A stretch of 64,000 bases of DNA. Source: Candidatus Saccharimonadales bacterium (lineage in GTDB: Bacteria > Patescibacteriota > Saccharimonadia > Saccharimonadales > 2-12-FULL-41-12). A model generated the notes under the pieces. It worked only from the letters and a program-made list of their open reading frames with translations, had not been told where the DNA came from and made no database searches. Both the position numbers and the translations under genes were made by a program. Positions 1 to 64,000 of this stretch are shown one piece after another. Location of the stretch: the NCBI GenBank assembly GCA_041906505.1, contig JAYRJB010000008.1, forward strand, positions 8,053-72,052. Direction: 5' to 3'. How positions within the stretch are numbered: position 1 is the first letter of the stretch; every line of letters begins with the position of its first letter.

Positions 1-1212
1 AAAGATCGCGCACGCAATGAAAAGATTACTGTAGCCGGAGATTTTATTCGAAGCCGTCTTGGCTTTGTAATTTCAGATAAGGACATTGCTCAATTACTTA
101 AAAATGTCGAATTCGATGTCTACCATAAAGAAGGCCCATTAACTGTGACGCCTCCGTTTTGGCGAACGGATATCGAGATCGAGGAGGATGTTGTAGAGGA
201 GGTAGGACGATTATATGGTTTTGATCATTTGCCGCTTGACTTACCACAACGATCAATCTTGCCGGCGCTGATCGACCCTAAGCTCGCCACCAAAGCGACC
301 ACCAGGAAGTTGCTTTCGAGTCTGGGGGCAAACGAAATTTTGACATATACGTTTGTGCATAGCGATTTGCTCCTACGGTCTGGTCAAGATGTTGATTTGG
401 CTTTCAAGCTCAGTAACGCGCTAAGCCCAGAATTGCAGTACTATAGGCTTAGTCTTACTCCTAGCTTGCTGCAGCATGTGCATCCAAATATTAAGGCTGG
501 CCACGAGCGGTTTGCATTATTTGAACTTGGTAAAGTTCATAGCACTTCCGAGATAGATGACGCCGGCATTCCAAGAGAATTTGGTCGGCTAGGACTGGTA
601 TACGCTGATAGTCGCAAGGGGCAAAAGGCGGCTGCCTACTTTCATGCCAAGGAACACCTCTCAAAAATTCTAGAAATACAACACGTTCCGTTTAAAGAGT
701 CACTGTTGGGCGGACACAAATTATTGACCCAGATGACAAAACCGTTTGACACGAAGCGCAGCGCGCTGCTCTGGGACGGGAAAAAGATTGTGGGTATCGT
801 TGGTGAATTTACTTCTTCAGTGCAACGGACTTTTAAGCTGCCGATTCACGCGGCTGGATTCGAAGTTTTCTTGTCGACACTTGCAGGCGGTCCTCAATCG
901 TCGTACCTGCCCCTCTCGAAGTTTCCAAGTGTGAATGCGGACATTACTTATGAGATTCCAAGCTCAATAAACTACGGCGAGCTTGCCGCTGCGTTTGGGG
1001 AGGCACTTGCGCAGGCCCAAAGCTCCGATCAAGAAGTATCTTGGTGGCCTCTCGATATTTTTTCTCGTCAAAAACAGCTGGGAAAAAAGCGTATTACATT
1101 TAGAATCAGAATAACCAGCCGAACACACACCTTAACCGATAAGGCAGTATCAGAAGTGTTGGACGACGCTTCACAAAGAATGTCGAAAATGATTCACGCG
1201 ACAAAAATATGA
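1..1212 (+). CDS. pheT: phenylalanine--tRNA ligase beta subunit, C-terminal part (5' end outside window)
   Basis: Frame 1 is open from base 1. Translation (FWRTDIEIEEDVVEEVGRLYGFDHLP...) matches the PheT B5/catalytic-like/anticodon-binding C-terminal half. Stop TGA 1210-1212. Confidence 0.9.
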   Translation, partial: KDRARNEKITVAGDFIRSRLGFVISDKDIAQLLKNVEFDVYHKEGPLTVTPPFWRTDIEIEEDVVEEVGRLYGFDHLPLDLPQRSILPALIDPKLATKATTRKLLSSLGANEILTYTFVHSDLLLRSGQDVDLAFKLSNALSPELQYYRLSLTPSLLQHVHPNIKAGHERFALFELGKVHSTSEIDDAGIPREFGRLGLVYADSRKGQKAAAYFHAKEHLSKILEIQHVPFKESLLGGHKLLTQMTKPFDTKRSALLWDGKKIVGIVGEFTSSVQRTFKLPIHAAGFEVFLSTLAGGPQSSYLPLSKFPSVNADITYEIPSSINYGELAAAFGEALAQAQSSDQEVSWWPLDIFSRQKQLGKKRITFRIRITSRTHTLTDKAVSEVLDDASQRMSKMIHATKI

Positions 1213-2915
1213 AAAAAGTGCTTCTTTTTTGCAGCATATTGTTCGCGGTGATGGCTATCGGTTCTCCGAAGGCCTCCGCTGACGTCAATAACTTTACCAT
1301 TAGAAGCTTTAACGCGAATTACGTGCTCGATACGAAAGCAGTTGGCGGTTCATTGGATACCACCGAAAAAATTGAAGTGACATACACAAGCTTTAATCAC
1401 GGTATTCTGCGCGCCATACCCAAAACCTATCGAGGCTATGACACAAAGTTAAAAGTTGTAAGTGTTGAACGTGATGGCCAAAAAGAACCTTATCGAGTGG
1501 AGAATCAAGGTGGCAATAAAGTGCTACGCATTGGTGATGCGCAGCGCACCATAACTGGCTCTCATAGCTACACCATACGCTACACCCAAGAGAGGGTCGT
1601 TAACTTTGTAGACGGCAAACAATCATTTTACTGGGATGTGAACGGCACAGAGTGGTCGCAGCCTTTCGAAAGCGTCTCGGCAAGCCTCGTGGCTACCCCA
1701 GCCAAGTTTCTGCCCGCAAGCGCGATTTGTGTGACCGGTGGTCTCGGCAGCCAGTCCCGCAACTGCGTGGTTACTCAAGATGTGTCAAAACTCAACGCCA
1801 CTACTACCAAGGCGCTCCGCCCCAAAGAGAATATGTCTGTAGAAGTGTTCTTTGATGGAACGCCTTTTATTGAGCCGACTTGGAGAAACAAGGTTGCCGA
1901 TAACTACACAAATATTGCGGGTTTGGGTTTCGGGCTGTTGATTGCTCTGGTTCCGATGGTTTTCTGGTGGAGGCGAGGAAGAGACTATAAAGGAAGCGGT
2001 GTCATTATTCCCGAATATAAACCACCAAAAGGCCTTGGCCCTGCCGAGGTTGGAATGCTTGCTGATTACAACATAGACGGCAAGGATGTCTCGGCAACGA
2101 TTATTGACTTGGCGGTGCGGGGTTATATAAAAATTTACGACGACACCAAGAAAGTACTTGTGTTCAAACAAAGACAGTTTAGTTTGGAACTTACAGAGGC
2201 TGATATCGATAAGCTCAAGTCCTATGAAGCAGAGCTTATTCGTGGCTTGTTCGGCGAGGTGGTTTTGGGCAAAAAGATTTCTCTTAACAAAGTGAGCAGA
2301 ACAGGCATGCAAAAAGCCATGCACACCATACAAAAGGATGTAAAAGGTGAACTTACGAAAGACTACGGTCTTATTGACGTGTCGGCCTCATCGCTCCAAG
2401 CAACTTTTGTGGCCTTAGCAATTCTTGCTTGGAGTGGACTAATATTCATTCACCCGAATGTTGGCTATGTGCTTGGAATGATAGTTGCGGGCTTTAGTTT
2501 CTTCGTCTTTGCGGTATTAATGAAGCGTCGGACACATGCGGGCGTAGAGATGTACGAGAAGGTGCTTGGCCTAAAGCTGTATATGAACACCGCTGAGAAA
2601 GATCGTCTTAAGATGCTGCAGAGCACAGATCGTCCTTACGCTGAACCGGCAAAGACGGTTGAGCTTTTTGAGAAGCTCTTGCCGTTCGCGGTGGCGCTTG
2701 GGGTAGAAAAGAGCTGGTCGAAACAGTTCCAGTCCATACTAACTGAGCCGCCGAGTTGGTACTCTGGGAACACCATCGTTGGGTTTAACGCATCACAGCT
2801 TGCGTCGGGCATTGGTTCGGCCACGCAAACGTTCAGTTCGAGCGTAGAGTCGCATTCAAGCAGCTCGGGCGGATCGGGCGGTGGCGGCGGTGGCGGCGGT
2901 GGTGGTGGCTGGTGA
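1209..2915 (+). CDS. DUF2207-family membrane protein with C-terminal poly-glycine tail
   Basis: Signal peptide/TM at N-terminus, central TM followed by RGRDY...IIPEYKPPKGLGPAEVG motif, then two further TMs. Tail is SSSSGGSGGGGGGGGGGGW. Start ATG overlaps the pheT stop (ATGA). Confidence 0.8.
   Translation: MKKVLLFCSILFAVMAIGSPKASADVNNFTIRSFNANYVLDTKAVGGSLDTTEKIEVTYTSFNHGILRAIPKTYRGYDTKLKVVSVERDGQKEPYRVENQGGNKVLRIGDAQRTITGSHSYTIRYTQERVVNFVDGKQSFYWDVNGTEWSQPFESVSASLVATPAKFLPASAICVTGGLGSQSRNCVVTQDVSKLNATTTKALRPKENMSVEVFFDGTPFIEPTWRNKVADNYTNIAGLGFGLLIALVPMVFWWRRGRDYKGSGVIIPEYKPPKGLGPAEVGMLADYNIDGKDVSATIIDLAVRGYIKIYDDTKKVLVFKQRQFSLELTEADIDKLKSYEAELIRGLFGEVVLGKKISLNKVSRTGMQKAMHTIQKDVKGELTKDYGLIDVSASSLQATFVALAILAWSGLIFIHPNVGYVLGMIVAGFSFFVFAVLMKRRTHAGVEMYEKVLGLKLYMNTAEKDRLKMLQSTDRPYAEPAKTVELFEKLLPFAVALGVEKSWSKQFQSILTEPPSWYSGNTIVGFNASQLASGIGSATQTFSSSVESHSSSSGGSGGGGGGGGGGGW
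2877..2909 (+). repeat. (GGY)11 simple coding repeat encoding the poly-Gly tail of the DUF2207 protein
   Basis: 11 consecutive in-frame GGC/GGT codons read directly from the sequence. Confidence 0.9.
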
Positions 2916-2987
2916 ATGGTTTGTATGTGGACGGAACTACCAATCGTACGTTAGAATAAAACGGACATAGACAAAATAGGAGGGTTA

Positions 2988-3539
2988 ATGGGCGTAAAGG
3001 CACACGGTCGTAGGATATTTATCTTGGTTATGGTGGGTGCATTTTTCTTATCGTCAGTCGGTTTTACGGGGCTTGTTATTTATGAAGCGCTTCGAAAAGA
3101 CAACACTAGTGCGAACAATGCAGATATTCAAAAACAGCTAGATGAGTTACAAAAAAATCAAAATAAGGAGGGTAAATTGGAAGGGACAAAATTGAGTGAC
3201 TTTGCTCCAGTCGAGCAAGTGACTGAACTGAAGGTCATCGACATTAAGCCAGGAACAGGCGCAGAAGTAAAGCAAGGCGGCACAGTCACCGCTCACTACA
3301 CTGGAGCGCTCGCAAAGGACGGAATAATCTTTCAGAGCAGCAAAGATACCGGCCAGCCTTTCACCTCTCCGCTTGGCGGCGTGATCCAGGGTTGGCAACA
3401 GGGTATTCCTGGTATGAAAGTCGGAGGTGTGCGCCGAATTATTATTCCCCCGAACCTGGCATATGGGGATAAAGCACAAGGAAATATTCCTGCTAACTCC
3501 GCTCTAGTTTTCGATATTGAGCTAATTGATACGAAGTAA
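2988..3539 (+). CDS. FKBP-type peptidyl-prolyl cis-trans isomerase, N-terminally membrane anchored
   Basis: FKBP core VTAHYTGAL..G..F.SS...GQPF...LGGVIQGWQQGIPGMKVGGVRRIIIPPNLAYG....IP.NS.LVFDIELI. Hydrophobic N-terminal helix. SD AGGAGGG 5 nt before the ATG. Confidence 0.9.
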   Translation: MGVKAHGRRIFILVMVGAFFLSSVGFTGLVIYEALRKDNTSANNADIQKQLDELQKNQNKEGKLEGTKLSDFAPVEQVTELKVIDIKPGTGAEVKQGGTVTAHYTGALAKDGIIFQSSKDTGQPFTSPLGGVIQGWQQGIPGMKVGGVRRIIIPPNLAYGDKAQGNIPANSALVFDIELIDTK

Positions 3540-3542
3540 ATA

Positions 3543-3590
3543 ACACAATATATAGCGTATTGATTTAAAAAAACACGCTATATATACTAA
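3543..3590 (+). promoter_or_regulatory. two NrdR-box-like 16-bp palindromes flanking/overlapping a TTGATT-N17-TATACT promoter
   Basis: Box 1 ACACAATATATAGCGT (3543-3558) matches 15/16 of the consensus acaCwAtATaTwGtgt as I recall it. Box 2 ACGCTATATATACTAA (3575-3590) matches 12/16. Box starts are 32 bp apart. Candidate -35 TTGATT 3560-3565 and -10 TATACT 3583-3588. Confidence 0.5.
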
Positions 3591-3630
3591 AACTACAAAA
3601 GTTAACAATAAATAAAAAAAGGAAAAGAAG

Positions 3631-3879
3631 ATGGCAAAGAATATCACTATCTATACGACTAACACCTGTGCATACTGCGGCATGGTAAAGAAGTGGTTGG
3701 GAGCAAAAGGTGTGGGCTACGAAGAGGTTAATCTCGACGAGTTCCCAGATCGCCAAAAGGAAGCCTACGAAATGAGCGGGCAGCTTTCTGTACCGATCAC
3801 GGTGGTTACCAAAGACGACAATGCAAAGGAAGTGGTGGTTGGATATAATCTAGCCAAACTCGCACCAGCAGTTGCATAG
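3631..3879 (+). CDS. glutaredoxin-like protein (NrdH/YruB-like small redoxin)
   Basis: 82 aa. ITIYTTNTCAYCGMVKKWL carries a CxxC active site, with the downstream SVP motif of the thioredoxin fold. Confidence 0.8.
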   Translation: MAKNITIYTTNTCAYCGMVKKWLGAKGVGYEEVNLDEFPDRQKEAYEMSGQLSVPITVVTKDDNAKEVVVGYNLAKLAPAVA

Positions 3880-4027
3880 GCGGTGCTTGAGTGATCATAG
3901 TATCGCAAATTGGGATGGCCCAGTTGTCTCCTTGTGCGGTAGCTGTGCTGTCAACAATAAGGCAAGATCAACAGTTTTTCCGTTTTTAGGAACAAGCGTC
4001 TCAAAAGATAATTTATGAGGAGAGTGA

Positions 4028-4981
4028 ATGTCGGATAGTACCAAGAAATCCTACGAAGTGGTAATGGTTGGAGCAGGGCCAACGGCGCTGGCGGCTGCCA
4101 TCTATACTACGCGTGAAGATATCGAAACTATCCTGTATGAGAAGGGCGTGATAGGTGGGCTAGCATCAATCACCGACTGGGTAGATAACTATCCGGGCTT
4201 TGCGGAAGGCATCTCTGGTCTTGAGCTTGGAGAAAACTTGCGTAAACAGGCAGAACGCTTTGGTGCGAAGATTGAGCTGGGAGAGGTGTTGAGTATTCAC
4301 AAGGAAAAAGGTGGAGTGCAACTCGAAACTACCGATGGGCCAATTCATGCAAAGGCAGTGCTTATTGCCACAGGCAGTGATTACAAAAAATTAGGTATTC
4401 CGGGCGAAGCAGAGTATTTTGCGCGAGGCGTGCACTACTGCGCAACATGCGATGGTGCGTTTTATCGTGACAAGAAACTTGTGGTGGTTGGAGGTGGTAA
4501 TTCTGCTGTCCAAGAAGCTATTTTTCTCACAAAGTACGCCAGCCACATTGATTTGCTGGTACGGGGACCTAAGATGCGGGCTTCGGATGTGCTTCAAAAA
4601 GAGTTGGCCAAGCACAGCGACAAAATAGCTGTTCATCTTAATACCACAACTGATGAAATTGTAGCAACCGACGGCAAGGTTGTTTGCGTGAAAGGCACAC
4701 GAAATCGCACCGAAGCGGTACGTATTGATACAGATGGAGTATTTATATTTATTGGTCTACTGCCAAATACCGAATTCTTGCGCACAAGTCAGATTGAGCT
4801 TGATGAAGTAGGTCTTGTAAAAACGAATGCACGTCTGGAGACGGCGATACCTGGAGTATTCGCTGCGGGCGACGTGCGGAGCGGTGCTACCATGCAGATT
4901 GCAAGTGCGGTGGGAGAGGGTGCAACCGCAGCCTTGAGAATTCGTGAATACCTTGATGAGCTTGAACGCCAAAAGCAATAA
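4028..4981 (+). CDS. trxB: thioredoxin-disulfide reductase
   Basis: GAGPTALAAAIY FAD motif, redox-active CATCDG, GGGNSAVQEA NADPH motif, C-terminal GDV...Q motif. SD GAGGAG upstream. Confidence 0.95.
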   Translation: MSDSTKKSYEVVMVGAGPTALAAAIYTTREDIETILYEKGVIGGLASITDWVDNYPGFAEGISGLELGENLRKQAERFGAKIELGEVLSIHKEKGGVQLETTDGPIHAKAVLIATGSDYKKLGIPGEAEYFARGVHYCATCDGAFYRDKKLVVVGGGNSAVQEAIFLTKYASHIDLLVRGPKMRASDVLQKELAKHSDKIAVHLNTTTDEIVATDGKVVCVKGTRNRTEAVRIDTDGVFIFIGLLPNTEFLRTSQIELDEVGLVKTNARLETAIPGVFAAGDVRSGATMQIASAVGEGATAALRIREYLDELERQKQ

Positions 4982-5011
4982 TTTAACATATTTATGAGCC
5001 AAAGACGAGTA

Positions 5012-5695
5012 TTAAGGGGTGTTGTACCCTGGAAAATAGTCACCAAGGATTCGGTTTTTTCCCACGCCTCGTGCGTGGAGATCGCCGCACAAAGTTTCGA
5101 CCATAGGCTCTGGTCCGGAAACGTAGTAGTAACAGGCTGGATTGTGGTTCGAAAAAAGCAAGACGTCTTGTGCTCTGAGTGGCCCGCTTTTCGCAGTTTC
5201 CAAAATGATGTAGTTGTCTCCAAGGACTTCAAAAATGTCTCGAAAAGCAGCTTCTTCTTTGTGTCTCACGGCGTGGAGTAGGCGGATGTTACGCTTTTCT
5301 CCTTTGTTATGAAGGTCTTTTATGATGCTGCGAAAAGGCGTACATCCAATGCCGCCCGCAACAAATATTAGAGGGATAGAGGTATCGATTGGTGCGACGA
5401 AATCTCCCATCGGGTTTGCCATCTTGAGTTTTGCTTGCGGCGATAGATGGAACAGGGCTTGTTTGTAGTCGCTGGCGGCCGAAGGGCTAATTCGGGTGGT
5501 AATTGCAAGTTGCTCCTCGGAGGGTGCGCTTGAAAGGGTGAACCAGCGCTTCAGAGTGTGATTATGTGTGTGGCTCGTTAAAAATAACTCAATGAATTGA
5601 CCCGCCACGAAGGGAACTGGCTCTTCGGTAGCAAAATAAAACGAGAAGGTGTCGTGCGCAACTTTTTGTCTTGACAAAAACTTCACTGAAATCAT
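5012..5695 (-). CDS. FNR-like FAD/NAD(P)-binding oxidoreductase
   Basis: RWFTLSS (RxYS-type FAD motif), GGIGCTPFRS (NAD(P) motif) and YVSGPEPMV near the C-terminus. 4-bp overlap with the upstream GDPD gene. Confidence 0.75.
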   Translation of the reverse strand: MISVKFLSRQKVAHDTFSFYFATEEPVPFVAGQFIELFLTSHTHNHTLKRWFTLSSAPSEEQLAITTRISPSAASDYKQALFHLSPQAKLKMANPMGDFVAPIDTSIPLIFVAGGIGCTPFRSIIKDLHNKGEKRNIRLLHAVRHKEEAAFRDIFEVLGDNYIILETAKSGPLRAQDVLLFSNHNPACYYYVSGPEPMVETLCGDLHARGVGKNRILGDYFPGYNTP

Positions 5696-6393
5696 TTTTT
5701 TCGAGCTCTAGCCCTAGTGCGCCTAAACGTTTTATTAAGAAGATCTGGTTTGTTGGTAATAATTCCCGCTTTTGGGAAAAAGAAGTGCAGAAAGCGGGCA
5801 AACCATGGATGGTCAACCGTATATACGAGCAGCTTTTGATTGCTGCGGCGAGCGTAATGGTAGCTCAGCGGATGGAGTACCCAAAAATTGAGCGATACCC
5901 CAGATAATCCCATTGTTTTTGCCGAGTGAATTGCGTCAAAAGGTTTCGTGAGCTCAGATACATAGGTTTCGATATGGGGCATAAGCTGGCTAAAAAGCAC
6001 TAGTTCGCGGCGATCGATGGCGGTAACCGCGGGGGTCGGACCGTGAAAACCTTTGAGTTTCTCTGCCAGAAGAGTTGCCCAACCCTTACCCTTGCAATCA
6101 AACAGTATCGGCGTGTTGCCGCATGTTTTTATTGCTTGGTCAATGGTGGGAATTGGTTCGCCACTTACGGTTGGTATACTGATCAGTTCGTTTTGGGTGA
6201 GCTCGCACACCTTACTAGGATTGTTGGCGACTCTAAGCAGATCACTGTCGTGAACAACCACAAATTTCTTGTCTTTGGTGACCCGTAAATCAAACTCAAC
6301 CATATCGACACTTTCAGCTAGGGCAGCTTTTAAGCTTGCAATGGTATTTTCGGGCTGTATGCCAGCGGCGCCCCGATGACCTATGAGTAACAT
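5692..6393 (-). CDS. glycerophosphodiester phosphodiesterase (GDPD family)
   Basis: N-terminal IGHRGA...PENT....A......D.VEFDLR.TKD...VV.HD motif typical of GDPD/UgpQ. Confidence 0.85.
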   Translation of the reverse strand: MLLIGHRGAAGIQPENTIASLKAALAESVDMVEFDLRVTKDKKFVVVHDSDLLRVANNPSKVCELTQNELISIPTVSGEPIPTIDQAIKTCGNTPILFDCKGKGWATLLAEKLKGFHGPTPAVTAIDRRELVLFSQLMPHIETYVSELTKPFDAIHSAKTMGLSGVSLNFWVLHPLSYHYARRSNQKLLVYTVDHPWFARFLHFFFPKAGIITNKPDLLNKTFRRTRARARKK

Positions 6394-6445
6394 TTGTTAT
6401 AGTATAGAGTATCTAAAAGCAAATTGAATAAAAGAGGTGCTTCGT

Positions 6446-6973
6446 ATGCCAGACTTTAACAAAATTCTTGATGCCGGTGATGTTGCAGGAGGGATTATTA
6501 ATACCGTAGTTGAAATACCTAAATGGTCGACGCTCAAGATTGAGTGGAACCGCGACCTCGCCTGTTTTGAGCTTGATAGGGTTGAACCCAGTATCTTTGC
6601 TAAGCCGACAAACTATGGGTTTATTCCCCGTACTCTTGATGAGGATGGGGACGAGTTGGACACATTAATCTTGACCAACGACCCAATACCCACAGGAGTA
6701 TATCTAAAGGCCAAGGTTGTGGGCATCCTAAATTTTGAGGATGATGGTGAAGCTGATCATAAGATTGTATGCGTGCCAGCGGATGACCGAAATACTGGCG
6801 ACGCAATCGTAGCGCTTGGTGATCTGCACGCACAGTGGAAGCAAAAAATAGAACATCACTTCAACCACTACAAAGACCTAAAAAAACCAGGGTCAACCAA
6901 AGTGTTGGGATGGGGTGATGCGAGCGAGGCCCGTAAAGTTATTCAAGAGTGTGTTGCGCGGTTTGGTTCGTAA
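6446..6973 (+). CDS. ppa: inorganic pyrophosphatase (family I)
   Basis: VVEIPK......E.......LDR......YGFIP.T...DGD.LD....DHKI..VP motifs. ATG 6446 lies 9 nt after SD AAGAGGTG. The ORF is also open from GTG 6437. Confidence 0.9.
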   Translation: MPDFNKILDAGDVAGGIINTVVEIPKWSTLKIEWNRDLACFELDRVEPSIFAKPTNYGFIPRTLDEDGDELDTLILTNDPIPTGVYLKAKVVGILNFEDDGEADHKIVCVPADDRNTGDAIVALGDLHAQWKQKIEHHFNHYKDLKKPGSTKVLGWGDASEARKVIQECVARFGS

Positions 6974-7044
6974 TACACGAAGTTTATAGCGAGGGCCTGC
7001 AAAGATTCGCCTTTGCTTGGAGTGGGTCAAAGACAATCATTCAC

Positions 7045-7074
7045 TTGCGTAAGCTGACAGTGTAAGGCTAAAAT
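7045..7074 (+). promoter_or_regulatory. candidate sigma70-type promoter of the gap operon (TTGCGT-N18-TAAAAT)
   Basis: Hexamers read at 7045-7050 and 7069-7074, 30 nt upstream of the gap ATG, which has SD AAGAGGTGG. Confidence 0.4.
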
Positions 7075-7104
7075 AACCATTAGCTAAACTAAAGAGGTGG
7101 AAAA

Positions 7105-8121
7105 ATGAAGACAAAGGTGGCTATTAACGGTTTTGGAAGAATTGGAAGAAATGCCTTCAAAATTGCATTTGATCGAACGGATCTAGAGATAGTCGCAATC
7201 AATGATCTTACTGCGACATCAACTTTGGGCTACCTTCTTAAGCATGACAGCAGCTATGGTGCTTATGATCACGAAGTGTCTTCTGATGAATCTCATATTA
7301 TTGTCGATGGACACAAGATTCCAGTAAGTGCCGAGAAGGATCCAACAAAACTTCCTTGGGGTAAATATGGCGTTGATGTGGTGATTGAGTCGACAGGACG
7401 CTTTACGAAAAAGGAAGATGCCAGCCAACATCTTGCAGCAGGTGCCAAGAAAGTAGTTATTTCTGCGCCTACGAAAAGCGCTGATGTCGATACGCTGGTG
7501 ATTGGTGCAAATGAAGATGCGCTTGAACGCGCTGGTGATATTGTGAGCAATGCGAGCTGTACGACGAACTCAGTCGCAGCAATTATGTCCATTATGAGTG
7601 AGGCTTTTGGGATTGAAAACGCAATGCTTACCACTGTTCATAGCTATACTGCAACCCAAGCATTGCAAGATGCGCCCGCAAAGGATTTACGAGAATCTCG
7701 AGCTGCAGCCGAAAATATTGTGCCGACTACGACCGGCGCTGCAATCGCAGTGACGCTCGCGGTGCCAGAGCTAAAAGGGAAATTTGATGGACTCAGTATA
7801 CGCGTTCCGAGTCCTGTTGTGAGCATTAGTGATGTAACAATGGTGCTGAAAAAAGATGCAACGATCCAAGAGATTAACTCGGTGTTTAAAAAAGCCGTGA
7901 AAGAACCGTACTACCAAGGAATACTTGATGTCAGCGAAGAACCTTTGGTGAGTAAAGACTATGTCGGTAATAGCCACAGTGGTGTTGTGGACCTGCTGCT
8001 GACAAACGTAGTGGGCGGTAACCTCGCAAAGGTTGTCGTCTGGTATGACAACGAATGGGGATACAGTAATCGTTTAGTCGAATTGGTTGCCGATGTGGGC
8101 AAGACAATCAAGAAGGAATAG
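7105..8121 (+). CDS. gap: type I glyceraldehyde-3-phosphate dehydrogenase
   Basis: INGFGRIGRN NAD motif, catalytic SNASCTTN, WYDNEWGYS near the C-terminus. Confidence 0.95.
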   Translation: MKTKVAINGFGRIGRNAFKIAFDRTDLEIVAINDLTATSTLGYLLKHDSSYGAYDHEVSSDESHIIVDGHKIPVSAEKDPTKLPWGKYGVDVVIESTGRFTKKEDASQHLAAGAKKVVISAPTKSADVDTLVIGANEDALERAGDIVSNASCTTNSVAAIMSIMSEAFGIENAMLTTVHSYTATQALQDAPAKDLRESRAAAENIVPTTTGAAIAVTLAVPELKGKFDGLSIRVPSPVVSISDVTMVLKKDATIQEINSVFKKAVKEPYYQGILDVSEEPLVSKDYVGNSHSGVVDLLLTNVVGGNLAKVVVWYDNEWGYSNRLVELVADVGKTIKKE

Positions 8122-8132
8122 TAATTTAGATC

Positions 8133-8573
8133 ATGATTATCTATATTGGCGCAGACCATAATGGATTTGCCCTAAAGTACAAACTAGTTGAGTACCTCAC
8201 TCGCGCCGGTTACAAAGTTGTTGATGAGGGCGATGATCATCTCGATCCCGAAGATGATTTTCCGCTATTTGCGGCAAAAGTGGTGAATGCGATTCGCAGC
8301 TCAGATGACCCAGATCCCCGGGGCATATTGTTGTGTGGTAGTGGCCAGGGCATGTGTATGGCGGCGAATAGACATAAAGGTATACGCGCTGGTTTGTGCT
8401 GGGATCGTCAGTCCGCAAAAGAAGTCCGAAATGACGACAACAGCAATGTGCTTTGCTTGCCGGCCAGAATTATCGAAGAGAAAGAAGCAGATGTAATTGT
8501 GGAAACGTGGCTCAATACGCCATTCGCCAATGCTGCTAGGTTTGTTCGGCGCTTAAACGAACTTGATCAATAG
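8133..8573 (+). CDS. rpiB: ribose-5-phosphate isomerase B
   Basis: IYIGADHNGF.LK, CGSGQGM.MAANR and N.LCLPAR motifs of RpiB/LacAB. Confidence 0.9.
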   Translation: MIIYIGADHNGFALKYKLVEYLTRAGYKVVDEGDDHLDPEDDFPLFAAKVVNAIRSSDDPDPRGILLCGSGQGMCMAANRHKGIRAGLCWDRQSAKEVRNDDNSNVLCLPARIIEEKEADVIVETWLNTPFANAARFVRRLNELDQ

Positions 8574-8580
8574 AGGCGAC

Positions 8581-9210
8581 ATGAGCATAGTTTGCCCTAC
8601 GGTGCTTGCGCACACTGTCGAAGAATACAACTCTCAGATCAAAAAGATAACGCCATTTGCCACCCGAATACAGGTTGATCTCACTGACGGAATATTTACT
8701 ACCCCAAAAACAATCGCACCCAAAGACGTCTGGTGGCCACCGTCGCTCGTTGTTGATCTGCACCTTATGTACCAGAATCCTTTCGAAGTTATCGAACAAG
8801 TCATCCTTATAAAGCCACAAATGGCAATTATTCATGTTGAAGCAATGGTCCATCATATGCACTTTGCCGCAGAGTTGCACAAAGAGGGGATTAAGGCAGG
8901 GCTGGCGGTTCTACCAGAGACACCAATAAAAAACATTGAGCAGATACTCCACAGTTTTGATCATTTACTTATCTTTGGGGGACATTTAGGCCATTTCGGC
9001 GGCGAGGCTGATATGCAGCAACTGCCAAAGGCCGCCGAGGCCAAAGCTCATCACAAAGATTTAGAGATTGGATGGGACGGAGGGATTAATGATCAGAACG
9101 CAAAACCCCTTATCGATGGCGGCATTGATGTTCTAAATGTTGGCGGCTACATCCAGAAAGCCGAAAAACCAGAGTTCGCCTTTGAGCGCATACGGCAACA
9201 AATTAGATAA
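8581..9210 (+). CDS. rpe: ribulose-phosphate 3-epimerase-like protein (divergent)
   Basis: Blocks collinear with Rpe: CPTVLA / QVDLTDG / DLHLM / IHVEA / KAGLAV.PETP / GHFGGE / WDGGI / NVGGYI. ATG 8581 is preceded by SD AGAGG. The ORF is also open from TTG 8563. Confidence 0.7.
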   Translation: MSIVCPTVLAHTVEEYNSQIKKITPFATRIQVDLTDGIFTTPKTIAPKDVWWPPSLVVDLHLMYQNPFEVIEQVILIKPQMAIIHVEAMVHHMHFAAELHKEGIKAGLAVLPETPIKNIEQILHSFDHLLIFGGHLGHFGGEADMQQLPKAAEAKAHHKDLEIGWDGGINDQNAKPLIDGGIDVLNVGGYIQKAEKPEFAFERIRQQIR

Positions 9211-9222
9211 TTTATCTCGAGT

Positions 9223-9231
9223 TGCTATAAT
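9223..9231 (+). promoter_or_regulatory. extended -10 element TGcTATAAT, 10 nt upstream of the transketolase-N ATG
   Basis: Read directly. No SD between it and ATG 9242. Confidence 0.45.
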
Positions 9232-9241
9232 CGTAAGCAAG

Positions 9242-10099
9242 ATGTTAAAAACACACACTCTAAAACAACTTCAAGAGATAGCAACAACCCTTCGAGTTGA
9301 TATTATTCGAAGTCTCGAGGAGGCTGGCAGTGGGCACAGCGCTGGTCCACTTGGGTTGGCTGATGTTTTCACGGCGTTGTACTTCGACGTGCTAAAGCAC
9401 GACCCCAAGAAACCAGATTGGGATCAACGAGATATCTTACTTCTTAGCAATGGTCACTGTGTCCCAGTTCGCTATGTTGCCATGGCGCACGCTGGGTACT
9501 TTGAAAAAAAGGAGCTCATGACACTCCGGAAGCTGGGGTCCCGGCTTCAAGGGCACCCTGAACGGACAAAACTTCCTGGACTCGAAACAACTAGTGGCCC
9601 GCTCGGATCGGGTCTTAGTCAAGGCGCAGGCATGGCGCTTGCTATGAGAATGAACAATGACGTCCACCGGTGGGTATATGTTGTTATGGGTGATGGTGAA
9701 TTGGACGAGGGGAATATATGGGAGGCCGCAATGTTGGCTGGAAAATATAAGCTCGGAAATTTGATCGGGATTGTTGACAGAAATAACATACAGATTGACG
9801 GACAAACAGAACACGTAATGCCGCTTGAAGATTTGCGCGCAAAGTGGGAGTCGTTCGGTTGGCACGTGCTTGAGATTGATGGAAACGACATTGAAGCAGT
9901 TATCGAAGCCTGCTCGCTCGCAAGGGCTATTGTCGACAAACCGGTCGTCATTATTGCGCACACTATACCCGGCAAGGGTGTGCGCTTCATGGAGTATGAT
10001 TTTCATTGGCATGGCATGCCACCGAACCACGAGCAGGCCAAGAAAGCGCTGCACGACATCCGGACGCTTCAAGGCAAAATACGCGGAGAGCACGAATGA
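9242..10099 (+). CDS. transketolase, N-terminal (TPP-binding) subunit
   Basis: SGHSAGPLG, GHC.P..Y, GPLG.GL..G.G.A and GDGE..EG..WEA motifs. Only the N-terminal transketolase domain is present. Start taken as ATG 9242, not the ORF-track 9137, which would overlap rpe. Confidence 0.9.
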   Translation: MLKTHTLKQLQEIATTLRVDIIRSLEEAGSGHSAGPLGLADVFTALYFDVLKHDPKKPDWDQRDILLLSNGHCVPVRYVAMAHAGYFEKKELMTLRKLGSRLQGHPERTKLPGLETTSGPLGSGLSQGAGMALAMRMNNDVHRWVYVVMGDGELDEGNIWEAAMLAGKYKLGNLIGIVDRNNIQIDGQTEHVMPLEDLRAKWESFGWHVLEIDGNDIEAVIEACSLARAIVDKPVVIIAHTIPGKGVRFMEYDFHWHGMPPNHEQAKKALHDIRTLQGKIRGEHE

Positions 10100-11073
10100 G
10101 TAGCCTGCATTTAGTTCAGAATGTCTTGGATACTAACATTCTAAAGGAGCCTGTCAGAAAAGGCTTCGGGAGAGGCTTGCTAGAAGCGGGTAAGCAAAAC
10201 CAAGAGGTGGTCGCAGCGTGTGCAGATCTAACTGACAGCACCCAAATGAGTTTATTTAAGGCAGAATTTCCCGACAGATTTGTCGAGATTGGTGTGGCGG
10301 AACAAAACTTAGTGACTGTCGGTTCAGGCATGGCAGCTATGGGAAAAATTCCTTTTGTGAGTAGCTACGCGGCATTTAGTCCCGGGCGTAACTGGGAGCA
10401 GATAAGAACAACAATTTGCCTTAATGATATGCCCGTTAAGGTTGTTGGCTCACATGCGGGCATAAGCGTTGGGCCGGATGGTGCAACTCACCAAATGCTT
10501 GAAGACATTGCATTAATGAGAGTACTCCCAAACATGGTTGTGATTGCTCCTGGTGATAGTGTTGAAGCTGAAAAAGCTACTTTGGTACTTGCAAAAGACC
10601 CAAGACCTGCCTACCTGCGACTCGCGAGGGAGCCGACCCCGGTTTTTACTACTGCCGATACGCCGTTTGAAATCGGTAAGGCATATGAACTTGTCCACGG
10701 CAATGACCTTACCATTATTGCTACTGGAACTATGACGTTTCAAGCTTTGGTTGCTGCCGAGAAATTATTTACACAAGGAATTGATGTTGAGGTCGTACAT
10801 GCACCAACGATCAAGCCGCTTGACGCTATCACTATTCTGAAGAGTGTGCAAAAAACGAAGGCTGTGATCACCATTGAAGAGGGCCAAGTAATTGGCGGTC
10901 TCGGAGGTGCAATTAGCGAACTCCTCAGTGAACATCACCCAACAAAAATCGTACGCATGGGCATGAAAGATAGGTTTGGTGAGTCAGGAAGCCCAGATGA
11001 GTTGCTTGAGCACTTCGGTCTGACTGCCAAACACATCATTCTCCAAGCACATCACCTACTTAATAGCCTCTAA
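10096..11073 (+). CDS. transketolase, C-terminal (pyrimidine-binding plus C-terminal domain) subunit
   Basis: R..FG..L, F.D.FVE.GVAEQN.V..G.GMA, GPDG.THQ..ED.A motifs. ATG 10096 overlaps the upstream stop (ATGA). Confidence 0.9.
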   Translation: MSSLHLVQNVLDTNILKEPVRKGFGRGLLEAGKQNQEVVAACADLTDSTQMSLFKAEFPDRFVEIGVAEQNLVTVGSGMAAMGKIPFVSSYAAFSPGRNWEQIRTTICLNDMPVKVVGSHAGISVGPDGATHQMLEDIALMRVLPNMVVIAPGDSVEAEKATLVLAKDPRPAYLRLAREPTPVFTTADTPFEIGKAYELVHGNDLTIIATGTMTFQALVAAEKLFTQGIDVEVVHAPTIKPLDAITILKSVQKTKAVITIEEGQVIGGLGGAISELLSEHHPTKIVRMGMKDRFGESGSPDELLEHFGLTAKHIILQAHHLLNSL

Positions 11074-11169
11074 CTCGCCTTTTTCTTACCATGCTTACCA
11101 CAGTACTGAGCGCCATCTTGCCGATAGTGGCTGTCATTTCAGTAAATCTACGAAACGCGTCAGTTTCTT

Positions 11170-11178
11170 TGCTATACT
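11170..11178 (+). promoter_or_regulatory. extended -10 element TGcTATACT upstream of fba
   Basis: Read directly. ATG 11189 lies 10 nt downstream. ATG 11180 would fall upstream of the predicted transcription start. Confidence 0.45.
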
Positions 11179-11188
11179 AATGATCATT

Positions 11189-12103
11189 ATGTCGCTTACG
11201 CTTCGGCAAATGAGAGAAAATTCGACACAAGCTCGGGCGCTTATGCAGCGAGCAAGAACTGAACGCTTTGCAGTTGGTGCGTTCAATCTGGATAATCAAG
11301 AAACCCTTAAAGCGGTTGTGCGGGCAGCGCTCGTCAAAAAATCTCCCGTACTTGTCGAGGTCAGTGACGGTGAAGTAACGTCCCTAGGAATAGAGAATAT
11401 CCGTGATCTGGTTGACAACTACAAAGAAGAGTTTGGGATTGAAATGTATATTAATTTGGATCACAGTCCCAGTGTAGAAAAAGCAGTTGCGGGCATTGAA
11501 GCAGGGTTTGAATTTATTCATATTGACATATCTCAAGCTGACCACGATGCCAGTGACGAGGTAATAATCGAAAAAACCAAAGAAGTGGTAGAGTATGCCA
11601 AGCTGACAGGTGCCTTGGTTGAAAGCGAACCTCACTATTTTGGAGGTAGTTCTAATGTACACAAAGAGAAAATCGACTACGCCTTAATAAGAAAAACCTT
11701 CAGCACCCCCGAGGGGGCGAGGGCTTTTGTGGACGCAACTGGTATCGACACCTTCGCAGCAGCAGTCGGAAATCTTCATGGCAAGTATCCAGTTCCAAAA
11801 AAAATTGATCTTGATTTACTTCGTGATATACGGCACGCAGTTGACTGCAATATTAGTCTTCATGGGGGGAGTGGCACGCCTCTCCACTATTTCGAGAGTG
11901 CGGCCAAGATAGGGGTGAGCAAGATTAATATTAATTCTGATATGCGCGTTGCGTTCCGAAACACCCTCGAGAAAGTTCTTGAGGAAAATCCAGACGAATT
12001 TGCGGTGATAAAGCTAATGGACAGAGTCATTGACTCTGTCCAAGGTGTGGTTGAAACAAAAATGGACGCGTTCGGTAGTGTTGGTAAGGCGCAGAGCGCA
12101 TGA
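11189..12103 (+). CDS. fba: class II fructose-bisphosphate aldolase
   Basis: FAVGAFN.DN, LDHS, LHGGSG.P and the KINI.SD region are typical of class II FBA. The alternative in-frame ATG is at 11180. Confidence 0.9.
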   Translation: MSLTLRQMRENSTQARALMQRARTERFAVGAFNLDNQETLKAVVRAALVKKSPVLVEVSDGEVTSLGIENIRDLVDNYKEEFGIEMYINLDHSPSVEKAVAGIEAGFEFIHIDISQADHDASDEVIIEKTKEVVEYAKLTGALVESEPHYFGGSSNVHKEKIDYALIRKTFSTPEGARAFVDATGIDTFAAAVGNLHGKYPVPKKIDLDLLRDIRHAVDCNISLHGGSGTPLHYFESAAKIGVSKININSDMRVAFRNTLEKVLEENPDEFAVIKLMDRVIDSVQGVVETKMDAFGSVGKAQSA

Positions 12104-12113
12104 CAATGGGCTA

Positions 12114-12142
12114 TTGCAACAGATGTTGTTGATCTGTAGAAT
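12114..12142 (+). promoter_or_regulatory. candidate promoter TTGCAA-N17-TAGAAT upstream of the PfkB kinase gene
   Basis: Hexamers at 12114-12119 and 12137-12142. SD AAGGGTGG precedes GTG 12178. Confidence 0.45.
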
Positions 12143-12177
12143 ACAGAGCATAAGCATAAACAAAAGGGTGGAATAAA

Positions 12178-13176
12178 GTGGCGCAGATTGATGTACTTAG
12201 TGTCGGCGATGTAGTAACGGATGCGTTTATCAAGCTTCTTGACGATCGAGCAGAAGTTCATGAATCTGATCATGGACCAATGTTGGCGATGCCATTTGCA
12301 ACAAAGATACCATTTGATCACAGTGAGGTTTTAAACGGTGTGGGTAATGCACCAAATGCCGCTGTTAACTTTGCAAAACTTGGACTTGAGAGTGCGCTTG
12401 CTGCAAATGTTGGCGGGGACTCCGCAGGCCGGGATATAATCGCAACACTACAGAAGGCTGATGTTGATACTCGTTTCGTGCATATAAATTCTAAAAAAAT
12501 GAGCAACTATCACTATGTGTTGTGGTATAAAAATGAGCGAACAATTTTGATAAAGCACGAGGACTATGATTACCATTGGCCACACCTAAAGCCCAAGGAA
12601 GTACCAAGGTGGATTTACTTTAGCTCTATCAGTCAAGGTGCGATGGAGTTTCATGACGACTTAGCTGATTGGCTGGAAAAACATGATGAAGTAAAGCTTG
12701 CCTTTCAACCTGGCACGTTTCAAATGGAAGCTGGAGTAGAAAGGCTCAAGAGGATTTATGCTCGCACTGAGGTTTTTGCATGCAACCGAGAAGAGGCAGT
12801 ATTTGTGAGCGGTGGCAACTACGACGACCTACATGATCTTTTTAACAAGATTCATGCCCTTGGGCCAAAGGTTATTGTCATTAGTGATGGCCCGAAAGGT
12901 AGCTACGCAAGCGATGGTGAAAATCGATATCAGATGCCAATTTATCCAGATATCGGTCCTCCAGTGGAGCGAACTGGTGCAGGCGATGCGTTTACCTCAA
13001 CCTTCGTCGCGGCAATAATTAAAGGGAACACAGTTGAGGGTGCGCTTCAATGGGCGCCGATTAGTTCGATGAACGTTGTGCAGCACGTTGGTGCACAGGC
13101 TGGTCTTTTGCCAGAGCGAAAACTTGCGGAATATCTTCAAAAGGCACCAGAGTGGTACGCACCAACCAGAATATAG
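12178..13176 (+). CDS. PfkB-family carbohydrate/sugar-phosphate kinase
   Basis: N-terminal VGD...D motif and C-terminal ERTGAGDAFTSTFVAA (PfkB signature 2). Confidence 0.8.
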   Translation: MAQIDVLSVGDVVTDAFIKLLDDRAEVHESDHGPMLAMPFATKIPFDHSEVLNGVGNAPNAAVNFAKLGLESALAANVGGDSAGRDIIATLQKADVDTRFVHINSKKMSNYHYVLWYKNERTILIKHEDYDYHWPHLKPKEVPRWIYFSSISQGAMEFHDDLADWLEKHDEVKLAFQPGTFQMEAGVERLKRIYARTEVFACNREEAVFVSGGNYDDLHDLFNKIHALGPKVIVISDGPKGSYASDGENRYQMPIYPDIGPPVERTGAGDAFTSTFVAAIIKGNTVEGALQWAPISSMNVVQHVGAQAGLLPERKLAEYLQKAPEWYAPTRI

Positions 13177-13191
13177 CAAAGGAGCTGTCTT

Positions 13192-14403
13192 TTGAGTCGT
13201 GCACTTTCATTGTTGCTTGAAGCAAAAGAACCAGAATTTTCACATCTCATAAGAGAGTGGGAAACGAAAGTTGGCAAAAAGGGTCACGATATTCAACTTG
13301 TGGCTGAAGTGAGTGTTCGTGCAAAACGAGTAATTGCGGAGCTTGGACTCGATGAAGACGATACAACACCTAAGGAGCTATATTACGCACTGCTCGACAG
13401 GGTGAATCAAGATAGTGCTGATCTCGCAAAACAGATTGGCGTTTCTGAGGAAGATAGTGCCGAACAAATGGTTCAAAAGGTTGCGGCGTGGTATGACAGT
13501 CTTGAGCTAGAAAAGGAACTGTGGGTTATAAAGGAGAGCACCATAAAAGCGTGTCTTAAAAAGACTAGCCCCAAGCAGATCATGAAGGCTCTTGGGTTCC
13601 GTTCGGTAGATTCTATGTTGAAACGTTGCGACCCAAGCATAATTATTGCACTGTCGAAGTTAATCGAACGACCAGAATGGCAAATAAAGTTTCGGAGCGA
13701 ATATAAGAGATTAAAACCTATTGATTTTCGCGCTCTTAGGGCGCGAGTCCATGTTGTGGTAGGTGAGCAGCGACGCAAACTAGAGCGAACTGGATTTCGA
13801 ACATCACGTATCGTGTCTCCATGCTACGAAACAGGGGCCATTGTGGTAGTGCCACCCTCCAAAAGATTCTCCTCTGATGTATTGAGTGTGGCAACTTCAC
13901 TTATTGAAACAACGCGGGATATGAGGAGATATAGCGCATATTTTCGACTTATTAGTACCGAAAGCAAGTTTGGTTCAAAAGTGGCTGATGTCTGCAACTT
14001 TGGATTGAATCGATCTTCCGCGATGCACTATAACTTTCATTGGAATCCAATTCATAGACACCTTTTAGGGAACAGTGAGTATATGAATCGGATAGAGCAA
14101 CCACATCTTACGCACACTGACCTAAGGACTTCCAGTAGTGCTGAGGTCTTAGCTCGAGGCAATGAGCGATTTAAATTCTGGCAAGGCAGTGAATATGTGT
14201 TATTTGCCACTGCGCCACACCCAGCAGTTTCCTTGCATGTCGCTGATGCAGCAATAAACGCCAGTAATAATAGTAGATTTGAAGAATCGTTGTCGGTGTA
14301 TGCGAAGAATCAACTTTGGGAGGAGCTGTGGGCGAACTATCTTTCGCACCAGGCGCTACACGATGAAATCGTCGGTTCATTTTTTGACCAGAACAAACTA
14401 TAA
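13192..14403 (+). CDS. hypothetical protein (403 aa, soluble, His-rich segment HYNFHWNPIHRH)
   Basis: Long ORF. TTG start 7 nt after SD AAGGAG (13179-13184), 15 nt after the pfkB stop. I recognise no family. Confidence 0.6.
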   Translation: MSRALSLLLEAKEPEFSHLIREWETKVGKKGHDIQLVAEVSVRAKRVIAELGLDEDDTTPKELYYALLDRVNQDSADLAKQIGVSEEDSAEQMVQKVAAWYDSLELEKELWVIKESTIKACLKKTSPKQIMKALGFRSVDSMLKRCDPSIIIALSKLIERPEWQIKFRSEYKRLKPIDFRALRARVHVVVGEQRRKLERTGFRTSRIVSPCYETGAIVVVPPSKRFSSDVLSVATSLIETTRDMRRYSAYFRLISTESKFGSKVADVCNFGLNRSSAMHYNFHWNPIHRHLLGNSEYMNRIEQPHLTHTDLRTSSSAEVLARGNERFKFWQGSEYVLFATAPHPAVSLHVADAAINASNNSRFEESLSVYAKNQLWEELWANYLSHQALHDEIVGSFFDQNKL

Positions 14404-14443
14404 TGTGGCACGTATATAACAACAAAACAGGTGGGAAAATTAA

Positions 14444-15007
14444 GTGTATCAAATTTGTGTAAGCGGCGCTGCGAAAGGCCACAGCGTTGAAGAGGGTCGG
14501 CAGCTTGCCGTGCGCGCTGGTGCTGCCATTGCGAAAGCTCATCATGCACTTCTAACTGGGGCGACAATTGGGTTACCGAATTTTGCAGCCGAGGGCTACA
14601 AGAAGGCTGGTGGCGTAATGAGTCTTGGTATAAGTCCAGCTTCGAGCAAGATTGAACACGTGCGTAAATACCGCCTTCCCACCAAAGCCTACGACAGTAT
14701 CTTGTATACGGGGCTTCACTACGTCGGCCGAGATTCTCTTTTAATAAACTCGAGCGATGCGGTGGTAAGTATTGGTGGTCGACTGGGGACACTTCATGAG
14801 TTCACCATTGCCATGGAGACAAAAACGCCTATTGGCTTCTTGCAGGGTGCTGGAGGGGTGAGCTCACAGATAATGGATATTTTGCACGCCGCCGGTGAGC
14901 TGCAAAGCGAAAATGTAGTGTTCAGCGAAGATCCCGAAGATTTGATTCGGCAGCTTACCAAACTTCTTGACGAACGCCATAAAGAATATCGCGACATTTA
15001 TTCTTGA
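14444..15007 (+). CDS. LOG/SLOG-superfamily protein (TIGR00725-like Rossmann fold)
   Basis: ICVSGAAKG...A...G..IA......LLTGA..G, then SIGGRLGTLHEF (GGxGTxxE-like LOG motif). Confidence 0.7.
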   Translation: MYQICVSGAAKGHSVEEGRQLAVRAGAAIAKAHHALLTGATIGLPNFAAEGYKKAGGVMSLGISPASSKIEHVRKYRLPTKAYDSILYTGLHYVGRDSLLINSSDAVVSIGGRLGTLHEFTIAMETKTPIGFLQGAGGVSSQIMDILHAAGELQSENVVFSEDPEDLIRQLTKLLDERHKEYRDIYS

Positions 15008-15016
15008 TCTCAACCA

Positions 15017-16999
15017 GTGGTTGCTACAATGATAGACGTGAGTGCCTTGGTGCTAAAATCCGACTATACACCGACTGGTGACCAACCAGGCGCGATTGCT
15101 GAGCTGACAAAAAATCTTGACCAACATGTGAAAGAGCAGACACTGTTAGGCGTTACTGGATCTGGCAAAACGTTTACTATGGCAAACGTTATTCAAAATA
15201 CCCAGAAGCCAACGCTTGTTCTGTGTCACAACAAAACGTTAGCTGCGCAGCTTTACAGCGAGTTCAAACAGTTTTTTCCAGACAATGCGGTTCATTATTT
15301 TGTGAGCTACTTTGATTACTACCAGCCCGAGGCGTACATTGCTCGTTCTGATACCTACATCGAAAAAGATAGTCAGATTAATGAAGAGATTGATCGGCTT
15401 CGCCACGCCGCCACCGCTTCATTGCTCAGTCGAAGAGATGTAATTATCGTCGCGAGCGTAAGCTGTATTTATGGTATCGGCTCAGTCGAAGATTATGGAG
15501 AAATGGCAGTCCAGGTAGCTGTTGGGGAGATGAAAAAGCGCGATAAATTTATGCGTCATCTAACCGATATTCAGTATCAAAGGAACGATATCGATTTTCA
15601 TCGTGGCACGTTTAGGGTTCGTGGCGATGTGGTTGATGTATTTCCTGCGAGCGAAGAGTGTGCGTATAAGGTTGACTTTTTTGGTGATGAAGTAGAAAAA
15701 ATTACCAAGATAGACCCGCTGACGGGGGAAATTTTAAAAAACTTGTCATCACTAAAGATCTACCCAGGAAGCCACTATGTTACACCAGAGCAAAAGCTAA
15801 AGAGCGCACTTGGAAAAATCAGAAATGAACTTGAGGAGCGTCTTGCGACCTTCAAAAAAAATGGCCAGCTCCTTGAAGCGCAACGACTAGAACAGCGCAC
15901 CAACTTTGATCTTGAGATGCTTGAAGAAACCGGGTTTGTAAAGGGTATTGAGAATTATAGTAGGTACCTCACGAACCGCGAACCGGGTGAACAACCAGCG
16001 ACGCTTATGGATTATTTTCCAGACGACTATCTATTGCTTATTGACGAGAGCCACATGACAATTCCTCAAGTTCGGGGCATGTACAACGGTGATAGGGCAC
16101 GAAAAGAAGTATTGGTTGAGCATGGTTTTCGGTTGCCAAGCGCCTTGGACAATCGACCACTTACTTTTTCTGAATTTGAGCAGCACATTAACCAAGTTAT
16201 CTATGTAAGTGCGACTCCCTCGGAATACGAGTTGTCAAGGAGTCCGAAGCCGATTGAACAGGTAATACGGCCGACCGGATTGCTTGATCCCCGCATCGAA
16301 ATTCGTCCCGTCGATCACCAAGTTGACGATCTGATTGCCGAAATTAGGTCAGTTACTGCAAAGAGCCAACGGGTGCTGGTGACAACACTTACCAAAAGAA
16401 TGGCAGAAGACCTCACCGAGTACCTACAAGAAATAAATATTAAAGTAACCTATCTTCATAGCGAAGTTGATACCCTTGATAGGACAGATATTCTTAGAGA
16501 TCTTAGACTGGGTGTTTATGATGTCGTTGTTGGGATAAATCTACTTCGAGAAGGGCTTGATCTTCCTGAGGTCAGTCTCGTAGCTATTCTCGACGCCGAC
16601 AAGGAGGGCTTTCTTCGAAGCGAACAGGCGCTTGTGCAAACCATTGGACGGGCCGCTCGGCACCAAGAAGGCAGGGTTATCATGTATGCAAATACGGAAA
16701 CCGGCAGTATGAAGCGCGCTATACATGAAACCAACCGACGGCGCAAGATACAAGAAACATATAACAAGACGCACAACATCATACCCTCGAGCATTACCAA
16801 GAACATTGAAAAGGGCTTACGTCCAGACATTCCAGATAGCGAGAAGCCAAAACTTGATCTGAGAAAGGTGCCAAAAGACGAATACAAACACTTAATACGT
16901 GATCTGACGGCTCAGATGGAGATGGCTTCTGCAAATTTGCAGTTTGAGCGGGCTGCTGAACTCAGAGACTTTATTGCCGAGATTAAAGCCAAGCTCTAG
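15017..16999 (+). CDS. uvrB: excinuclease ABC subunit B
   Basis: [19 protein letters not shown] Walker A, DESH, beta-hairpin region, C-terminal UVR domain (FERAAELRD). Start uncertain among GTG 15017, ATG 15029 and GTG 15038. An extended -10 TGcTACAAT at 15022-15030 favours 15038. Confidence 0.95.
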
Positions 17000-17005
17000 T
17001 TGACC

Positions 17006-18154
17006 TTAGGCAGCTTGGTTGAGTGCGGCTTTACCTACCACTCTATAGGCGGGTTCTAGATGGGCGCGGGTGACAGCCTTAAAATCAACTGCATTAAAAC
17101 TTCCATCGACTCCTCGCATTTCAGCAATCATTGAGAGGCGCAGCTCTTGATTATCTAAGGTATCTTTTCGAGCTATGTCAAGGTGATAGCCTTTTGAAAA
17201 TTCAAGGGTAACTCCGTCGTAGGGTTGATATAATTTTTGATAATCCTTTGCCTGTGACCAACCGTCCCCCTTGAAAATAACAATGTGCTGTTTTGTGGTG
17301 GGGTGCGCCGACATTGCTGCCCGAGCCAATATCCCTGCATCACCGTTGAGCAAGTAGGGAATTTTGAAGGGTTGGTGGGCATAGTACTCGGGGTCCTTAT
17401 GAAGTGTGTCGATATAGTGTTTTCCTGCCGGGCGAGTAAGGAGATTCACGCCGTGCTTTACAAGTGTGAGTGTCTCTGGGGCAAGTTGAAGTGCAATTGC
17501 TCCAAGCTCTCGTTTTTTGGCTGCCCGCGCGAAGCAGGGAGCGACAGTGTCCCCATAGGCGATTTTCCGCTCTCCGCTATATTGTGGGGTAAAAAATCCG
17601 GACGCCAACATTGCACCGCGTGACTCCCCAAGTGCAATTACCTCATTTTCTCGCACGTGGCCGATACTTGGCAGTGCTTCGTCAAGGATGCGATTGAGGT
17701 CATGAGCGACTTTAAATTGTGTTGAGCTCAGAGCTAATTTCATTCGTCGCTCAAAACTCAAGGAGGGGTTTGGAATTTCACTCTCAGGTCCGATCATAAT
17801 TGTCGGGTAACCAGCTTTCATCATTCGAAACAGCGTGTGTCGATTATGCCCCTTGGACGAAGTAAGCCACGCAGTAGTGAATACAGCTGCCGTATCGCTT
17901 CTTGGATAATTTGGAAGGCCAGTCACAACTGGATAGAGCGTTCCGTCATCCATTTCAGCAACTTCTTCGTAGACCGATCCCCTCGAGAACGTATCAGTCT
18001 TTTGTGTGTGAATTGCAATCAGTTCGGTGTCAAAACTTGGTAGTAACGCAGTATCATTTGTCGCAAAAAACCCCTCATTTTCGAGAGGGGTGACGTGCGT
18101 GTTGTCCTCGTGCTGCGGGCTTCGACCTTCGGGCGATAGGTGATTAAGATTCAT
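17006..18154 (-). CDS. putative alpha/beta-fold serine hydrolase (divergent)
   Basis: GESRG nucleophile-elbow (GxSxG) at VIALGESRGAMLASG. Candidate acid/His residues lie downstream (KGDGW, GYHLD). No closer family recognised. Confidence 0.5.
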   Translation of the reverse strand: MNLNHLSPEGRSPQHEDNTHVTPLENEGFFATNDTALLPSFDTELIAIHTQKTDTFSRGSVYEEVAEMDDGTLYPVVTGLPNYPRSDTAAVFTTAWLTSSKGHNRHTLFRMMKAGYPTIMIGPESEIPNPSLSFERRMKLALSSTQFKVAHDLNRILDEALPSIGHVRENEVIALGESRGAMLASGFFTPQYSGERKIAYGDTVAPCFARAAKKRELGAIALQLAPETLTLVKHGVNLLTRPAGKHYIDTLHKDPEYYAHQPFKIPYLLNGDAGILARAAMSAHPTTKQHIVIFKGDGWSQAKDYQKLYQPYDGVTLEFSKGYHLDIARKDTLDNQELRLSMIAEMRGVDGSFNAVDFKAVTRAHLEPAYRVVGKAALNQAA

Positions 18155-18266
18155 GATTTGCAGACAACATTATTATTATGGCTTAATCCTATGCCTATTT
18201 TTGGGTGTTGTAAAGATCATTTATAGCTACCACTAATAATTTTCGATATACTACTTATTAATACCT

Positions 18267-18554
18267 ATGGCAAAAATATCCCGAGATGATGTATTAAAGT
18301 TGGCCAAGCTCAGTATGATTGAGCTTTCAGAAGACCAGCTAGTTCGATTTACGAAAGAGTTGGATGAAATTGTCCAATATGTCGAGCAGTTACAATCTGT
18401 GAATGTCGAAGGCCTTGAGCCAACCTTTCAAGTTACTGGTCTTCAGAATGTGACGCGGGTAGACGAAATAAGGCCCTTTGAGTCAACGACGCAACTACTC
18501 AAAAACGTCCCCGCAACGGATGGGAACCTTATTAAGGTGCGACGGGTTTTATGA
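18267..18554 (+). CDS. gatC: Asp-tRNA(Asn)/Glu-tRNA(Gln) amidotransferase subunit C
   Basis: 95 aa. V..LA.L..I.L.E.....F...L..I...VEQL..V and a PT/RVD-containing C-terminus. First gene of gatCAB. Confidence 0.9.
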   Translation: MAKISRDDVLKLAKLSMIELSEDQLVRFTKELDEIVQYVEQLQSVNVEGLEPTFQVTGLQNVTRVDEIRPFESTTQLLKNVPATDGNLIKVRRVL

Positions 18555-19975
18555 GTCACTTGAAAAGTATTTCTCAAATTGCCGAAGACGTTCGAAGTGG
18601 CAAAACCACAGCTGAGCATTTGGTTGATGTCTCGCTGAAAAGAATTGGTGAGGTTGAATCGTATCGACCGATTATTTCGGTTGTGAAGGATCGGGCAAAA
18701 AGCCGGGCAAAAATGATAGATGCGCAAGTCAAAAAGGGTGAAAACCCCGGTAAGCTTGCTGGGGTTCCTTTTGTGGCAAAAGATAATTTTTTAGTATTTG
18801 GTGCAGACACCACAGCTGCCAGCAACATACTTAAGGGTTTTGATGCCCCTTATCAATCAACGGCAATTGAGCTTCTTGAAGCTGAAGGAGCTATTTGTAT
18901 AGCGAAGGCCAACCTTGATGCGTTCGCGCATGGTAGCAGCACCGAGAACAGCGATTTCATGACAACACTCAACCCGCATGACTCTCATAGGGTTGCAGGT
19001 GGCAGTTCGGGCGGGTCAGCGGCCGCAGTTGCCTTGGATATCGTGCCGTTTGCGCTGGGGAGCGACACGGGTGGCTCAATTCGACTACCGGCGAGCTTTT
19101 GTGGTGTTGTAGGCTACAAGCCGACCTACGGGCTCGTGTCGAGAAGTGGTGTGGTCGCAATGGCGAGCAGCACAGATGTTATCGGGCCACTCGCGCGGAA
19201 CGTAGAAGATGTCGCAATTGTGCTTGACTGCATTGCTGGAAAAGACGAACTAGACGGCACAACTATCGAACGGGATGCTCATAGCTATGTTTCTAAGCCA
19301 AAAAATTTAGATGGGCTAAAGGTTGGTATCATCAAGGAGTATTTTGGGGAAGGGCTTGAGCCAGGTGTGAAGAACGCGGTTGAGGCTGCAATCACAAAAA
19401 TCAAAGAGGCAGGGGCGGACATAGAGTATACGAGCCTACCAAGCCTGTCTCTGGCGCTCGCTTGCTACTACGTACTCTGTCCAGCTGAAGTAAGCAGTAA
19501 TCTGAGTCGCTATGACGGACAGCGTTATGGATATTCTGATCCGAACGCCAAGACGCTTGAAGAAAGTTATATAAAAAGCAGGTCAATTGGTTTTGGCGAT
19601 GAGGCGAAGAGAAGAATAATGATCGGCACATACGTACTGAGCAGCGGCTACTATGATGCTTATTACCAGCAGGCTCAACTAGTGCGAACAAAGATTATTA
19701 ACGACTTCAAGACAGCATTTCAAAAATATGACATTTTAGTAGGGCCAACCGCACCCACAGTTCCATTTAAGGTGGGTGAGCACAGCAACGATCCCCTCGA
19801 GATGTATTTGGTGGATATTATGACAGCTGCCGTTAATCTTGCAGGGAATCCTGCTATCTCGATTCCTTGTGCCCGTATTGACGGTTTGCCGGTAGGGCTT
19901 CAAATTATCGGCGCTCAGACAGCCGATCGAGAAGTGTTGTCAGTGGCCAGGTCTGTCGAGGAGATTCTCGTATGA
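18551..19975 (+). CDS. gatA: amidotransferase subunit A (amidase signature family)
   Basis: Amidase signature GGSSGGSAAAVA...GSDTGGSIR.PA.FCG. ATGA overlap with gatC. Confidence 0.95.
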   Translation: MSHLKSISQIAEDVRSGKTTAEHLVDVSLKRIGEVESYRPIISVVKDRAKSRAKMIDAQVKKGENPGKLAGVPFVAKDNFLVFGADTTAASNILKGFDAPYQSTAIELLEAEGAICIAKANLDAFAHGSSTENSDFMTTLNPHDSHRVAGGSSGGSAAAVALDIVPFALGSDTGGSIRLPASFCGVVGYKPTYGLVSRSGVVAMASSTDVIGPLARNVEDVAIVLDCIAGKDELDGTTIERDAHSYVSKPKNLDGLKVGIIKEYFGEGLEPGVKNAVEAAITKIKEAGADIEYTSLPSLSLALACYYVLCPAEVSSNLSRYDGQRYGYSDPNAKTLEESYIKSRSIGFGDEAKRRIMIGTYVLSSGYYDAYYQQAQLVRTKIINDFKTAFQKYDILVGPTAPTVPFKVGEHSNDPLEMYLVDIMTAAVNLAGNPAISIPCARIDGLPVGLQIIGAQTADREVLSVARSVEEILV

Positions 19976-20379
19976 GTTTTGAAGCTATTGTTGCGAGTGC
20001 CGTGGGGGTGCTGGCGGTATGTGCGCTCGGCTTTGTGTTTAACAAAAAAAGACCAAAGCGCGTAAAGATTCGGCACTACTCAAAGCGATGGAAAGACATT
20101 CAAAAACTATGTCCAAGCAAAGAGACGTGGCCTCAAGCAGTCATTGAAGCCGATAATTTGCTGGATGATGTGCTAAAGAAAAGGCGATACAAGGGTAGCT
20201 CAATGGGAGAAAGACTTGTGGAAGCCCAAAAAGTATTCACCGATAACGATAGTGTTTGGTATGCTCACAAGCTCAGAAAAAAAATCGAAGCTGAACCGTC
20301 GATCAAGCTGAAGAAAACCGAAGTCAAGGATGCGCTGTTTGGCATTCGTCAAGGCTTAAAGGATCTTAGGGCACTATGA
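19972..20379 (+). CDS. hypothetical single-pass membrane protein inserted between gatA and gatB
   Basis: 135 aa. N-terminal TM (AIVASAVGVLAVCALGFVF) followed by a basic helical domain. ATGA overlaps at both ends (19972-19975 and 20376-20379). Confidence 0.6.
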   Translation: MSFEAIVASAVGVLAVCALGFVFNKKRPKRVKIRHYSKRWKDIQKLCPSKETWPQAVIEADNLLDDVLKKRRYKGSSMGERLVEAQKVFTDNDSVWYAHKLRKKIEAEPSIKLKKTEVKDALFGIRQGLKDLRAL

Positions 20380-21830
20380 GCGTCAGCTATCTACCGACTA
20401 TTGGAATAGAGTGCCATGTGCAACTAAAAACGAAAACCAAGCTTTTTGTTGCTGTAGGAAATGACGCCTCGAGCGCCGAACCAAACAGCTTAATTAGCCA
20501 TGTGTGTATGGGTATGCCTGGTGCGCTTCCTGTGTTAAACCAGCAGGCAGTGCAGCTGGCAATACGAGCCTCGTACGCACTAAATACACCGCCCCAAAAA
20601 TTCAGCTCTTTTGATCGCAAGCACTACTTTTATCCAGATCTTCCGAAAGGTTACCAAATATCTCAGTTTAATCACCCAATTATTGTTGGGGGGTGTGTCA
20701 ATATTGTTGTTGATGGTACGCGCAAGCGTGTTGGCATCACCAGGGCGCACCTAGAGGAGGATGCGGGAAAAAACACTCATCCACAGGGAAAAAATTACAG
20801 TTTGGTTGATTTAAATCGAGCAGGAACGCCGCTGCTTGAAATTGTGAGCGAGCCGGATATTCAGAGTCCTGCCGAAGCCAAGGCTTACGCGAGGGAATTG
20901 TACCTGCTTATGAAATACGCGGGAGTAAGTGCTGCAGATTTGTTTCAAGGCAATATGCGCTTTGACGTAAACGTGAGTGTAAGTGGCGACCCAAAAAAGC
21001 TCGGAATTAGAACCGAAACCAAAAACCTAAACAGCTTTCGGGCTGTTGAAAAGGCTGTCGAGTACGAAATTAAGCGACAAATAGATCTGCTTGAGGCTGG
21101 AAAATCCGTTCCACAGGAGACGAGAGGGTGGGATGATGCAAAGCAAAAGACTTTTTCGCAGCGCAGCAAAGAAGAGTCTCACGACTATCGATACATGCCC
21201 GATCCAGATATTCCACCCACGGTGCTTGATGACGAACAGCTCACCCACCAGCCAGGCGATTTTCCGCTTATGCCAGACGAGTGGAGGAAAATTCTGCACG
21301 ATCTGGGTCTTGATTCTCATCACACTGAAAGCCTTATTGACTCGGAGGTCGAATTTGAGGAGCTGAGCTTTTTGCCACTGATTCAAGAGAATCTTCAAAA
21401 CCAAGAGCTGGCCAGACAGATTGCAAATTGGACGGTTAACATTATTGTTCCACTATTGAGGGAGCAGCAACTAAAGCTTGCAGGTTCAGCTCACATTGAA
21501 CTAGAAAAGGCCGTGTACGAATTATTAAAGGAAAACAAGTTGAGTTCCACAAATGCTAAAAAGTTATTAACTGAGCTACTCATGGTAGACAACTTGCCTC
21601 CGAGTATCGAAGATTATGCAAAAACAAAAGGACTTATTCAAGTTTCTGATATTGATGAAATTTCGTTAATTGTGGACGAAGTGCTTCAAAATAATGCAGC
21701 TGCGGTCGAAGATGTGAGGCGCGGGGAAGTAAAAGCAATCGGCTTTTTAGTTGGGCAAGTTATGAAGCAGTCTAAAGGAAAAGCCAACCCGTCAATCGTG
21801 CAACAACTCATACGAGAGAGACTTTCGTGA
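20376..21830 (+). CDS. gatB: amidotransferase subunit B
   Basis: IG.E.H.QL.T.TKLF, R.HLEEDAGK, N.N.FRA motifs and a C-terminal YqeY-like domain. Confidence 0.95.
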   Translation: MSVSYLPTIGIECHVQLKTKTKLFVAVGNDASSAEPNSLISHVCMGMPGALPVLNQQAVQLAIRASYALNTPPQKFSSFDRKHYFYPDLPKGYQISQFNHPIIVGGCVNIVVDGTRKRVGITRAHLEEDAGKNTHPQGKNYSLVDLNRAGTPLLEIVSEPDIQSPAEAKAYARELYLLMKYAGVSAADLFQGNMRFDVNVSVSGDPKKLGIRTETKNLNSFRAVEKAVEYEIKRQIDLLEAGKSVPQETRGWDDAKQKTFSQRSKEESHDYRYMPDPDIPPTVLDDEQLTHQPGDFPLMPDEWRKILHDLGLDSHHTESLIDSEVEFEELSFLPLIQENLQNQELARQIANWTVNIIVPLLREQQLKLAGSAHIELEKAVYELLKENKLSSTNAKKLLTELLMVDNLPPSIEDYAKTKGLIQVSDIDEISLIVDEVLQNNAAAVEDVRRGEVKAIGFLVGQVMKQSKGKANPSIVQQLIRERLS

Positions 21831-22720
21831 GTTCTAGAAAAAAAGTTAGAAAAGCAGTAATTGCGGCGGCTGGTTTTGGTACCAGATTTTTACCACAGAC
21901 GAAAGCAATGCCAAAAGAAATGCTTCCTCTCGTTGACAAACCGATCATACAATATATTGTCGAGGAGCTGACCGATGCTGGCATTGAAGATATTGTGATT
22001 GTTACCGGCTACCACAAGCGTTCGATCGAAGACCATTTTGACCACACCAGTGCCGAACTACGCGCAAATCTTCGCAAGGCCGGAAAGTTAAAGCTCCTTG
22101 AAGAGACGCGCAAGATTTCACAACTCGCAAATTTTGCATATATTCGTCAAAAGGGACTATATGGAAACGCCACGCCAGTCCTAAATGCCGAGCACTTGAT
22201 TGGAGATGAGCCATTTATCTATACCTTCGCCGATGACTTTATTGTGTCTGAACCAAGCAGCTTTGCGCAGATGATTGACATATATAATGCTCACGGATCA
22301 TGCGTTTTACCGTGCATAGAAATAACTAAAGAAAAGGACTTTGACCAGTATGGGATTTTGGCGGGCAACGCAATTGGCGAAGGCCTTATACAAATGTCTA
22401 CAATAGTTGAGAAACCAGGAAAATCTCGAGCTCCAAGCAGCCTTGCAAGTGTGAGTGGCTACCTATTAACGCCGGAAATTTTTGAGTATTTAAGGCAGAC
22501 ACAAAACGAGGTAGAAGATGGTCAAGAGTTTACCATACAACCCGCAATGAGAAAGATGATTGATGACGGCCGGGAACTTCTTGCCTATCAGATAGAAAAT
22601 AGCAGATACTACGACACCGGCAATAAACTTGAATATCTGAAGACCGTCGTAGACTTTGCGCTTCGCAACCCGGAAATCAAAGACGACTTCTTTGAATATC
22701 TCAAAAAGGTGGTAAAATAA
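21827..22720 (+). CDS. galU: UTP--glucose-1-phosphate uridylyltransferase
   Basis: KAVIAAAGFGTRFLPQTKAMPKEMLP N-terminal signature. GTGA overlap with gatB. Confidence 0.9.
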   Translation: MSSRKKVRKAVIAAAGFGTRFLPQTKAMPKEMLPLVDKPIIQYIVEELTDAGIEDIVIVTGYHKRSIEDHFDHTSAELRANLRKAGKLKLLEETRKISQLANFAYIRQKGLYGNATPVLNAEHLIGDEPFIYTFADDFIVSEPSSFAQMIDIYNAHGSCVLPCIEITKEKDFDQYGILAGNAIGEGLIQMSTIVEKPGKSRAPSSLASVSGYLLTPEIFEYLRQTQNEVEDGQEFTIQPAMRKMIDDGRELLAYQIENSRYYDTGNKLEYLKTVVDFALRNPEIKDDFFEYLKKVVK

Positions 22721-22727
22721 TACAACT

Positions 22728-22988
22728 ATGGACTCCAGTTGGTACGAAGCTTTAGTTATTATTCTTGGGGCAGCACTCGCGCTATTTTTGATTTTGTTTA
22801 TTGTTTTGACCGTGAAGCTAATCCAAATAGCTAACACCGCCAAACGCATCACGGAACACGCTGAAAAAGTTGCAGATCAAGCTGAGCATGTGAGTGAGTT
22901 TTTTGCCAAAACTGCCACACCGGTTGCGGTGGTAAAACTACTCTCAAATGTGAGCGAAATGCTACAAGGCAAGGAGAAGAAGAAATGA
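22728..22988 (+). CDS. DUF948-like small membrane protein
   Basis: 86 aa. One N-terminal TM followed by a helical region (IQIANTAKRITEHAEKVADQAEHV). Confidence 0.6.
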   Translation: MDSSWYEALVIILGAALALFLILFIVLTVKLIQIANTAKRITEHAEKVADQAEHVSEFFAKTATPVAVVKLLSNVSEMLQGKEKKK

Positions 22989-23392
22989 CAAAAATTAGCA
23001 AAGGCAGAACGATTGCTTTGGGGGCAGTTATTGCCGCCGGAATTGGCTATGTTACGGGCATTCTAACCGCCCCAAAAAGCGGCAAGGAAACGCGGCAAGA
23101 TATTGCGGGCGGAGTTAGTAGCGCAAGAGCCAAGGCCGACAAGCAGTTAAAAAAACTCCACAGCGACCTCGGGGATCTTATTAAGCAAGGGGACGAAAAA
23201 GTAAAGAACGCAAGATCGAAGGTCAGCAAGGAGTATGCAGAGGCCCTTGAACAAGCAAAAATTGCCCGCGGAAAAGCCAAGCTGCTTCTTAGTGCGATTC
23301 ATCATGGGGACGCTGATGATCCCCATCTTCAAGCTGTCATAGATGAAGTTAAGCTTGCAAAACAAAACCTCGGTCGTTTTATCAAGAAGTAA
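22985..23392 (+). CDS. YtxH-domain protein
   Basis: GAVIAAGIGYVTGILTAPKSGKETRQDI YtxH signature plus a coiled C-terminal region. ATGA overlap with the upstream gene. Confidence 0.7.
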   Translation: MTKISKGRTIALGAVIAAGIGYVTGILTAPKSGKETRQDIAGGVSSARAKADKQLKKLHSDLGDLIKQGDEKVKNARSKVSKEYAEALEQAKIARGKAKLLLSAIHHGDADDPHLQAVIDEVKLAKQNLGRFIKK

Positions 23393-23485
23393 TTCCAAGA
23401 AAAGAGTTTCTTTTACGCGCTATAATAAGACGTGTCTAGAGTAGTGCAGTAGTGTAATAGGCTTTTTGGCAGGGAGAGGTTTGTT

Positions 23486-26400
23486 ATTAATAAAAAAGTA
23501 GACAAGAACAAGGTAGCGACTGTTTCTGAATCGTTTCGTTCGAGCGATTACGTTCACCTACATAACCACACGCAGTACAGTTTACTCGACGGCCTTACAA
23601 AAATACCGGCTCTGGTTGATGAGGTGAAAGCCATGGGCATGGATTCGGTTGCAATGACTGATCATGGCACACTGTCTGGTGCGATAGAGTTTTATAAAAC
23701 ATGCAAAGAAAAAGGTGTGAAACCAATAATTGGTATTGAGGCCTATGTCTCTCCTAGGAAGCACACTGACAAAGATCCAGCGTACGATAAGCAGTACTAT
23801 CACTTGATATTGTTGGCAATGAACAACAAAGGCTATCAAAATCTAATGCGGCTTTCTACGATCGCAAATTTGGATGGCTTTTACTACAAGCCCCGGATAG
23901 ATCACGAGCTACTCAAAAAATATAACGAGGGGATTATCGTGTTGTCGGGCTGCATTAACGGCGAGGTTGGGGATGCTCTGAGGCAAGAACAATACGACAA
24001 CGCCAAAAAGATAGCAACGTGGTATAAAGAGGTTTTTGGTGACCGTTACTATATTGAACTTCAAGATCACGGACACGTTGAGCACACGAGCTCTTGGGAT
24101 GAGCAGATAAAGGTCAATCAACAAGCCGCGAGGCTTTCGGCGGAGCTGGACATTCCTCTCGTTGTAACTGGCGATGCGCATTATTTAAAGCATTCAGATC
24201 AAGAGGCGCACGAAATATTGCTCTGTGTTCAAACGGGTTCATTTTTATCCGACGAAAAGCGAATGAGTTTAAAGGATTTTGAGCTTCATGTTGCTGATCC
24301 AAAAGAAGTTATAAGTCGTTGGGGCAGTGAGTATCCGCAGGCGATACGAAACACGCGCAAAATCGCAGATCGTTGCAATGTCGATATTGAACTCGGGAAA
24401 ATACTCATTCCCAAATTTCCGGTTCCGAAAAACCAGACCGAGAAATCACTACTAGAAACACTCGTCTATCAAGGCTTGGCATGGCGCTATGGAAGTACAA
24501 AAAAAGACGCTGCCAAAAAAATGACCATTGACCAAGCCAAAAACACCCTTAGCAAAAATATTCTCGAACGGGCTAAGTATGAGCTCTCGGTCATCAACGA
24601 TATGGGATTTAATGGATATTTTTTGATTATTGCTGACTTTGTTAATTGGGGAAAACTGCAAGGTATTGTTTTCGGTCCAGGGCGAGGAAGTGCTGCTGGT
24701 TCGATTATTTCCTATGCGCTTAATATTACTGAGCTTGACCCCTTGGAATATGATCTGCTCTTTGAGCGGTTTCTGAACCCAGATCGAATCAGTATGCCTG
24801 ATATCGATATTGATATTCAAGACACTCGACGCGACGAGGTTATTCAGTATTGCATCGATAAATACGGCGATGACCGTGTGGCCAATATTGTCACATTTGG
24901 CCGTATGGCTGCTAGGAATGCCGTCCGCGACGTAGCACGTGTTTTGCAAGTTCCTTATTCTGAATCTGATCGAATCGCCAAGATGATTCCACCGCCGATT
25001 CAAGGTCGGCATATTCCTCTTGAAGCGTCGCTCCGAGAGAATAATGAACTGAGAAATGAGTATAAAACAAATGAGCAGGCTCAAGCGGTTTTTGACTTGG
25101 CGGTAAAATTGGAGGGTACAATTCGTAGTCACGGGGTTCATGCTGCAGGCGTCGTAATTGCACCAGGAGAAATTATTCAATACGTGCCTTTGGAAATGGC
25201 TCAAAAAGGTGTGATTGCAACTCAGTATTCAATGGGACCGATAGAAGAACTAGGTCTGCTTAAAATAGATTTTTTGGGCTTGTCAAACCTCACAATAATA
25301 AAAAACGCGATGCGCATTATTCGGAAAGTCTACGGTGTAACGATTAATATAAGTGACATTCCTCTTGACGACAAAAAGACATTTGAGTTGTTTCAAGGGG
25401 GCGACACTACCGGCGTATTTCAGTTTGAGTCGGCGGGAATGAAGCGTTATCTTAAGCAATTAAAACCTACGGTTTTTGATGACCTAATCGCAATGAACGC
25501 ACTGTATAGGCCCGGACCGATGCAATGGATAGGTGACTTCATTGATCGCAAGCATGGCAAGACCAAGATTGACTACTTGCACAAGAAAACTGAGGGCGCA
25601 CTAAAAAACACCTATGGCGTATTGGTGTATCAAGAACAGGTCATGCAAATTGCAAAAGATCTCTGTGGATTCACTGGTGGTCAAGCCGATACGTTGCGTA
25701 AAGGAGTTGCCAAAAAAAGACCCGAGGTTCTGGCGGCACTGAAGAAAGACTTTATTGAAGGTGCACTCAAGAACTCTGATATTAGCCGGTCAAAAATTGA
25801 AGAATTTTGGGTTTCACTTGAAGCCTTCGCTGCCTATTGTTTTCCCAAGTCGCACTCGTCTTGCTACGCGACTATCGCATATCAAACCGCGTATCTGAAG
25901 GCGAACTATCCCGCGGCATTTATGGCAGCCCTCATGACCAGTGATTATGACGATATTGATCGACTCGCTATCGAGATCAATGAGTGTAAGCACATGGGAA
26001 TTACGGTGCTTCCACCAGATGTTCAAGAGTCGTTTTTGGAATTTGCGGTCATTAAAGACAAAGAGGGTAACGACCAGATTCGCTTTGGGATGAGAGCCAT
26101 AAAAAATGTTGGTGCCGGCGCGGTTGAGGAAATTCTAAGAGCTCGAGAGATGGATGGGGGGTTTTCTAGCCTCGAAGATTTCCTATCAAAAACGAGCGTT
26201 CGGGTGGTCAATCGAAAAGCGCTTGAAAGCCTTGCGAAGTCCGGAGCACTTGATGGATTTGGTGATCGGAGTACCCTTGTCCACAATATTGATACGCTCA
26301 TTGCCTATGCGAATCGTGTCCAGAAGGACAGTAACACGGGTCAAACTGACTTGTTCGGTGACCTTGAGGACGATACTCATATTGCGCCAAAACTTGCATT

Positions 26401-27145
26401 GAACGAAGTTTCCGACTCGATTGATAATCGGACTCTGCTCTCTTGGGAAAGAGATTTATTGGGACTATATCTAAGTCAGCACCCATTGCAAGAATTTGAA
26501 ACTATTCTAAGTGAACAGTGCATACCGATTGGCGAAATAAAGTCTGATATGGACGGTAAGACGGTTGAGGTGGGTGGTTCTGTAGTAGAAATTAAAGAAA
26601 TTACCACAAAAAATGGCCAAAAAATGGCCTTCGCGACGTTAGCAGACTTATCAAAAGAAATTGAACTTGTGCTTTTCCCAAACGCGTACCAAAAAACTCT
26701 TGGCATGTGGGAGCGGGATGAGGTTGTGCTGGTCAAAGGCAAGATATCATCAACTGACAAAAACGGTAACACGAATGAAGAGGTTAAAATACTGGTTGAT
26801 GATGCACGGACAATAACAGAAGCCCAAGCCAGGGCCTATGAGCCGGTTGGGAAAAAGCCAAAGGCTCCAAAAGTAGCAATAAAAAAGCCAATAGCCCAAG
26901 ACCGCACCAATACTGATGTCGAGAAAAGACTGTACATACGACTTTTAAACACCGACGATCACGAAAAATTGACACAACTTAAGCGGTTAATTGATGCACG
27001 GGTTGGAGGCACTCCGATTGTGCTAGTAGTTGGTGAGGATAGTGACAAAAAAATAATTAAACTTCCAACCGCGGTTGAGCCGAATGAGTCATTTTTTCTG
27101 CAACTATCAGAAATTTTTGGCGAAGCGTCAGTAAAATATCAATAA
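23486..27145 (+). CDS. dnaE: DNA polymerase III alpha subunit (non-canonical start; see findings)
   Basis: PHP domain (HLHNHTQYSLLDG, TDHG), polymerase core (GPGRGSAAGS, PDIDIDI), HhH region, OB fold. The frame is open from 23453. The first canonical start (GTG 23624) lies after the conserved PHP motif. ATT 23486 follows SD AGGGAGAGG by 6 nt. Confidence 0.85.
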   Translation: MNKKVDKNKVATVSESFRSSDYVHLHNHTQYSLLDGLTKIPALVDEVKAMGMDSVAMTDHGTLSGAIEFYKTCKEKGVKPIIGIEAYVSPRKHTDKDPAYDKQYYHLILLAMNNKGYQNLMRLSTIANLDGFYYKPRIDHELLKKYNEGIIVLSGCINGEVGDALRQEQYDNAKKIATWYKEVFGDRYYIELQDHGHVEHTSSWDEQIKVNQQAARLSAELDIPLVVTGDAHYLKHSDQEAHEILLCVQTGSFLSDEKRMSLKDFELHVADPKEVISRWGSEYPQAIRNTRKIADRCNVDIELGKILIPKFPVPKNQTEKSLLETLVYQGLAWRYGSTKKDAAKKMTIDQAKNTLSKNILERAKYELSVINDMGFNGYFLIIADFVNWGKLQGIVFGPGRGSAAGSIISYALNITELDPLEYDLLFERFLNPDRISMPDIDIDIQDTRRDEVIQYCIDKYGDDRVANIVTFGRMAARNAVRDVARVLQVPYSESDRIAKMIPPPIQGRHIPLEASLRENNELRNEYKTNEQAQAVFDLAVKLEGTIRSHGVHAAGVVIAPGEIIQYVPLEMAQKGVIATQYSMGPIEELGLLKIDFLGLSNLTIIKNAMRIIRKVYGVTINISDIPLDDKKTFELFQGGDTTGVFQFESAGMKRYLKQLKPTVFDDLIAMNALYRPGPMQWIGDFIDRKHGKTKIDYLHKKTEGALKNTYGVLVYQEQVMQIAKDLCGFTGGQADTLRKGVAKKRPEVLAALKKDFIEGALKNSDISRSKIEEFWVSLEAFAAYCFPKSHSSCYATIAYQTAYLKANYPAAFMAALMTSDYDDIDRLAIEINECKHMGITVLPPDVQESFLEFAVIKDKEGNDQIRFGMRAIKNVGAGAVEEILRAREMDGGFSSLEDFLSKTSVRVVNRKALESLAKSGALDGFGDRSTLVHNIDTLIAYANRVQKDSNTGQTDLFGDLEDDTHIAPKLALNEVSDSIDNRTLLSWERDLLGLYLSQHPLQEFETILSEQCIPIGEIKSDMDGKTVEVGGSVVEIKEITTKNGQKMAFATLADLSKEIELVLFPNAYQKTLGMWERDEVVLVKGKISSTDKNGNTNEEVKILVDDARTITEAQARAYEPVGKKPKAPKVAIKKPIAQDRTNTDVEKRLYIRLLNTDDHEKLTQLKRLIDARVGGTPIVLVVGEDSDKKIIKLPTAVEPNESFFLQLSEIFGEASVKYQ

Positions 27146-28077
27146 ATTGTTCCGGCCGTTTGACTCACGATGGCTACAAGTGCAAGCAGTGCAAGTAGTG
27201 TGGCGTCAACTAATGGATGCCGAAGAATAAATTCCTCTTCTCTTCGGAGGCGCTTGTGAAGTCCACGTCCATGTTTTATTAACAAGTAGGCCATGATGAC
27301 ACCAACCAATAAACCAAGTGCAAAGCTACTCCATGGAGCTTGGCCGTTCGTCAGTGTTTGGATGTAACTAATTTTTGTTTCTTCTTTTGGGGGTGTTGAG
27401 GTAATTGGTTTATTGATTGGTATCTCGGCGGGTCTCTTTGCATTTTGAGCGGCGCTTGGAAGCAAGATAGGTTTACCATACATTGCAACTACGATAGTTT
27501 GTGCACCCTTGTCTTGATAGTTTGCGACATTTGCTATCCCAAACCCTACCTCACTGAGTGCTGGATCAAGCACATTTGCCCGGTGACTTGGGCTGTTCAT
27601 CCAACCCACCACCGTTAATTTACTTGTATCAAATCCATATGCGAGGTTTTCTGCCGCTCGATAGTATCCATACCCTGCTTGCTCAATGAAGTACCACGGC
27701 TCTTTACCGTCGGGCGTATTATGCGACCAGTAATTACGTTGCGCCATGTCGTTTGCCTTGGCCTGCGCGGCCTTATCGAGCCGCGAATTTATTGTAAGAA
27801 CAGGAAGATTATTTTCAGTTCTTGATCGATTCGTGGCCTCCAATAGCCCCTCATCGCTAACGTTTGTCGCATAGCTTAAAACAGTCTGATCTTTGCGTTG
27901 CTTGAAATCATTAAAGTTTGATAGAAATAGCCCGAGCCCTACTATTACTAACAAGGGAATATAAGGTGCATATACCTTAAGGAATCGCTTTGTTCGCTTC
28001 TCTTTCTTGTGAGTCGCATGATGGGGTTTTGGTGTTTTTGGTTTTCTGGCCATAGGTACTTTTTCTAAGTAAGCCAC
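27139..28077 (-). CDS. CAP/SCP (YkwD-like) domain protein with N- and C-terminal membrane helices
   Basis: CAP-domain core N..R....L..L.....L...A...A.DM......SH..P.G......I...GY.....AEN.A.G......VV.GWM.SP.H..N.L. Basic N-terminus plus TM, and 2 C-terminal TMs. GTG start at 28077 (alternative ATG 28053). 7-bp convergent overlap with dnaE. Confidence 0.75.
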   Translation of the reverse strand: MAYLEKVPMARKPKTPKPHHATHKKEKRTKRFLKVYAPYIPLLVIVGLGLFLSNFNDFKQRKDQTVLSYATNVSDEGLLEATNRSRTENNLPVLTINSRLDKAAQAKANDMAQRNYWSHNTPDGKEPWYFIEQAGYGYYRAAENLAYGFDTSKLTVVGWMNSPSHRANVLDPALSEVGFGIANVANYQDKGAQTIVVAMYGKPILLPSAAQNAKRPAEIPINKPITSTPPKEETKISYIQTLTNGQAPWSSFALGLLVGVIMAYLLIKHGRGLHKRLRREEEFILRHPLVDATLLALLALVAIVSQTAGTIY

Positions 28078-28109
28078 TTATTTATGGAGAAATATTACCA
28101 CAAAATGAA

Positions 28110-28610
28110 CTATTTCGCGAAACGAAGGTGGAACAAAGCCATTGCGGCAGCCTCCACAACGTTAAATGACTCTTTTTTTCCGAGCATTGGAATTTCGAGA
28201 TGTAGTGAACTTTTCTTGAGCAGAGATGGGTCGACGCCCAAAACCTCCGAGCCGATAATGAGTGCAACTTTCTTCGGTGGCAAATAATTTTGTATGTTTT
28301 GACTGCGCTGAGTTTGTTCGAGTGCAGCAAGTATATATTTTTCTCGCGCAAGTGTTTCAAGAACCGATTCTACACTTTGCACATACTCCCAATTGAGGGT
28401 TTTCTCAGCCCCAAGGGAGACCTTCTGAATTTGCGCCGTAAGTTTTTGGTAGTTGTGCGGTAAGCGATCCTCAATAGTTCGTTTAGGGTGGGGTGAATAC
28501 CCCGAGAGATAAAGCTTCTTGACGCCCAATCCTTCGCACGTTCGAAAAAGCGCACCGATGTTGTGGGCGCTTCTTATGTTGTGGGCAACAACCGCAATAT
28601 CTCTATCCAT
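28110..28610 (-). CDS. SpoU/TrmH-family RNA 2'-O-methyltransferase
   Basis: N.R.AHNIGA.FRT.EG.G, ALI.G.E..G and IPM.G...S.NV..A motifs. Start taken at Met43 of the 208-aa ORF, which avoids overlap with the divergent gene and follows a TATACT hexamer by 7 nt. Confidence 0.8.
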   Translation of the reverse strand: MDRDIAVVAHNIRSAHNIGALFRTCEGLGVKKLYLSGYSPHPKRTIEDRLPHNYQKLTAQIQKVSLGAEKTLNWEYVQSVESVLETLAREKYILAALEQTQRSQNIQNYLPPKKVALIIGSEVLGVDPSLLKKSSLHLEIPMLGKKESFNVVEAAAMALFHLRFAK

Positions 28611-28654
28611 GTTTTGAAGTATACATTTATTCGTGGACCGATGGATAACCCTTG

Positions 28655-28663
28655 TGGTTAAAT
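28655..28663 (+). promoter_or_regulatory. extended -10 element TGgTTAAAT, 8 nt upstream of the PilB-like ATG
   Basis: Read directly. A divergent TATACT (plus-strand AGTATA 28618-28623) serves the SpoU gene. Confidence 0.4.
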
Positions 28664-28671
28664 AGACGGTA

Positions 28672-30273
28672 ATGAGCCAAGATGCAAGGCGTTCCGAAGA
28701 ACAGTCCACCCAACGACGTTCCCAAATATTGGGCATGGCTTATTTTGATACTTCTACTGCTGCTGAAAAAACACTCTATCATGATCTTCTCGCGGTCCAA
28801 GAGTTGAAGGACTTAAAGGTGGTGCCATTGCAGGCCGACGAACACAACATACTGTTTGGCGTTACGAATAACACTTCGCAGCAAACCATGCAAACCATTC
28901 GTGGAAGATTTCTGGACCAGAGAGTGGCATTTTCACTCATCTCTGATAACGGTTTTATGGAATACATGCGGCTCTATAATCCTCCGGAAAAAATTGAATA
29001 CCAAGACGTTAAGTTTAGCGATCAACAAAATGATGCCCTAATAGATGAGGTGACTGCTACGCTAGGCAGGGTTTTGGCCGACGACATCCTCGCCTATCTT
29101 GTGAAGCAAACCTATCAACTGAAAGGTTCTGATATTCATCTCGAATGCCAGAAAGATCATGTGCGTGTACGTGTTCGAGTTGACGGAGTTTTACATCCGA
29201 TTGCTCATATAGCGCACGATAAGTATCACCAAGTGCTGTCTTCAATCGCAATAGCTGCAAATGTCAGTACGAATAATCCAGATCCTGAGACAGGACACAT
29301 AAACAAGGTCTATACACTCGCAACCGGCGAAGAGGTAAACGTGAATTTGCGTGTCGAAACCGTTCCAACCGCCTATGGCACTGACGTGGTAATGCGTTTG
29401 TTTAATCTAAAAATGGAATTGCTAAACCTCGACAGTCTTGGTTTAAGCGAAAAAGAACGAGCTGTTGTTGACGATATTATTCGGCACCCATCGGGCATGG
29501 TGCTCGTCGTCGGTCCAACTGGTTCTGGAAAAACGACCACCTTATATTCGCTGATCAATACACTTAACTCGCCCGAACGAAAGATTATTACGCTAGAGGA
29601 TCCAATTGAATATTTTCTTCCTGGAGTTGTGCAGATTCCGGTTCAAGGTGACAAAAACCAACTCGGATTTGCCGAAAAACTTCGTGCGGTGCTTCGTCTC
29701 GACCCAGATATAGTCATGGTTGGCGAAATTCGTGATCAAGATACGGCCAAAACAGCCCTTCAAGCAGCGCTTACTGGACATCTCGTACTATCCACGTTCC
29801 ATGCCGCCTCGGCTTCGGCAGCAATCATGAGAATGCTTGACGCCATCGGAATCAATCCGCTTTTTGCAAGTGCGATGCATTTAGTCATGGCGCAGCGACT
29901 AATTCGGCGTCTTGATGATGAAACCAAACAGCCATATCAACCAGACGACGACCTAAAGGCTCAACTTAAAAGCGTAATTGACACCCTGCCACCAGAATTG
30001 GAACGTCCCAATATTGACGAGATTACGCTCTATAAGCCCGGGAAGTCTGATGAAAATCCGTTTGGCTATAAGGGGCAAATTGCAATTCGAGAACAGCTTG
30101 AGATGACGCCGGGGATACAGCAACTTCTTAGAAAACCAGCAAATCAACTTACTTCTGACATGCTGCAAGCAAAGGCCGTTGAGGACGGCATGATTACGAT
30201 GCTGCACGACGGCGTGTTAAAGGCGATTCGCGGCGAAACTACGCTCGAAGAGGTGTATCGAGTCGTTAGTTAG
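28672..30273 (+). CDS. GspE/PilB-family type II/IV secretion or type IV pilus assembly ATPase
   Basis: N-terminal T2SSE_N-like domain, Walker A GPTGSGKTTTLYS, Asp box, Walker B (VMVGEIRD), His box (GHLVLSTFH). The C-terminal region has no tetracysteine Zn motif. Confidence 0.85.
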   Translation: MSQDARRSEEQSTQRRSQILGMAYFDTSTAAEKTLYHDLLAVQELKDLKVVPLQADEHNILFGVTNNTSQQTMQTIRGRFLDQRVAFSLISDNGFMEYMRLYNPPEKIEYQDVKFSDQQNDALIDEVTATLGRVLADDILAYLVKQTYQLKGSDIHLECQKDHVRVRVRVDGVLHPIAHIAHDKYHQVLSSIAIAANVSTNNPDPETGHINKVYTLATGEEVNVNLRVETVPTAYGTDVVMRLFNLKMELLNLDSLGLSEKERAVVDDIIRHPSGMVLVVGPTGSGKTTTLYSLINTLNSPERKIITLEDPIEYFLPGVVQIPVQGDKNQLGFAEKLRAVLRLDPDIVMVGEIRDQDTAKTALQAALTGHLVLSTFHAASASAAIMRMLDAIGINPLFASAMHLVMAQRLIRRLDDETKQPYQPDDDLKAQLKSVIDTLPPELERPNIDEITLYKPGKSDENPFGYKGQIAIREQLEMTPGIQQLLRKPANQLTSDMLQAKAVEDGMITMLHDGVLKAIRGETTLEEVYRVVS

Positions 30274-30288
30274 ATTGGTGCTTTCTAT

Positions 30289-31422
30289 TTAGGTTACAAC
30301 TCTTGCGATCGTGGGCACTAACCTATCATCAAGAACTGAGGGAATGATTTCTTGAGGAGTGGGGTTCTTGACGAGAGCTGCAATCGCTTCGGCGGCAGCT
30401 ATCTTGTGGTCGTCGGTTATGGCGGTAAGCTTATTGTCTAGCGCACCGCGAAAGATACCAGGGAAGGCCAGCGCGTTATTGACTTGATTGGGGAAGTCGC
30501 TGCGCCCCGTGGCCATTATTGCCACTCCAGCTTGTTTGGCTTCATCTGGCATAATCTCTGGGACCGGGTTTGCCATTGCAAAAATAATGGGATCTTTGTT
30601 CATCGACTTGACCATTGCTTGACTGAGCAGCCCCGCTTTGGAGACGCCGATAAACACATCGGCGCCCTCTATAACGTCTTCAAGAGAGCCATCAATATTC
30701 GACATGTTACTGAAGTTGAGCAGTCGCTTCTTTTCTTCATTGAGATCGGTTCGGTTCTTGCTGATAACCCCCTTACTGTCAACCACAAACATTGACGGTT
30801 TGGCGTATTGATGCAAGAGCTTCATGATGGCTACACCGGCTGCTCCCGCCCCAGCAACGACTATCTTTGCGTCCGCGAGCGAGCGGCCTACGACTTTCAT
30901 AGAGTTGATTAGCCCAGCCAGTACAACAACTGCCGTTCCATGCTGGTCATCGTGAAAGACAGGAATGTTAAGCTCCGATATTAATCGTTCTTCAACCTCA
31001 AAACAAATTGGTGCAGCGATATCTTCGAGGTTAATGCCGCCAAAAGTAGGGGCAATAGCTTGAACGGTCGCAACAATTTCGTCGGCGGTGTGGGCATTAA
31101 TTACTATTGGCACTGCATCTATATCGGCAAAATGCTTAAAAAGCATCGCCTTTCCTTCCATGACAGGCAGTGCGCCGAGGGGCCCAATATTACCGAGACC
31201 GAGTACAGCAGAACCGTCGCTTACGATTGCCACCGAGTTGTTGGTCCACGTATACTCACGAGCTTCGTTGGGGTGTGTGGCAACATAGCTGCTCACTGCA
31301 CCAACGCCTGGAGTATAGTAAGTGCTCAACTTATCCTTGGTGTCCAGGGTGTCTTTTAAGCGTATTCCTACCTTGCCCCTAAGCTGCCTGTGTTGCTTAA
31401 GCGCCTCTTGTGCGTAATCCAT
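30289..31422 (-). CDS. NAD(P)-dependent malic enzyme (oxaloacetate-decarboxylating malate dehydrogenase)
   Basis: YTPGV, VSDGSAVLGLGNIG, EDI..P.CF, GAGAAG motifs. Start at Met22 of the ORF (MDYAQEALKQH), 8 nt after a TACAAT hexamer. Confidence 0.9.
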   Translation of the reverse strand: MDYAQEALKQHRQLRGKVGIRLKDTLDTKDKLSTYYTPGVGAVSSYVATHPNEAREYTWTNNSVAIVSDGSAVLGLGNIGPLGALPVMEGKAMLFKHFADIDAVPIVINAHTADEIVATVQAIAPTFGGINLEDIAAPICFEVEERLISELNIPVFHDDQHGTAVVVLAGLINSMKVVGRSLADAKIVVAGAGAAGVAIMKLLHQYAKPSMFVVDSKGVISKNRTDLNEEKKRLLNFSNMSNIDGSLEDVIEGADVFIGVSKAGLLSQAMVKSMNKDPIIFAMANPVPEIMPDEAKQAGVAIMATGRSDFPNQVNNALAFPGIFRGALDNKLTAITDDHKIAAAEAIAALVKNPTPQEIIPSVLDDRLVPTIARVVT

Positions 31423-31554
31423 TGCAAATAATTGTAAACGATAAGGTAGTCTATGCCCAATGTTGCCTTCGCGTACCAGTTTCATTATTTGCGTGGATAT
31501 GTTATGGTAGATGAAAGATTTAAAGAGTTAGGCACAAGTAAGAGTTATATTTCT

Positions 31555-32022
31555 ATGCAATCAGTGATTCAGAAAATCGAAGACAAGTACAAGAAACACG
31601 ACGTGGTGAATGTTCAGAGCGGAGATACGGTGAGAGTTCACCAAAAGATTCGTGAGGGCAACAAAGAGCGCGTTCAAGTGTTTGAAGGGTTGGTGATTAG
31701 AACTGATCGAAAAGGGAGCCACACCAGCAGTATTACTGTTCGACGTATTGCGAGCGGGGTTGGTGTCGAAAAGTCCTACCTACTACACAGTCCACTCGTG
31801 GTAAAAGTTGAGGTAACCAAGCGTGGCAAAGTTCGGCGCAACTACTTGACATACATGCGTGCTCGAACAGGAAAGTCGGCTCGCTTGGCAAATGTTGCGT
31901 TCGATCGAAATAAGGTCAATGCGGTTGAAGCAAAGCCTGCCGAAGAGAAAGTTGAGTCGGCCGCTACCCCAGAGTCTCCCCTAGAAAACGAAGAAAAAAA
32001 CCCAAAGACACAAGACGCCTAA
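31555..32022 (+). CDS. rplS: 50S ribosomal protein L19 with about 40-aa acidic C-terminal extension
   Basis: GDTVRVH.KI.EGNKERVQVFEG.VI and the GKVRR region. Start chosen by alignment to the typical L19 N-terminus. Confidence 0.9.
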   Translation: MQSVIQKIEDKYKKHDVVNVQSGDTVRVHQKIREGNKERVQVFEGLVIRTDRKGSHTSSITVRRIASGVGVEKSYLLHSPLVVKVEVTKRGKVRRNYLTYMRARTGKSARLANVAFDRNKVNAVEAKPAEEKVESAATPESPLENEEKNPKTQDA

Positions 32023-32085
32023 AGTTATCAAAAAACGATACCGCTAGCTCTCCCAACAGCCAGAAACAACCGATCAAACTAGTCT

Positions 32086-32094
32086 TGATATAAT
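32086..32094 (+). promoter_or_regulatory. extended -10 element TGaTATAAT, 6 nt upstream of the rnhB ATG (leaderless geometry)
   Basis: Read directly. The A of ATG 32101 is the 7th nt after the hexamer. Confidence 0.5.
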
Positions 32095-32100
32095 ACGGCC

Positions 32101-32649
32101 ATGGTTATCGGAATTGATGAGGTCGGACGAGGTGCGTGGGCTGGCCCACTTGTCGTTGCAGCCGTCTCTCTCGACGCTCGGATCGATGGACTGAACGATT
32201 CTAAGAAGTTGAACCCCAGGCAGCGCGGTGCGCTATACGTTCAGATAGTTGAATGCGCGGAGTTTATCGGGATGGGATGGGCAAGTCCAAAGGAAGTTGA
32301 CGCGATAGGTTTAACCGCGGCTACCACTTTGGCCTGCCAGCGCTCGCTCGTCGACGCACCGCTAGACAGCGAGATCATTATCGACGGCTCGGTTAATTAT
32401 CTGAAACATGTCAAAGGGACTACAACGCTAGTTAACGGTGACAGTATCATACCTGCAATATCAGCTGCCAGCGTTGTCGCAAAGGTCACACGAGACCAAT
32501 ATATGCTGTCGTTGGCAAATGAGCACAAACAGTACGGTTTTGGTACCCATGTTGGTTACGGAACAGAAAAACATCGTGAAGCGATAAAAAAATATGGAAT
32601 CACTGTACATCACCGTACAAGCGTTCGGCCGTTGCGGATGTACGCATGA
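32101..32649 (+). CDS. rnhB: ribonuclease HII
   Basis: IGIDEVGRGAWAGPLVVAAV and DSKKL motifs. Confidence 0.9.
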   Translation: MVIGIDEVGRGAWAGPLVVAAVSLDARIDGLNDSKKLNPRQRGALYVQIVECAEFIGMGWASPKEVDAIGLTAATTLACQRSLVDAPLDSEIIIDGSVNYLKHVKGTTTLVNGDSIIPAISAASVVAKVTRDQYMLSLANEHKQYGFGTHVGYGTEKHREAIKKYGITVHHRTSVRPLRMYA

Positions 32650-32984
32650 AAAAAGCAAACAGCGGGATATATGCCGAAGAAGAAGTTGCCAACTATTTAG
32701 TCAATCAAGGCTATAAGCTAGTTGCAAGAAACTGGAAAACTCCGCAGTGTGAGGTAGACATTATTGCCCAAAAAAATAACTGTTTACATTTTGTTGAAGT
32801 CAAATACCGGAAAACCTCTCTGCAAGGCTCGGGATTTGAGTACATAACACCTAAGAAAATGAAGCAAATGAGCTTTGCTGCAAGCTATTGGATTGCGCGA
32901 CACGGATGGGAGGGAGAAGTTGTGCTGAGCGGGGCGAGCGTGAGTGGTGCCGATTTTGCAGTCGAGTTTATTGAGCAGCTATAA
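32646..32984 (+). CDS. yraN: YraN-family (UPF0102) endonuclease-like protein
   Basis: G...E..A..YL...GY.....N.......E.D.IA........FVEVK.R pattern. ATGA overlap with rnhB. Confidence 0.8.
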   Translation: MKKANSGIYAEEEVANYLVNQGYKLVARNWKTPQCEVDIIAQKNNCLHFVEVKYRKTSLQGSGFEYITPKKMKQMSFAASYWIARHGWEGEVVLSGASVSGADFAVEFIEQL

Positions 32985-33025
32985 ACCGTTCTCTTTGGCG
33001 GAGCTGCAACAACTTAGGCTTTTGG

Positions 33026-35602
33026 TTACCGATTTGACAAATAGTGCTCAAGTGGTTTTTCGTTTCGATCGTGCCAGGCGACTCGAGAGCGTATCTCGCT
33101 TTTTGCAATCACAATGTTTCTTTTTAATGAAACGATGTTTTCCCTCGGCTCAAAAAACTTCAAAAATTTTGTTTGCCAATCTTTTGTGTGGATATTTGCT
33201 GAAGAATAAACAATGAAATGATCGAATGACTTTCCACCCCCAAAGCGAGCCGAAAGCATGTCCCAGGATGAGGTTAGCCACTCCCAGGCCTGTTCTCGAG
33301 TGTATCGATTTCGCATTAGGTACGCATACCAGCGGAAAATATCCTGTGAGCGCACAAATCCCTTCGCACCAAGTCCCTCTTCTATAATTCTGCTGGCGAC
33401 CTCGCTGTTTTTTGTGTGCGTCAATGCCGCCGAAATAGAAAGCTGCAAGTGAGGGTCGTTGGTTGATGTATATACCTCAATTAGCCTATCAACATCCCTT
33501 TTGTCGTTTTTGTGTCGTATGGTTGCCCCGAGGATGAGTCCACGAAGGTCAGAGGGTAGCTCCTCTAAAGACCGACAGTCATGATATTTTTGAATTGCCT
33601 CATCAATAACGGTTTTGTTCTCGGAGCCAACCATGAGGCCAAGTACCGTTGGGCGCAGTAGTTTTGTATTTGGGTCCTCATCTTTTTTTTCAACCCAGCC
33701 CAGTTTGCTATACAAGTCTTTGGCCACCTCGTGCTTTATGGCTCTCATTCCGTCTTCAATAGCTTGATTGTGTTCGCCAAGTTGACTTCCCAGCGCCAAT
33801 ATTCTTGCGAATAACGCCCACACTGCTTCTCGAGGTTCATCTTTGCATTGACGAACGATATCAATGAGATCCACAAGACTAAGATCGCCCCGCTTATTTA
33901 GGAGCACCATATCATTAAGTGAATTTATTCGAGCTTCCGATGGTATTGTGCGGCGACGAATTGCCTCGGATAAGTGTTTTGACTGAGCTGGTGTTTTGTA
34001 ATAGACGACATAGTGCCCACTTCCCCTTGTGTTAAGTAGCGGCGTATCGCCTTTGTTGTAATGTGCCTCAGAAGAATGACCAACAAATACGTCTGGTGTC
34101 ACGGGTTGGTTTGCAAGTAGAGGAATTGGCCAAAGATACTCAGATGTTCCATTATCGAGCAAAAAACGTGATTGGGTTAAACTCAATATACCTTTAGACT
34201 CTGCCACAACAGAAACTATGGGCATTCCTGATTGTTCAAGCCAGGGATTCATGAAATCGTGAACTTTTTTATCACTCGTCTTTGACAACGAAGTCCACAA
34301 ATCGTCTCTCGTGGTGTTTTTGTATTTATAAGTGGAAAAATAACTTTTTAAGCCTTCACGAAAGGCAGCCTCTCCAATATAGTCCATGAGCATTTTTAGG
34401 AGGCGTCCACCCTTGGCGTATACAATTGCGGGATCAAACAAGGTGTGTATTTCGTCTGGGTGCGTTACGTCAACCCGAACTGGCTGCACATCCTTATGGA
34501 CATCTCGACTGGATGAAGCAATCACGTCTACGCTGACATATTGTTCCCATTGGTGCCATGTAGGGTGAAGGTGGTCTAGTGCAATATGCTCCATTAGGCT
34601 CGCAAAACTTTCATTGAGCCATAGGTCGTCCCACCATTTCATGGTTACTAAATTCCCAAACCATTGGTGTGATAGTTCGTGGGCTATCACCATTGACACG
34701 TATTGTTCGCTGGCGATAGAGCGATTCATAGGATCTGTGAGCAAGGCAACTTCGCGGTAAGTAATTAACCCCCAATTTTCCATAGCGCCACTTTCGAAGT
34801 CTGGTAGAGCCACTTGATCGCACTTCGGCAACGGGAAGGGGGTGTCAAAATAATCTTCAAAAAAATCGATAACCTTTATGGCTTGCTCATTCGCGTACGA
34901 AAGCATTTTCTTTGGCTGCTTGATGTGGCCCCAGGTACGTATCTCAATGCCATTCTTAGATACGCCCTCCACCGCATGGATCTTCCCGACAACAAATGCC
35001 AGTAAGTAGCTGCTCATTATGGGTGTCGTATTGAACGAAGATGTTTTTAGGTTGTCTTCGTTTACGACTTCTTTTTTAAGGGGCATGTTCGATAAGACAA
35101 TATCGTCTTTCGGAGCGGTAATTCGTAAATCAAAGGTTGCTTTTGCCTCTGGTTCGTCAATGCAAGGAAACACTTCCCTGGCGTGGTGGCTCTCAAATTG
35201 GGTGGCAAGCAGAGATTCCTTCTGCCCGTTGTTCATAAATGTACAGGGGTATAATCCTGTCATTGGGTCGGTAATTTTTCCCGAAAAAGCGATCTCAACA
35301 CTATACGTTCCTGGGTAGAGCATTGAAGCTGTGTGAATGCGGAGCTCGTCAAATTTTTTGTGTTGGTTTATTCTTTGGACGCTAACCGAGTCGGGCGCTG
35401 ATTTGTCGTGACGAATTATTTTTGCGGACTGTATCGAAAGCCCCTTTTGATGTAGGGTAATTCTTTTACTTGGTCTACCGGTTTTTTTGCCCGTGATGGT
35501 CACGGTTCCAAAGAAACTTTTATTCTGAGCATCTAACGACAGGTCTAGCTCATAATTTGTTGGGGCAAACTGATAGTAAAGCCGAGGCACATTTTTGCTC
35601 AT
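33026..35602 (-). CDS. pepN: M1-family aminopeptidase N
   Basis: GAMENWG exopeptidase motif and HELSHQWFGNLVTMKWWDDLWLNESFA (HEXXH-X18-E). Confidence 0.9.
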   Translation of the reverse strand: MSKNVPRLYYQFAPTNYELDLSLDAQNKSFFGTVTITGKKTGRPSKRITLHQKGLSIQSAKIIRHDKSAPDSVSVQRINQHKKFDELRIHTASMLYPGTYSVEIAFSGKITDPMTGLYPCTFMNNGQKESLLATQFESHHAREVFPCIDEPEAKATFDLRITAPKDDIVLSNMPLKKEVVNEDNLKTSSFNTTPIMSSYLLAFVVGKIHAVEGVSKNGIEIRTWGHIKQPKKMLSYANEQAIKVIDFFEDYFDTPFPLPKCDQVALPDFESGAMENWGLITYREVALLTDPMNRSIASEQYVSMVIAHELSHQWFGNLVTMKWWDDLWLNESFASLMEHIALDHLHPTWHQWEQYVSVDVIASSSRDVHKDVQPVRVDVTHPDEIHTLFDPAIVYAKGGRLLKMLMDYIGEAAFREGLKSYFSTYKYKNTTRDDLWTSLSKTSDKKVHDFMNPWLEQSGMPIVSVVAESKGILSLTQSRFLLDNGTSEYLWPIPLLANQPVTPDVFVGHSSEAHYNKGDTPLLNTRGSGHYVVYYKTPAQSKHLSEAIRRRTIPSEARINSLNDMVLLNKRGDLSLVDLIDIVRQCKDEPREAVWALFARILALGSQLGEHNQAIEDGMRAIKHEVAKDLYSKLGWVEKKDEDPNTKLLRPTVLGLMVGSENKTVIDEAIQKYHDCRSLEELPSDLRGLILGATIRHKNDKRDVDRLIEVYTSTNDPHLQLSISAALTHTKNSEVASRIIEEGLGAKGFVRSQDIFRWYAYLMRNRYTREQAWEWLTSSWDMLSARFGGGKSFDHFIVYSSANIHTKDWQTKFLKFFEPRENIVSLKRNIVIAKSEIRSRVAWHDRNEKPLEHYLSNR

Positions 35603-35680
35603 TTACTCTATTGTACCGAAAATGTGATATGCGTCACAATTTGCATAACTCTTGACCATACGCTAAACTGTAGGAGAGTT

Positions 35681-35705
35681 GTCCGGCCGTCTGGTCGGAT
35701 TTTTT
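35681..35705 (+). terminator. intrinsic-terminator-like hairpin plus T6 in the nusA 5' leader (putative attenuator)
   Basis: TCCGGCC (35682-35688) / loop GTCT / GGTCGGA (35693-35699, one G-U pair), followed by TTTTTT 35700-35705. It ends 34 nt before the nusA ATG. No upstream plus-strand gene exists for it to terminate. Confidence 0.55.
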
Positions 35706-35739
35706 AATGCCAGGCTCGGTTGATTGAAAGGAAACAATA

Positions 35740-36924
35740 ATGGATTTAGATGTAAAGCAATTGGCGGTGGTGATACGAACAATCGCTGAGGAGAAGAACT
35801 TACCAGAAGATTCGGTTAAGGAAGTGGTCGAACAAGCACTTGCGGCAGCTTATCGCAAAGACTTTGGTGATCGAGAACAAGAAGTTAGGGTAAACATGAA
35901 CCTTAACAGCGGCGAAATTGATGTGTTTGTTGGTAAAGAAGTTGTTGAAAAAGTCGGAGATGATCGTTTTGAGATTTCGCTTTCTGAGGCAAAGAAAAAA
36001 AAGAAAGACGCGGCTCTTGGCGATTTAATCGAATTTCATCAACAAGCTGATAGTTTTGGAAGAGTTGCGGCTCAAACCGCCAAGCAGGTGATTCTGCAAC
36101 GGCTTAGGGAGGCCGAGCGGGAAATTATCATGAATGAGTACCAAGATAAAATCGGTACAGTGGTCAACGGTATTGTTGCACGTGTTGAAGGCCGTATTGT
36201 ACGAGTTGATTTGGGCAAGGCTCAAGCCATAATGCCTGCAAGCGAACAAATTCAAAATGAACGATACCACCCCGGTCAAAGACTCAAGTTTTACTTGAAG
36301 GATGTCGAGCGTGGCTTTCGGGGTCCTCAACTGGTGGTTTCGAGGGGTTCTACTGAATTTATGGAATGGCTGTTTCGAGGAGAAGTTCCCGAAATGGAAA
36401 GTGGCGCAGTCGCGATTAAGGCGATTGCAAGAGAAGCCGGCGTCCGAAGTAAAATAGCGGTAACGAGCACGGTGCCCGGTGTTGATCCTGTTGGTACTTT
36501 CGTCGGTGGGCACGGAACGCGGGTAAATGCGGTTATGAGCGAGGTTGGAGAACAAGAAAAAATTGACATTGTTGTCTGGGATGACAATCCTGTCACTTTT
36601 CTTACGAACGCCCTAAGTCCCACAAAAGTAACCTCAGTAAAGCTCGACGAAAAGAGCAAAAAGGCGACCGTGAACGTTCCCGAAGATCAGTTGAGTATTG
36701 CTATTGGAAAAAGTGGTCAAAATGTTCGCCTCGCGAGTAAGCTAACCGGCTACGAGATTGACATCGTTTCCGACGCGGCAAAGGAGGTAGAGGTGCCGCA
36801 AGTTGCTGAAGTAAACACATCAAAGCCGCTTGGTGGTCAAAAACTAAAGAAGAAAGAAGCTCTCGAGAGCAGTCTGCTCGAAGCAATTGAAGAACACGGC
36901 GAAGACAACAATAAAACTGACTAA
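35740..36924 (+). CDS. nusA: transcription termination/antitermination factor NusA
   Basis: N-terminal domain, S1 domain (G.IV.G.V) and two KH domains (AIGK.GQNVRLAS.LTG). Confidence 0.95.
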   Translation: MDLDVKQLAVVIRTIAEEKNLPEDSVKEVVEQALAAAYRKDFGDREQEVRVNMNLNSGEIDVFVGKEVVEKVGDDRFEISLSEAKKKKKDAALGDLIEFHQQADSFGRVAAQTAKQVILQRLREAEREIIMNEYQDKIGTVVNGIVARVEGRIVRVDLGKAQAIMPASEQIQNERYHPGQRLKFYLKDVERGFRGPQLVVSRGSTEFMEWLFRGEVPEMESGAVAIKAIAREAGVRSKIAVTSTVPGVDPVGTFVGGHGTRVNAVMSEVGEQEKIDIVVWDDNPVTFLTNALSPTKVTSVKLDEKSKKATVNVPEDQLSIAIGKSGQNVRLASKLTGYEIDIVSDAAKEVEVPQVAEVNTSKPLGGQKLKKKEALESSLLEAIEEHGEDNNKTD

Positions 36925-36930
36925 AGCTAT

Positions 36931-36957
36931 CTAGCACTCTTGACCCTAGAGTGCTAG
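36931..36957 (+). promoter_or_regulatory. CIRCE-like inverted repeat (HrcA operator) upstream of clpC
   Basis: CTAGCACTC-N9-GAGTGCTAG versus consensus TTAGCACTC-N9-GAGTGCTAA (16/18). Confidence 0.7.
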
Positions 36958-36969
36958 TTTTGGTATCAT
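36940..36969 (+). promoter_or_regulatory. clpC promoter TTGACC-N18-(TGg)TATCAT, with the -35 inside the CIRCE spacer
   Basis: Hexamers at 36940-36945 and 36964-36969 with a TGg extension at 36961-36963. Confidence 0.55.
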
Positions 36970-37020
36970 AGTGTCTGAAGTGACTTTGCAATAAAAAGTT
37001 ACTAGAAACGAGGGTATGAC

Positions 37021-39489
37021 ATGATACCAAGTTCACCAGATTTTCAAGACTTTTTAAATCATCTTAGCGAAAATGCGCTTGCCAGCTTGCGCAATGCTGA
37101 TGCGATTGCGCGAGGCAGTGGAAGTGCGTACGTTGGCACCGAGCATCTTCTGCTTGGTGTTCTTGCTCAAGAAAACTCCATGGGGGCCAAATTGCTTGAA
37201 GGAGCGGGGGTTACCATGCAAAAAGCCAAGTCGGCACTCAACGTGCAAGCAAATCCTATCAGCCTGCAAGGCGCCAAAGGCCTAAGTGAGGTCGCAAAGC
37301 TTACGCTGCGCATGGCTTATGAAGTTGCACAAGATTTTTCGCAAGATTCATGTGGCACCGAACATATCCTGTACAGCATACTTACACAAAAAAACGCTCG
37401 AGCGACAGAACTATTGAAAAATATGGATGTCGAGGTTGATACACTCATGACCGAGCTCGAACAATTTCTAAATCGAGAACAAGAGAGCGGAGGCACGCTC
37501 GAAGAAATGAAGAAAAGTAAGCGGCAGAAAAAAACTGCGTTAGACTTTTTTGGAACTGATCTAACTGCCCTTGCTAGGAAGAATAAGCTTGATCCTGTAG
37601 TTGGTCGAGAGAATCAAATAAGACGAGTCATTACAATTTTAAGTCGTCGGACAAAAAATAATCCCGTTCTCATAGGCGAGCCTGGCGTGGGTAAAACGGC
37701 AATTGTAGAGGGTCTTGCAGCCCGAATCGTTGCCGAGGATGTACCCGACAGCTTGCTTGATAAGCGAATAATTATGCTTGATCTTACCGCAATGATTGCC
37801 GGGACTAAATATCGAGGTGAGTTTGAGGAGCGTCTCAAGAAGGTGATGAGTGAGCTCGAGAACGACACAAAAACCATTGTTTTTGTCGACGAGCTACATC
37901 TCATCGTTGGTGCCGGCGCAGCCGAAGGCGCCTTGGATGCTGGAAATATGCTTAAACCAGCACTTGCCAGGGGCAAGATTCAGCTCATAGGTGCGACAAC
38001 AACCGACGAGTATACTAAATATGTCGAAAAAGATTCAGCGTTGGAGCGCCGCTTCCAGCCCATCCAAGTGCCAGAAGCAACCGAATCAGAGACCGTCTCG
38101 ATACTTAAGGGACTCAAGAAACACTATGAATCGTTTCACAATGTTGCAATTTCTGACGAGGTGATCGAAGACACAGTTCGGTTTGCCAAAAGATATATTA
38201 ATGACAGATTCATGCCGGATAAGGCCATCGACTTGCTTGACGAGGCGAGCGCCCATTTGCGGGTTGATAAAGGAAAAACCCCACCAGCAATTAGAAAAGC
38301 CCAAAAAGAGCTTCGTCTTTTGCAAGTCCGTATCGAGGATGCGGCCGCAACCGAAGATTATGAAGCTGCTGCTCGATATAAGACTAAGGCGAGTCAACTC
38401 TCCAGGGAGATTACTGAGCTCCAAGGCAAGCACAAGGATGACAAACGGCTTATCTTGAGTAGTGATGATGTGGCCGCCGTTGTTGCAAGGATTACGGGTG
38501 TGCCAGTTACAAAAGTTATCCGCGCAGAAGCAAATTATTTACTGAATCTAGAAAAAACACTCTCAAAACACATTGTTGGTCAAGAAGAAGCTATTCAAGC
38601 TGTGTCACGCGCCGTTCGGCGTAGTAGAAGCGGCATCGCCAATAATCGACGCCCCATAGGATCTCTTGTTTTTCTTGGGCCAACGGGTGTAGGAAAAACG
38701 GAGTTAGCGAGAGTATTGGCGCGCGAATTTTTTGGCAGCGATGATGCACTTGTAAAAATCGACATGAGCGAATTCGGAGAACACCACAACGTGTCACGTC
38801 TGATGGGTGCGCCGGCTGGATATGTTGGTTACGACGACGGCGGACAGCTTACAGACAAGATCCGCAGACAACCCTACAGCTTAGTTCTATTTGACGAGAT
38901 AGAGAAAGCTCATCCAGATGTGTTTAATATGATGCTGCAGATTCTTGAAGATGGTCGGCTGACCGATGGAAAGGGTCGAGTCATTGATTTTAGTAACACC
39001 ATAGTCATCATGACGAGCAACATTGGTGCAGAAAAACTCCAAAAAGAGGCCCAACTTGGATTTAGCGCCGAAACAAAGAAGGACCAGACCAACTTGGACG
39101 CTTTGCATCAACGAAATAAAGACCATGTACTCGACAGCCTAAAGAAGATGATGAGACCTGAGATGTTGAATCGAATTGATAACATTGTCGTGTTTCGGGC
39201 TCTTACGCGTCCAGAGATTATGCACATTCTGGATATTCAGCTTCGGGATCTTGAGGCGAGGCTTGTTCGTCACGGACTGATGCTAAAGGTTCAGTCCAGT
39301 GCTAAGAAATACTTAGCTGATAAAGGTTATGACCCAAAAAATGGGGTACGACCACTGCGCAGACTCCTGCAAGACACTCTCGAAGATCATATTTCGAGCG
39401 GGCTACTTGAGGGTACATACGAAAAAGGCGATCTTGTGAAGGTTGGGCTTAGCGGTGGTGTTCTCGACTATCAAGCCGTGAGAGAATAG
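37021..39489 (+). CDS. clpC: ATP-dependent Clp protease ATP-binding subunit ClpC (class I Clp/Hsp100)
   Basis: Double Clp_N repeat, two AAA+ modules (GEPGVGKTA and GPTGVGKTE Walker A), a UVR-like motif ([10 protein letters not shown]) between them, and a ClpB_D2-small C-terminus. Confidence 0.9.
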
Positions 39490-39536
39490 TTTTTCAGCCA
39501 ATTCTTAGCCAAACCTAGGGTATACTACTCTTGATA

Positions 39537-40505
39537 ATGAATAAATTCCTCAAGGCAGTTGCAGGAACGGCTCTCGTCGCGGTATTACTGGGTTCCGTTT
39601 ACGGTATTGTAAATCGCCAAGATATATATGACTCTCTGGCGCTCAGAGGCTATCAGCCGCCAGACCGTGTTGTGGAGCTTGCAAACAATACTACTATGAC
39701 AGATGGCACGCGTCGGGTTTTTTACGTTAATCGACCAGAAATTGACGGCAAGGAAAGATTTAAAAGCGTATGCAAGACAACGGAACAGTCAATTGTACTC
39801 GGTTGTTACATTGAACGCCAAGGAATTTTCTTGCTTGACGTTAAGGACCCCCGCCTGGCTGGCGTTATGGAGGTTACATCTGCGCACGAAACACTTCACG
39901 CTCAATACGATCGGCTTAGTAAGGAAGAGCGGCTACGAGTCGACCAAATGACAGCTGAGTTTTTCAAGACAATAACTGACGAAAGAATAAAGAATACGGT
40001 TGAAAATTATCGTAAAAAGGATGCATCGGTGGTTCCAAATGAACTTCATTCCATACTGGGCTCTGAGGTGCGAGACCTATCACCGCAGCTCGAAGCGTAT
40101 TACTCTAAGTACTTTCGAGACCGGAAAAAGGTGGTTGCCTACTCCGAGCAATATGAGCAAGTATTCACGGACTTGAAGCGAGAACAGGACCGCTATGTGT
40201 CACGCCTCGAGGAAATAAAAGCTGAATTTAACGGAAAACTTGCTCAGTTAAACGGACTTGAAGCCGAGAGGGTAAAATTTAAGAGTGAGCTTGACGCGTT
40301 GCGTAACCAAGATCGTATTAACGAATATAATAATCGCGTAGATGAGTATAATCAGCTGGTGGTTCAAAGAAATTCGCTCGTACCGGTACTAAAAGCCTTA
40401 AGTACCGAGTCAGAGGAAATTGTGAACAAGTACAATAATTCTGTAGTCATCTACCAAGGGCTGATTCAAGCGATTGATGCGAATTCTGTGCCAAAATCTC
40501 TCTGA
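39537..40505 (+). CDS. hypothetical membrane-anchored protein with HExxH motif and long C-terminal coiled coil
   Basis: N-terminal TM (AVAGTALVAVLLGSVYGIV), HETLH at TSAHETLHAQY, heptad-rich C-terminal 130 aa. TATACT hexamer 10 nt upstream of the ATG. Confidence 0.6.
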   Translation: MNKFLKAVAGTALVAVLLGSVYGIVNRQDIYDSLALRGYQPPDRVVELANNTTMTDGTRRVFYVNRPEIDGKERFKSVCKTTEQSIVLGCYIERQGIFLLDVKDPRLAGVMEVTSAHETLHAQYDRLSKEERLRVDQMTAEFFKTITDERIKNTVENYRKKDASVVPNELHSILGSEVRDLSPQLEAYYSKYFRDRKKVVAYSEQYEQVFTDLKREQDRYVSRLEEIKAEFNGKLAQLNGLEAERVKFKSELDALRNQDRINEYNNRVDEYNQLVVQRNSLVPVLKALSTESEEIVNKYNNSVVIYQGLIQAIDANSVPKSL

Positions 40506-40512
40506 CACGAAA

Positions 40513-40521
40513 TGGTACACT
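40513..40521 (+). promoter_or_regulatory. extended -10 element TGgTACACT, 8 nt upstream of the radA ATG
   Basis: Read directly; no SD. Confidence 0.4.
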
Positions 40522-40529
40522 GATAGGTA

Positions 40530-41888
40530 ATGGCAAAAAAATCTTCACAATTTGTGTGTAGTAATTGTGGCGTTTCATACCCTGCGTGGGCAGGTCGGTG
40601 CAGTAATTGCGGTGAATGGAACACCATTAACGAGGAAGCAATTGTTGTGTCGATGGTTTCTCAAAAGGCTAGAAGTGGTGGTCGGGTTATTGAAGCGAAG
40701 AGTATCGACAGTGGAGTGAGAGAAAAGGATAATACTCGAATTGTGTCCGGTATTGGCAACATTGACCTGGTCTTGGGTGGCGGATTTGTTCCTGGGAGTG
40801 TGACCCTCATTGCAGGACAGCCAGGAATCGGCAAGAGTACACTATTGCTGCAGGTAGCTGCCGGTGTCGCAAAACATCACAAAGCGCTTTATGTAAGTGG
40901 GGAAGAGTCTGCCCATCAAGTTGGGCTTCGAGCTACTCGGCTCGGAATCAAGGATGGGCAGTTACGCTTGGCGATAAGTAATGATGCAGATGATGTTGCG
41001 AAGACGATTGCGACTGGCGAATATGAATTAATTATTGTCGACTCAATACAAACTCTCAGCACAAGTTTTGTTGCCACAGCCCCAGGTTCGATTAGTCAGA
41101 TTACAAATTGTGCAAATCTTTTGATGAGTGTTGCAAAACAAATGCAGGTGGCCGTGGTCTTGGTTGGTCATGTGACAAAAGAAGGTTCGATTGCTGGCCC
41201 AAAAGTCCTCGAGCATGTTGTTGATACGGTGTTGCAGCTTGAGGGTGATCGATATGGGGGCTTTAAGATATTAAGGAGCACCAAAAACCGGTTTGGCTCG
41301 ACCAACGAGGCCGGTATTTTTGAAATGCAAAATAACGGGTTGTTGCAAGTCGACAATCCTTCCGAGGCCCTGTTGGCCGAACGACAAGTGACAGATGGGT
41401 CGATTGTGCTTGCGACGCTTGAAGGAACTCGAGCCATACTGGTTGAAGTACAGGCACTCGTAAACAAAACCTCATATGGGTACCCAAAACGAGCCAGCAG
41501 CGGGATGGAGTTAAATCGACTAAACTTGTTGGTAGCCATGCTTGAGCGGCGCACAAAACTCGTGCTCAGCGACAAAGATATATATATTAATATTGTTGGC
41601 GGGATAAAAATATCTGATCCAGGAGCAGATTTAGCGATTTGTCTGGCGATTGGATCAGCGGCGAAAGGGATGAAACTAAAGCAAAATGCGGTAGTTTTTG
41701 GCGAAGTTGGCTTGTCGGGTGAGGTTCGACATGTACCATTTGTCGACAAGCGACTTTCGGAGGCAAAAAAAATGGGATTCAAGCAAGCCATTGGCCCAAG
41801 AGCTCAGAAGACCGAGAAGAATACGATACTAAAATCCGTTCGTGATGTGAGGAGTGCTCTAAATGATTATCTTGAGACGAAAAAATAA
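40530..41888 (+). CDS. radA: DNA repair protein RadA
   Basis: Zn ribbon CSNCG....W.GRCSNCGEWNT, Walker A GQPGIGKST, KNRFG motif, Lon-like C-terminal domain. Confidence 0.95.
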   Translation: MAKKSSQFVCSNCGVSYPAWAGRCSNCGEWNTINEEAIVVSMVSQKARSGGRVIEAKSIDSGVREKDNTRIVSGIGNIDLVLGGGFVPGSVTLIAGQPGIGKSTLLLQVAAGVAKHHKALYVSGEESAHQVGLRATRLGIKDGQLRLAISNDADDVAKTIATGEYELIIVDSIQTLSTSFVATAPGSISQITNCANLLMSVAKQMQVAVVLVGHVTKEGSIAGPKVLEHVVDTVLQLEGDRYGGFKILRSTKNRFGSTNEAGIFEMQNNGLLQVDNPSEALLAERQVTDGSIVLATLEGTRAILVEVQALVNKTSYGYPKRASSGMELNRLNLLVAMLERRTKLVLSDKDIYINIVGGIKISDPGADLAICLAIGSAAKGMKLKQNAVVFGEVGLSGEVRHVPFVDKRLSEAKKMGFKQAIGPRAQKTEKNTILKSVRDVRSALNDYLETKK

Positions 41889-41915
41889 AGTAATGAAGAG
41901 CGGGTATCAAAAACA

Positions 41916-42650
41916 ATGCTAGACATAATCCAGACACTCTTACTAGCCGTGCTGATAATGATGATTTGGCAATCAAGGGGTAGCTATCAAGCGACACTTT
42001 CAAAAATTCGACCGCGAAGAAAAATGATTCTCGATAGTTGTGCTCTCATCGATGGTCGTATTATCGATATCGTCAATGCTGGGTTCACGCCGGACTCCCT
42101 CATTATCCCAAGGTTTATTGTTCGCGAATTGCAGCTTCTCGCGGATGGGCAGGATTCTCAAAAAAGAGAGCGGGCGCGGTATGGTCTCGACGCGATCCAG
42201 ACCCTACAAGCAAATCCCGACACAAACGTAGAGATATCAGACATTGATTTTTCTGAGGCCAAAACAACAGACGACAAACTCGTTATGCTTGCAGGAAAAT
42301 TGTCGGCAGATTTGTGCACCACGGACTACAACTTAAACAAAGCCGCATCCGTACAGGGAGTTAGGGTGCTAAACGTAAACGAATTATCAAATGCGATTCG
42401 AGCCGTTGTGCTTCCTGGCGAAACAAAACACGTTGTAATCGTACAAAAAGGGAGTGGCAAAGATCAAGGAGTGGGCTATCTTGATGATGGCACGATGGTG
42501 GTTGTGGCTGGAGCTGCCGGTCTGGTCGGTAAATCGCTGAATGTTGAGATAACAAGAATGTTGCAATCAGACGCCGGAAAAATGCTGTTTGCAAAAATAA
42601 ATGCAACTACTAAGAAGCCCCGCGCCACTCGAGTGCGAGACAGAACCTAG
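41916..42650 (+). CDS. PIN/TRAM-domain protein (YacL-like)
   Basis: N-terminal TM, PIN domain (ILDSCALIDGRI, TTDYNL), C-terminal TRAM-like beta domain. Located after radA as in Firmicutes. Confidence 0.8.
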   Translation: MLDIIQTLLLAVLIMMIWQSRGSYQATLSKIRPRRKMILDSCALIDGRIIDIVNAGFTPDSLIIPRFIVRELQLLADGQDSQKRERARYGLDAIQTLQANPDTNVEISDIDFSEAKTTDDKLVMLAGKLSADLCTTDYNLNKAASVQGVRVLNVNELSNAIRAVVLPGETKHVVIVQKGSGKDQGVGYLDDGTMVVVAGAAGLVGKSLNVEITRMLQSDAGKMLFAKINATTKKPRATRVRDRT

Positions 42651-45600
42651 TTACTGACAGCAACATTGCTTGATCGCGCACCAGATGTGTCGCGGGCATA
42701 GACTGGAGTTCCTAGCGGCGCTTGTGCTACATTCACTTCACACGAACCACCCCCGCCACATATAAGCGCATCGGTGTTTGCATTGTAGATTGAAGCTGAG
42801 CCGTTTCCGCCGCTCCACTGAAATTTTGTCTTGGGTCCAGATATTTGGGCTTTTGTCACGCTTATTGCACTGACACTTGCCGATGTGAAGTTAACTGAAC
42901 GACTGTCAACATTGTCGTATAGCACACTGTCTATCACCTCTGCGCTTACTGTATGAGGCCCCGGCGAAACCGCCACAGTGTAATTAGCGCTTACGGTGGA
43001 AGGGCTACTTCCAATGCCGATTGACTGGATAACTTGCCCATCAACCTTAAAGTTTATGGTGCCTTTGAACCGATCACTAGATATCGGGTGTGTGCCCTGC
43101 GTGGCAGTTGCAGTAAAGGTACATGATCCGTCACATGTTGCGGGGGTTGTGAGCGTAATGCTTGGCTTCGCGTCCTCACATCTGTGGACGTCATCCTTTT
43201 CGGTTGTTGTGCTTGCAGCTCGGTTGGCCCCACCAACAAACTTATCACTCGAAAATTGGTTTGCTGCAGCATTGGTGGCATCTTGTTTGGCGCGTGCGGG
43301 TGTACAGTCTGTGGCCAACTTATTAGAGACAATGTCTATGGTCTGCTTGGTGTTCCCGGTGCTGCGCTTGTACCAAGATGGGAAAAGGTCTGTCGATGGG
43401 CTTGGTTCTACAGAACCAACTCCAACATGGTTCCTTACAACAAACGCGGGGAGTGTCTGAACTCCACTTGGCTTTGGTCTATCAACGGGCTTTATGCCCT
43501 CGTGTGCTCTTTGCATAAATCCAGCTACAATTGGTTGCGTCATAGTCTCCATGAACCCACCCAACTCTTTTTGGCGGTTATGGTAACCAACCCATGTACC
43601 GGCTGCGTATTGGGTTGACATGCCCATCATCCAGCCATCTTTTGAGTCGTTCGTCGTTCCCGTTTTAAAGCCAAACTTCCAGCCCTTGTAGTTATGAGTT
43701 TTGTTGCCAAGATAGCTTGCCTTTGGATCGCTTACCATATCGCTCACAATGTACGCGGTGTCTGGGCGAATTGCCTGCACGCCCTTACTTGCTTTCCACT
43801 CATCAATAACCTTATTCGACGAATCTTCGATCTTTAGAATATAGGTTTGGGGTATGTTAAGGCCATTTCTGGACAACGATGCAAAGCCATGCACATGTTC
43901 GTCGAGTTTGAGGTAGGCACCATCGCCAATGGCGGCGGCTGTGTAGCACTGCGACTCTTTTGTCAGCGCATCGTCTCGGTAGCAGTTATAGTCACCTCTT
44001 GCCTCACCCTCTGGTGTACCAGGTGACTGCATCAGTTTTTTGGATGTTTCCCTTGTTTTATCAACGCCGGCTGTAAGCATGGCTTTCATGGCTGGTATAT
44101 TTCTTGAACCACCAAGCGCGTAGCGGAGGGTAAGTGGTCCTGGGAATCGAAAATCATAATCTACTGCACAGTTACCGCCTTTTTTGGGTCCCGTGGTGCA
44201 AGGATAGCCGTCCAAAGGTCCAAGAGTGTCATAAAGCACCGATCCTGCACCAGAATTCGTGGTGTTTTCGATCATTGCTGCGTAGTCATAGGGCTTATAG
44301 CTCGAACCGGGAGGTAGCTTTAATCGGGCGTAATTATTCTCACCATACTCCTTATTATTAAAGTCCGTCCCACCAACGAGAGCCACCATTTGTCCTGTTT
44401 TGACATCCTCAGCTGCAAACGCAATCGAATCACCACCTTGTCTTTTTACTTGCGGCAAACCTTTGGCAACTTGCTCTTCGGCAATTTTCTGAACCTTCAT
44501 GTCGAGTGTTGTGGTGACTTTGAGGCCACCTATTTTGACGGTCTCTGCTCCTCGTTCGGTTTGGAGCTGTTCTTTCGCGGTAAGGACAAACCATGGAGCT
44601 TGTATGCCCGTATACTTTGGCTGTCGGGGCTTTATTTTTGAAAGAGTATCAATTTTTTTCGTCTCGTCTCGCTGCTGGGGGGTAATTTTTCCTTGTTCCG
44701 CCATCAAATCTAGCACATAGCCTTGGCGTCCAATAAGCGCTTCCTTATTAAAACGCGCTCCATAGGGGGAATATATGGTCGGTGACTTAGGAATGGCCGC
44801 GAGGAACGCCGCCTCATCAAGGGTCATATCCTTGGCCGATTTGTTGAAGTAGTCTTGCATCGAGGACTCAACGCCGTAGGTAATATCTCCGTATGGGGCA
44901 GTATTAAGATAGCCGGCAAGGATTTCTTTCTTGCTATAGGTGCGCTCAAGTTCGACCGCCAGAATTAGCTCTTTTACTTTTCTTGTATAGGTTTTTTCTT
45001 TGCTCCAGTTTTGCGTTAGCTTTACGAGTTGCTGAGTGATGGTAGAACCCCCTTGGGTGCTGCTCTTTCCGAGGGCATTGTTGACGCCGGCGCGGGTAAT
45101 TCCTTTTACATCAAAACCGCCATGGTTATAAAAGTCTTTATCTTCCACGGCAACGGTCGCGTCCTTGATATAGGGAGAGATGTTCTCGTCTTTTACTGGT
45201 GTTCGTTTTACCGCGTCATAGTCTTCCCAGAGAAGAACTTGCCCAGTTCGATCGTAGTAGCGGACAGATCCCCCGATGTTTTTCCCCGAAATGTCTCGCA
45301 AGTTTGGGAGGTCTTTTCGAAAGAACGCAAACACTGCAATAAGTAGCAAAAACATTGCGACCGTGCCGATACCCAGAAGTTTAAGGGCCATAATGCCACC
45401 CTCGCGGGAAAACCAGTACTTTGCCATGCGCTTTGGATGCATTCGGTACAGAGTTCGTTTGATGCGCCCCTGTGGCAAGGTGGCAAGATAGGCCGCTTTT
45501 TTGCGCAGCTGCGCATCCTTGCGAGCCTTCGCCTTCTCGCTAAGGTTACGGTTTAGTTTTATTTTGTTGCCACCCTTGGTTGTATAGGTGTTACGGCTTT

Positions 45601-45652
45601 GGGTGTGAAGTCCCCCACGTGCAAACTTCGGACGCTTAAGAGGATTTTTCAT
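42647..45652 (-). CDS. class A penicillin-binding protein (GT51 transglycosylase plus transpeptidase) with long C-terminal extension
   Basis: GT51 motifs EDKDFY.H.G.D, GGSTITQQL.K and RK..E. Transpeptidase motifs SSYKP(SxxK-like)/KTGTT. Basic cytoplasmic N-terminus plus TM. About 270-aa Ser/Thr/Gly-rich beta-type C-terminal region. Confidence 0.9.
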   Translation of the reverse strand: MKNPLKRPKFARGGLHTQSRNTYTTKGGNKIKLNRNLSEKAKARKDAQLRKKAAYLATLPQGRIKRTLYRMHPKRMAKYWFSREGGIMALKLLGIGTVAMFLLLIAVFAFFRKDLPNLRDISGKNIGGSVRYYDRTGQVLLWEDYDAVKRTPVKDENISPYIKDATVAVEDKDFYNHGGFDVKGITRAGVNNALGKSSTQGGSTITQQLVKLTQNWSKEKTYTRKVKELILAVELERTYSKKEILAGYLNTAPYGDITYGVESSMQDYFNKSAKDMTLDEAAFLAAIPKSPTIYSPYGARFNKEALIGRQGYVLDLMAEQGKITPQQRDETKKIDTLSKIKPRQPKYTGIQAPWFVLTAKEQLQTERGAETVKIGGLKVTTTLDMKVQKIAEEQVAKGLPQVKRQGGDSIAFAAEDVKTGQMVALVGGTDFNNKEYGENNYARLKLPPGSSYKPYDYAAMIENTTNSGAGSVLYDTLGPLDGYPCTTGPKKGGNCAVDYDFRFPGPLTLRYALGGSRNIPAMKAMLTAGVDKTRETSKKLMQSPGTPEGEARGDYNCYRDDALTKESQCYTAAAIGDGAYLKLDEHVHGFASLSRNGLNIPQTYILKIEDSSNKVIDEWKASKGVQAIRPDTAYIVSDMVSDPKASYLGNKTHNYKGWKFGFKTGTTNDSKDGWMMGMSTQYAAGTWVGYHNRQKELGGFMETMTQPIVAGFMQRAHEGIKPVDRPKPSGVQTLPAFVVRNHVGVGSVEPSPSTDLFPSWYKRSTGNTKQTIDIVSNKLATDCTPARAKQDATNAAANQFSSDKFVGGANRAASTTTEKDDVHRCEDAKPSITLTTPATCDGSCTFTATATQGTHPISSDRFKGTINFKVDGQVIQSIGIGSSPSTVSANYTVAVSPGPHTVSAEVIDSVLYDNVDSRSVNFTSASVSAISVTKAQISGPKTKFQWSGGNGSASIYNANTDALICGGGGSCEVNVAQAPLGTPVYARDTSGARSSNVAVSN

Positions 45653-45711
45653 GTATTCCTTTTCATTTCTCCTTACGTAACAGTGGTGAGGTTCTCGTTA
45701 GATTTCAACCC

Positions 45712-45720
45712 ATTATAGCA
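45712..45720 (-). promoter_or_regulatory. extended -10 element TGcTATAAT (minus strand) for the PBP1A transcript
   Basis: The minus strand reads aaaaaTGcTATAATggg, giving a predicted leader of roughly 50 nt. Confidence 0.45.
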
Positions 45721-45776
45721 TTTTTCATGCTGAGAATAGGCTGAAAATAAAAGAATTCGCTATACTGTTATTTGAC

Positions 45777-47006
45777 ATGACTTTATCAGAAGAACTAATC
45801 TGGCGTGGATTCATAAAGCAGGCGACAATAAAAGACCTTAGTGTTTTAGATACGCAGAAGCTAACGTTCTATCACGGTTATGATGCGTCTGCCGACTCAC
45901 AAACGATTGGCAATCTTGCAGCCATGATGATGGACAAACTTTTCTTACGGCATGGCCACAAGGCCATTCTCTTGGCAGGCGGAGCTACTAGTTTAATCGG
46001 TGACCCGGGAGGAAAGGACAAGGAGCGACCGCTTCAAGACGAAAAGACAATCGAACGTAATATCAACTGCGCCGAAGAGCAAATTAAGCGAATTTTGCAG
46101 CCACAAAAGTTTGAAATGGTTAATAACTTAGACTGGATGCGCGATGTTCGGCTTTTGCCTTTTCTTCGAGATATTGGTAAGCATTTTTCCATGACGCCCT
46201 TGGTGCAAAGAGACTACATCGCCCAGCGAATTGGAGAAGGCGGTTCTGGTATTAGTTATACAGAATTTAGCTACACTTTGTTGCAGGGCTACGATTATCT
46301 TCATCTTTATGACAAATATGGAGTCACGCTACAACTTGGCGGTTCGGATCAGTGGGGCAATTGCCTAAGTGGCGTGGAGCTGGTTCGCAAAGTGAGGGGC
46401 CAAGAAGTCAACGTTATTGCACACCCCTTGATGGTAAACAAGGCAACTGGAAAAAAATTTGGCAAAACCGAGGATGGGGCTATATGGCTCGATGAGCGGA
46501 AGACGAGTGCCTATAAATTCTACCAATTTTGGTTTAACGCGGACGACGAAGACGTTGAAGCTTACCTAAAGATATATACCGAGCTCGAGCGATCACAAAT
46601 CGAGAATATTATGTCAGAATTCAATTCTAACAGGGCTAATCGGCAGGCCCAAAAGATCCTCGCATACGAAGTTACTAAGCTGGTGCACGGCGAAAAGCGG
46701 GCTGATGAAGTAAAGAAAGTTACCGACGTTCTCTTCGCTGATGGCAATTTTGTGGAGCTTGACAAACATGAAAAGAAAATCCTAGCCGACGAGCTAACTG
46801 TCATAACGGATAGCGGTGATTTGGCTCAGACCTTGGTTGACGCTGGTCTGGCGAGTTCAAAGAAACAAGCGCGTGAGTTTCTTGTGGCTGGAGCTATCGT
46901 TATAAACGGCCAAAAAGCAGGACCAGAAAACCTAAGGCTGTTTGTCAGCGGACTCAATCTCGTAAAACGTGGTAAAAACAGCTTTGCCATAGTCAAGGCT
47001 CACTAG
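45777..47006 (+). CDS. tyrS: tyrosine--tRNA ligase (S4-domain type) with TIGN in place of HIGH
   Basis: YHGYDASADS.TIGNL, GGATSLIGDPGGK, LLQGYDY, LQLGGSDQWGN, KFGKT, C-terminal S4-like domain. Confidence 0.9.
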   Translation: MTLSEELIWRGFIKQATIKDLSVLDTQKLTFYHGYDASADSQTIGNLAAMMMDKLFLRHGHKAILLAGGATSLIGDPGGKDKERPLQDEKTIERNINCAEEQIKRILQPQKFEMVNNLDWMRDVRLLPFLRDIGKHFSMTPLVQRDYIAQRIGEGGSGISYTEFSYTLLQGYDYLHLYDKYGVTLQLGGSDQWGNCLSGVELVRKVRGQEVNVIAHPLMVNKATGKKFGKTEDGAIWLDERKTSAYKFYQFWFNADDEDVEAYLKIYTELERSQIENIMSEFNSNRANRQAQKILAYEVTKLVHGEKRADEVKKVTDVLFADGNFVELDKHEKKILADELTVITDSGDLAQTLVDAGLASSKKQAREFLVAGAIVINGQKAGPENLRLFVSGLNLVKRGKNSFAIVKAH

Positions 47007-47021
47007 GTTATACTTAACTAC

Positions 47022-47783
47022 ATGCCAAAATCTAAAAAAGTAGCCGATCAATACGATAACGACAACTATAACTACCTTCATTATTGGCAAGGCCGAGACT
47101 ATGAGCACGCTGCCGAAGAGATGGCTATTCGACGTCTGCTGAGGGGTAAGCATTTTTCACACGCAGCGGACATTGGAGGCGGTTATGGGCGGTTATGCGT
47201 GTTGCTAAACGAATATGCTGACAAGGTAACGCTCGCAGAACCCTCAAAAACACAGCTCAAAATTGCCGACGACTATCTAAAGGGCTATAAGGATATCGAC
47301 TACAAGCTCACGCAGGCTGACAATCTTGATTTTAAAAATGGCGAGCTGGATCTTGTCACCATGATTCGGGTGATGCATCATTTGCCAGATCCAACCACCG
47401 AGCTCAAGGAGATATATCGAACATTGTCAATCGACGGTTACTTTGTGTTGGAGCTTGCCAACAACGCTCATGCACGCAACAGGCTCAAGTATGGATTAAA
47501 GGGCAAGTTGATTCCAAAGGAGCCAGTCGATATTCGCTCGGAAAAAAATAAGCGAGCCGAAGAAATTCCTTTCGTGAACCATAATCCCAAAACAGTCATC
47601 AAGCAGCTAGAAGCAACCGGTTTCAAGCTCGAGCGAGTTCTCTCGGTGTCAAACCTGCGCTCGCCTGGGTTAAAAAAGATCGTACCTCGAGGCGTTATGT
47701 TGAGTGTCGAGAAGGTGATGCAGCCGACTTTTGCGAGAACCTTCTTTGGGCCAAGCGTATTCTTTTTACTGAAAAAGAAATAA
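47022..47783 (+). CDS. class I SAM-dependent methyltransferase
   Basis: Motif I DIGGGYGRL and the post-I/II pattern (DLVTMIRVMHH). Confidence 0.75.
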   Translation: MPKSKKVADQYDNDNYNYLHYWQGRDYEHAAEEMAIRRLLRGKHFSHAADIGGGYGRLCVLLNEYADKVTLAEPSKTQLKIADDYLKGYKDIDYKLTQADNLDFKNGELDLVTMIRVMHHLPDPTTELKEIYRTLSIDGYFVLELANNAHARNRLKYGLKGKLIPKEPVDIRSEKNKRAEEIPFVNHNPKTVIKQLEATGFKLERVLSVSNLRSPGLKKIVPRGVMLSVEKVMQPTFARTFFGPSVFFLLKKK

Positions 47784-47791
47784 CCGCTCGC

Positions 47792-49831
47792 ATGAAATTA
47801 GATGCGCCAATTCACTCAGTCAAGGGGGTTGGCGAAAATGTGGCTCGAAAATTCGAAGGCCTTGGCATAGAAACAGTCGGCGATCTGCTGGAGTATTATC
47901 CTCGAAAATATGACGATTATTCTGAGGTGCGTAACACCGTAAGTCTCAAGCCTGGAACAAACGTGACTATTCTAGCCGCTATCAAGCAAATAAAGGGCCG
48001 CTATGTCCGACGTGGCATGCACATTACCGAGGCTATTGCGTCGGATGAGTCTGGAAGCGTCCGGTTGGTATGGTTTAACCAACCTTATAGAGCTACGTCA
48101 ATCAAGCCTCATGAGTACTACTTTATCTCGGGATCATTTGAACTCTCCCGTCAGAAGCTTGCAATTATGAACCCTAGCATGGAGCTTGAGAGCGCGTTTC
48201 CAATAAATACCGCCCGAATAGTGGCAATTTATAAAGAGACTAAAGGCTTAACTTCGTCGGGAATAAGAAAGTTGCTTGCTCGTCTTCGGAATGAGATTCC
48301 TAAGCTGCCGGAAACCTTGCCAAAAAAGCTTGTTGAATCGAATGGCCTTATGTCGCGTAGTGAGGCAATAATGGCCATTCATTTTCCGAACGACGCAAGG
48401 CAGCTTGCGCGGGCGAAGGAACGATTGAGCTTTGAAGAGCTTTTTGCAGTGTCGCTAGCAGGTCTCCTAAATAAGCAGCAATTTGCCAGCTACTCGGGGG
48501 TTCCGATTCCATTCAATGAAGCTGTTGCGCAGTCGTTTGTGAAAGCGCTTGGCCATTCACTTACCGATGCCCAGCGCAAGGTTACTTGGCGGGTATACAA
48601 AGATCTCGAGGCAACCCGACCCATGAATCGGCTCATTGAGGGGGATGTCGGTTCTGGAAAGACCTTAGTTGCAGCAATGGCGGCAGCAATGGCAGTTCAC
48701 GCTGGTTACCAAGTTGCACTAATGGCTCCAACCGAGATTTTGGCAGGGCAGCACGCCAAAACGATGCATGACTACCTTGATCCAATTGGCTTTTCGGACA
48801 CGATTGCTTTGCTAATCGGTAGCATGAAAGAGCCACAAAAAAAGACTGCCAGAAAATGCATCGCTGGCGGCTTGGCGAGGCTGATTATTGGCACCCATGC
48901 CCTTATTGCTGACAAAGTTGATATGCACAAACTTGGCTTGGTGATTATTGATGAACAGCACCGATTTGGCGTCGAGCAGCGAGAAAGACTTCTAAAAAAA
49001 GCTGGCCGTATGCCCCATGTGCTGACGCTAACTGCCACGCCAATTCCGCGAACACTTGCGCTAACACTCTACGGTGAACTCGATATTTCAATAATTGATG
49101 AACTGCCACCTGGCAGGGCGCCAATCAAGACCAAAATTGTTTCGCCGAACTCTCGGGGTCCAATGTACAGTCACGTTCGTGAACAGCTAAAAAACGGGCG
49201 ACAAGCATTTGTTGTCTGTCCGCTAATCTCGCAGTCGCAAACAGCGAAGCAATTGTCAGCCGAGGTCGTATTTGAAGATCTGTCCAAAAAAGTTTTTCCA
49301 GAATTTCGTGTGGGCTTACTTCACGGCAAGCAGAAGAGCACGATAAAAGAAAAAATTATGCAAGATTTTGTGGACGGCGCTTTGGATGTACTGGTGTCAA
49401 CCACAGTTATCGAGGTTGGTGTCGATGTTCCAAATGCAACGATAATGCTAATTGAAGGAGCTGAACGATTTGGGCTGGCACAAGTGCATCAGCTCCGTGG
49501 CCGAGTGGGGAGAGGCATACATGGCGGAACATGTTTTTTGGTAATGAGCGATAGCCAAGCGCCGCCAGCCAGAATCAAAGCCCTCGAAACGATCCAGGAC
49601 GGCTTCAAGTTGGCAGAACTTGATTTAGAAATTCGGGGACCGGGCGCTATTTATGGTCGGGCTCAGCATGGGCAGCTCGATCTTCAGATTGCCAATCTCA
49701 CAGACGCAAAACTCATTTCCAGAGTCCGAGGGGCAGCTAAGCAGTGGGTTGAGAAAGAAGTCCAGGTTGACGCATATCCAGAGTTAAAAAAGCAAGTCGA
49801 TCAATATCGAAGAATTACAAATCTAAATTGA
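47792..49831 (+). CDS. recG: ATP-dependent DNA helicase RecG
   Basis: Wedge/OB N-terminal domain, helicase motifs GDVGSGKT, DEQHRFG, TATPIPRT, QLRGRVGRG. Confidence 0.95.
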   Translation: MKLDAPIHSVKGVGENVARKFEGLGIETVGDLLEYYPRKYDDYSEVRNTVSLKPGTNVTILAAIKQIKGRYVRRGMHITEAIASDESGSVRLVWFNQPYRATSIKPHEYYFISGSFELSRQKLAIMNPSMELESAFPINTARIVAIYKETKGLTSSGIRKLLARLRNEIPKLPETLPKKLVESNGLMSRSEAIMAIHFPNDARQLARAKERLSFEELFAVSLAGLLNKQQFASYSGVPIPFNEAVAQSFVKALGHSLTDAQRKVTWRVYKDLEATRPMNRLIEGDVGSGKTLVAAMAAAMAVHAGYQVALMAPTEILAGQHAKTMHDYLDPIGFSDTIALLIGSMKEPQKKTARKCIAGGLARLIIGTHALIADKVDMHKLGLVIIDEQHRFGVEQRERLLKKAGRMPHVLTLTATPIPRTLALTLYGELDISIIDELPPGRAPIKTKIVSPNSRGPMYSHVREQLKNGRQAFVVCPLISQSQTAKQLSAEVVFEDLSKKVFPEFRVGLLHGKQKSTIKEKIMQDFVDGALDVLVSTTVIEVGVDVPNATIMLIEGAERFGLAQVHQLRGRVGRGIHGGTCFLVMSDSQAPPARIKALETIQDGFKLAELDLEIRGPGAIYGRAQHGQLDLQIANLTDAKLISRVRGAAKQWVEKEVQVDAYPELKKQVDQYRRITNLN

Positions 49832-49846
49832 TGTGATGAATATGAA

Positions 49847-50374
49847 ATGAGAATAATTACTGGTGAGTTTGGCGGCAGAATAATCGAGTCGCCAAAAGGA
49901 CACAGAACCCATCCTATGAGCGAAAAGGTAAGGGGTGCGTTGTTCTCGATGCTGGGGGATATTACTGGGCTTCGAGTGCTTGATGGGTTTTCTGGCAGCG
50001 GCGCACTTGCCCTTGAAGCGATAAGTCGAGGCGCTGAGTTCGCGGTAGCTGTCGAATGTAGTGTAAAAGCTCACGCGACGATCAAAAAAAACGTTCGTGC
50101 GCTTGGTGTTGAATCTCGAGTGAAGGTCGTGCGGGCAAATATTGCTGGCTGGTCAGCACGAAGCCAAGAATTATTTGACGTAGTGCTGCTGGATCCGCCG
50201 TACAATTACTTGCAGGTCGAACTGATTGCAAAACTTTCTAAACATGTCAATTCTGGCGGGATGCTGGTGCTTTCATGGCCTGGAGACGAAAGACCGATTA
50301 AGATCAAAGAATGTAATCTAATAAAGTCTGGAAATTACGGGGATGCGACACTACACTTTTATCGTAAAAATTGA
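49847..50374 (+). CDS. rsmD: 16S rRNA (guanine966-N2)-methyltransferase RsmD
   Basis: RII.G...GR.......RP....R.ALF, D.F.GSGAL.LEA.SRGA and DPPY motifs. Confidence 0.85.
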   Translation: MRIITGEFGGRIIESPKGHRTHPMSEKVRGALFSMLGDITGLRVLDGFSGSGALALEAISRGAEFAVAVECSVKAHATIKKNVRALGVESRVKVVRANIAGWSARSQELFDVVLLDPPYNYLQVELIAKLSKHVNSGGMLVLSWPGDERPIKIKECNLIKSGNYGDATLHFYRKN

Positions 50375-50410
50375 CAATCGCTCATAAAAAGTATTTAATC
50401 AAGCATTATT

Positions 50411-51088
50411 ATGGCGAGTAAAAAATCAAGACGCCCCAACCAAAGAAATTTCCGGCATGCCCGTAAGTTTCTGTCTGGTTTGCCAGAATTTCCTTCAAAA
50501 CAATCCGGTGGGGCAGCTATTGAGACAAGGAATGGACACAGTCGTTTTGAGGTGATACGGCCAGTTAGCTTTGATGATGGCTATCGACGGCTGGGAGGTC
50601 AAGTGGCCAAAATTACTAAAAAATACCTAAGAGACGAAGGCGTGGAGGTTCTTCGTAGTCCAACGGTGCCTATCGTAACTGCGGGGCGATTTGAGACAAT
50701 TCAAAAGACAGCCCAAGAGTTTGGCGTGGGATTTGATCCAATCGATATGCTTGTAGGTGCTCGCACTCGACCACCTTTGCTCTTCGGCGAAGTGGTGGAC
50801 GTGGTCACTCTACCAAATGCTCCACACTCTGCGCACGACTATAGGGTCGCACTAAGACTTGATGTGACAACTAAACAAAACTTGCAAGACGACTCTGAGA
50901 AGCTTTTGGCTTTTTGTGATCTCAGCCGAGTAAATATTGGCCTCAGTAATCATTCCAACCCGACGGTCAGTATTGCCAAATCGAATGATCTTGGGCTGAT
51001 GTATTCTATGCGCTCCAAGATCGAAGAATTAGGCGTGCAAAGCGCTGGTGTGGTGCTTGGTCGTATTTCTATGCGCACCCTCCGCTAG
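50411..51088 (+). CDS. hypothetical protein (225 aa, basic N-terminus)
   Basis: Long ORF with coding-like composition; no recognisable family. Confidence 0.5.
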   Translation: MASKKSRRPNQRNFRHARKFLSGLPEFPSKQSGGAAIETRNGHSRFEVIRPVSFDDGYRRLGGQVAKITKKYLRDEGVEVLRSPTVPIVTAGRFETIQKTAQEFGVGFDPIDMLVGARTRPPLLFGEVVDVVTLPNAPHSAHDYRVALRLDVTTKQNLQDDSEKLLAFCDLSRVNIGLSNHSNPTVSIAKSNDLGLMYSMRSKIEELGVQSAGVVLGRISMRTLR

Positions 51089-51104
51089 GTCGTGCATTAC
51101 CCCT

Positions 51105-51133
51105 TTGCGTTCACCCGAGATACCTTGTAGAAT
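51105..51133 (+). promoter_or_regulatory. candidate promoter TTGCGT-N17-TAGAAT for tRNA-Leu
   Basis: Hexamers at 51105-51110 and 51128-51133. The tRNA 5' end lies 22 nt downstream of the -10. Confidence 0.5.
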
Positions 51134-51154
51134 AGTGGAGTCAATTTTGTTCTT

Positions 51155-51239
51155 GCGCGAGTGGTGGAATTGGTAGACACGCTAGTCTTAGGAACTAGTG
51201 CCGCAAGGCGTGAAGGTTCAAGTCCTTTCTCGCGCACCA
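51155..51239 (+). tRNA. tRNA-Leu (anticodon TAG), class II with long variable arm, CCA encoded
   Basis: Acceptor GCGCGAG/CTCGCGC, D arm GTG..CAC, anticodon stem CTAGT/ACTAG with loop CTTAGGA, variable arm GCC-GCAA-GGC, T arm GAAGG-TTCAAGT-CCTTT, discriminator A plus CCA. Confidence 0.9.
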
Positions 51240-51249
51240 AAAATAATAT

Positions 51250-51278
51250 GGCGACCACCATGGTCGCCTTCTTGTTTT
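51250..51278 (+). terminator. bidirectional rho-independent terminator between tRNA-Leu and the convergent membrane-protein gene
   Basis: GGCGACCA / CCA loop / TGGTCGCC 8-bp GC-rich stem, followed by TTCTTGTTTT. An A/T-rich tract on the other side serves the minus-strand gene ending at 51297. Confidence 0.7.
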
Positions 51279-51296
51279 ATACACGAATGCGGAGTA

Positions 51297-51620
51297 TTAA
51301 AACGGTGGTTCTAGCAGCTTGACAACGAACCAGGCACCGAGCGCCACGCCAATTACGTCAAATACGATGTCGGAGAGTGAATTACGTAAAGTTTCGTAAC
51401 CGAACACAATACCTCTTTTTGCCAGCAAGGGCGACAAGACGAAAATTTCAAGTGGTTCCCAGAGTACCAGTATTGCCAGAGCAATAAAGGGGTCAAGTAG
51501 CCAACCCAGCACAATACCAGAAATAAGATGGATAACGCTCCATACGTCAAAAAGAGAGCCGTTGCGTTCAGCTCTCTTTTTTAGTTGGCGAAGCAGTGGT
51601 GTTGATTTTGATTTTTTCAC
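51297..51620 (-). CDS. hypothetical small integral membrane protein (3 predicted TM)
   Basis: 107 aa with a basic N-terminus and three hydrophobic helices. No family recognised. Confidence 0.5.
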   Translation of the reverse strand: MKKSKSTPLLRQLKKRAERNGSLFDVWSVIHLISGIVLGWLLDPFIALAILVLWEPLEIFVLSPLLAKRGIVFGYETLRNSLSDIVFDVIGVALGAWFVVKLLEPPF

Positions 51621-51650
51621 AAGTTAGTTTTTTGCTGATAGTTGTTTCTT

Positions 51651-52349
51651 TTAAGAAACTTTTGCAACTTTTTTACCAGTTACAACGCTATAAATGTACG
51701 CCGGGAGACAAAGGTACGCAATGCTAAGCGCCAAGGTAATAATATTGCCAATGAGGGGAACGTACGATGGCAAGTTGATAACAAAAAATACTAACAATAC
51801 ACCAACTACTGGCTTCCAGTACTCCTTTGTGAGTTCATAGCTGGCCTTCATAGATTCAATAACACCCAAGTTTTTGTCGACGAGCAAGTATGGGGCGGCA
51901 CTGAGGAAAAATGCAATAAGTAGGCCAGGAATAATGAACACGATCAACCCGGCAACAATCGCAATCCACGACAAAACACCAAGCCCAATATAACGCAGTA
52001 CATATTTTTGTCCTTGCTTTAAGGCATCTTGAAATTCAACCTTTTTCCCTTGTACGCTGGCTAATTGGGCCAGAACGATGGCTGGCAAGATGAACAACCA
52101 AAGAACAAATACGGCCATAAGCCCAACAATCATCAAGATTACCGCTGTTGCCGTTCCTGCATCGGTTCCTGTGATTGCTGGAAGGATTAACAGAGGCGTC
52201 GCAAGAATAAGCAACACTGTAGGGATGAGGTAGAGCAGCAACAGAGTGACAAGATTGAGTTTTACCGCCTCCCAGCTCTCTTTGATGTTTTTAAAAATAC
52301 TCCCGGTAACTTCAAAAAAGTCTCCATCACGTAACTGTTTTGCGTCCAT
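51651..52349 (-). CDS. hypothetical polytopic membrane protein (5-6 TM)
   Basis: 232 aa of alternating hydrophobic helices and short loops. Resembles DUF975/YciC-like membrane proteins, but I cannot confirm this. Confidence 0.55.
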   Translation of the reverse strand: MDAKQLRDGDFFEVTGSIFKNIKESWEAVKLNLVTLLLLYLIPTVLLILATPLLILPAITGTDAGTATAVILMIVGLMAVFVLWLFILPAIVLAQLASVQGKKVEFQDALKQGQKYVLRYIGLGVLSWIAIVAGLIVFIIPGLLIAFFLSAAPYLLVDKNLGVIESMKASYELTKEYWKPVVGVLLVFFVINLPSYVPLIGNIITLALSIAYLCLPAYIYSVVTGKKVAKVS

Positions 52350-52438
52350 TTTGGCACCTCCGTTAATTTCTATAGCTATATAACACCCTCAAGTACTAGG
52401 TGGTCAAGAGCTATACAAACCAGGTATACTTTTTTGTA

Positions 52439-53695
52439 ATGAAGTTATCCACACAACCGTATAAAGGGGCTCGTGATTTCTATCCAAGCGACAAACGTAT
52501 TCAAGACTATATGTTTGGCAAAATTAGACGGGTTGTACAATCGTTTGGTTATCAAGAATATGACGCTCCAATTATTGAACCCCTTGATCTATATCGAGCC
52601 AAAACGGGTGACGAGATCGTAAATGAGCAACTTTATAGTTTTGTGGACAGAGGCAATAGGGAGGTAGCGTTGCGACCAGAGATGACTCCTACAGTAAGCA
52701 GGATGGTTGCGGCCAAACGGCAAGAGCTTGCGTATCCTTTGCGGTGGTTTTCTATCCCGAATCTATGGCGCTATGAGAGGCCACAGCGGGGAAGACTCCG
52801 AGAACATTGGCAGCTGAACGTTGATATATTTGGCGAAGCTGGCATTGCGGCTGAGCACGAAGTTATTTTGATTGCTGATCAAATTCTAAAAAGCTTTGGG
52901 GCAACGTCTGATATGTATGAGGTACGCGTCAATTCTCGCGTAGAACTAAATAAAAGGATTGCTGCTGCCGAACCTACAAAGAATGTAAACGACGTCGTGC
53001 GCCTTATTGACGCATTAGAAAAACTTGAGAAGAACGAGTTTCTTTCGAAACTGGCGGAGACGGTAGAGAAGCCTGGTGAGCTGTATGACTTTCTGCACCG
53101 GGACGGCCCTTCAGAGTCAGAGAAAGAGCTGCTTGAGCTTTGTGCGAAAAGCGGTATCAATGCCGTCTACAAACCGAGCTTGGCGAGAGGGTTTGATTAC
53201 TATACCGACATTGTCTTTGAGGTTTTTGACACCAACCCCGAGAACAATCGAAGCATGTTTGGTGGCGGTCGCTACGACGGCTTGGTCGGATTGTTTGGGG
53301 TCGAGCCTGTACCGACTGTTGGGTTTGGTATGGGAGATGTGACATTGCGGAATTTCTTAGAGTCACATAATTTACTGCCACAACTACAACCCAAAGTTGA
53401 TATTGTGGTGCTGCTTGTTGGGGATGTGTATGCTCGGTCGCAAGAGGTTCTGTCGGAGCTTCGAAAGGTTGGCCTGCGCGTTGCCGTGGATGCAACCGAT
53501 CGAAAAATTGCCACTAAGTTGAATCATGCCGAAAAATCGGGAGTTTCGCACGCACTATTTGTGGGTGAAAATGAGCTTTCTAGCGGAAGCTATAGGGTCA
53601 AAAATCTACATAATAAGGAAGAGCAAACAATGAGTCTCGCATCATTTTCTAGCTATATGCGCGACCATGTGGATAGCCAGCATCCAGAGAAGTGA
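52439..53695 (+). CDS. hisS: histidine--tRNA ligase
   Basis: G.RD..P, LRPE.T and RYERPQRGR.RE..Q class II motifs plus a C-terminal anticodon-binding domain. ATG 52439 chosen (MKLSTQPYKGARDF). Confidence 0.9.
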   Translation: MKLSTQPYKGARDFYPSDKRIQDYMFGKIRRVVQSFGYQEYDAPIIEPLDLYRAKTGDEIVNEQLYSFVDRGNREVALRPEMTPTVSRMVAAKRQELAYPLRWFSIPNLWRYERPQRGRLREHWQLNVDIFGEAGIAAEHEVILIADQILKSFGATSDMYEVRVNSRVELNKRIAAAEPTKNVNDVVRLIDALEKLEKNEFLSKLAETVEKPGELYDFLHRDGPSESEKELLELCAKSGINAVYKPSLARGFDYYTDIVFEVFDTNPENNRSMFGGGRYDGLVGLFGVEPVPTVGFGMGDVTLRNFLESHNLLPQLQPKVDIVVLLVGDVYARSQEVLSELRKVGLRVAVDATDRKIATKLNHAEKSGVSHALFVGENELSSGSYRVKNLHNKEEQTMSLASFSSYMRDHVDSQHPEK

Positions 53696-53711
53696 CAAAG
53701 GGGAACTTCTC

Positions 53712-53720
53712 TGGTAGAAT
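53712..53720 (+). promoter_or_regulatory. extended -10 element TGgTAGAAT, 8 nt upstream of the tig ATG
   Basis: Read directly; no SD. Confidence 0.45.
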
Positions 53721-53728
53721 AGTCGTCT

Positions 53729-55000
53729 ATGCATGTTCAAAGGACCGATAATTCCACAACAGAAGTAACTCTTACAATTACCGCCGGCGAGTCAAGCCTT
53801 GCGCCAATTAAGCAAGTTGTTGTTCAGAAACTGGCACCAAAAGTTAAGCTCCAGGGTTTTCGGGAAGGCAAAGCCCCGCTCGGCCTTATTGAGAAAAACA
53901 TTGATCCAAAGGTGCTGCAGACTGAATTTTTAGACGAGGCCCTTACGGTTCTGTATATGAAAGCAACCGAGCAGGAAAAAATTCGGCCAGTTACGCGGCC
54001 GCAAGTAAATATCAAAAAGTTTGTACCATTTACGGACTTAGAGTTTGCAGTAACCACTGGGGTGATTGGCAAGATTGGTCTGCCAAATTATAAGAAAATT
54101 TCTGTCAGTAAAGAAGCTGTGAAAGTGACCGATAAGGATGTTCAAGAAGTTATTAATTCGCTAAAGATTAGGTTAGCTGACATGACCGATGTTGATCGTG
54201 CGTCTAAGAAGGGCGACCAAGTCTGGATTGATTTTAAGGGGACCGACGAAAAAGGCAAGCCAATCCAAGGAGCAGACGGCAAGGAGTATCCGTTACTGTT
54301 GGGTAGCGATACATTTATTCCGGGGTTCGAAACAAACATTATTGGCATGAAAGCCGGTGACAAAAAAACCTTTCCATTAACGTTTCCAAAAGCCTACGGC
54401 GTGCGAGCTCTCGCGAATAAGAAGGTTATTTTTGAGGTTTCTCTCAGCAAAGTTCAGCTTGTAGAGGAGCCAAAAGAAGATGATGAATTTGCCAAAAAGG
54501 CTGGCCCATTTACCACACTCGCGCAGTTGCGGGACGACATCAGAGCGCAGCTAAAGATAGAGCGAGAACGTGAGGCAACGACAAAACAGCAGGATGAAAT
54601 TGTGCGCACTTTGGTTTCCAAGTCTTCTGTCGGCATACCGAAGGAGTTAATTGAGCAGCAAACTGACTATAGCTTTAACGACCTCAAGCAAAATCTTGCG
54701 CAACGTGGACAAACATTAGAAGAATTCCTTGAGCTTGAAGCCAAAAGCGAATCACAGTATCGAGATGAAGTGGTGCGCCCCCAAGCAGAAAATCAGCTCA
54801 AAACAAGCCTGGTGCTTGCCGAGATCGCTGATGTGGAGCATCTTGTGGTTACACCAGAAGAGCTTGAAGTTCGCCTACAGCTGCTTAAGGGTCAATACCA
54901 AGACCCAAAAATGCAAGCCGAACTCGACAAAGAAGAAAATCGACGTGACATTGCGTCTCGTATGCTGAGCGAAAAAGTCCTTGCGCTAATCACCCAGTAA
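53729..55000 (+). CDS. tig: trigger factor
   Basis: N-terminal ribosome-binding region (GFREGKAP), central FKBP-like domain, C-terminal helical arm domain. Confidence 0.9.
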   Translation: MHVQRTDNSTTEVTLTITAGESSLAPIKQVVVQKLAPKVKLQGFREGKAPLGLIEKNIDPKVLQTEFLDEALTVLYMKATEQEKIRPVTRPQVNIKKFVPFTDLEFAVTTGVIGKIGLPNYKKISVSKEAVKVTDKDVQEVINSLKIRLADMTDVDRASKKGDQVWIDFKGTDEKGKPIQGADGKEYPLLLGSDTFIPGFETNIIGMKAGDKKTFPLTFPKAYGVRALANKKVIFEVSLSKVQLVEEPKEDDEFAKKAGPFTTLAQLRDDIRAQLKIEREREATTKQQDEIVRTLVSKSSVGIPKELIEQQTDYSFNDLKQNLAQRGQTLEEFLELEAKSESQYRDEVVRPQAENQLKTSLVLAEIADVEHLVVTPEELEVRLQLLKGQYQDPKMQAELDKEENRRDIASRMLSEKVLALITQ

Positions 55001-55021
55001 CGAGCTATACTTTCTCTAGGT

Positions 55022-55447
55022 ATGGCTGAAGCGGTGTTCCAATTAGGGCAAAAGGCATTAATTATCAATGAGCACGATGAGGCATTGATGGTGTCGTGTC
55101 GGAGTACCCGTGACCCCAAAATTATTTTGCATGATTTTCCTGGCGGACGAGTTGATCTAGATGAACACAATCTGCACGATTCACTACAAAGAGAACTCCA
55201 AGAAGAGTTAGGCATTCAAGCTGAAGTTCATGATCTTTTAGCAGCCACAATCGCACCGCATCATATAACGTCTCGACCACGCGTGCTGCTTTTGGTGTAT
55301 CACTGCTCTATCAAGTCGGGCCAGATCATGCCCAATAACGAAATTATTGGTTACGAGTGGGTACCAATAGACATGGTCCACAAGATGCCCCATGCTCGCT
55401 ACAGCAAAGAAGTGATCGCCAAAATAAAGACCAAATTGGCAATCTAG
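55022..55447 (+). CDS. NUDIX hydrolase
   Basis: Nudix box GGRVDLDEHNLHDSLQRELQEELG (GX5EX7REUXEEXGU pattern). Confidence 0.8.
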   Translation: MAEAVFQLGQKALIINEHDEALMVSCRSTRDPKIILHDFPGGRVDLDEHNLHDSLQRELQEELGIQAEVHDLLAATIAPHHITSRPRVLLLVYHCSIKSGQIMPNNEIIGYEWVPIDMVHKMPHARYSKEVIAKIKTKLAI

Positions 55448-55470
55448 CACTCTAAGTTGACGAGTGCTAA
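55444..55470 (+). promoter_or_regulatory. CIRCE-like inverted repeat (HrcA operator) upstream of clpP
   Basis: CTAGCACTC-N9-GAGTGCTAA versus consensus TTAGCACTC-N9-GAGTGCTAA (17/18). The left arm overlaps the NUDIX stop codon. Confidence 0.75.
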
Positions 55471-55485
55471 TTTTGGGGATATACT
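55457..55485 (+). promoter_or_regulatory. clpP promoter TTGACG-N17-TATACT, with the -35 inside the CIRCE element
   Basis: Hexamers at 55457-55462 and 55480-55485. ATG 55494 is 8 nt after the -10, with no SD. Confidence 0.6.
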
Positions 55486-55493
55486 CTTTAGTT

Positions 55494-56084
55494 ATGAGCG
55501 TACTTATTCCAACAGTTATTGAACAAGAAGGTCGTATCGAGCGCGCATACGATATCTATAGTCGGCTTCTCAAAGACAGAATAATTTTTTTGGGAACTGA
55601 TGTGAACGAACATACCGCAAATCTCATTGTTGCTCAGCTATTATTTTTGGCAAATGAGGATCCTAAAAAAGATATCTCTTTCTACATAAATAGTCCTGGT
55701 GGAAGTGTCTATGACGCGTTAGCGGTATACGACACCATGCAATTCATCCAACCCGATGTCGCAACCTACGGTATCGGCGTTCAAGCAAGCGCAGCTGCAT
55801 TTTTGTTGTCCAGTGGCAAAAAAGGTAAACGCCATCTGCTTGAACACGCAACCGTGATGATTCATCAACCATCAAGCGGCACTCGTGGAAAAGTCACCGA
55901 TCAAGAGATAGATCTTCGGGAATCACTTCGGGTTAAAAAATTACTTGAGGAGATTATGGCAAAAAATACAGGGCAAAAATTGAGCAAGATACACGTTGAT
56001 ATGGAGCGAGACTTTTGGATGACCTCAGAAGAAGCGAAAAAATACGGAGTTGTCGATAAAATCATAGAAGCTGTTTCTAAATAA
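55494..56084 (+). CDS. clpP: ATP-dependent Clp protease proteolytic subunit
   Basis: [24 protein letters not shown], catalytic Ser context (QASAAA), IHQP (His), RDFWM..EA (Asp). Confidence 0.95.
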
Positions 56085-56098
56085 CGACACAAAAGATG

Positions 56099-56127
56099 TT
56101 GACAGGCGAACGCCGGGCAGTCATAAT
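56099..56127 (+). promoter_or_regulatory. near-consensus sigma70 promoter TTGACA-N17-CATAAT about 190 nt upstream of rpoB
   Basis: Hexamers at 56099-56104 and 56122-56127, with an exact 17-nt spacer. Confidence 0.6.
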
Positions 56128-56320
56128 TGTGACCAAGAAGTAGTGGGCGACTTGTTTGCTGTGGTTACAAAATCATAGCCAAAAAAGCAAACTGAGTACG
56201 CAGGAATCTTCGGCGCCAAATCAAAATAAATACAAATATCGAGCAGTAGTTTCGTGGGTATACGATTCTACTTATATTGTTTGCAACCATCAAATATAAC
56301 CAAGGAGTGACCAACCTTAT

Positions 56321-59300
56321 ATGGCAAAAAGCACCACAGCCGAAACGGCTAAAAAACGCACGTACTTTACGAATAATCAACCAGTCATAGATTTGCCTAA
56401 TCTAGTCGACCACCAAAACCGCTCGTGGCAGTGGTTTGTAGACGAAGGTCTGGGTGAGCTACTCGCCGAGATTAGTCCAATCGATGACTATACAGGAACA
56501 AAACTATCACTTCGGTTTAAGGATTATCATTTTGAGGATCCAAAAACTACCGAGGCTGAAGCCAGAGAGAATAACATCAGTTACGAGGCGCCGCTCAAAG
56601 CCAAAGTTGAGCTTACCAATAAAGTAACTGGCGAAGTAAAGGAACACGAGATTTATTTAGGTGATTTTCCCTGGATGACTGATCGTGGAACATTCGTTAT
56701 CAATGGCGCCGAACGAGTTGTGGTCAGCCAGCTAATACGCTCAGCCGGCGTGTTCTTTACCTCCGAGCTTGTAGGTGGCAGAAATCTGTATGGTGCGAAA
56801 GTCATTCCTGGGCGCGGTGCATGGTTAGAGTTTGAGACAGCCGCGAACGGCGCACTATTTGTAAAAATTGACCGCAAGCGCAAAATACCGGTTACAACCC
56901 TACTTCGGGCTCTCGGACTCAGTGAGGCGCAAATGAAGGACGAGTTGAAGCATGTCGATCAAGGAAAATCTAGCTATCTTGAGTCAACTTTGGATAAAGA
57001 TCCTTCAAAGACCACCAGCGAGGCTTTGATTGAGGTCTACAGACGACTTCGCCCCGGCGATCTTGCGACAGTTGATAATGCTCGAAGCTTGCTCGAGAAC
57101 ATGTTCTACAACTTTAAGCGTTTTGATTTCTCGAGAGTTGGACGCTACAAAATCAACAAGCGGCTCGATCTCGACGTTCCAAACACTGCCGAAAATCGTG
57201 TAATGCGCATCGAAGACTTGCTTGCAATTGTGAGTGAGATTGTTCGACTCAATAACACACAAGAACCTGCGGACGACATCGATAGCTTGGCCAACCGGCG
57301 CGTGAAATTGGTTGGAGAGCTTGTCCAGCGCCAATTTCGTATTGGTTTGCTTCGAATGGAGCGAAACACGAAAGATCGCATGAGTATGAGTGAGATAGAA
57401 ACTGTAACTCCAGGCCAGCTTATTAACGCCCGTCCAGTTGTAGCAGCGGTAAGGGAGTTCTTTGCGAGCTCTCAGCTTTCTCAGTTCATGGATCAGATCA
57501 ACCCGCTTTCGGAGCTTGCCCACAAGCGACGCTTAAGCTCTATGGGTCCCGGTGGTCTATCGCGGGAGCGTGCTGGATTTGAAGTTCGCGATGCACATGC
57601 AACACACTATGGCCGAATTTGCGCCGTAGAAACCCCCGAAGGAGCCAACATTGGACTCGTTCTCAACATGGCAAACTACGCACGGATTAACGACTACGGG
57701 TTTGTCGAAACTCCTTATCGAAAAGTTATCAATGCCGTAACAGCCAAAGACGCGGTTAGCCATATTGCCAGCGTTAATTTAGAAGATGACAAAGGGAAAA
57801 CCCTGGTTAAAAAAGGTGCCAAAATTACTGCAGCTGACGCGAAGAAATTAGCGAGCGTGAAGTCGCGCGTGACCTGGCCCGTGAAAGCAAAAGTCACAAG
57901 CGAAATTGTGTATCTCGGTGCGGCGGACGAAGATAAAGCAATTATTTCCGGTGCCGGAAACCCAATTGATGACAACGGCTACTTTATCGACGACAGGGTA
58001 AGTGCCCGAGCTCGTCTTAGCGTTGGTGAAATTGACGCTGATGACGTCACGCACATGGACGCAGCCCATAACCAGATAATTGGGTCGATTGCCGGTCTTG
58101 TGCCATTTGTCGAGCGCGATCGAGTTGACCGCGCATTGGTTGGGTCAAACCAACAAAAACAAGCGGTCCCGCTGGTAAAGCCAAAAGCCCCGATTGTTGG
58201 CACTGGTCTCGAATCAGTCGTTGCTTCGAATAGTGGCCAAATTGTATATGCCGAAGAAGGCGGAGTTGTGAAGAAGGCCAACGCTGACGAGGTGGTTGTC
58301 GAATATGCAAAACGCAAAGCTACCTATCGCCCGATGCACTATGTGCGCAGTAACGAAGGGACATGTATCAACCAAAGAGTTGTGGTAAAAACAGGTGACA
58401 AGGTGAAAAAAGGCGATGTGTTGATTGAGGGCATGTCAATGGAATCTGGCGAACTCGCGCTTGGTCGTGATCTTTTGGTCGCGTTTATGCCGTGGAACGG
58501 CTACAACTTTGAAGATGCAATGGTCATCTCGCGGAAACTTGTTGAGGATGACCAGCTTACGAGCATCCACATTGTTGACTACATGACCGAGGTAAGAGAA
58601 ACAAAGCTTGGTCCAGAAATTGTCACCAGCGACATTCCAAATGTCAGCGAAGATGCGTTGCGTCACCTGGACGAGAACGGCATCGTCAGAATAGGCGCAG
58701 AAGTTCACCCAGGAGATATTTTGGTTGGAAAAATTACTCCAAAGGGCGAACAAGAGCTTTCCAGCGAAGAAAGATTACTCCGAGCAATATTTGGTGAGAA
58801 AGCCAAGGAAGTTCGAGACACTTCCCAGCGAATGAGTAACGGCAAGCACGGAAAAGTCGTGGGCGTTAAAATCTTTTCTCGAGCAAATGGGCACGAACTA
58901 AAGGCTGGTGTGATCATGCAGATCCAGGTGTTCGTCGCGCAGATGAGAAAAGTCCAAGTTGGCGATAAGCTTGCAGGCCGCCATGGAAACAAGGGTGTTA
59001 TTGCCCGAATTCTACCAGTTGAGGATATGCCATTTACAGAAGATGGTACGGTGGTAGATATCATTCTCAACCCAATGGGTGTGCCGAGTCGTATGAATCT
59101 TGGGCAGCTCTTCGAAACACATCTTGGAATGGCCGCAAGAGCGCTTGGTATTAAGGTAGCGACTCCGTCTTTCGATGGTGTCGACACCCAAAAAATTGGC
59201 GAACTGCTAAAGAAAGCTGGCTTTCCAGAAGACGGCAAACAACAGCTTTATGACGGCCGAACTGGCGAAGCATTTCAAGAAAGAACAGTTGTTGGAAACA

Positions 59301-59851
59301 TGTACATGCTGAAGCTGACTCACATGGTAACAGACAAGATACATGCCCGTTCGACTGGTCCTTACACTATGGTTACGCAGCAACCCCTGGGCGGAAAAGC
59401 CCAGAACGGCGGTCAACGTTTTGGAGAAATGGAAGTATGGGCGCTCGAGGCTTACGGTGCAAGCAATATTTTGCAAGAGATGCTCACGATCAAATCGGAT
59501 GATGTGTACGGTCGCTCCAAGGCGTATGAGTCAATCATTAAGCAAACAGAAATAGTTGGCCCCAAAGTTCCAGAAAGCTTTAACGTGCTTGTTAAGGAGC
59601 TTCAAGGCCTTGGACTTAAGGTGGACTTGATTGTAAGTGACAATGTTGTTGACGCCGAAGAAGTGCTTGCAGAAAACATCAAGGGCGAGGCCGAAAATCT
59701 CTCGACAGTTGATGTGCCGGCCCCAGAAGCAAGTAACGTTGACGTTACAGAAGACGCTGCTGTTGATGAGTACATGGTTATGGAACTAGAAGATGATTTA
59801 CCTGCTACCACTGTCGTCACGGATGCAGAAGAAGTTAAGGAGGAGCTCTAA
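56321..59851 (+). CDS. rpoB: DNA-directed RNA polymerase subunit beta
   Basis: Full-length RpoB with conserved blocks (GTFVINGAERVVVSQL, RSPGV-like, NMQRQ-like QQKQAVP, GRHGNKGV, GEMEVWALEAYGA). SD AAGGAG upstream. Confidence 0.98.
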   Translation: MAKSTTAETAKKRTYFTNNQPVIDLPNLVDHQNRSWQWFVDEGLGELLAEISPIDDYTGTKLSLRFKDYHFEDPKTTEAEARENNISYEAPLKAKVELTNKVTGEVKEHEIYLGDFPWMTDRGTFVINGAERVVVSQLIRSAGVFFTSELVGGRNLYGAKVIPGRGAWLEFETAANGALFVKIDRKRKIPVTTLLRALGLSEAQMKDELKHVDQGKSSYLESTLDKDPSKTTSEALIEVYRRLRPGDLATVDNARSLLENMFYNFKRFDFSRVGRYKINKRLDLDVPNTAENRVMRIEDLLAIVSEIVRLNNTQEPADDIDSLANRRVKLVGELVQRQFRIGLLRMERNTKDRMSMSEIETVTPGQLINARPVVAAVREFFASSQLSQFMDQINPLSELAHKRRLSSMGPGGLSRERAGFEVRDAHATHYGRICAVETPEGANIGLVLNMANYARINDYGFVETPYRKVINAVTAKDAVSHIASVNLEDDKGKTLVKKGAKITAADAKKLASVKSRVTWPVKAKVTSEIVYLGAADEDKAIISGAGNPIDDNGYFIDDRVSARARLSVGEIDADDVTHMDAAHNQIIGSIAGLVPFVERDRVDRALVGSNQQKQAVPLVKPKAPIVGTGLESVVASNSGQIVYAEEGGVVKKANADEVVVEYAKRKATYRPMHYVRSNEGTCINQRVVVKTGDKVKKGDVLIEGMSMESGELALGRDLLVAFMPWNGYNFEDAMVISRKLVEDDQLTSIHIVDYMTEVRETKLGPEIVTSDIPNVSEDALRHLDENGIVRIGAEVHPGDILVGKITPKGEQELSSEERLLRAIFGEKAKEVRDTSQRMSNGKHGKVVGVKIFSRANGHELKAGVIMQIQVFVAQMRKVQVGDKLAGRHGNKGVIARILPVEDMPFTEDGTVVDIILNPMGVPSRMNLGQLFETHLGMAARALGIKVATPSFDGVDTQKIGELLKKAGFPEDGKQQLYDGRTGEAFQERTVVGNMYMLKLTHMVTDKIHARSTGPYTMVTQQPLGGKAQNGGQRFGEMEVWALEAYGASNILQEMLTIKSDDVYGRSKAYESIIKQTEIVGPKVPESFNVLVKELQGLGLKVDLIVSDNVVDAEEVLAENIKGEAENLSTVDVPAPEASNVDVTEDAAVDEYMVMELEDDLPATTVVTDAEEVKEEL

Positions 59852-62800
59852 TGAGACGCTATAACAGTGGTACTAATATTGCCGATTTTGATGCAGTTCG
59901 ACTTGCGGTTGCGAGCCCAAGCGATATTTTGGACTGGAGTTACGGTGAGGTTACAAAGCCAGAGACCATTAACTATCGAACCCAAAAACCAGAACGTGAT
60001 GGATTATTCTGTGAGCGAATTTTTGGACCCGTCAAAGACATTAATCCCCATGATGCGAAGTACAAAGGTGTTCGCTCGAGAGAGGCTGCGGTTGATAAAA
60101 ATGGTGAGCTTGTTACTCGCTCGATCGTCCGCCGCGAAAGAATGGGTCATATTCAACTGGCCAGCCCGGTTGCACACATCTGGTTCCTTAGAGGCACTCC
60201 AAGCGCAGTAGGTTTACTCCTTGGGATGACGGTAAAAAGCTTAGAAAGAGTAGCCTATTTTGCAAGCTACATAATCAAATTCGTTGATGTTGAGAAACGT
60301 GATCAAATGTTGGCAGACAAAGAAGCCGAATTCGCGGCAGCACAAGAAGCTATAAAAGCTCGATACGAAGCCGAAGGTGCGAAAGAAGGCGCCAATGTGA
60401 AGGCACTTGCCGAAATGCAAACAAAGGAGCTTGAAGAGGTAGAGGCTGAGTGGGAAATGCTCAAAGAGCAACTTGAATCACTCGAAAAGCTTCGCCTTCT
60501 CAGCGAAAACGATTATAGAGCCCTGCCAGATGACATTCAGAAAATGATAAAGGTAGGAATGGGCGGATCAGCCATAAAAGAGCTGCTTGAAGAAATTGAT
60601 TTGGTCAAGCTTATTGACGATCTTGCAAACGAGGCCGCCGAAGCAAAGGGTCAGCGAAAAAAGAAAATCATGAAACGACTTCGTCTTCTTGAGAGTATGG
60701 AGCGGGCTGGCATCAAACCTTCAAGTATGTGTGTGAGTGTATTGCCGGTTATCCCCCCAGATCTTCGACCGATGGTTCAGCTGACTGGTGGGCGATTCGC
60801 AACCTCAGACCTAAATGATTTGTATCGTCGAGTTATTAACAGAAATAACCGACTAAAGAAGCTTATTGATCTAAATGCACCAGAGGTGATTCGTCGAAAT
60901 GAACAGCGAATGCTTCAAGAAGCTGTCGATGCGCTTATTGATAATAGCTCAGCTCGAAGTGGCCGAGCTGTTGCCGCCACAGGCCAACGACGTCGCCTCA
61001 AATCGTTGAGCGATATGCTAAAGGGTAAGCAAGGCCGATTTCGCCAAAACCTACTCGGTAAAAGAGTCGACTATTCTGGCCGTTCGGTGATCGTCGCAGG
61101 TCCAGAACTAAAGATGCATCAATGTGGTTTACCAAAAATGATGGCCTTGGAATTATTTAAGCCATTCGTCATAGGTCAACTTATTCAAAATGAGCTTGCG
61201 CACAATATTCGAAGTGCTACACGCATGATAGAAACTGCCGAAACAGCGGTTTGGGACGCCTTGGACGAGGTTATCAAAGATAAGTACGTACTTCTAAATC
61301 GCGCACCGAGTTTGCACCGACTCTCTATACAGGCGTTTCAGCCAGTGTTGATTGAGGGTAAAGCAATTCAGCTCCATCCTTTGGTATGTAAAGGGTTTAA
61401 TGCGGATTTCGACGGTGACCAGATGGCGGTCCACCTTCCTCTAAGCGAAAAGGCTCAAGCCGAAGCTCGCGACATCATGGCTTCAAATAAGAATTTGCTA
61501 AAACCTGCTGACGGAACCCCGATTCTACACATCGAACAAGACATTGTTCTGGGCTGTTACTACCTAACTTACGAACGACCGGGGAATAACAAGAAGAATG
61601 TTGCCTACAGCAGTCTCGCAGAGGCGCTTATGGCACACGACGGGGGAATTCTTAAACTTCAAGACGTAATTACGATTCCGTTTCGTGGCGAAAAGCGAAC
61701 CTCAACGCTCGGTAGATTTTTGTTCAATGAAATATTTCCCGAAGATTTTCCGTTCCAAGATGATGCAATGACAAAGAAGAAGCTTGCGAGTGTCATGTCC
61801 GAGGTATATCAACGTTACGGACAGGACAAAAGTGCGAAAATCGCAGACGACCTAAAAACACGTGGGTTTAGAAGTGCTACGAGCTCTGGAATTTCCATGG
61901 GCATGAGTGACTTTATTGACATCAAAAAACTAAAACCTATTTTGGAGGCGGCAGAGGTACGGGCCACGGCGATTAGCGGTCAGTATGATGAGGGCTTTAT
62001 CACCGAAGATGAACGCTATAGGCTTACGATCGAGACGTGGACAGATGCAGATAATGATGTCCAGACTGCACTATCAGAACAATTTGCCGGCGAAGATAAC
62101 GCCATGTCAATGGCGGTTGTATCTGGGGCTCGTGGTTCGATTGTTCAGGTAAAGCAAGTTATTGGCTCTGTTGGTATTTTGTCGGACGCAACTGGCCGGG
62201 CTATGGAGCTTCCGATTAAAAGCAACTACCGAGATGGTCTTAACCCGCTGGAATACTTTACCTCTACGCGTGGGCAGCGAAAAGGCTTGATCGATACTGC
62301 GCTTAAGACCGCAGACTCTGGGTATCTTACTCGTCGGCTTGTCGATGTTGCTCAAGACGTCTTCACTATCGAAGAAGATGCTTCAGATCCTGGTTTTGCA
62401 ATGTACCGAAGCGACGCAGAAGAGATTGGTATTGACTACGCTTCTCGCCTAGCTGGACGATATGCAGCCGAAAACATTGGCTCTCATGTCAAGAAGGGTG
62501 CGCTTATTACGCCAGAAATTGCCAAGGCCATTGAGAGTGATTCGGCACTTGATGGCGTAAAGATCATGAGCGTGCTTAGTTGCAGTGCGGTAAAAGGTGT
62601 TAATAGGAAAAGCTATGGACTTGATCCCGCGACTGGTGAGCTAGTTGCCGACCATAGTCCAATTGGTGTGATTGCTGCCCAGTCAATTGGTGAGCCTGGA
62701 ACGCAGCTGACCCTAAAAACATTCCACTCCGGTGGTGCTGCGGTTGCAGATGACATTACTCAAGGCTTGCCTCGAGTAGAGGAATTGTTTGAGAATCGAA

Positions 62801-63651
62801 CACCAAAGGGTAAATCATTTCTTGCGGATATTCCAGGGAAAGTTGCAGTGTGGGAGGAAGGCGATAGTTATGTCGTCCAGATTACGGATGACAAAGCAAA
62901 AGTCGCTCAGCTAACAATTGGCGACCGCACTCCTCAAGTTGCGGCAGGGACCGAAGTGTCGGTTGGAGATGTTGTGGCGGCCGCTGAGGGCGGCGATAGT
63001 CCACTTATTGCCCCTGTTGCAGGTAAGGTCACGATGACGAAAAAAGTGATCACCATTACCCCGGCAGGACAGAGCGTGATCAAGTACGAGATTCCTGGCT
63101 ATAAGCAAATACTCGTCAAAGACGGTCAAGAGGTAGTTGCAGGACAAAAGCTTACTAACGGATCAGTAAACTTGCACGATCTCATGAGATTACAAGGCGT
63201 TGAGGCAACACAAAGATATATAATGAATGAAATCCTTCGTATTTTTGCCAGCCAAGGTCAAAATATTGCTGACAAGCATCTCGAAATAATTGTGCGCCAG
63301 ATGTTTTCTAGGGTACAAATCGAGGACGCCGGCGACAGTGAGTTTGTGACGGGGGATATAGTCAGTAAGCTTGCCGTAGTTGTCGAGAACGAAAAGCTTG
63401 TTGCCCAAAAGAAAGAGCCGGCAGTTTACAACCAGTTATTGCTTGGCATCACTAAGGCGTCGTTGAGCACAGATTCATTCCTCTCAGCAGCGTCATTCCA
63501 AGATACGACCAGAGTGCTGATTGCGGCAGCTACCAGCGGTAAAGTTGACCATTTGTTTGGGCTCAAAGAGAACGTGATACTTGGTCGTCGGATTCCCGTT
63601 GGCACAGGACACAATATTCAAGAAGACGAAGAAGTTGTCGAAGATCAGTAA
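59851..63651 (+). CDS. rpoC: DNA-directed RNA polymerase subunit beta'
   Basis: [12 protein letters not shown] catalytic motif, LNRAPSLHR, bridge helix and trigger loop regions. The start ATG shares an A with the rpoB TAA (TAATG). Confidence 0.98.
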
Positions 63652-63654
63652 AAG

Positions 63655-63663
63655 TGTTAGAAT
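63655..63663 (+). promoter_or_regulatory. extended -10 element TGtTAGAAT downstream of rpoC, upstream of rpsL
   Basis: Read directly. rpsL has SD AAGGAG at 63731-63736. Confidence 0.4.
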
Positions 63664-63740
63664 AGATATATAAAATAAGCAATCTGAGCCAGGTGCAGGC
63701 ATTCATCATGCAGCAGTAGATTGCAACGCTAAGGAGTAAA

Positions 63741-64000
63741 ATGCCAACAATTAATCAACTTGTGAGAAAACCACGCACTCGCGTGACTTCTAAAAGCAAG
63801 TCGCCAGCTATGCAGCGGGTGGTAAATAACCTAAAAACCAGGAATTACGAAAAGCCAGCGCCATTTAAGCGTGGTGTATGCGTAAAAGTAACTACTAAGA
63901 CTCCAAAAAAGCCTAATTCGGCACTGCGAAAAGTGGCTCGTGTTCGTTTGACCAATGGCTACGAGGTATGGGCATACATCGGTGGCGAAGGACACAATCT
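63741..64000 (+). CDS. rpsL: 30S ribosomal protein S12, N-terminal part (3' end outside window)
   Basis: [12 protein letters not shown]...[26 protein letters not shown]. Confidence 0.95.

Follow-up and report, generated by a model that had tools for sequence, protein, structure and literature searches.

The E. coli genes infC and pcnB, which encode IF3 and poly(A) polymerase, respectively, start at AUU (10.1101/063800, PMC2830850), and the output of near-cognate starts in E. coli reporters amounts to 0.1-3% of that of AUG (10.1101/063800). Deinococcus DnaA starts at ATC, as determined from TMPP-labelled N-terminal peptides, with conservation of this start in three Deinococcus species (Baudet et al. 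2010, PMC2830850). The AUU/AUA start of infC is widely conserved, and its IF3-dependent autoregulation has been shown. Initiation at AUU is discriminated against by IF3. Non-standard translation of another kind occurs in dnaX and IS3-family elements, in which a -1 frameshift takes place on A AAA AAG sites that have an SD upstream and a hairpin downstream; the dnaX shift yields a shorter second product. In E. coli dnaX, an SD-like element is stimulatory at a distance of 10-14 nt, and by the reasoning developed for this gene, a tRNA-Lys(CUU) makes A AAA AAG a poor slippery site.

Here, we describe a dnaE gene from a member of the Saccharibacteria that probably belongs with the first of these groups. 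The gene lies in a stretch of 64,000 nucleotides, which is referred to below as the window. Like infC and pcnB, it has an in-frame AUU behind a Shine-Dalgarno (SD) sequence, no canonical alternative and an apparently weak start for a low-copy protein; it differs in the gene concerned, i.e., dnaE, and in the phylum. Unlike the AUU/AUA of infC, the AUU in the window is phylogenetically shallow, being confined to one species pair, and any IF3-dependent regulation by analogy with infC would be conjecture. The likeness to Deinococcus DnaA lies in the production of a core replication protein from a non-canonical AUH codon, in a conserved N-terminus that precedes all canonical starts and in public annotations that are wrong; the DnaA start is, however, backed by peptides, whereas that of the window dnaE rests on comparative sequence evidence. 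With dnaX and the IS3 family, the locus shares an identical, correctly phased heptamer, an AGGGAG-type element upstream and a stop after the shift site, but it lacks a downstream structure, its 0-frame initiation is doubtful, the sister species does not keep the start and stop of its short upstream ORF (uORF), and a shift would have to give the sole product. Our literature search found no paper on a dnaE with a non-canonical start codon.

Results

The dnaE frame on the forward strand is bounded upstream by an in-frame TAG at 23450-23452 and then stays open for 57 codons (23453-23623) that include no ATG, GTG or TTG. The first canonical codon in frame is GTG 23624, which is residue 47 when counted from ATT 23486. 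The original prediction had held that no canonical start precedes this GTG; this was borne out, and all of its coordinates were correct on re-check. Given the codon usage of dnaE, a run of 57 sense codons without a canonical triplet has a chance probability of ~0.046, which alone is mildly improbable. The case for a non-canonical start is thus made by the homology found upstream of the first canonical codon and not by the absence of such triplets in itself. Among 121 distinct dnaE 5' regions of Saccharibacteria, that of the window was the sole one without a canonical start.

Homology begins upstream of GTG 23624, in agreement with the original prediction that the upstream codons encode the PHP motif and must be translated. 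The Pfam PHP match (PF02811; E-value 2.7e-60) spans residues 24-195 from ATT and profile positions 1-164 of 164, and the HxH motif of the domain corresponds to H24 and H26. The codons of this metal-binding motif, HLHNH, occupy 23555-23569 (+ strand) and precede all canonical starts. The motif xVHLHxH[ST] was present in every Saccharibacteria locus examined. The top homologues, which cover 97-100% of the query at 95-66% identity, all possess PF02811, PF07733, PF17657, PF14579 and PF01336, the homologue domain set being PHP, DNA_pol3_alpha, finger, HHH_6 and OB. This domain set and the intact HxH identify the window gene as DnaE, i.e., the alpha subunit of DNA polymerase III (Pol III), a PHP-domain C-family polymerase. 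Five sites differ between the window and its sister species within 23543-23623, and since four of these differences are synonymous (the fifth being Y/F), this segment is under purifying selection as protein. Judged by the profile match and these synonymous differences, the codons upstream of GTG 23624 must be translated. The peptide YVHLHNHTQYSLLDGLTK is an example from the residues that they encode.

The proposed initiation codon is ATT 23486-23488 (+ strand; position -21), to be read as fMet. From TAG 23450 to the HxH motif (YVHLH), it is the only in-frame ATT, ATC, ATA or CTG. The SD sequence AGGGAGAGGT lies at 23471-23480 (+ strand), with its GAGGT core 5 nt before ATT; the element as first described, AGGGAGAGG, was located at 23471-23479, and the distance from SD to ATT is 5-6 nt. 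The SD-led genes of the window have spacers of 4-8 nt, among which the 5-nt GAGGT-ATT spacer of dnaE is typical. At -8.9 kcal/mol, AGGGAGAGGU formed the best predicted duplex in the leader, as computed with a generic 16S 3' tail that may differ from the organism's own. A start at ATT would give a Lys-rich tail of 21 residues ahead of the motif, which matches the tails of relatives in length (12-23 residues) and composition, and an expected N-terminus of MNKKVDK.../NKKVDK.... The re-annotated dnaE accordingly runs from 23486 to 27145 (+ strand) and comprises 1219 codons and a stop.

At 90% identity, the protein cluster of the window DnaE contained one sister species only, and a metagenome scan yielded no relatives nearer than 75% identity. 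The sister-species DnaE is 93-95% identical in amino acid sequence to that of the window. Eight sister-species assemblies keep ATT together with the SD and the first 10 codons, and ATT is carried by only two independent lineages; within these 10 codons, the two species differ only by the synonymous changes GTA/GTG and GTA/GTT. The sister SD is GGGGAGAAG, with GGAG 9 nt before ATT. Just upstream of ATT, the two species are separated by T5/T6 and G3/G4 indels (net 2 nt), as expected of a non-coding leader. The sister also has an in-frame GTG (-17) and TTG (-28), which gene callers choose. The callers placed two different starts, i.e., TTG(-28) and GTG(-17), on identical sister DNA, indicating that neither codon carries a clear signal. 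GTG(-17), a possible start in the sister alone, would give the N-terminus MDKNKV. Of the four substitutions around ATT, three are at third codon positions when read in the dnaE frame (TTT/TTC and GTT/GTC on the upstream side and GTA/GTG on the downstream side), a bias that hints weakly that translation could begin upstream of ATT, although it would arise by chance with P ~0.11.

The dnaE loci of other Saccharibacteria provided a broader comparison. The 120 other loci share with the window the neighbours NTP_transferase, an 86-aa ORF, YtxH and dnaE, with CAP and SpoU encoded on the other strand, as well as a tail rich in Lys and Thr that spans 12-23 residues ahead of xVHLH and, in the leadered subset, a GAGGT SD. 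In all 66 of the other Saccharibacteria genome loci, the motif was preceded by a canonical start, at 8-34 codons by the best candidate. Amongst the 120 other distinct 5' regions, 74 were of the leaderless type (73 with ATG) and 27 of the SD type (19 with GTG or TTG), whereas ATT alone was found only in the window. Most Saccharibacteria dnaE genes are thus leaderless with ATG, and weak starts are the rule among the leadered ones. The same GAGAGGT/GAGGT motif precedes the GTG or TTG start in four loci of close relatives (L101, L002, L017 and L038), at the distance that separates the SD from ATT in the window. The stretch from SD to start reads GAGAGGTtgtttcGTG in L101, GAGGTaaaaGTG in L002 and AGGAGAGGTgtcgaaTTG in L017, compared with GAGAGGTttgttATT in the window, and GTG CCG AAA AAA G of L002 stands opposite ATT AAT AAA AAA G of the window. 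In this alignment, the GTG of L101 and that of L002 are the positional homologues of ATT 23486.

The original prediction had named ATT 23486 behind a strong SD as one of two routes to DnaE. This route gained support from the status of ATT as sole near-cognate codon, from the usual SD spacing, from the conservation of both elements in the sister species and from the occurrence of GTG or TTG at the ATT position in leadered relatives. We consider that dnaE most likely starts by SD-directed initiation at AUU 23486, with a probability of about two-thirds. This would most likely be a rare but already known kind of start, rather than a frameshift.

A -10-like box, TATAAT, at 23421-23426 (+ strand) is the likely dnaE promoter. 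Its position was correctly predicted, it is kept in all eight sister-species assemblies, and transcription from it would start at ~23432-23434, leaving a leader of ~52 nt before ATT. Scanning of 23250-23700 gave no full sigma-70 promoter or terminator, and a consensus scan gave no -35 element; since the promoter scan was without a match, it is the conserved -10 box on which the promoter call draws. Within the 64-kb window, -10-only boxes lie 4-11 nt ahead of ~16 of the 54 gene starts. A leaderless start at GTG 23432, which is in the dnaE frame 5 nt past the -10 box, was rejected because TAG 23450 is reached after six codons; the counterpart of this GTG in the sister species runs into the same early stop. 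The leader is also predicted to form a 14-bp hairpin (23454-23487, + strand), in which the SD, along with the A and the first T of ATT, is paired to a U-rich tract (dG -11.2 kcal/mol, z -3.83; none of 200 shuffles was as stable). In the sister-species leader, only a 7-bp core remains (U-run with GGGGAGA) and the fold is not significant (z +0.28). The predicted hairpin may attenuate translation, its function being uncertain given the lack of a significant fold in the sister species. No Rfam family was matched within 23350-23700.

Discussion

An ordinary start could have been obscured by a sequence or consensus error in the metagenome-assembled genome, or by a minority allele. Either the G-run at 23472-23474 is really G4, which would bring TTG 23466 into frame and give MAGERFVINKK... 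(MAGEKFVINKK... in the sister), or the true codon at 23498 is not GTA but GTG, which is what the sister has. The sister does have G4, T6 and GTG at these sites, and both length differences are in homopolymers. With G4 put back, the sequence upstream of ATT still differs from that of the sister by the synonymous TTT/TTC and GTT/GTC and by AGG/AAG (R/K). In addition, the dnaE of one public sister assembly (L167) is frameshifted by A8 in place of A7 in a homopolymer, which shows that such errors do occur in this type of data. Nevertheless, 54 ORFs, including some of 1001-1266 aa, tile the 64-kb window with no split gene, pointing to a low indel rate, and a rare error would a priori have a very small chance of hitting precisely a start codon. 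Moreover, TTG(-28) and GTG(-17) have no SD or -10 box at a working distance, whereas ATT does; the starts of relatives align with ATT and not with either codon; and the disagreement between callers on identical sister DNA again speaks for the lack of a clear signal. Exact-protein look-ups with the products from GTG 23624, ATG 23633 and ATG 23639 and with the public gene call P0124 led to no contig from a second assembly of this species that would confirm G3 at 23472-23474 or GTA at 23498-23500. Overall, we regard an error or minority allele as unlikely. A start at GTA 23498 itself, the homologue of the sister GTG, was dropped, as GTA is not known to serve as an initiator codon. The public call for the window's own sequence, P0124, begins at ATG 23633 and predicts a protein of 1170 aa, 49 residues short, which would favour a real start there or at GTG 23624, and a DnaE whose PHP domain lacks its initial portion. 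As the PHP match begins at residue 24, however, a start at GTG 23624 would lose the HxH metal site: roughly the first 23 PHP profile positions would be deleted, including the HxH that is invariant across the examined Saccharibacteria loci. The predominance of synonymous differences in 23543-23623 also argues against such a start, and neither codon is preceded by an SD, just by coding sequence. We find this extremely improbable; the public dnaE call is truncated and lacks the PHP metal site.

The other route originally proposed was a dnaX-style -1 frameshift, in which translation would start at TTG 23481 and slip on A AAA AAG (23492-23498, + strand) before TAG 23499. We also considered TTG 23466 as its start and the upstream SD-like AGGGAGAGG as slip stimulator, as in dnaX and IS3-family elements. 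The geometry stood up to analysis: the phase of the heptamer with respect to both TTG codons, the adjoining stop and the landing in the dnaE frame at GTA 23498 are exact. A gap of 12-15 nt separates the end of the SD-like element from the heptamer, which is near the dnaX range, and TTG 23466 is homologous to the in-frame TTG(-28) of the sister, a single G putting it out of frame in the window. The mechanism itself gained no support. The 6-codon ORF TTG TTA TTA ATA AAA AAG TAG (23481-23501, + strand), whose frame also opens at TTG 23466, has TCG for its start and TGG for its stop in the sister species, where dnaE is in frame with canonical codons, so that the predicted combination of heptamer and TAG is not a conserved device. 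The 72 nt 3' of the heptamer showed no stimulatory structure (MFE -10.4 versus a shuffle mean of -11.4 kcal/mol, z +0.37), with 125 of 200 shuffles folding at least as well. Runs of at least six A occur in the tail of 23/120 relatives, with AAAAAAG in six and in the same phase in four (L001, L002, L012 and L102), all with in-frame canonical starts, and none of the ~120 other loci needs a shift. As regards initiation of the uORF, TTG 23481 abuts GAGGT (0-nt spacer) and lies 4 nt after GGAG, while TTG 23466 has no SD or nearby -10 box. Two inefficient steps would be needed to make an essential enzyme. We therefore judge the frameshift to be very unlikely, the heptamer to arise incidentally from AAA AAA GTA, which encodes Lys-Lys-Val, and the 6-codon ORF to be probably non-functional. 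The N-terminus of a frameshift product would be MLLIKKVDK... or MAGRGLLLIKKVDK.... Transcriptional slippage on A6 or T5 was rejected as improbable, these runs being too short; efficient transcriptional slippage requires runs of about 9 or more.

Under SD-directed initiation at AUU 23486, dnaE would be transcribed from the TATAAT box, the 30S subunit would pair with AGGGAGAGGT, and the initiator tRNA would read the near-cognate AUU as fMet, giving a full-length Pol III alpha of 1219 residues with an intact PHP domain. The weak start probably keeps DnaE synthesis low, with coupling to IF3 activity as a possibility. Tight dosage control of DnaE, as originally suggested, is plausible, and may be considered alongside the weak GTG or TTG dnaE starts in 19 of the 27 SD-led relatives. 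A regulatory AUU like that of infC, which would make synthesis of the replicative polymerase dependent on IF3 and perhaps on opening of the hairpin at 23454-23487, seems rather unlikely; were this the case, the overlapping TTG uORF and A AAA AAG might serve as a second, frameshift-dependent route.

The public dnaE model should be extended to ATT 23486. Should initiation at AUU be correct, the replicative polymerase would join the few essential genes that use AUU or AUC as their start (infC, pcnB and Deinococcus dnaA), with the understanding of translation mechanisms unchanged by this case. The more general result is the comparative start pattern across Saccharibacteria, which points to selection for low DnaE output. 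If the AUU were regulatory, replication capacity would be tied to translational status in an ultra-small episymbiont.

Results

Within the window, a clean, densely coding stretch (~46% G+C) of a Saccharibacteria (TM7, Saccharimonadales) genome, the dnaE ORF lies on the plus strand at 23624-27145; the domain set of its homologues includes PHP, DNA_pol3_alpha, finger, HHH_6 and OB. Upstream of GTG 23624, the dnaE frame remains open for 57 codons without ATG, GTG or TTG, back to the stop codon TAG at 23450-52. Re-reading of the sequence confirmed this arrangement, together with an in-frame ATT at 23486, a Shine-Dalgarno (SD) sequence, AGGGAGAGG, at 23471-79, an out-of-frame ORF (TTG TTA TTA ATA AAA AAG TAG) starting at 23481, a slippery heptamer, A AAA AAG, at 23492-98 and a -10-like TATAAT box at 23421-26. 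From these elements, the original prediction had proposed that dnaE is translated either from ATT 23486 or through a dnaX-style -1 frameshift at the heptamer, and that the 57 upstream codons must in any case be translated.

The latter claim was borne out by two types of evidence. In a profile search, the Pfam PHP match spanned residues 24-195 counted from ATT, i.e., the whole profile (1-164), with GTG 23624 corresponding to residue 47. Furthermore, the window and its closest relative (hereafter, the sister species) differ at five sites within 23543-23623, of which four are synonymous and one is a Y/F replacement. Initiation at GTG 23624 would cut off the HLHNH metal-binding motif, which was found in all Saccharibacteria loci examined. 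Given that the PHP profile needs the upstream codons, the public gene call P0124 (1170 aa), which has the exact window sequence and begins at ATG 23633, is truncated.

To place the locus among its relatives, dnaE 5' regions were gathered from Saccharibacteria genomes (66) and metagenome contigs (61), giving 121 distinct sequences including the window. Homology extended 5' of GTG 23624, and every other region had a canonical in-frame start upstream of the xVHLH motif (best candidate, 8-34 codons upstream), leaving the window as the sole exception. The probability of 57 sense codons lacking ATG, GTG and TTG is ~0.05, so that the gap by itself is unremarkable; the weight of the case is the homology 5' of the first canonical codon.

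Two architectures were apparent in the 120 other loci. A -10-like box (TATAAT, TATACT or TAGAAT) was present 4-11 nt before the dnaE start in 74 of these, a leaderless-type arrangement, with ATG as the start in 73 of the 74. An SD preceded the start in 27 loci, 19 of which used GTG or TTG; the nearest relatives of the window outside the sister species belong to this SD-led group. Within the window, ~16 of 54 genes likewise had a -10-like hexamer (TATAAT, TATACT, TAGAAT or TACAAT) 4-11 nt before a start that was mostly ATG (e.g., plus strand 11180, 32101, 45777, 47022, 53729 and 55022; minus strand 6393 and 35602), which suggests that leaderless mRNAs are widespread in this genome.

The window leader (TATAAT...GAGAGGTttgttATT AAT AAA AAA G) aligned with those of three other Saccharibacteria, L101 (TATAAT...GAGAGGTtgtttcGTG), L002 (TATAAT...GAGGTaaaaGTG CCG AAA AAA G) and L017 (AGGAGAGGTgtcgaaTTG), thereby placing ATT exactly at the weak canonical start of these relatives, behind the same SD. 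This SD was the strongest anti-SD pairing site of the leader (-8.9 kcal/mol), and its 5-nt spacer to ATT is typical of SD-led window genes (4-8 nt). The N-terminal tail read from ATT, MNKKVDKNKV..., is Lys-rich and 21 residues long, comparable to the Lys/Thr-rich tails of relatives (12-23 residues).

Eight public assemblies (L001, L161-L167) cover the sister species (amino-acid identity, 93-95%). SD, ATT and tail were identical in all eight, the sole difference in the compared region being one intergenic base in L163. ATT is thus retained in this species, as is a G-rich SD, GGGGAGAAG, whose GGAG lies 9 nt 5' of ATT. Over the ten codons that follow ATT, both species encode the same protein, with only synonymous differences (GTA/GTG and GTA/GTT). 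A net 2-nt indel (T5/T6, G3/G4) just 5' of ATT fits a leader that is not translated. In-frame TTG and GTG codons are also present in the sister species, 28 and 17 codons before the xVHLH motif (-28 and -17), and identical 5' DNA (L001, L161-L166) has been annotated from TTG -28 (1225 aa: P0001, P0123, P0126) or from GTG -17 (1214 aa: P0122, P0125, P0127). Neither codon had an SD or -10 box at a working distance. As the window counterpart of the former, TTG 23466, is out of frame, and that of the latter is mutated to GTA 23498, ATT is the only start candidate common to both species; lying between these codons, it may be the real dnaE start in the sister species too.

Discussion

Based on SD strength and spacing, the start position of relatives and conservation in the sister species, we consider that dnaE translation probably begins at ATT 23486 behind its SD (probability approximately 0.66), a case of the known class of non-canonical AUU initiation.

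A programmed -1 frameshift on A AAA AAG has exactly the geometry originally described, and TTG 23466 would lengthen its 0-frame ORF to 11 codons. The sister species, however, conserves ATT and SD but not the heptamer-plus-TAG arrangement: it has TCG for TTG 23481 and TGG for TAG 23499, and needs no shift. Moreover, TTG 23481 adjoins the GAGGT core, TTG 23466 lacks an SD, and the 72 nt 3' of the heptamer folded no better than shuffles (z +0.37). AAAAAAG is also the DNA form of Lys-Lys-Val coding; A-runs of at least six occurred in the tails of 23 of 120 relatives, with AAAAAAG in six and in the same phase in four, all with ordinary in-frame starts. The frameshift branch is thus unsupported and very improbable. 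The predicted mRNA 5' end (UGUCUA, 23433-23438) can pair with UAGACA at 23499-23504, just 3' of the heptamer, a helix kept in the sister species despite GTA to GTG (U-A to U-G); this is probably chance, the overall folds being no more stable than those of shuffled sequence (z -0.49 and +1.28).

The absence of a canonical start might instead reflect a sequence error, in which the G-run at 23472-74 is really G4, as in the sister species, or GTA 23498 is a miscalled GTG. With G4, TTG 23466 comes into frame to give MAGERFVINKK (sister species, MAGEKFVINKK), and the three leftover substitutions are two synonymous changes and one K/R, a suggestive but statistically weak pattern (P about 0.1-0.25). 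That homopolymer errors do arise in public sequences of this clade is shown by L167. Against this, there are no split genes in the 64-kb window, and TTG 23466 and GTA/GTG 23498 neither have a ribosome-binding signal nor align with the starts of relatives. An independent public assembly of the window's own species was sought and not found, and for this reason we retain sequence error as an unlikely explanation, though not a negligible one. In L167 itself (2864-2881; JGI contig Ga0490023_003187), dnaE was called as two genes, of 192 aa and 1047 aa, owing to an A8 run, probably a homopolymer error, where four other sister assemblies have A7 (AATGCTAAAAAAATAGC; homologous run at L161/L162 2002-2018).

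Under initiation at ATT, transcription would proceed from the conserved -10 box (start inferred), the 30S subunit would bind AGGGAGAGGT, and initiator tRNA would pair with AUU 23486, yielding full-length DnaE at a low rate. The output of AUU in E. coli reporters is ~0.1-3% of that of AUG, and infC and pcnB are the only confirmed AUU genes in that organism (10.1101/063800). An AUH start in a replication gene has a precedent in Deinococcus DnaA, which starts at ATC as determined by N-terminal proteomics (PMC2830850).

The leader may contribute further. A predicted 14-bp hairpin at 23454-87, rich in G-U pairs (dG -11.2 kcal/mol; z -3.83; stability matched by none of 200 shuffles), pairs a U-tract with the SD and with the AT of ATT. 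It may sequester the SD and so attenuate translation, or be due to chance; as the sister species keeps no more than a 7-bp core, we regard it as a lead and not a finding. The leader matched no family in an Rfam search. GTG 23432, situated 5 nt after the -10 box at approximately the expected transcription start, opens a six-codon mini-ORF in the dnaE frame ending at TAG 23450 (23432-23452), with a five-codon equivalent in the sister species (L001 2945-2962; GTG TCT AAA GTA GCG TAG). This could be a leaderless uORF before dnaE, or a coincidence.

The ATT case is of modest interest, being chiefly an annotation correction. Because SD-led relatives already favour GTG or TTG, ATT would represent one more step toward low DnaE output, and looks like the continuation of that trend, with dnaE as a further case of an essential replication gene whose start codon is poor.
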